From assembly GCF_006345805.1 (NCBI RefSeq), contig NW_021824047.1, forward strand, positions 1 through 22,396: a DNA stretch of 22,396 bases, written 5' to 3'. The stretch is from Octopus sinensis (taxonomy: Eukaryota). The notes beneath the pieces are model-generated. The model was given only the letters and a program-made list of their open reading frames with translations. It was not told the DNA's origin and did no database searches. The position numbers were made by a program, and so were the translations under genes. Below, one piece after another: positions 1 to 22,396 of the stretch. Positions within the stretch are counted from its first letter, which is position 1, and the number at the start of each line of letters is the position of its first letter.

Positions 1-122
1 TTGGGTGAATTGAGCAAGCACTATATGAGAGAGGTTTTCTTTAAGTGTTAGAAATAGTTTTTTTAGCTGCTATTTCTAACGAGTTCAGTATGCGGCAAAG
101 TATTTATTTTACTAAGCCCTTT
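1..122 (+). mobile_element. Diverged fragment of the same family as 14792-15693
   Basis: GAGAG..TTTCTTTAAGT..TAGAAAT..GCTGCTATTTCTA..AGTTCAGTATG.GGCA..TTTATTTTACTAAGCCCT aligns to ~14910-15026; ends in (TA)n. Confidence 0.75.
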
Positions 123-147
123 TATATATATATATATATATATATAA

Positions 148-361
148 AGTTAATCCAAACATGAAAACACAAAGAGAAAACACAACAACGCGAGGACGTG
201 GAATAAGTATAGTGTTATTGGGCGGTCAGGAAAGGAATGAAAGAAGGAGGATTTAACATTTTGAGCGGAGCTCTTCGTCAGAAACATAGAAAAGGAAAGA
301 TCCAAGGGAGGGAAGACGGAGGAAAAAAATCGCCAACGATACACACGCGGTCACATTTTGA
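148..361 (-). mobile_element. Penelope-like relic with degenerate minimal hammerhead (252-284)
   Basis: Minus strand tttCTGACGAaGAGCtccGCTCaaaatgttaaa; GAAACG decayed to AAAATG at two CpGs; flanked by (TA)n. Confidence 0.55.
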
Positions 362-367
362 ATATAT

Positions 368-424
<57 letters not shown>

Positions 425-700
425 CATGAATAGATTACACGGTATGCACGCACGCACACATACACACACATATGCATATATGTAAATATGCACATATATA
501 CGTATATATGTACATACATACACACACAACACACACACACACAACACACACATATATATATATATATACATACATATATATAATATATATGCACACACAC
601 AACATACACACCCATGAATGTATAAACGCATGAATGCATGTGTGTATATGCACGTGCGTGAATATGCGTGCATGTATGCCTGTGGATCAGTGCGTGTCTA
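362..700. repeat. Compound (TA)n/(CA)n/(TG)n microsatellite
   Basis: Direct reading. Confidence 0.95.
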
Positions 701-1044
701 TAGACGTTCATTTTCGCACGCATGTCAGATATCGGGCTACAACAAATGTGGTTGTGTAATCAATCCAATTGAAATTTCAGCTGTAAGCTCTGTAAAATGT
801 TTGATAGCGATAAGTGAGGCAATATCTGAATACATATAGACAGGGATTTTATTCTTTAGAAAGGCGGAATTACAGTGCTGTCACGTTCATTCCATTCCTG
901 TGTGTATTACGTACCAGAAGAAGCCCAAGTCAAGGACCCGATATATTTTGCTAGAAGTACTAACCAAATCTCTTTCATGCTATTATACATAAACATATAC
1001 ATGAGTACACAACCCCACCCACAAGCACACGTATATATTTTCTA

Positions 1045-1225
1045 TCTTTTATTTGTTTCAGTCATTAAACGGCGGCCATGGTGGGGTAACCGCCTTGAAG
1101 AATTTTAGTCGAACGATTTCGAACCTAGTACTTATTCTATCGATGTCTTCTGCCGGACCGCTATATAAAAACACCAACTCCGGTGTCAAGCGATGGTGGG
1201 GAACAAACACAGACACGAAGATACA
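1045..1225 (-). mobile_element. 3' part of a second SINE-like repeat family
   Basis: TTTCAGTCATT..CGGCCATG.TGG..ACCGCCTTGAA is the reverse complement of fragments at ~2003-2045 and ~19804-19850; related pieces at ~12020-12100 and ~19110-19190; resembles abundant octopus repeats from memory. Confidence 0.55.
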
Positions 1226-1267
1226 CGCACACACACACACAACACACACACACACACACAACACACA

Positions 1268-1298
<31 letters not shown>

Positions 1299-1382
1299 TA
1301 CATACATACATATATATATATTATATATATATATATATATACATTTATATATATACATTTATATATATACATATATATATAT

Positions 1383-1431
<49 letters not shown>

Positions 1432-1486
1432 ATATATGTGTATGTATGTATCTATGTATGTATGAATGTATGTATATATATATATT
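1222..1486. repeat. (CA)n then (TA)n/(TATG)n microsatellite
   Basis: Direct reading. Confidence 0.95.
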
Positions 1487-1775
1487 ATTTTAGGTATGGT
1501 AGATGAGTTCAGCAAAAATTTCAAGTTTGGTCTTCCTATCGCTGATGACATCTCATATGGCTCCTAAGGCCATCATAGGATACACACATCATTCCGTACG
1601 GACCACAAGTGAGCAGCTCCTCCCACCACTACCATCAGTAATAGTAGAAGCCCGATATGCATACATATACACATTCATACATGCTTTGAAAATAGTGATA
1701 TATAAAATACTCCTTCATATAAATATTATCTAATATTAAAAATTTCATATTAATATATCAAGCAGTAACCATATC

Positions 1776-1857
1776 GGTAGCGTGGCCGAGCGGTCTAAGG
1801 CGCTGGTTTAAGGCACCAGTCTCTTCGGAGGCGTGGGTTCGAATCCCACCGCTGCCA
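1776..1857 (+). tRNA. tRNA-Leu-AAG: tRNA-Leu(AAG), intact
   Basis: 82-nt GGTAGCGTGGCCGAGCGG...CTGGT-TTAAGGC-ACCAG...GGTTCGAATCCCACCGCTGCCA; class II variable arm, A and B boxes, T-run terminator at ~1865-1872. Confidence 0.97.
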
Positions 1858-2401
1858 ATGTACATTTTTTTTGTTTTCTTTCAGTGTTCTTATTCCATGT
1901 TTACATTTTCTAATAAATATTATCTATGAATTATTACTTAATATTTATCAGATTGCTTCATTATCAATTACAACTATATGTGTTGTATACGCGATTTGTT
2001 TGATTCAAGGTGGTGTTCCAGCATGGCCGTAGTCAAATGAGTGAAATATGAACCCCCCCGCCACACACACACACAGTGGTAGAAGTGGAACGAGCAAACG
2101 GTTTGATAAAGAAGGAAGTAATCGGAAGGAGAGTATCCCTGGTATTGACTTTCGGATGAGATCATTCTACCCTTGCGGACGGAATAATGGGTTCAGCATG
2201 AAGTTTTTGGGGCCAGGGTGCATAATGACACAACTTCCCATCCACCCGCTCAACATACATGCATGCATATATGTATATACATACTCACAGGCTTTGAAAA
2301 TGGCGGCATATAAAACACTTCTTCATATAAATATTATCTTACCCAAACAACACGCACTGACATTATAATTTAATATTAATCTGTCAAACGGCAAACGTGT
2401 C

Positions 2402-2483
2402 GGTAGCGTGGCCGAGCGGTCTAAGGCGCTGGTTTAAGGCACCAGTCTCTTCGGAGGCGTGGGTTCGAATCCCACCGCTGCCA
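2402..2483 (+). tRNA. tRNA-Leu-AAG: tRNA-Leu(AAG), intact
   Basis: Identical to 1776-1857; T10 run at ~2496-2505. Confidence 0.97.
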
Positions 2484-2661
2484 TTTGATGCTTCCTTTTT
2501 TTTTTACCCTCTTATTTTGTACATTTCCATATTCGTATTCCGAGTTTATGTTAGGTATACTAAGTTATCATATACAGTTTACTATTGTAAAATGTGATTG
2601 TTAATTGTCCTAGAGAATCGGAAGTGACGACAGTGATATATTAAACTTGCATAAAGAACTC

Positions 2662-3212
2662 CATCTGTCATCGTACGCACGAAACACTTAAGACATTTAT
2701 CGGGCATTGGATATTGTCAGGAATGTATTTGATATCCCATGGGTAGGCTTCATATGTGGGTCTCGACAACTTCTACACTCATGAAGTTGTCGACCATGCG
2801 CTCAATTTTGTTGATTCAAACGATGACAGTATCCTTTCACAAATTCTACACGGGCGATGGATTCCCGCCAAGAAGAAACTCAGGCGACAATATGGGATTA
2901 GCGACGATTTATTTTAATCATAACTTCATAAGCATGTGTTGCGAAACAAATTTAGAAATCGTGGAAAACTGTTCACAAATCTCATTTCGTGCATCAGTGA
3001 CTGTTGCTTCCACGCAAATGTGATTATTTTCATCTTATATAAAATATATCAACAGTTTCCGTGTTACATCAAACATACGTACGGTCTATACATTCGTTAA
3101 GCCAGCGTCATCACTTCCGGCTTCTATCGTAATTCACATTAATTTTTCCGCAATTCTCCGCGACAATCTATATTCCCTTTTTCTTTTTGCGGCGACAAAA
3201 TGCATGTTAAAC
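2662..3212 (+). mobile_element. Merlin (IS1595/ISXO2-like) DNA transposon, 3' remnant
   Basis: Paralog of 13038-14484; putative right terminus GGCGACAAAATGCATGTTAA(A/C)C. Confidence 0.75.
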
Positions 3213-3461
3213 TGTATACATACATGCATACATACATACATACATACATACATACATACATACATACATACATACGTACGTGCGTACGTACGCACGCACG
3301 CACGCACGCACGCATGCACGTAAGTACGCATGCACGTACGTACGCATGCACGTATGTGTATAACCGAACCCTCTCGAATTTATTGAATATTTGCTGTAAC
3401 CTTGTGTAATAAAAAATTCTGTTCCATTTATGTGTTACCTTTAACAATAATTAGGGTTCGG

Positions 3462-3770
3462 TTTCTCTTGGGCCGGAAAGTTTCTTGTCGAAGATACGTC
3501 TCGCTTTTATCCTTCGAAACGTAGAGTAGATGAAACCGTAGCGACTGAGGAAGGGTTTTTTTTTCTTTGTGTTAATTGTGCTGTACTCTATTTTTTTGTT
3601 GTTTTAAAAAAAATGTCCAGTTCCTCTGGTTTGTGTCTATGTTTTCGTTTCTCATTGTGTTCGACGTCCCTTTGGTGTCCTGTACTCATATATGCGTGTA
3701 TATGTACATGTAGAGGTAGGTACGTACATATATGTTTATATATATGCATATGTTTTATTTCATTTATTAA
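3462..3770 (+). mobile_element. Probable Penelope-like relic with strongly degenerate hammerhead (3482-3526)
   Basis: ttc-TTGTCGA-AGATA...TATCCTTC-GAAAC-GTA-gag; duplicated at 5785-6092. Confidence 0.4.
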
Positions 3771-3834
3771 TATATATATGAATATATACATACATATATA
3801 TACATATATGGAAATGTAAAAAAAAAATACAAAT

Positions 3835-3916
3835 TGGCAGCGGTGGGATTCGAACCCACGCCTCCGATGAGACTGGTGCCTTAAACCAGCGCCTTAGACC
3901 GCTCGGCCACGCTACC
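3835..3916 (-). tRNA. tRNA-Leu-AAG: tRNA-Leu(AAG), one variable-loop substitution
   Basis: Reverse complement of consensus; variable arm reads CTCATCGGAG instead of CTCTTCGGAG; poly-T terminator is the A-run at 3818-3827. Confidence 0.93.
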
Positions 3917-3994
3917 GATATGGTGAAGAGCTGATATATTTATAAGAAATTATGTCAATAATGTCAGAGCATGTTGGTTTTGTAAGATAATATT

Positions 3995-4251
<257 letters not shown>

Positions 4252-4595
4252 CGACGGGCTTCTTTCAGTTTCCGTCTACCAAATCCACTCACAAGGCTGT
4301 GATGACCTCTCTGTCCTACTGTGTGTGTGTGCGTGTGTGAGTGTAGGCATATGTTTACATAATACATACATACATACATACACATACACAGATTCATAGA
4401 TAGATAGAGCGAGAAAGAGCGAGTGAGAGAGAGGGGAGTGTGAATGAGAGAGAGAGAGAGAGAGTGTGCATACAGATACACAAAATATCGAAGTATAAGA
4501 CTGTCAAACTGACACACATAAATACTCTAACTTCCTATGAGATTACACAATAGCGTGATAATTTCATTGTAATATATGGACTGTCGAACTGTTCT

Positions 4596-4677
4596 GGTAG
4601 CGTGGCCGAGTGGTCTAAGGCGCTGGTTTTAGGCACCAGTCTCTTCGGAGGCGTGGGTTCGAATCCCACCGCTGCCA
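4596..4677 (+). tRNA. tRNA-Leu-TAG: tRNA-Leu(TAG), intact
   Basis: Anticodon arm CTGGT-TTTAGGC-ACCAG; D-loop GAGTGG; TTTT at 4686-4689. Confidence 0.97.
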
Positions 4678-4758
4678 CATGTTAGTTTTGGCAACATTTC
4701 ATTGATCAGATTTAGATTCGATAACTACATTATGTTGATAAATATATACATGTAAAGT

Positions 4759-5070
4759 ATTCTTTTCTACTCTAGGCACAAGACCTGAGAGTTTTGGGGA
4801 CGGGGCCAGTCATTGGATCGGCCCCTGTACGCAACTGGTACTTGATTTATCGACCCAAAAGGATGAAAGCAAAGTTGACCTCGGCGGAATTTGAACTCAA
4901 GTATCAAGTCAGACGAAATACCTATTTCTTTACTACCCACAAGGGGCTAAACACAGAGGAGACAAACAGGACAGACAAACGGATTAAGTCGATTATATCG
5001 ACCCCAGTGCGTAACTGGTACTTATTTAATCGAGCCCGACGGAATTTGAACTCAGAACGTAACGGTAGAC
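4759..5070 (-). mobile_element. Composite tRNA-derived SINE, head lost
   Basis: B-box-like GAGTTCAAATTCC and core CTTTCATCCTTT.GGGTCGATAAA..AGTACCAG on the minus strand. Confidence 0.8.
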
Positions 5071-5071
5071 C

Positions 5072-5535
5072 CATATGTCTGTGGGTCTAGACAAGTTCTA
5101 CACTCATGAAGTTGTCGACCATGCGCTCAATTTTGTTGATTCAAACGATGACAGTATCCTTTCACAAATTCTACACGGGCGATGGATTCCCGCCATGAAG
5201 AAACTCAGGCGACAATATGGGATTAGCGACGATTTATTTTAATCATATCTTCATAAGCATGTGTTGCGAAACAAATTTAGAAATCGTGGAAAACTGTTCA
5301 CAAATCTCATTTCGTGCATCAGTGACTGTTGCTTCCACGCAAATGCGATTGTTTTCATCTTATATAAAATATATCAAGTGTTCATGTTATATTTAACATA
5401 CGTACGTTCTATACATTCGTTAAGCCAGCGTCATCACTTCCGGCTTCTATCGTAATTCACGTTAATTTTTCAGCAATTTTTCGCAACAATTTATATTCCC
5501 TTTTTCTTTTTGCGGCGACAAAATGCATGATAACC
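5072..5535 (+). mobile_element. Merlin transposon remnant, truncated by duplication junction
   Basis: Paralog of the other copies; fused to the SINE at 5070/5072. Confidence 0.75.
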
Positions 5536-5784
5536 TGTATACATACATGCATACATACATACATACATACATACATACATACATACATACATACATACGT
5601 ACGTGCGTACGTACGCACGCACGCACGCACGCACGCATGCACGTAAGTACGCATGCACGTACGTACGCATGCACGTATGTGTATAACCGAACCCTCTCGA
5701 ATTTATTGAATATTTGCTGTAACCTTGTGTAATAAAAAATTCTGTTCCATTTATGTGTTACCTTTAACAATAATTAGGGTTCGG

Positions 5785-6092
5785 TTTCTCTTGGGCCGGA
5801 AAGTTTCTTGTCGAAGATACGTCTCGCTTTTATCCTTCGAAACGTAGAGTAGATGAAACCGTAGCGACTGAGGAAGGGTTTTTTTTCTTTGTGTTAATTG
5901 TGCTGTACTCTATTTTTTTGTTGTTTTAAAAAAAATGTCCAGTTCCTCTGGTTTGTGTCTATGTTTTCGTTTCTCATTGTGTTCGACGTCCCTTTGGTGT
6001 CCTGTACTCATATATGCGTGTATATGTACATGTAGAGGTAGGTACGTACATATATGTTTATATATATGCATATGTTTTATTTCATTTATTAA
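5785..6092 (+). mobile_element. Second copy of the 3462-3770 relic
   Basis: Near-identical to 3462-3770. Confidence 0.4.
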
Positions 6093-6156
6093 TATATATA
6101 TGAATATATACATACATATATATACATATATGGAAATGTAAAAAAAAAATACAAAT

Positions 6157-6226
6157 TGGAAGCGGTGGGATTCGAACCCACGCCTCCAAAGAGACTGGTG
6201 GCCTTAAACCGCTCGGCCACGCTACC
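6157..6226 (-). pseudogene. tRNA-Leu(AAG) pseudogene with 13-nt internal deletion
   Basis: 70 nt; D-arm 3' side and anticodon-stem 5' side deleted, 1-nt insertion, acceptor-stem and variable-arm substitutions. Confidence 0.92.
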
Positions 6227-6304
6227 GATATGGTGAAGAGCTGATATATTTATAAGAAATTATGTCAATAATGTCAGAGCATGTTGGTTTTGTAAGATAA
6301 TATT

Positions 6305-6594
<290 letters not shown>

Positions 6595-6939
6595 CGACGG
6601 GCTTCTTTCAGTTTCCGTCTACCAAATCCACTCACAAGGCTGTGAGGACTTCTCTGTCCTACTGTGTGTGTGTGCGTGTGTGAGTGTAGGCATGTGTTTA
6701 CATAATACATACATACATACATACATACATACACATACACAGATTCATAGAAAGATAGAGAGAGAAAGAGCGAGTGAGAGAGAGGGGGAGGGTGAATGAG
6801 AGAGAGGGAGTGTGCATACAGATACACAAAATATCGAAGTATAAGACTGTCAAACTGACACACATAAATACTCTAACTTCCTGAGATTACACAATAGCGT
6901 GATAATTTCATTGTAATATATGGACTGTCGAAGTGTTCT

Positions 6940-7021
6940 GGTAGCGTGGCCGAGTGGTCTAAGGCGCTGGTTTTAGGCACCAGTCTCTTCGGAGGCGTGG
7001 GTTCGAATCCCACCGCTGCCA
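6940..7021 (+). tRNA. tRNA-Leu-TAG: tRNA-Leu(TAG), intact
   Basis: Identical to 4596-4677. Confidence 0.97.
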
Positions 7022-7102
7022 CATGTTAGTTTTGGCAACATTTCATTGATCAGATTTAGATTCGATAACTACATTATGTTGATAAATATATACATGTAAA
7101 GT

Positions 7103-7416
7103 ATTCTTTTCTACTCTAGGCACAAGACCTGAGAGTTTTGGGGACGGGGCCAGTCATTGGATCGGCCCCTGTACGCAACTGGTACTTGATTTATCGACCC
7201 AAAAGGATGAAAGCAAAGTTGACCTCGGCGGAATTTGAACTCAAAGTATCAAGTCAGACGAAATACCTATTTCTTTACTACCCACAAGGGGCTAAACACA
7301 GAGGAGACAAACAAGGACAGACAAACGGATTAAGTCGATTATATCGACCCCAGTGCGTAACTGGTACTTATTTAATCGAGCCCGACGGAATTTGAACTCA
7401 GAACGTAACGGTAGAC
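7103..7416 (-). mobile_element. Composite tRNA-derived SINE, head lost
   Basis: Near-identical to 4759-5070. Confidence 0.8.
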
Positions 7417-7417
7417 C

Positions 7418-7880
7418 CATATGTCTGTGGGTCTAGACAAGTTCTACACTCATGAAGTTGTCGACCATGCGCTCAATTTTGTTGATTCAAACGATGACAG
7501 TATCCTTTCACAAATTCTACACGGGCGATGGATTCCCGCCATGAAGAAACTCAGGCGACGATATGGGATTAGCGACGATTCATTTAAATCATATCTTCAT
7601 AAGCATGTGTTGCGAAACAAATTTAGAAATCGTGGAAAACTGTTCACAAATCTCATTTCGTGTAACAGTGACTGTTGCTGCCACGTAAATGCGATTGTTT
7701 TCATCTTATATAAAATAAATCAAGTGTTCATATATTTAACATACGTACCTTCTATACATTCGTTAAGCCAGCGTCATCACTTCCGGCTTCTATCGTAATT
7801 CACATTAATTTTTCAGCAATTTTTCGCGACAATTTATATTCCCCCCCTTTTTTTTTGCGGCGACAAAATGCATGTTAACC
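7418..7880 (+). mobile_element. Merlin transposon remnant
   Basis: ORF 7421-7798: YTHEVVDHALNFVD...KKLRRRYG...FKSYLH..VLRNKF, ISXO2-like C-terminus. Confidence 0.78.
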
Positions 7881-8131
7881 TGTATACATACATACATACA
7901 TACATACATACATACATACATACGTAATTACGCACGCACGAACGCACGCACGCACGCACGCATGCACGTACGTACGCATGTAAGTATGTGTATAACCGAA
8001 CCCTATCGAATTTATTAAATATTTGCTGTAACCTTGTGTAATAAAAAATTCTGTTCCATTTACGTGTTACCTTTAACAATAATTAGGGTTCGGTTACTCT
8101 TGGGCCACCGATCATATATATGTATACATAC

Positions 8132-8164
<33 letters not shown>

Positions 8165-8202
8165 ATATATATATATATGGAAATGTAAAAAAAAATTCAA
8201 AT

Positions 8203-8284
8203 TGGCAGCGGTGGGATTCGAACCCACGCCTCCGAAGAGACTGGTGCCTTAAACCAGCGCCTTAGACCGCTCGGCCACGCTACC
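8203..8284 (-). tRNA. tRNA-Leu-AAG: tRNA-Leu(AAG), intact
   Basis: Exact reverse complement of 1776-1857. Confidence 0.97.
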
Positions 8285-8383
8285 GATATGTCGTAGCTAT
8301 GATATATTTATATGAAATTATGTCAATAATGTCAGAGCATGTTGGTTTTGTTTATATAGATATATATATGAATATATATATAT

Positions 8384-8448
8384 ACAGCCTCTCGTCGATA
8401 GCGCCAATGTAGGTAAGGGAAGTCGGCAAAATGGATCCGTACCTTCGG
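8384..8448 (+). rRNA. 28S (LSU) rRNA fragment, non-functional insertion
   Basis: ACAGCCTCT..TCGATAG..CAATGTAGGTAAGGGAAGTCGGCAAAATGGATCCGTACCTTCGG matches the conserved LSU motif GTAGGTAAGGGAAGTCGGCAA...GATCCGTAACTTCGG. Confidence 0.85.
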
Positions 8449-8461
8449 ATATATATATATA

Positions 8462-8719
8462 TGTAGGTCCCGGGTTGAGTCGTGGTTAACCACAGTAAAT
8501 AAGGTACTCAATACATGGCAGAGTAAATTAATTTATTTTATAGAAGGAGCTTCTACAGGACTAGAACTGTTTCATTCGAATGAAATGATCAGGAAGCTTG
8601 GCGTCAAGAATAGTTTTGGCATATATACATTTAGGCAGATTTGATGGGGTGGTGGTGGGGGACTTTTTTTGGGGTAGGCAGGGCACAAACTGTCTTTCTT
8701 AGGGGAGTGGTCTAAAAAA
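8462..8719 (-). mobile_element. Penelope-like relic with near-intact hammerhead (8548-8598)
   Basis: Minus strand AGCTTC-CTGATCA-tttcattcgaat-GAAACAG-ttctagtc-CTGTA-GAAGCT; absent from the paralogous (TA)n tracts. Confidence 0.65.
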
Positions 8720-8848
8720 TATTCATATATATATATACGTCGGGCTTCTTTCAGTTTCCGTCTACCAAATTCACTCACAGGGCTGTGAGGACCTCTCTGT
8801 CCTACTGTGTGTGTGTACGTCTGAGAGTGTAGGCATGTGTTTACATAA

Positions 8849-8882
<34 letters not shown>

Positions 8883-9098
8883 CAGATGCATAAAAAGATA
8901 GATAGATAGAAAGGGCGAGAAAGAGCGAGTAAGAGAGAGGGGGAGGGTGAATGAGAGAGAGAGGGAGTGTGCATACAGATACACAAAATATCGAAGTATA
9001 AGACTGTCAAACTGTCACACATAAATACTTTATCTTCCTATGAGATTACACAATAGCGTGATAATTTCATAGTAATATATGGACTACCGAAGTGTTCT

Positions 9099-9180
9099 GG
9101 TAGCGTGGCCGAGTGGTCTAAGGCGCTGGTTTTAGGCACCAGTCTCTTCGGAGGCGTGGGTTCGAATCCCACCGCTGCCA
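9099..9180 (+). tRNA. tRNA-Leu-TAG: tRNA-Leu(TAG), intact
   Basis: Identical to 4596-4677. Confidence 0.97.
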
Positions 9181-9261
9181 CATGTTAGTTTTGGCAAAAT
9201 TTCAATGATCAGATTTAGATTCGATAACTAAATTATTTTGATAAATATATACATGTAAAGT

Positions 9262-9780
9262 ATTCTTTTCTACTCTAGGCACAAGACCTGAATGTTTTGG
9301 GGACGTGGTCAGTCATTGGATCGACCCCTGTACGCAACTGGTACTTGATTTATCGACCCCAAAAGGATGAAAGCAAAGTTGACCTCGGCGGAATTTGAAC
9401 TCAAATTATCAAGTCAGACGAAATACCTATTTCTTTACTACCCACAAGGGTCTAAACACAGAGGAGACAAACAAGGACAGACAAACGGATTAAGTCGATT
9501 AGATCGACCCAGTGCGTAACTGGTACTTATTTAATCGAGCCCGGCGGAATTTGAACTCAGAACGTAACGGTAGACGAAATACCTATTTCTTTACTACCCA
9601 CAAGGGACTAAACACAGAGAGGATAAACAAGGACAGACAAACGGATTAAGTCGATTACATCGACTCCAGGATGAACGGCAAAGTCAACCTCGGCGGAATT
9701 TGAACTCAGAACGTAGCGGTAGACGAAATACCGCTAAGCATTTGTCCGGCGTGCTAACGATTCTGCCAGCTCGCCGCCTT
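9262..9780 (-). mobile_element. Composite tRNA-derived SINE, 3 subunits
   Basis: Head GGCGGCGAGCTGGCAGAATCGTTAGCACGCCGG... with A and B boxes. Confidence 0.85.
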
Positions 9781-9874
9781 ATACATATAGAACATTGATA
9801 TATAAAACATCGTTTTTCCCACAAGAAATACATACTCATGATGACTATATTGTAACGCAGCATTTCATGTTATC

Positions 9875-9956
9875 GGTAGCGTGGCCGAGCGGTCTAAGGC
9901 GCTGGTTTAAGGCACCAGTCTCTTCGGAGGCGTGGGTTCGAATCCCACCGCTGCCA
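9875..9956 (+). tRNA. tRNA-Leu-AAG: tRNA-Leu(AAG), intact
   Basis: Identical to 1776-1857; T-runs follow within ~12 nt. Confidence 0.97.
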
Positions 9957-10056
9957 ATATGCATTCCTTTTGTTTTGTTTCAACGTCTAACTGTAACTCG
10001 TTTTTTGTATTCTCTCTCCATTTTCTTTTCTGTCCTCGTCCATTCTTTGTCTAGAA

Positions 10057-10246
10057 CGGTGCTCTGCAACGGGTTTGTCGCGACACACTGGTGTGTCACG
10101 AGACGATGCTTGGTGTGCCGCAGTGTAACCTGAATATAATTTTATCCCCTATATTTTTAGTTATATTGTTTGTACAGGTGTATTCCGAATTTTGGAAAGA
10201 ATGTAAACGTACCGCAAGTGAAAAAAAAAAGGTTGTGGACCACTTA
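10057..10246. mobile_element. hAT (Charlie/Buster-like) MITE
   Basis: Imperfect TIRs C(A/G)GTGCTCTGCAAC / GTTGTGGACCACTT; 8-bp TSD-like GTCTAGAA / CTCTAGAA matching the NTCTAGAN preference; internal CGACACACTGGTGTGTC hairpin. Confidence 0.7.
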
Positions 10247-10656
10247 CTCTAGAAGAACGTATGCTCGAAGCATAAAAAGCTTTTCCTTCTATTTTCTTGA
10301 GCGTTTGTTTGTTTGCTTTTTTTTCCAATCTCGTTTTCGTGATACCTTTAATTTTTGGTCCATATATTTGTGGGTGTGTCTGTGTGTGCGTGTGTACGCG
10401 ATCGGGCGGCACCTTGTGCTAATGTTTTCTATAGCTTCGGTTAGAAAAATTTAGAAGATAGCCACTGTGTCGAAGCCCGTTTTATATAAGTATATATGAG
10501 AGGGGGTGGGATGAGAGAGAGAGAGAGTGCATATAGATACACAAAATATCGAAGTATAAGACTGTCAAACTGTCACACATAAATACTCTAACTTCCTATG
10601 AGATTACACAATAGCGTGATAATTTCATAGTAATATATGGACTGCCGAACTGTTCT

Positions 10657-10738
10657 GGTAGCGTGGCCGAGTGGTCTAAGGCGCTGGTTTTAGGCACCAG
10701 TCTCTTCGGAGGCGTGGGTTCGAATCCCACCGCTGCCA
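10657..10738 (+). tRNA. tRNA-Leu-TAG: tRNA-Leu(TAG), intact
   Basis: Identical to 4596-4677. Confidence 0.97.
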
Positions 10739-10818
10739 CATATTAGTTTTGGCAACATTTCATTGATCAGATTTAGATTCGATAACTACATTATTTCATA
10801 AATATATACATGTAAAGT

Positions 10819-11215
10819 ATTCTTTTCTACTCTAGGCACAAGGCCTGAAAGTTTTGGGGACGGGGCCAGTCATTGGATCGGCCACTGTACGCAACTGGTA
10901 CTTGATTTATCGACCCCAAAAGGATGAAAGCAAAGTTGACCTCGGCGGAATTTGAACTCAAATTATCAAGTCAGACGAAATACCTATTTCTTTACTACCC
11001 ACAAGGGTAGTAAACAGAAGGAGCAAACAAGGACAGACAAACGGATTAAGTCGATTGATCGACCCCAGTGCGTAACTGGTACTTAATTTATCGACCCCGA
11101 AAGGATGAAAGACAAAGTCGACCTCGGCGGAATTTGAACTCAGAACGTAGCGGCAAACGAAATACCGCTAAGCATTTCGTCCAGCGTGTTATCGTTTCTG
11201 CCAGCTCGCTGCCTT
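10819..11215 (-). mobile_element. Composite tRNA-derived SINE, 2 subunits, with TSD
   Basis: TATACATGTAAA at 10805-10816 and 11215-11226. Confidence 0.85.
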
Positions 11216-11309
11216 ATACATGTAAAATATTGATACATAAAAAATCGTTTTTCCCACAGGAGATGCATACTCATGGTGACTATATTGTAATGTAACCCTG
11301 CAGCTCGTC

Positions 11310-11391
11310 GGTAGCGTGGCCGAGCGGTCTAAGGCGCTGGTTTAAGGCACCAGTCTCTTCGGAGGCGTGGGTTCGAATCCCACCGCTGCCA
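11310..11391 (+). tRNA. tRNA-Leu-AAG: tRNA-Leu(AAG), intact
   Basis: Identical to 1776-1857. Confidence 0.97.
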
Positions 11392-11560
11392 ATCAACTTT
11401 TAATAACGTTTTTGGGTATATTTGTTTTTTCATATTTCATATACATATGAAAATTACAACAGCTCAAGACATTATGGATGCGACAAACGTCTAACTGTAA
11501 CTCGTTTTTTGAATTCTCTCTCCATTTTCTTTTCTGCCCTCGTCTATTCTTTGTCTAGAA

Positions 11561-11747
11561 CAGTGCTCTGCAACGGGTTTGTCGCGACACACTGGTGTGT
11601 CACGAGACGATGCTTGGTGTGCCGCAGTGTAACCTGAATATAATTTTATCCCCTATATTTTTAGTTATATTTTTTGTACAGGTGTATTCCGAATTTTGGA
11701 AAGAATATAAATGTACCGCAAGTGAAGAAAAGGTTGTGGACCACTTA
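11561..11747. mobile_element. hAT (Charlie/Buster-like) MITE
   Basis: Paralog starting CAGTGCTCTGCAAC, same flanks. Confidence 0.7.
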
Positions 11748-12486
11748 CTCTAGAAGAACGTATGCTCGAAGCATAAAAAGCTTTTCCTTCTATTTTCTTG
11801 AGCGTTTGTTTGTTTGCTTTTTTTTCAATCTCGTTTTCGTGATACCTTTAATTTTTGGTCCATATATTTGTGTGTGTGTCTGTGTGTGCGTGTGTACGCG
11901 ATCGGGCGGCACCTTGTGCAAATGTTTTGTATAGCTTCGGTTAGAAAAATTTAGAAGATAGCCACTGTGTCGAAGCCTGTTTTATATATGTATATATGTA
12001 AGTGTGTTTATCCTTGTCAAGTGTTTGTCCCTCACTGTCGATAGGCGACCGGTTCTGCTTTCTTTATGTCCTCTTAATATGGCGGTTCGGTAAAAGGAGC
12101 CTGCACAATAATTACCAGAAATTTTGAGAATGACCTTATACCCTCCAATTCGAAATAAGGCGGAGTGCACGATGTATGTTATATTTCCTGATATTATCCA
12201 TGATGGCAAAAGTATGCTTCCAAAGTCACCCGTGTTCTTTTCTGTTGCTGTCACAGTTTATCATTCTATAATTTTGTTTCAGCTGTTTTCAAATTTGATG
12301 TACTGATGTACTGATGTATGCCTGGTATGAAAATGAATTTCATTTTTGTCATAAGTTATCAGATAAGGAAGTTAATAGCTTTTAAATCTTGCAAAGTGGG
12401 TAACTTTATCCAATCGAAAGCCACAGACATATATATTGGTGGCTGTCTCCATATATATGGAAATTATATGACATGCCGACAGCTCT

Positions 12487-12568
12487 GGTAGCGTGGCCGA
12501 GCGGTCTAAGGCGCTGGTTTAAGGCACCAGTCTCTTCGGAGGCGTGGGTTCGAATCCCACCGCTGCCA
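12487..12568 (+). tRNA. tRNA-Leu-AAG: tRNA-Leu(AAG), intact, recombinant flanks
   Basis: Body identical to consensus; 5' flank matches the 19577 copy, 3' flank matches the 2402 and 20192 copies. Confidence 0.97.
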
Positions 12569-12747
12569 TTTGATGCTTTTTATTTTTTTACTCCCTTATT
12601 TTGCACATTTTGATATTCGTATTCCAAGTTTATGTTAGGTATACAAAGTTATCATATACAGTTTACTATTATAAAAAAAGTGATTGTTAATTGTCCTAGA
12701 GAATCGGATGTGACGACAGTGATATATCAAACTTGTATAAAGAACTC

Positions 12748-13026
12748 TTAAGCAGATCAGGCTGAAAATGTCGCTAGAAGCTAGGATCAGAAAGCATAGA
12801 TTGACATATTTTGGTCATATTATGCGGAGAAAATCCCTGGAGAAGGACATCATGCTCGGAATGGTCAGTGGCAAGAGAGGAAGAGGCCCAGCAAGAACCC
12901 GCTGGCTTGACACCATCAAAAGTGATACCGGAATGGACATAGCCAATCTGATATGAACTATCTAGAGGACACTGATCAATCGAGTAGGAGAGAGTCGACT
13001 TCGACTGAGCGGATAGATAGAGATAG
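12748..13026 (+). mobile_element. 5'-truncated RTE-clade LINE with 11-bp TSD
   Basis: RLTYFGHIMRRKSLEKDIMLGMVSGKRGRGPARTRWLDTIK; GATA-repeat tail; TSD ATAAAGAACTC at 12737-12747 and 13027-13037; empty site at 2651-2661. Confidence 0.92.
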
Positions 13027-13037
13027 ATAAAGAACTC

Positions 13038-14484
13038 CATCTGCCATCGTACGCACGAAACATTTTGGACCTTTATCGGGCATTGGATATTGTCAGGAAT
13101 GCTTTTGATATCCCATGGGTAGGCTTCATATGTGGGTCTAGACAACTTCTACACTCATGAAGTTGTCGACCATGCGCTCAATTTTGTTGATTCAAACGAT
13201 GACAGTATCCTTTCACAAATTCTACATGGGCGATGGATTCCCGCAATGAAGAAACTCAGGCGACAATATGGGATTAGCGACGATTTATTTAAATCATATC
13301 TTCATAAGAATGTGTTGCGAAACAAATTTAGAAATCGTGGAAAACTGTTCACAAATCTCATTTCGTGCATCAGTGACTGTTACTTCCACGTAAATATGAT
13401 TGTTTTCATCTTATCTCGAAATAAAGAGGTCAAATCCTGTACACTATGGATCTCTATTGCAAGCAGACCTGGACACAATGCAGCAGTGGATCAAGGACTG
13501 GCAACTCAAGCTGGCTGTGGACAAATGTACCACCATGCATTTTGGGAGGAGAAACCCGGCGTCCACCTACTCTCTCCACAACACTAGTCTCAAAAAGTCT
13601 TCAAGTGAACGTGACCTGGGTGTTATTGTCGACAGTGATTTGCGTTGGACAAAACACATCACTAAAATTGTCTAGAAGGCTGAGGGTGTCTTGGCATCAC
13701 TCACCAAATCCTTTGTGAGCCGCTCTCCGGCTATCTATCTGCGGCTTTATATAGCTATGGTAAGACCTCACCTGGAATTTGCATCACCGGTCTGGAACCC
13801 CTATCTTGCCCAGGACATCAATCGTCTGGAAGCTGTTCAGCGACGTGCAACCAAAAGAATACCCTCCATCAGGCATTTGCCATATCCTGAACGCCTTACT
13901 TCCCTGGGCATGGACACATTGAAACTCCGACGTCTGGCAGCTGACTTGGCAGACACCCATAACATTATCAACCATCGCACAAACAATAACTCTGAGCACC
14001 TCTTCAAACTCCACCCATCTAACACCCGTGGACATATTTACAAAGTCAGAAAACAGCACAGCTCTCCATTTTTTCACGCTGAGAGTTGCTGAAGCGTGGA
14101 ACAAACTGCCGGCATCGGTTGTTAGTTGTCGGAGCACTGCATCCTTCAAAACTTCCATGCTTCCTGAGATTCGCCAACACCACACTTGATTTTCTCCCCT
14201 CCATACACACACAAGCATGTTCACTTTCCAGACATTTCTACATTACTGCATGTACTTTATATGCACTTTCTGACAAGTTGTGGTGCACCTGAGCACTGTA
14301 TACAATAATTTCATTATATATATCAAGTGTTCATGTTATATTTAACATACGTACCTTCTATACATTCGTTTAGCCAGCGTCATCACTTCCGGCTTCTATC
14401 GTAATTCACATTAATTTTTCAGCAATTTTTCACGACAATATATATTTCCTTTTTCTTTTTGCGGCGACAAAATGCATGTTAACC
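13038..14484 (+). mobile_element. Merlin transposon remnant interrupted by a CR1/L2 LINE
   Basis: Frame from 13048: RTHETFWTFIGHWILSGMLLISHG*ASYVGLDNFYTHEVVDHALNFVD...KKLRRQYG...SYLH, a decayed WILPGTxIxSDxWxxY...HxxVNHxxNFVD motif of DDE_Tnp_IS1595. Confidence 0.8.
13415..14317 (+). mobile_element. 5'-truncated CR1/L2-clade LINE (RT C-terminus and 3'UTR), pseudogenised
   Basis: LQADLDTMQQWIKDWQLKLAVDKC...ERDLGVIVDSDLRW..HI...LYIAMVRPHLEFASPVWNPY...LEAVQRRATK...TRGH...WNKLP; internal stop and frameshift; absent from four paralogous sites. Confidence 0.92.
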
Positions 14485-14514
14485 TGTATACATACATACA
14501 TACATACATACGTA

Positions 14515-14590
<76 letters not shown>

Positions 14591-14667
14591 CCGCCCGCAC
14601 GTACGCACGCACGTACGTACGCACGTACATACGCATGCACGTACGTACGCGTGTAAGTATGTGTATA
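14485..14667. repeat. (TACA)n-(CGCA)n-(CGTA)n compound microsatellite
   Basis: Paralogs at ~3213-3361, 5536-5684, 7881-7993 and 21256-21405, always right after the Merlin terminus. Confidence 0.9.
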
Positions 14668-14791
14668 ACCGAACCCTATCGAATTTATTGAATATTTGCT
14701 GTAACCTTGTGTAATAAAAAATGCTGTTCCATGTATGTGTTATCTTTAACAATAATTAGGGTTCGGTTACATATATACATACATACATGTA

Positions 14792-14847
14792 TGACGAAAG
14801 AAATGCTGATTTTATTTGGCTAATCTTGAAACGTTGACGTACTCAAA
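14792..14847 (+). ncRNA. 5'-truncated copy of the same hammerhead ribozyme
   Basis: Starts at TGACGA, lacking C3 and the 5' strand of stem I; stem III ACGT-TG-ACGT; GTA then CTCAAA. Confidence 0.75.
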
Positions 14848-15349
14848 CGATCTAGGTACTTGTGATATTTTTCTGTATTTACCTCAAACCTTCGTGAGCT
14901 GTCTGGAGTAAACATTATCTGAGAGAGAAATTTTCTTTAAGTAGTAGAAATGCTAAGAAAATTTTTTTGGCTGCTATTTCTACTAAGTTCAGTATGTGGC
15001 ACAAGTAATTTATTTTACTAAGCCCTAATTATATAATGTAATATTTTGAATTCACCTTAAATGGTCCTTTTACATACTGAACACTTGGTGAAATTGATTA
15101 ATTAATTAATTTTACCCTCAATTGTTGATATTATAATTCATTTCTCTCTGTCATACTGCCTCGGTTCTCGCGGTTAAAATATAGTGTTTGCTAGATAGAC
15201 CACGTGGGTGGAAGGGGGAGTGCAGAATTTTACGCCTGCGCATTTTGAATTTGTTGACACTGTTAGTTGGAGTGGTTCATCTGAAGCGACAAGTTCGTTG
15301 ATAGGTAAAGTTCCTTCTTTTTAGTGTTTCCAAATCCAAATTAAGAAAT

Positions 15350-15412
15350 TTTGAGCTGACGAAAGAAATGCTGATTTTATTTGGCTAATCTTGAAACGCT
15401 GACGTACTCAAA
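15350..15412 (+). ncRNA. Type I hammerhead ribozyme, apparently intact
   Basis: Stem I TTTGAG/CTCAAA; core CTGACGA; stem II AAGA..GCTGA-ttttat-TTGGC..TCTT; GAAA; stem III ACG-ctga-CGT; cleavage triplet GTA, cut after 15406. Confidence 0.85.
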
Positions 15413-15688
15413 CGATCTATGTACTTGTGATATTTTTCTGTATTTACCTCCAAACTTCGTGAGCTGTCTGGAGTAAACGTTATCTGAGAGAAATTTTCTT
15501 TAAGTAGTAGAAATGCTAAGAAAATTTTTTTTGGCTGCTATTTCTACTAAGTTCAGTATGTAGCAAAGTAATTTATTTTACTAAGCCCTAATTATATAAT
15601 GTAATATTTTGAATTCACCTTAAATGGTCCTTTTACATACTGAACACTTGGTGAAATTGATTAATTAATTAATTTTACCCTCAATTGT

Positions 15689-15726
<38 letters not shown>

Positions 15727-15753
15727 GGAAATGTAAAAAAAAAAAATACAAAT

Positions 15754-15835
15754 TGGCAGCGGTGGGATTCGAACCTACGCCTCCGAGGAGACTGGTGCCT
15801 TAAACCAGCGCCTTAGACCGCTCGGCCACGCTACC
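15754..15835 (-). tRNA. tRNA-Leu-AAG: tRNA-Leu(AAG), variant or possible pseudogene
   Basis: T-stem G51A (A-C mismatch), variable loop T>C, native 5' flank deleted. Confidence 0.8.
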
Positions 15836-16177
15836 GACGGGTTTCTTTCAGTTTCCGTCTACCAAATCCACTCACAAGGCTGTGAGGACCTCTCTGTCCT
15901 ACTGTGTGTGTGCGCGTGTGTGAGTGTAGGCATGTGTTTACATAATACATACATACATACATACACATACACAGATTCATAGAAAGATAGAGAGAGAAAG
16001 AGCGAGTGAGAGAGGGGGAGTGTGAATGAGAGAGAGAGAGAGAGTGTGTGCATACAGATACACAAAATATCGAAGTATAAGACTGTCAAACTGTCACACA
16101 TAAATACTTTATCTTCCTATGAGATTACACAATAGCGTGATAATTTCATTGTAATATATGGACTACCGAAGTGTTCT

Positions 16178-16259
16178 GGTAGCGTGGCCGAGTGGTCTAA
16201 GGCGCTGGTTTTAGGCACCAGTCTCTTCGGAGGCGTGGGTTCGAATCCCACCGCTGCCA
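16178..16259 (+). tRNA. tRNA-Leu-TAG: tRNA-Leu(TAG), intact
   Basis: Body identical to 4596-4677; proximal terminator reduced to TTT. Confidence 0.96.
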
Positions 16260-16340
16260 CATGTTAACTTTGGCAAAATTTCAATGATCAGATTTAGATT
16301 CGATAACTACATTATTTTGATAAATATATACATGTAAAGT

Positions 16341-16896
16341 ATTCTTTTCTACTCTAGGCACAAGACCTGAGAGTTTTGGGTACGGTGCCAGTCATTGGAT
16401 CGGCCACTGTACGCAACTGGTACTTGATTTATCGACCCCAAAAGGATGAAAGCAAAGTTGACCTGGGCGGAATTTGAACTCAAAGTATCAAGTCGGGCGA
16501 AATACCTATTTCTTTACTACCCACAAGGGGCTAAACACAGAGGAGACAAACAAGGACAGACAAACGGATTAAGTCGATTAGATCGACCCAGTGCGTAACT
16601 GGTACTTATTTAATCGAGCCCGGCGGAATTTGAACTCAGAACGTAACGGTAGACGAAATACCTATTTCTTTACTACCCACAGGGGGCTAAACATAGAGAA
16701 AGGACAAACAAGGACAGACAAACGGATTAAGTCGATTACATCAACCCCAGTGCGTATCTGGTACTTATTTAATCGATCCCGAAAGGATGAACGGCAAAGT
16801 CGACTCGGCGGAATTTGAACTCAGAACGTAATGACAGACGAAATACCGGTAAGCATTTCGCCCGGCGTGCTAACGATTCTCCCAGCACGGTGCCTT
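16341..16896 (-). mobile_element. Composite tRNA-derived SINE, 3 subunits
   Basis: Paralog of 9262-9780; TATACATGTAAA on both sides. Confidence 0.85.
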
Positions 16897-16989
16897 ATAC
16901 ATGTAAAACATTGATATATAAAACATCGTTTTCCCACAGGAGATGCATACTCATGATGACTATATTGTAACGTAGTAATTCTTCTCGTC

Positions 16990-17071
16990 GGTAGCGTGGC
17001 CGAGCGGTCTAAGGCGCTGGTTTAAGGCACCAGTCTCTTCGGAGGCGTGGGTTCGAATCCCACCGCTGCCA
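16990..17071 (+). tRNA. tRNA-Leu-AAG: tRNA-Leu(AAG), intact
   Basis: Identical to 1776-1857. Confidence 0.97.
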
Positions 17072-17169
17072 ATATACATTCTTTTTGTTTTGTTTCAACG
17101 TCTAACTGTAACTCGTTTTTTGTATTCTCTCTCCTTTCTTTTCTGTCCTCGTCCATTCTTTGTCTAGAA

Positions 17170-17360
17170 CGGTGCTCTGCAACGGGTTTGTCGCGAACAC
17201 ACTGGTGTGTCACGAGACGATGCTTGGTGTGCCGCAGTGTAACCTGAATATAATTTTATCCCCTATATTTTTAGTTATATTTTTTGTACAGGTGTATTCC
17301 GAATTTTGGAAAGAATATAAATGTACCGCAAGTGAAAAAAAAAAGGTTGTGGACCACTTA
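17170..17360. mobile_element. hAT (Charlie/Buster-like) MITE
   Basis: Paralog of 10057-10246. Confidence 0.7.
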
Positions 17361-17773
17361 CTCTAGAAGAACGTATGCTCGAAGCATAAAAAGCTTTTCT
17401 TTCTATTTTTTGAGCGTTTGTGTTGTTTGCTTTTTTTTCAATCTCGTTTTCGTGATACCTTTAATTTTTGGTCCATATATTGTGTGTGTGGTCTGTGTGT
17501 GCGTGTGTACGCGATCGGGCGGCACCTTGTGCTAATGTTTTCGATAGCTTCGGTTAGAAAAATTTAGAAGATAGCCACTGTGTCGAAGCCCGTTTTATAT
17601 AAGTATATATGAGAGGGGGTGGGGTGAGAGAGAGAGAGAGTGTGTGCATACAGATACACAAAATATCGAAGTATAAGACTGTCAAACTGTCACACATAAA
17701 TACTTTATCTTCCTATGAGATTACACAATAGCGTGATAATTTCATAGTAATATATGGACTGTCGAACTGTTCT

Positions 17774-17855
17774 GGTAGCGTGGCCGAGTGGTCTAAGGCG
17801 CTGGTTTTAGGCACCAGTCTCTTCGGAGGCGTGGGTTCAAATCCCACCGCTGCCA
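17774..17855 (+). tRNA. tRNA-Leu-TAG: tRNA-Leu(TAG), T-loop variant
   Basis: T-loop TTCAAAT (G57A), still within the B-box consensus GTTCRA. Confidence 0.94.
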
Positions 17856-17937
17856 CATATTAGTTTTGGCAACATTTCATTGATCAGATTTAGATTCGAT
17901 AACTAACATTATTTTGATAAATATATACATGTAAAGT

Positions 17938-18333
17938 ATTCTTTTCTACTCTAGGCACAAGGCCTGAAAGTTTTGGGGACGGGGCCAGTCATTTGATCGG
18001 CCACTGTACGCAACTGGTACTTGATTTATCGCCCCCAAAGATGAAAGCAAAGTTGATCTCGGCGGAATTTGAAATCAAATTATCAAGTCAGACGAAATAC
18101 CTATTTCTTTACTACCCACAAGGGTAGTAAACAGAAGGAGCAACAAGACAGACAACAACGGATTAAGTCGATTGATCGACCCAGTGCGTAACTGGTACTT
18201 AATTTATCGACCCCGAAAGGATGAAAGACAAAGTCGACCTCGGCGGAAAATTTGAACTCAGAACGTAGCGGCAAACGAAATACCGCTAAGCATTTCGTCC
18301 AGCGTGTTATCGTTTCTGCCAGCTCGCTGCCTT
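17938..18333 (-). mobile_element. Composite tRNA-derived SINE, 2 subunits
   Basis: Paralog of 10819-11215. Confidence 0.85.
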
Positions 18334-18423
18334 ATACATGTAAAATATTGATAATAAAAAATCGTTTTTCACAGGAGATGCATACTCATGGTGACTATAT
18401 TGTAATGTAACCCTGCAGCTGTC

Positions 18424-18505
18424 GGTAGCGTGGCCGAGCGGTCTAAGGCGCTGGTTTAAGGCACCAGTCTCTTCGGAGGCGTGGGTTCGAATCCCACCGC
18501 TGCCA
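18424..18505 (+). tRNA. tRNA-Leu-AAG: tRNA-Leu(AAG), intact
   Basis: Identical to 1776-1857. Confidence 0.97.
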
Positions 18506-18672
18506 ATAACTTTTAATAACGTTTTTGGTATATTTGTTTTTTCATATTTCATATACATATGAAAATTACAACACAGCTCAAACATTATGGATGCGACAAA
18601 CGTCTAACTGTAACTCGTTTTTTGAATTCTCTCTCCATTTTTTTTCTGCCCTCGTCTATTCTTTGTCTAGAA

Positions 18673-18858
18673 CAGTGCTCTGCAACGGGTTGTCGCGACA
18701 CACTGGTGTGTCACGAGACAATGCTTGGTGTGCCGCAGTGTAACCTGAATATAATTTTATCCCCTATATTTTTAGTTATATTTTTTGTACAGGTGTATTC
18801 CGATTTTGGAAAGAATATAAATGTACCGCAAGTGAAGAAAAGGTTGTGGACACCCTTA
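18673..18858. mobile_element. hAT (Charlie/Buster-like) MITE
   Basis: Paralog of 11561-11747. Confidence 0.68.
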
Positions 18859-19576
18859 CTCTAGAAGAACGTATGCTCGAAGCATAAAAAGCTTTTCCTT
18901 CTATTTTCTTGAGCGTTTGTTTGTTTGCTGTTTTTTCAATCTCGTTTTCGTGATACCTTTAATTTTTGATCCATATATTTGTGTATGTGTCTGGGTGTGC
19001 GTGTGTACGGATCGGGCGGCACCTTGTGCTAAGTTTTCTATAGCTTCGGTCAGAAATATTTAGAAGCCCGTTTTATTATGTATATATGTAAGTGTGTTTA
19101 TCCTTGTCAAGTGTTTGTCCCTCACTGTAGATACGCGACCGGTTCTGCTTTCTTTATGTCCTCTTAATATGGCGGTTCGGTAAAAGGAGCCGGCACAATA
19201 ATTCCCAGAAACTTTGAGAATGACCTTGTACCCTCCAATTCGAAATAAGGCGGTGTGCACGATGTATGTTATATTTCCTGATATTATCCATGATGGCAAA
19301 AGTATGCTTCCAAAGTCAACCGTGTTCTTTTCTGTTGCTGTCACAGTTTATCATTTTATAATTTTGTTTCAGCTGTTTTCAAATTTGATGTACTGATGTA
19401 GTTTTGTATGCCTGTTATGGAAATGAAATTCATTTTTGTCATAAGTTAACAGATAAGGAAGTTAATAGCCTTTAAATCTTGCAAAGTGGGTAACTTTATC
19501 CAATCGAAAGCCACAGACATATATATTGGTGGCTGTCTCCATATATATGGAAATTATATGACATGCCGACTGCTCT

Positions 19577-19658
19577 GGTAGCGTGGCTGAGCGGTCTAAG
19601 TCGCTGGTTTAAGGCATCAGTCTCTTCGGAGACGTGGGTTCGAATCCCACCGCTGCCA
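19577..19658 (+). pseudogene. tRNA-Leu(AAG), degenerate, probable pseudogene
   Basis: Four substitutions: C12T and G24T (D-stem disrupted), C40T (anticodon-stem wobble), G>A at the end of the variable arm. Confidence 0.8.
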
Positions 19659-20191
19659 ATATGCATCCTTTTTGTTTTGTTTCAGTGATCTTGTTCCATG
19701 TTCACATTTTCTAATAAATATGATCTATGAATTATTACTTAATATTTATCAGATTGCTTCATTATCAATTACAACTATATGTGTTGTATGCGCGATTTGT
19801 TTGATTCAAGGTGGTGTTCCAGCATGGCCGTAGTCAAGTGACTGAAACAAAAAAAAAGAACCCTCCACCCACCCACACACACAGTTGTAGAAGTGGAACG
19901 AGCAAAGGGTATGATAAAGAAGGAAGTAATCGGAAGGAAAGTATCCCTGGTATTGACTTTCGGATGAGATCAATCTACCCTTGCGGACGGAATAAAGGGT
20001 TCAGCATGAAGTTTTTGGGACCAGGGTGCATCCACCCGCTCAACATACATGCATGCATATATGTATATACATACTCACAGGCTTTGAAAATGGCGGCATA
20101 TAAAACACTTCTGCATATAAATATTATCTTACCCAAACAACACGCACTGACATTATAATTTCCTATTAATCTGTCAAACAGTTAACGTATT

Positions 20192-20273
20192 GGTAGCGTG
20201 GCCGAGCGGTCTAAGGCGCTGGTTTAAGGCACCAGTCTCTTCGGAGGCGTGGGTTCGAATCCCACCGCTGCCA
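20192..20273 (+). tRNA. tRNA-Leu-AAG: tRNA-Leu(AAG), intact
   Basis: Identical to 1776-1857. Confidence 0.97.
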
Positions 20274-20451
20274 TTTGATGCTAATTTTTTTTTACCCCCT
20301 TATTTTACACATTTCCATATTCGTATTCCGAGTTTATGTTAGGTATACAGGGTTATCATATACAGTTTACTATTATAAAAAAAGTGAGTGTTAATTGTCC
20401 TAGAGAATCGGATGTGACGACAGTGATATATCAAACTTGTATAAAGAACTC

Positions 20452-20698
20452 TTAAGCAGATCAGGCTGAAAATGTCGCTAGAAGCTAGGATCACAAAGCA
20501 CAGATTGACATATTTTGGTCATATTATGCAGAGAAAATCCCTGGAGAAGGACATCATGCTCGGAATGGTCAGTGGCAAGAGAGGAAGAGGCCCAGCAAGA
20601 ACCCGCTGGCTTGACACCATCAAAAGTGATACCGGAATGGACATAGCCAATCTGAAAGACGCGGCCCAGGATAGAACTGACTGGATAGATAGAGATAG
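20452..20698 (+). mobile_element. Duplicated copy of the RTE insertion
   Basis: Same 5' truncation point; TSD at 20441-20451 and 20699-20709. Confidence 0.92.
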
Positions 20699-20709
20699 AT
20701 AAAGAACTC

Positions 20710-21255
20710 CATCTGCCATCGTACGCACGAAACACTTTGGACCTTTATCGGGCATTGGATATTGTCAGGAATGCATTTGATATCCCATGGGTAGGCTTCA
20801 TATGTGTGTCTCGACAACTACACTCATGAAGTTGTCGACCATGCGCTCAATTTTGTTGATTCAAACGATGACAGTATCCTTTCAGAAATTCTACACGGGC
20901 TATGGATTCCAGCCAAGAAGTAACTTGGGCGACAATATGGGATTAGCGACGATTTATTTAGGTCATATCTTCATAAGCATGTGTTGCGAAACAATTTAGA
21001 AATCGTAGAAAACTGTTCACAAATCTCACATCGTGCATCAGTGACTGTTGCTGTGCTTCACGTAAATATGATTGTTTTCATCTTATATAAAATATATCAA
21101 GTGTTCATATTTTTAACATACGTACGTTCTATACATTCGTTAAGCCAGCATCATCACTTCTGGCTTCTATCGTAATTCACATTAATTTTTTCAGCAATTT
21201 TCCGGAACAATTTATATTCCCTTTTTTTTTTGCGGCGACAAAATGCATGTTAACC
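20710..21255 (+). mobile_element. Merlin transposon remnant
   Basis: Paralog with additional frameshifts. Confidence 0.75.
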
Positions 21256-21528
21256 TGTATACATACATACATACATACGTACGTACGTACGCACGCTCGC
21301 ACGCACGCACGCACGCACGCACGCACACACGCCCGCCCGCCCGCACGTACGTACGCATGCACGCACGTACGTACGCACGCACGTACGTACGCGTGTAAGT
21401 ATGTGTCTAACCGAACCCTATCGAATTTATTGATTATTTTCTGTAACCTTGTGTAATAAAAAAATGCTGTTCCATTTATGTGTTATCTTTAACAATAATT
21501 AGGGTTCGGTTACATATATACATACATA

Positions 21529-21850
21529 TCTCTTATTATAAAGGGCAGATTTTATCTGCCTCCCTTTGTAACTTATAGAAATCTACATATAGGATTTCTT
21601 CAATTACAATTTACCTAGCATTTTTAGAGTAAATGCATGGTCATGCCAGGTCCAGTTTTTAAAATTTAAACTCTCAATTAAGCAAAATTTACAGAAAACT
21701 CACATTCTGGTGTGTATGTCAAATGTTTTTCTTAATGTGGTTTACACACCACACGCAAACGCACACACACACAAAGGGAGCGAATTGTTCACTGACGCTA
21801 TCACCCTTCTCCTCCTTTTCTTTGCAAGGTTGCAGCTATTAAAGTGAAAA
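21529..21850 (+). mobile_element. Helitron-like 5' end
   Basis: Homology to the cluster unit stops abruptly at A|TCTCTTATTATAAAG; subterminal hairpin GGCAGAT-tt(t)-ATCTGCC. Confidence 0.45.
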
Positions 21851-21853
21851 CGT

Positions 21854-22160
21854 GAATCCGACAGCGATAAAGAAAACGAATTGGTACCTGAATGGAGTGA
21901 AAATTTAAAAACTGTTTCATTCGGTGATTTTTCTGAAGAAACTGCACCAAGCCACAGACTTTCCCAGAAGAGTAAAGCCTTAGACTATTTCTATTTACTT
22001 TTTCGAATGAGCCCATTTGAATCATACGGCGGCAGAAACGAAACGTTACGCTAAACGTAAACAAAACGAAAGAAAGGATAGTTTGTTATTTCCCACAACC
22101 TTAAATGAAATTAAGGCCTATTTTGCCATAAATATTATTATGGGTATCAGAAAGTTTACC
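21854..22160 (+). pseudogene. piggyBac (PGBD-like, DDE_Tnp_1_7) transposase N-terminal fragment
   Basis: ESDSDKENELVPEWSENLKTVSFGDFSEETAPSH...KALDYFYLLF (frameshift) AAETKRYA...PTTLNEIKAYFAINIIMGIRK. Confidence 0.8.
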
Positions 22161-22396
22161 CAGAATAACAAATTCTATCGTAAAATTGTGTTGTATACCC
22201 AATTGAATATTAGCTAATAACCCATTTTCTATAGCGATGTTGAACAAAATTTTAATAATTTTATATATTGTTGAATTACCTGTATCTACTACTGCAATTA
22301 GAGTCACTTTGTGACAAAAATTATAGTATAGAATAGGTTGAGGACATTTCATTAAATTATCTTCCAAAATTCACGTTAATATATTGATAAATAAAA

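Follow-up and report, generated by a model that had tools for sequence, protein, structure and literature searches.

Results of our analysis indicate that the stretch of Octopus sinensis DNA studied here (22,396 nt, hereafter the window) carries a copy of a young family of non-LTR retrozymes, a class of ribozyme-bearing repeats that is already known, but whose insertion-end signature is unusually clean in this family. It is likely that members of the family have been reverse-transcribed into (TA)n microsatellites by a protein of a Penelope-like element (PLE) acting in trans. The strict pairing of two types of insertion ends (A and B), the template haplotypes shared by them, and the covarying structures at the sites where these ends lie tie the retrozyme to PLE-type insertion and make a model of its priming testable.

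The copy in the window (14792-15695, forward strand) is a 5'-truncated, single-arm insertion of 1.6 units ending at site B. An earlier note on this DNA, made from the sequence alone, described a non-coding insertion of ~902 bp within a (TACA)/(TA) tract, and this description holds. In the matching unit of the surrounding tRNA repeat (8083-8179) the tract is unbroken, which identifies 14792-15695 as an insertion, and no open reading frame (ORF) of more than 50 aa lies within it. The TA/TACA tract at ~14770-14791 forms the 5' side of the target, the (TA)n target tract, to which no strand is assigned, spans 15691-15726, and no target duplication is readable in the (TA)n tract around the insertion. 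The ~1.6 direct repeats are likewise real, as the two units (from 14792 and from 15357) align over 343 nt with seven substitutions and four gap bases. Their GACGTA sites finish at 14841 and 15406, which confirms the claimed spacing of exactly 565 nt, and the predicted monomer, counted from cut site to cut site, corresponds to 14842-15406 of the forward strand (34% GC); its circular form folds with z = -4.7 in comparison to 60 shuffled sequences. A 565-bp unit is, however, a property of the window copy and not a fixed length, since the monomer has 563 nt in the near-duplicate contig C8813 (L084-L085), which matches the window at 98.9% identity over 15.6 kb, contains the same insertions, and probably is a haplotig or a segmental duplicate. 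Simple patterns for the Pol III A and B boxes and for the octamer gave no match in the window copy. A TTAGGG-like motif 5' of the insertion was considered as an inverted A end and rejected, being part of the tRNA repeat unit.

As had been claimed, the second unit contains a complete type I hammerhead (15350-15412, forward strand) with a predicted cut after A15406. It is composed of stem I (TTTGAG at 15350-15355 and CTCAAA at 15407-15412), the CTGACGA core sequence (15356-15362), a two-part stem II (15363-15392), GAAA (15393-15396), and a stem III of 3 bp. A hammerhead descriptor found this core as the sole one in the window and fired in one of 200 Markov-shuffled windows; the comparison with Rfam, suggested in the earlier note, reported no hammerhead at E<=1 in the window or at E<=10 in the region 15250-15500. 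The hammerhead of the first unit (14792-14847, forward strand) is indeed truncated inside the core: it starts at TGACGA, lacks the 5' strand of stem I and C3, and retains a palindromic stem III (14831-14840) followed by the GTA site at 14841. The quasi-palindromic stem III ascribed to the element is therefore a feature of unit 1 (ACGTTGACGT) and not of the intact ribozyme (ACGCTGACGT). The latter has a C at position 15399, a variant present in one of 158 family units and also in contig C8813, which breaks the palindrome and is predicted to weaken the dimeric stem III of the window copy (calculated dimer duplex energy of -4.9 kcal/mol with itself and -8.1 kcal/mol with unit 1, instead of -12.8 kcal/mol). 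The first pair of stem II is A-U in this copy, and not the usual G-C, and minimum-energy prediction for the isolated hammerhead does not yield its active form (z = -0.5). Cleavage at the second site only, unless complemented in trans, had been expected in the earlier note. Our modelling allows a cut at 14841 as well, by an alternative fold in which the unit 2 core is combined with stem III and the stem I 3' strand of unit 1. Predicted energies of the cross-unit fold, of the monomer core, and of the unconstrained fold are -162.7, -161.4, and -166.4 kcal/mol, respectively, and owing to the similar energy of the cross-unit fold the window copy could release a monomer in cis.

In the genome searched (2.72 Gb in 13,516 contigs), a 24-mer of the ribozyme has 316 exact matches and a 24-mer of the 3' region has 605, compared to 0 for the reversed controls; looser patterns give 3,013 and 4,956 matches, and the family sits within a superfamily of ~3,000-5,000 such motif matches. 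Family copies diverge from the column majority by 1.3%, which indicates that the family is young. The main sample of 75 loci comprises the window copy, 14 loci from the best DNA matches (with 1.5-kb flanks), and 60 pattern loci (with flanks of ~3.5 kb) out of ~69 found among the first 100 ribozyme 24-mer matches; 20 extra loci were picked for the absence of the ribozyme 24-mer. Head-to-tail arrays reach ~4.6 units and are spread over many contigs, and 152 of the 155 unit-unit junctions lie exactly at the cut site. Long arrays are uncommon, two cut sites being crossed by 27 of 125 arms. At the level of the family, each unit has a type I hammerhead with an intact core, and arms with two or more consecutive complete hammerheads, by which a recent preprint recognises active retrozymes (bioRxiv 10.64898/2026.07.22.740005), occur as well; in the window copy the hammerhead of unit 2 is complete and that of unit 1 truncated. 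Sister families, encountered in these searches or in the flanks of loci, have periods of ~555, 558, 560, 597, and 535 bp and are 65-85% identical in their alignable parts. Multimers and covarying stems, for which the earlier note had suggested a genome-wide search, are present, and the hundreds of copies, their arrays, and the lack of ORF linkage in 95 loci bear out the idea of a non-autonomous, ribozyme-bearing dispersed family.

The insertions of this family bear the signature of PLEs: a (TA)n target, even 5' truncation, inverted arms, and two fixed 3' ends. When the monomer is numbered from the cut site, 114 of the 125 arm 3' ends at the 75 loci fall into two intervals, A (190-206, 61 ends) and B (286-296, 53 ends), and 89 of these 114 ends run into TA-rich DNA. 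The genomic ends are located at these two fixed internal sites, ~90 nt apart, and not at the ribozyme cleavage site. The 5' ends, by contrast with the fixed 3' ends, are spread evenly over the monomer (KS p = 0.25, n = 120); four arms with an apparent 5' end at the cut site represent a query-boundary artefact. An inverted 5' arm is present in 48 of the 75 loci. Among 46 two-arm loci, 38 combine an A end with a B end and the other eight show one irregular end each; AA and BB combinations are absent. In a second sample of 20 loci, 15 were two-armed, including 12 clear AB cases, one likely AB case, and two AA rows with the same flanks, which brings the pooled numbers to 50 clear AB, two AA rows, and no BB. 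With the likely case taken as AB and the AA rows counted once, the AB arrangement accounts for 51 of 52 loci, as compared to 50% for independent ends (p = 2e-14). In the sister families AB pairs occur in 16 of 20 cases, the remaining ones being one BB, one AA cut by the locus edge, and two irregular. Of the 46 inversion junctions, 29 show an overlap of 1-10 nt between the arms (a raw count, with no null expectation attached), and the B arm extends past site A in 36 of the 38 AB loci. Since a B cDNA would have to pass site A, strand displacement would be needed; PLE reverse transcriptases are not known to have an RNase H. Fold-back copying as the sole source of the inversions was rejected, as the arm lengths do not fit it in 17 of the 38 AB loci. 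The same two end classes at (TA)n are found in an ORF-bearing PLE family of this genome, in which 12 insertions have a tail of ~55 nt and 18 do not. The combination of a one-sided tail, an inverted 5' arm, and a microsatellite target, as in PLE-mobilised elements, is present in the retrozyme family.

Each of the two end sites is preceded by a hairpin. In unit 1 of the window copy, a conserved 11-bp helix (14988-14998 with 15071-15081) surrounds hairpin A (~14999-15024) and the UA-rich site A (~15031-15044), the whole occupying 14988-15081 of the forward strand. It is followed by hairpin B (15087-15116; 13 bp, z = -3.1) and the UA-rich site B (~15127-15135), which together span 15087-15135 of the same strand. 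In unit 2, also on the forward strand, the 5' strand of the helix, hairpin A, and site A recur at 15552-15607, whereas hairpin B and site B (15650-15695) form the actual 3' end of the insertion, where reverse transcription presumably started. Each hairpin is closed by GG/CC, after which come CU and the UA-rich stretch. In an alignment of 12 copies (two of the family and 10 of sister families), nine of the 18 ribozyme pairs are changed on both sides, an outcome obtained in one of 500 shuffles and compared to 2-3 pairs in slid controls, although the aligned copies are related, so that these covariation counts overstate the number of independent events. The three stem III pairs are invariant in these 12 copies, 10 of which have a broken first pair in stem II. 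In the folds of the 3' region, 97% of cells are paired; two-sided changes affect four of the 30 pairs and are confined to the helix and hairpin A, and those in hairpin B are one-sided only. Within the family itself, there are three changes per 2084 core calls, as compared to 1046 per 73954 (1.4%) outside the ribozyme. A lack of conservation of the core and stems among genomic copies had been named in the earlier note as one of the signs against its interpretation; in fact, core and stems are kept across the sister families. In several families, CCCTAA precedes site A (15022-15030 in the window), which may be a matter of chance; this motif is the complement of the TTAGGG telomere repeat. Certain distant tandem families (L037/L083, L074, L156, L254, and L227, with periods of ~535, 597, and 560) have little sequence identity but retain an end architecture of two hairpins, and no canonical hammerhead core was found in the 560-bp tandem family.

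The polymorphisms of the units provide information on the template. At 39 polymorphic columns compared in 93 loci, units in tandem differ at a rate of 2.4%, opposite arms at 2.9%, and separate loci at 18.8%, while the sharing of rare variants amounts to 42%, 23%, and 0.45%, respectively. Together with the near-exclusive A+B pairing, the shared haplotype indicates a single template and a single complex as the origin of both ends. The presence of 49 haplotype groups among 77 loci points to many source copies. A circular form of the template is moderately supported. We also see as possible, although short of probable, a variant within the main explanation in which the same PLE machinery copies a linear multimeric read-through RNA, DNA duplication keeps the arrays long, and the ribozyme only trims host read-through RNA. 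The composition of the arrays speaks in part for this variant, as the polymorphic columns within arrays are uniform 50 times and mixed 20 times (20 of 70), and in three arrays (L012, L044, and L018) the middle units share changes that are absent from the terminal fragments; such mixed columns and middle-unit changes indicate that duplication at the DNA level or assembly polishing contributes. In vitro, moreover, unprocessed RNA was the main PLE substrate, according to the part of that work available to us (PMC11167929). On the other hand, the haplotype groups imply many sources while long arrays are rare, with 27 of the 125 arms crossing two cut sites, and there is no pile-up of 5' ends at the cut site. 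Where at least three units cover a rare variant, it occurs in all units 11 times, in some units 29 times, and in one unit 112 times. These numbers speak against a pure rolling circle, while the 11 variants present in every unit, some of them on both arms, argue against a linear template. One array (L087, C3:105574000-105581000) alternates in an ABAB pattern, as would result from a dimeric circular template or from a two-unit duplication.

Parts of the unit were also found in public sequencing runs, where data under four organism labels share a portion of its words. None of these data are declared as RNA. Contigs from four runs under two labels cover the unit; those of runs guessed to be RNA span it in full and continue from its end into its start, and those of a DNA-like run do likewise. 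The guessed-RNA contigs are uninformative as regards strand, ends, level, and circularity. All such contigs have T at the position corresponding to 15399, where the window copy has C.

It is improbable that the repeats are solo or tandem pseudo-LTRs (pLTRs) left behind by an autonomous PLE with full copies that escaped detection. The anatomy of the insertions is that of PLEs, and pLTR descent is made plausible by the ~24 of 57 Xenopus retrozyme families that match PLE pLTRs in the accessible portion of a recent preprint (bioRxiv 10.64898/2026.07.22.740005). The head-to-tail joins, exact in nearly all cases, have no ORF between them, however, and no PLE ORF running into the repeat on the same strand was found in the 95 family loci (1.5-3.5 kb flanks), nor one joined to the repeat in ~50 sister-family loci. 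Constant linkage to a full Penelope ORF, which in the earlier note was to decide against a retrozyme, is thus absent from these 95 loci. The PLE fragments near family copies are separate insertions in the same TA tracts, with TA-ended termini of their own. Two candidates for a closer association, an apparent PLE inside an array (L257) and a PLE upstream of a sister hammerhead (L042), were rejected, each being a separate TA-ended insertion. A search for the partner, based on a GIY-YIG family and four PLE protein queries with 30 loci each, covered 150 loci of thousands of candidates and thus sampled the PLE families incompletely; apart from neighbouring separate insertions, no PLE in it shares the ribozyme or the A/B region. 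It is very improbable that the element is a DNA repeat of the satellite type that recombination has spread and whose ribozyme motif is vestigial, because the fixed 3' ends, random 5' truncation, inversions, strict target, and compensatory stem changes oppose this view, even though some DNA-level duplication is visible and Rfam has no hammerhead match. A retrozyme of the plant LTR type, whose hammerhead is of type III and lies in LTRs, with PBS/PPT and a target duplication of 4 bp, was rejected on the basis of the type I topology, the tandem units, and the ends at internal sites.

The insertion of a non-LTR retrozyme by a PLE protein in trans may be envisaged as follows. Read-through transcripts of arrays would cleave themselves, probably as dimers formed via the palindromic stem III, so that the unit is likely to excise itself as a small RNA, and we lean slightly towards the ligation of the cleaved monomers into circles. 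A PLE reverse transcriptase/GIY-YIG complex, probably a dimer, would then bind the region of hairpins A and B and cut both strands of a (TA)n tract. One cDNA would be primed at the UA-rich site A and another at site B of the same RNA; both would cross the ribozyme junction backwards, stop at random, and be joined, often by short microhomology, giving rise to head-to-head arms with a one-sided tail of ~90 nt. Some arrays would later be lengthened by duplication at the DNA level. The product seen in the window has one arm, ends at B, and shows the predicted weakening of stem III and no evident promoter. Several observations stand against this explanation, namely that no partner PLE was encountered in the 150 loci, that the arrays are not perfectly uniform, that the first stem II pair is A-U here and broken in most aligned copies, that the active fold is not the minimum, and that in published work ribozyme cleavage was dispensable for PLE insertion in vitro (PMC11167929) and was seen in only one of nine predicted Xenopus retrozymes (bioRxiv 10.64898/2026.07.22.740005).

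In a more specific form, which we put forward tentatively and regard as rather doubtful, a PLE dimer would grip the two hairpins, which are homologous and lie 90 nt from each other, on a single circular RNA and perform a twin-primed rolling-circle reverse transcription, with two strand-displacing cDNAs, one for each nicked (TA)n strand. If this were the case, a single process would account for the tail of the PLE type, the inverted head-to-head arms, and the arrays of the retrozyme, and the superfamily, with its thousands of copies and many compensating sister families, would constitute a map of the minimal cis signals for PLE priming.

Non-LTR retrozymes have been defined, and their circles shown in coral, mussel, and axolotl, in a study whose accessible part also proposes that retrozyme circles are reverse-transcribed by PLEs or LINEs (PMC7229834). 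Retrozymes of Xenopus have been linked to PLE pLTRs, with self-cleavage in one of nine predicted ones and, in the part of the preprint available to us, no mollusc sampled (bioRxiv 10.64898/2026.07.22.740005). The octopus family resembles the retrozymes described in these excerpts in its ORF-less tandems, one type I hammerhead per unit, low GC content, highly self-paired monomer, dispersed copies, and the presence of PLEs in the same genome. It differs from them in that most of its copies have 1-2 units with inverted arms, and its monomer of 565 nt compares to 150-450 nt (PMC7229834) or 51-972 nt (bioRxiv 10.64898/2026.07.22.740005). In the portions of both papers at our disposal, mobilisation by PLEs is argued from co-occurrence and pLTR similarity, without tails or paired A/B ends. 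The short stem III with a palindromic loop is similar to that of the newt and axolotl satellite retrozymes and of PLE dimeric hammerheads, so far as excerpts of the relevant papers describe them (PMC4209133, PMC7229834), while the long two-part stem II, its weak or mismatched first pair, and the palindrome-breaking C of the window copy set the octopus ribozymes apart.

In the case of PLEs, available parts of the literature describe inverted pLTRs, a one-sided tail of 30-40 bp, a (TA)n bias, and a palindromic stem III (PMC3846280, PMC8557442, PMC4209133). The octopus insertions share with those of PLEs, as presented in two of these sources (PMC3846280, PMC8557442), the AT-rich or (TA)n target, the partial tandems, the head-to-head inverted 5' arm, the tail on one end only, and ends unrelated to the ribozyme cut; they differ in having no ORF and a tail of ~90 nt instead of 30-40 nt. 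In vitro studies of the PLE Poseidon_Ac, as far as the text available to us reports, resulted in the identification of two internal start sites of reverse transcription that define the tail, with both strands cut, a dimer predicted, and ribozyme cleavage dispensable for insertion (PMC11167929). The start sites proposed here follow conserved hairpins and are UA-rich like the target, while the anole element of the same study uses an AC-rich stem-loop non-homologous to its target. Our literature search, which covered the text of papers, returned no study of retrozymes in cephalopods or of pairing between retrozyme ends, and the words ribozyme, retrozyme, and hammerhead do not occur in the main text of an Octopus repeat annotation, in the version consulted in part (PMC13282606); the family may already be named in Repbase/Dfam. 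As the insertion scars themselves show the PLE signature, they bear on the question of which enzyme moves animal retrozymes and on how PLEs begin and end an insertion. An ORF-free RNA of 565 nt with two mapped start sites and covarying hairpins offers a compact substrate for studies of PLE priming and of the use of circles.

The surroundings of the insertion contain further elements. Positions 1776-20274 of the window contain 18 tRNA-Leu genes, with AAG and TAG anticodons, that are clustered in tandem on both strands in repeated, microsatellite-rich units of ~0.6-2.3 kb. A second, unrelated insertion (21516-22396) lies in a different tRNA repeat unit, at the corresponding TA site; it contains a piggyBac-like transposase fragment that is broken (PF13843; E 1e-4, which does not pass the cut-off), and its start resembles what we take to be a Helitron-type end. 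Elsewhere in the genome, a very young PLE family (L311-L340; 94-100% amino-acid identity over 150 scored matches, open frames of up to 1,044 aa) targets TA and has a tail of ~55 nt and a variant hammerhead core; its activity and its tail, but no other feature, make it a candidate for the partner PLE of the retrozyme. The genome seems to be very rich in hammerhead elements, as the flanks of the loci L008-L260 contain dozens of unrelated type I hammerheads, many of which end in (TA)n within 300 nt, and stem III is fully palindromic in 46 of 58 distinct hammerhead contexts outside the family.
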